A stretch of 3,624 nucleotides of DNA, counting the filler, from an uncultured virus (IMG/VR IMGVR_UViG_2061766007_000545) (Duplodnaviria; Heunggongvirae; Uroviricota; Caudoviricetes). It is 3 parts of one record of this genome, joined end to end, with 100 filler letters (N's around TTAATTAATTAA, not from the genome) between each part and the next. Parts side by side here need not be neighbours in the genome. Positions count along the whole stretch, not along the records: positions 2,752 to 3,624 come from IMGVR_UViG_2061766007_000545; 2 more parts are not named here. The stretch is one strand, 5' to 3'. Of the stretch, positions 1 to 3,624 are shown one piece after another. A program made the translations under genes and the position numbers. The notes below the pieces were generated by a model. That model was not told the DNA's origin and did no database searches. It saw only the letters and a program-made list of their open reading frames with translations. Position 1 is the first letter of the stretch; each line of letters begins with the position of its first letter.

Positions 1-1
1 A

Positions 2-213
2 TTTTTAGATATTAAAGAAAAAGCCAAGCAAGACTTTTTAGATTTATGTAGAGATGATGATAAGTTTAAAGAGAGAGCAGAAATTGTAATTCGTCAATTG
101 CGCGAAGACAATGAAAGATTGAATGAACTGATTGAGGATATAAAAGAAGAAATAACCGACTCTTATGTTTATTTTCGTCAAGTAAACGGTGAGACGCCAT
201 ATGTAAAAGCATT
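2..213 (+). CDS. Hypothetical protein, internal fragment (FLDIKEKAKQDFLDLCRDDDKFKERAEIVIRQLREDNERLNELIEDIKEEITDSYVYFRQVNGETPYVKA)
   Basis: Frame from position 2 is open to the N block at 214; charged helical or coiled-coil-like sequence; no start or stop visible. Confidence 0.6.
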
Positions 214-313
214 NNNNNNNNNNNNNNNNNNNNNNNNNNNNNNNNNNNNNNNNNNNNTTAATTAATTAANNNNNNNNNNNNNNNNNNNNNNNNNNNNNNN
301 NNNNNNNNNNNNN
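214..313. other. Artificial contig-joining linker (44 N + TTAATTAATTAA + 44 N)
   Basis: Exactly 100 bp; the palindromic core at 258-269 puts stops in all six frames; identical copy at 2652-2751. Confidence 0.95.
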
Positions 314-314
314 C

Positions 315-584
315 TGGTTTTTAAGTGAATACGATCCTTTTGGTTATATTCTAAATAAATTAAAGAACAGATGCCCTCAAGTTGAGCGGAAGATTCAAGA
401 GTTTAAAAAGGCTTTTATTGATTGCTCTTATTTTACCCATAACACAGAACCAATCTATGATCGTGATGATGAAGTTATTATGGCTTCTATTGATTCTTAC
501 TTAATGGCACTTGAGAATAGTGAAATTATTACAGCAGAGGAAAGCTGGGATTTAAAAAAATACATTACAGGAAAGGGAAAATAA
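315..584 (+). CDS. Hypothetical protein, 5'-truncated (WFLSEYDPFGYILNKLKNRCPQ...WDLKKYITGKGK*)
   Basis: 89 open codons from the linker edge to TAA 582-584; next ATG follows at 586, consistent with operon packing. Confidence 0.7.
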   Translation, partial: WFLSEYDPFGYILNKLKNRCPQVERKIQEFKKAFIDCSYFTHNTEPIYDRDDEVIMASIDSYLMALENSEIITAEESWDLKKYITGKGK

Positions 585-585
585 A

Positions 586-903
586 ATGGAAGTAAATCTA
601 ACTCCTAAGTATGTGCGCAAGACTTTTGTAGATGGCGCGAGGAATATGATTAATACTCTCGCAGAAGAGATTAAGAAACTTGAAGAGACTATTGATGAAC
701 TCTTAGAAGAGAATGCCGAACTTAAGGGACAAGTTAAAGAGCTTGCACAGAGAACTAATTTTGAGTTAGAGGCTACTCTTGGTATGTATCGAGTACAGAT
801 GGCAAATCAAGATCGAAGGATTGAGGAACTTGAGAATGCACTTATTAGAGAGCGCGAGCGCAATACTAGAATAGAAAGACAAGAAAATTATGGGAGATGC
901 TAA
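586..903 (+). CDS. Hypothetical coiled-coil protein, 105 aa
   Basis: ATG 586 preceded by GGAAAGGGA (570-578); heptad-like E/K/L-rich sequence (LAEEIKKLEETIDELLEENAELKGQVKELAQ). Confidence 0.8.
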   Translation: MEVNLTPKYVRKTFVDGARNMINTLAEEIKKLEETIDELLEENAELKGQVKELAQRTNFELEATLGMYRVQMANQDRRIEELENALIRERERNTRIERQENYGRC

Positions 904-930
904 GTGTTAGATTATTTTNNNNNNNNNNCA

Positions 931-1065
931 CAGACTGCGCGCCACTGTTTCCGTACTGAACAAAACTATCAGTACATGGAAGAAAATTACGGTGGCGCGC
1001 TAAGTGCATATGAAGAAGAGATTGGAATGCAAATTAAGGATGATAGTTGGAAATTAGAAATTTGA
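931..1065 (+). CDS. Hypothetical protein, C-terminal fragment after the 919-928 gap (QTARHCFRTEQNYQYMEENYGGALSAYEEEIGMQIKDDSWKLEI*)
   Basis: Only + frame open from the gap to TGA 1063-1065. A possible start is ATG 897 (MLSVRLF) overlapping the previous stop, but the gap hides the junction. Confidence 0.55.
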   Translation, partial: QTARHCFRTEQNYQYMEENYGGALSAYEEEIGMQIKDDSWKLEI

Positions 1066-1090
1066 AAATTTCTTAAAAATGTATTATAAT
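1062..1090 (+). promoter_or_regulatory. Sigma-70/sigma-A type promoter upstream of the RNA ligase
   Basis: TTGAAA (1062-1067), 17-nt spacer, TATAAT (1085-1090); RBS GAAGGGG at 1108-1114. Confidence 0.8.
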
Positions 1091-1122
1091 ATATATAGAA
1101 AATGAAAGAAGGGGAAAAGAAG

Positions 1123-2086
1123 ATGCTTAATAAAGATGGAATTAGAGAGCTTGCTTATTTGGTTAGAGTAGATGAGGTAGTTCCAATGGATGCCGACCGT
1201 CTTGAGTGTGCGCGCATCGGAGGTTGGAATTGCGTTGTTGGTAAGGGTGAGTTTAAGGCGGGAGATGTTGGAGTTTACTTTGAGATTGACTCAAAGCTTC
1301 CTGAGGTTGCACCTTTTAATGAGATGGAGTTTTTGAAGTCTAAGCACTATAGAATTAAGACTCAGAAGATTCGTGGCGTATATTCTCAGGGATTGCTTAT
1401 GCCTGTTTCTGCTTTTGGGTGGAAGATTTCTTCTCTTGTTTCTCTTAATGGTGATTGGAGTCCTATCCCCACTGGTAATGTTGAGATTGATAATGAGTGG
1501 CATAAGGCTGATGACGAGTCTCGTTTCTTGACTGCGCGCCTTGGGGTAACTTATGCGGTTGCCGAGGATAATGTGCGTAAGTCGGGAAAGCTGGGTAAGA
1601 GCGGAAAGTTTTTGAGTGCTATGGCGCATCATCCTCGTTTTGCGAAGTCGAANNNNNNNNNNTATCAAGTATGATATTGAGAATAAAATGCGCGACTATC
1701 TTGAGAAGAATAAGGATATAGATTTTGTGTGCTGGCAGGGTGAGATTTGCGCGCCCGGTATTCAGGCTAACCCTCATTCTTTGAAGGACTTGCACTTCTA
1801 TTGCTTCCATATGACCGATAGTAAGACTGGTCGATTTGATATTCGTGATGCAGCAAAGATTTGGCGCGAGTATGGAATGGAGATAGTACCGATTGATGAG
1901 GAGTTGTATGTATTGCCGGACGACTTCGAGGAGTTTAAGGCAACTGCAGATGGGTACTATGATGCTTCTGTATGCGAGGGGAATCCGAAGTGCGCGCGAG
2001 AGGGATATGTATACTATAAGTCTACCGATCCTACCTTTAGTTTTAAGAATGTATCTAGAAAGTATCTTGCAAAACACGACAATTAA
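1123..2086 (+). CDS. ATP-dependent RNA ligase, Rnl2-like / DRB0094 family; middle lost in the 1653-1662 gap
   Basis: N-terminal domain matches the family pattern: RELAYLVRVDEVVPMDADRLECARIGGWNCVVGKGEFKAGDVGVYFEIDSKLP...RIKTQKIRGVYSQGLLMP. After the gap are nucleotidyltransferase motifs III (QGEICAPGIQAN), IIIa (FYCF), IV (REGYV) and V (SFKNVS), then TAA 2084-2086. Motif I (KxDG) is not visible and presumably lies in the gap. ATG 1123 is preferred over 1102 because of RBS spacing. Confidence 0.85.
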
Positions 2087-2111
2087 AATAAGAAATAATT
2101 GAAGATGAAGG

Positions 2112-2144
2112 AAGTCAAAAATAAATTTTATTTTTGACTTTTTT
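2112..2144 (+). terminator. AT-rich inverted repeat followed by a T tract; possible terminator of the ligase gene and/or an operator
   Basis: AAGTCAAAAATAAA (2112-2125), T, TTTATTTTTGACTT (2127-2140) are perfect 14-bp arms, followed by TTTT; starts 26 nt after the ligase stop. The stem is AU-rich, so terminator strength is uncertain. Confidence 0.45.
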
Positions 2145-2162
2145 CAGATTTTATGGTATAAT
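2134..2162 (+). promoter_or_regulatory. Near-consensus sigma-70/sigma-A promoter with extended -10
   Basis: TTGACT (2134-2139), 17-nt spacer, TG at 2154-2155, TATAAT (2157-2162); RBS AAGGGG 2182-2187. Confidence 0.85.
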
Positions 2163-2197
2163 ATATATAGAAAATAAGAAAAAGGGGAAAATTTTTT

Positions 2198-2503
2198 ATG
2201 TTTGATTTTGTTAAACAGTTAAATGTAATTGATATTCATGACTTGAGTGAAGTAGAGGGATTAGAAAACATTTTAGATGACCTAAGTAATTGGCGGGGTG
2301 AAGGTCTCGGTCAGGATACTTATATTACAATAGACAAAGATTATGTTGAAGAAATCTTTTATGAATTTATTTGTACTGATGATGACAATGTTGAAGAATT
2401 AACAGAAGACACTATAAAAGAATATCCTTGTTTATTTAAGCTTCTCGAACTAATGAATAGTGGAGATTTGCCTCAAGAATTTATTATTCTTATTTGGTGG
2501 TAA
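2198..2503 (+). CDS. Hypothetical acidic protein, 101 aa
   Basis: Complete ORF with its own promoter and RBS; D/E-rich; ends in IILIWW. Confidence 0.85.
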   Translation: MFDFVKQLNVIDIHDLSEVEGLENILDDLSNWRGEGLGQDTYITIDKDYVEEIFYEFICTDDDNVEELTEDTIKEYPCLFKLLELMNSGDLPQEFIILIWW

Positions 2504-2516
2504 AAGGAGAGAAATT

Positions 2517-2651
2517 ATGCCTAAGTATAGAATTTATTATAATGAAATTATTGAATATGTAGAGGATATAGAAGCAGATAGTGAAGAGGAAGCTGTTTCG
2601 ATTCTTGAAGAACAAACTGGGGAAGGCGCCCGTGGTGCAGTGTGTGATGGT
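2517..2651 (+). CDS. Small phage hypothetical protein with an EAxSEEEA motif, 3'-truncated (MPKYRIYYNEIIEYVEDIEADSEEEAVSILEEQ...)
   Basis: RBS AAGGAG 2504-2509 and ATG 2517. The pattern resembles DpnD/PcfM-like small proteins (tentative). Runs into the linker. Confidence 0.7.
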
Positions 2652-2751
2652 NNNNNNNNNNNNNNNNNNNNNNNNNNNNNNNNNNNNNNNNNNNNTTAAT
2701 TAATTAANNNNNNNNNNNNNNNNNNNNNNNNNNNNNNNNNNNNNNNNNNNN
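2652..2751. other. Artificial contig-joining linker (44 N + TTAATTAATTAA + 44 N)
   Basis: Same 100-bp structure as 214-313; core at 2696-2707. Confidence 0.95.
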
Positions 2752-2752
2752 T

Positions 2753-2836
2753 CCACTTAAGATTAGTGTTATAGAGGCTGCGAGAGAAAGCGCAAGAGTC
2801 GTAAAGAATAACCTCGAAAAGGAGGAAGAAGAATGA
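2753..2836 (+). CDS. Hypothetical protein, C-terminal fragment (PLKISVIEAARESARVVKNNLEKEEEE*)
   Basis: Open from the linker to TGA 2834-2836, which overlaps the next ATG (ATGA). Confidence 0.55.
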   Translation, partial: PLKISVIEAARESARVVKNNLEKEEEE

Positions 2837-3003
2837 CAGCAGAAGAAACTCGTTATAAAGAGAATAAGGATTACCGCGAGGGATGGGACGCTGGCTTTCA
2901 AAAAGCTTCGCAAGGTAATATCAATATGTGGGGCAAGGCTCGTCAAGCTGGTTATGATGANNNNNNNNNNCATATTGATATTGAAAGTGTAAGACAAGTT
3001 TAA
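2833..3003 (+). CDS. Hypothetical protein interrupted by the 2961-2970 gap (MTAEETRYKENKDYREGWDAGFQKASQGNINMWGKARQAGYD...HIDIESVRQV*)
   Basis: RBS AAGGAGG 2819-2825, ATG 2833, frame open on both sides of the gap, TAA 3001-3003. True gap length is unknown, so the two halves may belong to different genes. Confidence 0.65.
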   Translation: MTAEETRYKENKDYREGWDAGFQKASQGNINMWGKARQAGYDXXXXHIDIESVRQV

Positions 3004-3005
3004 TC

Positions 3006-3084
3006 GGGGCTACGATGGGCGTTCGACAGCACTTAAACCCAAAGCGGACTGTGCTGGACGCGGGTTCGAATCCCGCTAGCTCCA
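3006..3084 (+). ncRNA. tmRNA-like RNA reduced to the tRNA-like domain (no mRNA-like domain)
   Basis: Acceptor stem GGGGCTA (3006-3012) / TAGCTCC (3077-3083) with G3:U70 and discriminator A3084. Stemless D-loop CGATGGGCGTTCGA. Helix 2a CAGCAC (3027-3032) / GTGCTG (3051-3056) closing an 18-nt loop. GAC linker, then T arm GCGGG-TTCGAAT-CCCGC (3060-3076). CCA is not encoded. Confidence 0.8.
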
Positions 3085-3110
3085 TATCGACAATAGAAGG
3101 AGAACGAATA

Positions 3111-3349
3111 ATGGATCCATTCACCTACTCAATAGGCTATCAAAATGGCTTCGAAGATGCAAAAAAGCAGTATGAAGTTAAATGGTACCCATATCCAGAC
3201 GAATTACCCGAGCAATGGCGCGGTGTATTGGTGTGGTGCGCAGAATTAAAGAATGTATACTGTGCTTATTATGAGCATGGGCGTTGGTATATTTTTGGTG
3301 CAGATAACCGATTACTTACAGAAGAAGTAAGCTATTGGGCGAGTGCGCC
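3111..3349 (+). CDS. DUF551-like phage protein, 3' end in gap
   Basis: RBS GAAGGAG 3096-3102 and ATG 3111. KWYPYPDELPE...VLVW...AYY...W...EVSYWASA follows the W..xxLPE...VLV...VTHWMPLP pattern of DUF551 proteins. Confidence 0.7.
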
Positions 3350-3408
3350 NNNNNNNNNNNNNNNNNNNNNNNNNNNNNNNNNNNNNNNNNNNNNNNNNNN
3401 NNNNNNNG

Positions 3409-3594
3409 GGTAAACGAGTAGGCTATACACAAGGTTATAGTGAAGCACTTAAGAACAGTCAGTATAAGCCAACTACTGTTTCTACATTACCTGTATCTGA
3501 GTTGCGTGCCCGCATTAAACAGCTTGATGATATAGTAAGAAAGCAATATAAAAAGATTCGAAGATTGGAGAAGAAAAAAGAATGGATAAAGTAA
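3409..3594 (+). CDS. Hypothetical protein, 5'-truncated, with a basic coiled-coil C-terminus
   Basis: Open from the 3350-3407 gap to TAA 3592-3594 (GKRVGYTQGYSEALKN...IRRLEKKKEWIK*). Confidence 0.65.
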   Translation, partial: GKRVGYTQGYSEALKNSQYKPTTVSTLPVSELRARIKQLDDIVRKQYKKIRRLEKKKEWIK

Positions 3595-3624
3595 CATTTA
3601 AATATGAAAGAAAAGGCGATAAAG
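3582..3624 (+). CDS. Probable start of the next gene (MDKVTFKYERKGDK...)
   Basis: ATG 3582 overlaps the end of the previous ORF; GGAG at 3567-3570; open to the window end. Confidence 0.4.
   Translation, partial: MDKVTFKYERKGDK

Follow-up and report, generated by a model that had tools for sequence, protein, structure and literature searches.

A 79-nt element was located on the plus strand at positions 3006-3084 of the stretch of DNA analysed here (3,624 nt from an uncultured virus, hereafter the window), and its sequence reads as both ends of a tmRNA in non-permuted order, free of Ns and with no message between them. The Rfam tmRNA model RF00023 matched it from end to end (48.9 bits, E 1.5e-17, model positions 1-374; the gathering score is 47 bits), with 310 of the 374 model positions missing from the interior and 16 nt in their place. 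A covariance model of the wider family (R1, described below) gave 58.1 bits with E 7.5e-11. These results bear out a preliminary description made from the sequence alone, which had reported non-permuted tmRNA ends over 79 nt and three fully paired helices of 7 (G3:U70 included), 6 and 5 bp around an N-free interior, and which had looked to the Rfam tmRNA model for a match to both ends with a large internal deletion. The element is laid out as follows.

3006-3084, plus strand: mini-tmRNA gene, tRNA-like domain only (RF00023 and R1 matches as above)
3006-3012, plus strand: 5' strand of the acceptor stem, GGGGCTA, paired with 3077-3083
3013-3021, plus strand: stemless D-loop analogue of 9 nt, from the RF00023 alignment to the tmRNA consensus
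3013-3027, plus strand: D-loop analogue CGATGGGCG together with the TTCGAC connector, from the RF00023 alignment
3022-3027, plus strand: TTCGAC, read from the sequence
3027-3032, plus strand: 5' strand of helix 2a, C3027 (paired with G3056) plus AGCAC at 3028-3032
3033-3050, plus strand: 18-nt loop TTAAACCCAAAGCGGACT, read from the sequence and enclosed by helix 2a
3051-3056, plus strand: 3' strand of helix 2a, GTGCT at 3051-3055 plus G3056, 6 bp in all
3056-3059, plus strand: GGAC, read from the sequence
3060-3076, plus strand: T arm GCGGG / TTCGAAT / CCCGC, with a 5-bp stem of 3060-3064 and 3072-3076
3065-3071, plus strand: T loop TTCGAAT, read from the sequence
3077-3083, plus strand: 3' strand of the acceptor stem, TAGCTCC, 7 bp with a G:U third pair
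3084, plus strand: discriminator A, equivalent to A73 (A in 86/86 family sequences)

All features of a tmRNA-type tRNA-like domain are present, namely G3:U70, A73, the stemless D-loop, the GAC...GGA connector, helix 2a and the T arm. The window element has no resume codon or tag reading frame, its helix 2a strands standing only 18 nt apart, and it has no pseudoknots PK1-PK4, as the 310 missing model positions reveal. CCA is not encoded; TAT comes next. When the single sequence was folded, the tRNA-like fold reached -26.9 kcal/mol versus -32.4 for the minimum-energy fold, and the T stem had an ensemble probability of just 0.03. Since single-sequence energy favours an alternative fold, the support for the tRNA-like structure is comparative and not thermodynamic. 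On the evidence given here and below, the element is a phage-encoded copy of the tRNA-like domain of tmRNA, structured and conserved, in which the alanine identity has been kept.

Around the element, the following features were recognised.

1085-1118 and 2157-2190, plus strand: repeated -10/leader cassette, recurring in related contigs
1102-2086, plus strand: RNA ligase gene with an internal 10-N gap (PF21189, 2.9e-21; phrog_968, 4.5e-27 and 3.2e-17)
2134-2162, plus strand: promoter-like site TTGACT-17-TATAAT with a TG extension, a consensus match only
2971-3003, plus strand: 3' end (HIDIESVRQV*) of a small upstream ORF, from the loose ends of contigs X5 and X6 and codon arithmetic
3111-3349, plus strand: co-oriented downstream ORF without a family match, ribosome-binding site GAAGGAG at 3097-3103

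The window scaffold is gapped and locally mis-ordered. As it is written, the element starts 2 nt past the stop codon at 3001-3003 of the small upstream ORF, which in the natural DNA continues from 2517-2651, and the RNA ligase gene lies 0.9 kb upstream. The downstream ORF begins 26 nt past the element and has a strong ribosome-binding site. The promoter-like site at 2134-2162 is likely to mark the start of the transcription unit that contains the element. Protein-family searches of the window found no integrase.

Collapse of a full-length ssrA gene during assembly, a danger raised in the preliminary description, is not what other assemblies indicate. The region 2971-3349 was present in bovine-gut metagenome runs, no RNA run being among those listed, and contigs from three other studies bridged the element in the identical short form. 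Within the 79 nt, contig X5 (2972-3339) had no listed change, contig X6 (2972-3086) had one differing letter, and in contig X7 (2985-3265) C3045T was the sole change; this is also the only loop change in the independent contigs, and it equals the consensus of the subgroup described below. Over the 230 nt of the neighbouring ORF at 3111-3340, by comparison, about 13 changes were counted in X5 and 17 in X6, versus 0-1 in the 79 nt. In none of the bridging contigs were the strands of helix 2a separated by a long insert, and no full-length tmRNA was found at the corresponding place in the 3 other assemblies or in 7 related contigs.

In order to define the family, viral contigs were searched with a strict pattern whose only fixed parts are GGGG, TTCGAC, GGAC and the T-loop core, and at least 120 contigs with at least 85 distinct sequences of this kind (hereafter minis) were obtained. 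A scan for GGGGA starts found 14 loci versus 13 GGGGA-start sequences among the matches listed by the strict pattern, so that pattern probably has few matches beyond 120; variants of a looser form, among them the DS6A type and those with other T stems, come on top of these. The window and the distinct minis among the matches listed made up a set of 86 sequences of 67-89 nt, in which pairs were counted with the register taken from the fixed motifs alone and pairing not used. Conservation of TTCGAC, GGAC and the T loop in this set is not independent evidence because the search pattern imposes it; U70, A73, both strands of helix 2a and the 3' acceptor strand lie outside the pattern. The acceptor pairs formed in 84-86 of the 86 sequences by this motif-anchored count (86/86 in the model-based alignment), G3:U70 was found in 85/86, the exception being a copy with an indel, and the discriminator was A throughout. 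T stem pairs formed in 86/86, the two free positions showing four pair types, and helix 2a pairs 1-5 formed in 86, 82, 81, 84 and 73 of the 86, each with all four Watson-Crick types.

A second alignment, made with R1, also held 86 sequences (84 from viral contigs, the window and the element of phage DS6A). Here 99.2% of 1616 cells paired versus 75.4% in shuffles, changes on both sides were seen in 13/19 pairs, and the covariation score of 0.598 versus 0.113 was attained by 0/500 shuffles; as a control, partners were slid by 1-3 columns, and at most 57% of cells then paired. RNAalifold gave the identical three helices on this alignment, which had itself been fitted to the model. CCA was encoded in 29/84 distinct members. 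Selection on the stems of the family is supported by these comparisons, and selection on chargeability appears to be supported too, with U70 in 85/86 and A73 in 86/86 outside the search pattern. As for similarity to known genomes, blastn of the element alone matched only the 3' ends of full or permuted tmRNAs; its wider region had no blastn match among isolate phages, three other family members had none among isolate phages at E 1e-6, and the matches of the DS6A element were confined to DS6A records.

The window's own relatives were collected with a loop-specific pattern, which found six viral contigs (L125-L130) and, in metagenomes, five contigs, the window's own contig not being one of them, among which L187 and L191 carry minis different from those of L125-L130. 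A Bacillota genome bin (L183) has the same loop type as the window. The promoter/leader cassette of the window (1085-1118, 2157-2190) recurs in contigs of this loop subgroup, which are relatives of the window phage because they have the cassette in common with it; the window phage belongs to a rumen subgroup that probably infects Bacillota. Among the 8 distinct subgroup sequences, 97.9% of cells paired versus 79.6% in shuffles, and 2 of the 3 unpaired cells stem from a one-column misalignment of L183. Compensatory changes were seen in 9/18 pairs, helix 2a included, and in 4/5 pairs of the T stem, among them three usually fixed G:C pairs.

The D-loop and the 18-nt loop were almost invariant in the subgroup, and the loop motif AAA.CC.AAG.G.A was invariant in 12 sequences from Bacillota-associated sources; the loop is therefore a selected sequence and no simple linker. 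Most other family members have a 3-4-bp hairpin at this place, for example CCGCAYGCGG. The preliminary description was right on the length and position of the 18-nt loop and too modest in calling it simply a loop, given the conserved motif in the Bacillota-associated members. Its view that the intact pairing suggests selection rather than decay is supported by the covariation in the 86 sequences and in the subgroup and by the 0-1 versus 13-17 changes, and the homologues with covarying stems for which it had proposed to search exist, in a set of 86 sequences.

We then consider the surroundings of the minis. A complete (100%) relative of 144,875 bp carries its mini at 41,669-41,750, 8 nt past one tRNA gene and 15 nt ahead of the next, within a same-strand set of 19 tRNA genes, and in five related records (5/5) a tRNA gene lies within about 700 nt of the mini. 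SmpB is encoded in 0/5 of these related phage records, the complete one included, and a full-length tmRNA is likewise found in 0/5; for both genes, whose presence in the genome the preliminary description had left to be checked, the evidence comes from the five related records, the window itself being only 3.6 kb long. Across the family, tRNA genes lie within 3 kb of the mini in 15/80 loci, the nearest upstream ORFs are co-oriented with the mini in 62 cases and not in 14, and the nearest downstream ORFs are co-oriented in 60 and not in 12. In one lineage (15-19 loci with 7-8 mini types) the mini has the prohead protease gene on one side and the major capsid gene on the other. No conserved protein partner was seen across the family loci, where the neighbours are head, replication, lysis and repair genes; this would be predicted for an RNA whose target is host machinery.

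RNA-repair genes are found next to some of the minis. At L125 the mini adjoins a DUF2828/DUF7788 protein (phrog_850, "RNA-binding protein"), which we take to be related to TROVE and which had no sequence match in the PDB; at L130 it adjoins an RlaP nucleotidyltransferase, found in just 1/5 related records; and at L071 an RNA_ligase gene lies beside it. A conserved linkage to RNA ligase was ruled out by the complete relative, in which a PHA02142-type ligase is 42 kb from the mini.

Minis are also present in bacterial genomes. A looser pattern was run against one genome per species for 185,579 species and gave 48 places, 26 of which, from many phyla, score at least 47 bits with R1; the rest comprise 5 at 33-41 bits and 17 without an R1 match at the site. 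In all five mini-bearing bacterial genomes that were examined, a full-length tmRNA (127-170 bits) lies elsewhere in the genome. The mini was no more similar to the tmRNA ends of its own host than to those of other hosts in these 5 genomes. Such minis cannot therefore serve as attP identity blocks, and the lack of an own-host excess argues against a recent local deletion of ssrA as well. A further candidate, mimicry tailored to the tmRNA ends of the particular host, was not seen in the 5 genomes.

We favour, with a confidence only slightly above even, the reading that the element is a mini-tmRNA consisting of the tRNA-like domain only, an alanine-chargeable RNA that would engage the host's SmpB and EF-Tu in competition with the host tmRNA, without any degradation tag being added. 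The RNA would be transcribed within a co-oriented operon or tRNA array, cut out by host tRNA-processing enzymes and given CCA where this is not encoded. By established tmRNA biology, the near-invariant G3:U70 and A73 would make it a substrate of the host alanyl-tRNA synthetase, and the D-loop analogue, helix 2a and T arm would offer the surface recognised by SmpB and EF-Tu on tmRNA. Because the resume codon, the tag frame and the pseudoknots are absent, the mini should be unable to complete trans-translation. It would compete with full-length host tmRNA for SmpB and stalled ribosomes, and through this proposed competition the proteins made during infection would escape ssrA tagging.

Counted for the competition reading are an apparent dependence on the host (no SmpB or full tmRNA in any of the five related records), the probable coexistence with its target (full-length tmRNA in 5/5 mini-bearing bacterial genomes) and a context that looks tRNA-like, with tRNA genes 8 and 15 nt away and co-oriented ORFs. 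The end-to-end tmRNA match, the covarying stems, the near-invariant U70 and A73 and the published inhibition of tmRNA by the DS6A type, described below, are counted for it as well. Single-sequence folding counts against it, as the tRNA-like structure is not favoured, and it offers no explanation for the conserved loop. The near-invariance of G3:U70 and A73 appears to favour a role for the charged RNA. In the work cited below inhibition needed no chargeability, so this near-invariance would be left unaccounted for if the RNA were nothing but a sponge for SmpB.

Because a pure sponge needs neither G3:U70 nor A73, a productive rescue without tagging stays alive, although we consider it rather unlikely. 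Here the alanine-charged mini, with SmpB and EF-Tu, would enter stalled ribosomes and take over the nascent chain, and the peptidyl-RNA would be released by drop-off with Pth or by ArfB-type hydrolysis; this release mechanism is hypothetical. If it were true, the infected cell would keep usable ribosomes, for instance under cleavage of tRNAs or mRNAs by host immunity, and phage proteins would remain unmarked for proteolysis. Such rescue would fit the near-invariant G3:U70 and A73, by which charging should matter, the minis within phage tRNA arrays (the complete relative; 15/80 loci), and the RNA-repair neighbours in the subgroup (RNA ligase in the window, RlaP at L130, DUF2828/phrog_850 at L125, RNA_ligase at L071). 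The message-less organellar tmRNAs, conserved together with SmpB (PMC11915505), are in keeping with it too. Against it, the adjacency to RNA ligase is not conserved (42 kb in the complete relative), tag-less forms are said to argue against bacterial-type trans-translation by Himeno et al. (2014, PMC3985003), and the cited heterologous test gave inhibition, not rescue. A bolder version, tentative to a like degree, would have the minis as charged, ribosome-entering, tag-free rescuers and not mere SmpB sponges, as part of a phage toolkit with tRNA arrays, RNA ligase, RlaP and DUF2828-type proteins that keeps translation running while tRNAs or mRNAs are being cleaved by host immunity; in the Bacillota/rumen subgroup, the 18-nt loop might then dock a factor for peptidyl-RNA release or for tuning ribosome entry.

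The same RNA-repair neighbours could also point to a role in RNA damage and repair, with the element either as a decoy (bait or substrate of host nucleases that cleave tRNA or tmRNA) or as the tRNA-like partner of a phage RNA-repair protein, much as Y RNAs serve Ro60/TROVE proteins. A review of jumbo phages describes ROT/TROVE proteins that act with a tRNA-like partner and RlaP that acts with RNA ligases (PMC7824862), and a protein could bind at the conserved 18-nt loop. We nevertheless hold this reading to be improbable: most family loci are without an RNA-repair neighbour, anticodon nucleases would find no anticodon loop, Y RNAs use a long terminal stem for Ro that the element does not have, and no Y-RNA family was among the Rfam matches to the window up to E 10. 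Nor would such a role require G3:U70 and A73.

An unusual alanine tRNA or alanine donor, that is, a D-armless RNA charged with alanine for decoding or for non-ribosomal aminoacyl transfer, is suggested by the tRNA size, by the acceptor and T arm with alanine identity, and by the minis that stand among tRNA genes in relatives. ARAGORN, however, called 0 genes in the window. The tRNA model gave only 23.3-27.7 bits on the minis of four subgroup relatives, under its cut-off of 29 bits, versus 43-57 bits with the tmRNA model on the minis of five related records. Within the 80 family loci ARAGORN named the mini in only 2, both wrongly, as a 324-nt "tmRNA" in L039 and a tRNA-Arg in L064. The preliminary description had kept a convincing tRNA fit in view as an alternative; none emerged, and tRNA identity was ruled out by the ARAGORN null, the sub-cut-off scores of the relatives and the lack of a 7-nt anticodon loop, its place being taken by the 18-nt loop. 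With the D-loop and the GAC...GGA connector both of tmRNA type, we regard the alanine-tRNA reading as very improbable.

Integration into ssrA, with carriage of its 3' end, is frequent among phages, and the gapped, locally mis-ordered scaffold would also suit a non-functional origin (a collapsed assembly of a full ssrA, a decaying ssrA piece left by imprecise excision, or an attP copy of a host tmRNA end), which is hardly credible in view of the short form bridged by contigs of three other studies, the covarying stems in the family and in the window subgroup, the retention of both gene ends with the 5' half included, the minis of 5 genomes showing no excess similarity to the tmRNA ends of their own host over those of other hosts, and an integrase nearby in just one neighbour cluster of the family.

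Trans-translation is the main pathway of ribosome rescue and quality control in bacteria, and to our knowledge little is known of how phages handle it. With alanine identity under selection in this class, it becomes a testable question whether phages block or hijack ssrA tagging by such RNAs. The counts in viral contigs and in bacteria of many phyla mean that the mini class is rare per genome and phylogenetically broad. At least 120 viral contigs, at least 85 distinct minis and 26 bacterial genomes compare with only 9 "Standard, no CDS" entries and, in all, 79 phage sequences in the largest curated tmRNA database (2025; PMC11915505). The window's contribution is a subgroup from the rumen that probably infects Bacillota and has a conserved loop of its own.

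A phage tmRNA reduced to the tRNA-like domain has already been described in two sources, and the window element is a further member. Hudson, Lau and Williams (2014) list the ssrA of phage DS6A as "TLD only" and, with reference to Mao et al. 2009, describe strong inhibition of tmRNA by a similar molecule, whether it can be charged or not, with titration of SmpB as a possible cause (PMC4131195); according to the database paper, the endogenous tmRNA of E. coli is inhibited by the DS6A form (PMC11915505). R1 finds the DS6A element at JN698994 28478-28557 with 62.2 bits, and the RF00023 gathering threshold misses it. Our literature search, which had subscription journals outside its scope, found no paper on a phage-wide family of such RNAs beyond DS6A.

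Among known systems, Y RNAs (YrlA; bacterial and phage) with a tRNA-like module are likewise small non-coding tRNA mimics near RNA-repair genes (PMC4201824), but YrlA has no chargeable acceptor of alanine identity, and its contact with Ro60 is made by a terminal stem. The engineered fragment of PDB 2CZJ, a 59-nt tRNA-like domain with a UUCG loop that was co-crystallised with SmpB, joins the 5' 25 nt and 3' 34 nt of tmRNA by a short loop, as Himeno et al. (2014, PMC3985003) describe it; the same paper has the deformed D arm in extensive contact with SmpB and the invariant G-U pair as the determinant for AlaRS. That fragment is CCA-less and its loop artificial, whereas the natural element has a conserved 18-nt loop. 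Organellar tmRNAs, described as message-less in mitochondria (jakobids) and of roughly 65 bp in plastids (Mallomonadaceae), share the reduction to a tag-less tRNA-like domain and a presumed dependence on SmpB, together with which they are conserved (PMC11915505 and PMC3985003); they are the sole tmRNA of the organelle and often permuted, whereas phage minis occur alongside a complete tmRNA of the host. With bacterial tmRNA (RF00023) the element has the whole tRNA-like domain in common (acceptor with G3:U70, stemless D-loop, GAC/GGA, helix 2a, T arm), and it differs in the loss of the resume codon, tag frame and pseudoknots, 310/374 model positions being absent.

The element belongs with the "TLD only"/"Standard, no CDS" RNA of the Mycobacterium phage DS6A, which is also phage-borne, of about 80 nt and built of tmRNA ends in standard order, the 79 nt of the window element falling within the 65-90 nt of the class with both halves in that order. 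G3:U70, A73, the T arm and a helix 2a closed by a short insert are found in both, and R1 gives 62.2 bits for DS6A and 58.1 for the window. The DS6A insert is a small CCGCACGCGG hairpin as in most family members, whereas the window has its 18-nt conserved loop without a stable hairpin; in place of the window's TTCGAC and GGAC, DS6A reads GTCGAC and GGCAC; and the host phylum is Actinomycetota for DS6A and probably Bacillota for the window. What is specific to the window is the conserved 18-nt loop, the rumen subgroup and the setting among tRNA and RNA-repair genes.

Comparison with independent contigs revealed a local mis-ordering of the scaffold around the 79-nt mini-tmRNA gene (window 3006-3084, plus strand), affecting window 2652-2970 and 3350-3407. 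In those contigs, window 2626-2651 lay immediately 5′ of 2971 and the sequence from 2752 onwards lay immediately 3′ of about 3349. The reading frame was kept across all three joins, 2651/2971, 3349/2752 (with about 3 nt missing) and 2960/3408. On account of these placements and the in-frame joins, the natural order was determined as ...2651, 2971-3349, 2752-2960, 3408..., and the real upstream gene of the mini-tmRNA is a 56-codon ORF made up of 2517-2651 and 2971-3003. The window features concerned here are as follows.

214-313 and 2652-2751: a pair of 100-nt blocks with the same sequence, in which TTAATTAATTAA is flanked on either side by 44 N
919-928, 1652-1661 and 2961-2970: remaining gaps of 10 N each
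3350-3407: remaining gap of 58 N
1102-2086: RNA ligase gene (PF21189 OB domain; phrog_968), interrupted by a 10-N gap
1085-1118 and 2157-2190 (with 1058-1111 and 2124-2196): repeated extended -10/leader/ribosome-binding-site cassette, TATAATATATATAGAAAAT...GGGGAAAA
2833-2960, 3111-3349 and 3409-3594: three small ORFs with a similar starting motif (Y.EGWDAGF, IGYQNGF and VGYTQGY)

Both 100-nt blocks look like six-frame-stop contig linkers and not natural sequence. Nothing in the window corresponded to the central stretch (roughly positions 115-265) of the RNA ligase's PHROG profile. None of the three small ORFs was matched in Pfam or PHROG; their similar starting motif suggests that they are paralogous small proteins surrounding the element. 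Two window genes were each preceded by one copy of the cassette, and because it recurs several times in each related contig (viral L126-L130 and metagenomic L188-L191), it is likely to represent a phage promoter family.

In relatives, the neighbour of the mini-tmRNA was a DUF2828/DUF7788 protein (phrog_850, "RNA-binding protein"; L125 4256-5779) or an RlaP RNA-repair nucleotidyltransferase (L130 541-1329); no family match was obtained for the 794-aa neighbour in L130 or the 530-aa one in L126. A bovine-gut metagenome contig of a related strain carried 637 additional nucleotides directly 3′ of the mini-tmRNA, between window 3086 and 3111. In a high-GC phage lineage (L002, L018, L044, L056, L065 and similar loci), the mini-tmRNA was located within the late operon, in the order portal, prohead protease, 71-aa ORF, mini-tmRNA and major capsid protein, the capsid gene lying about 190 nt 3′ of it.

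A second, weak match to the tmRNA model in a related phage (G002, 18415-18493; 27.7 bits) is more readily accounted for by a tRNA, since the tRNA model gave it 61.1 bits. In Stenotrophomonas phage Marzo, the annotated 375-nt tmRNA (2908-3280) overlaps annotated tRNA-Leu and tRNA-Thr; its boundaries look off in the record, since Rfam reads a permuted, two-piece tmRNA (119 bits). Longer forms of 83-87 nt with lower scores (33-41 bits) were found in bacterial genomes (L139/L146 from Microvirga, L144, L149 and L180); their insert holds GCATGTAG- or ACGTAG-like stretches, and among shortened tmRNAs these forms may represent a separate kind or an intermediate one.
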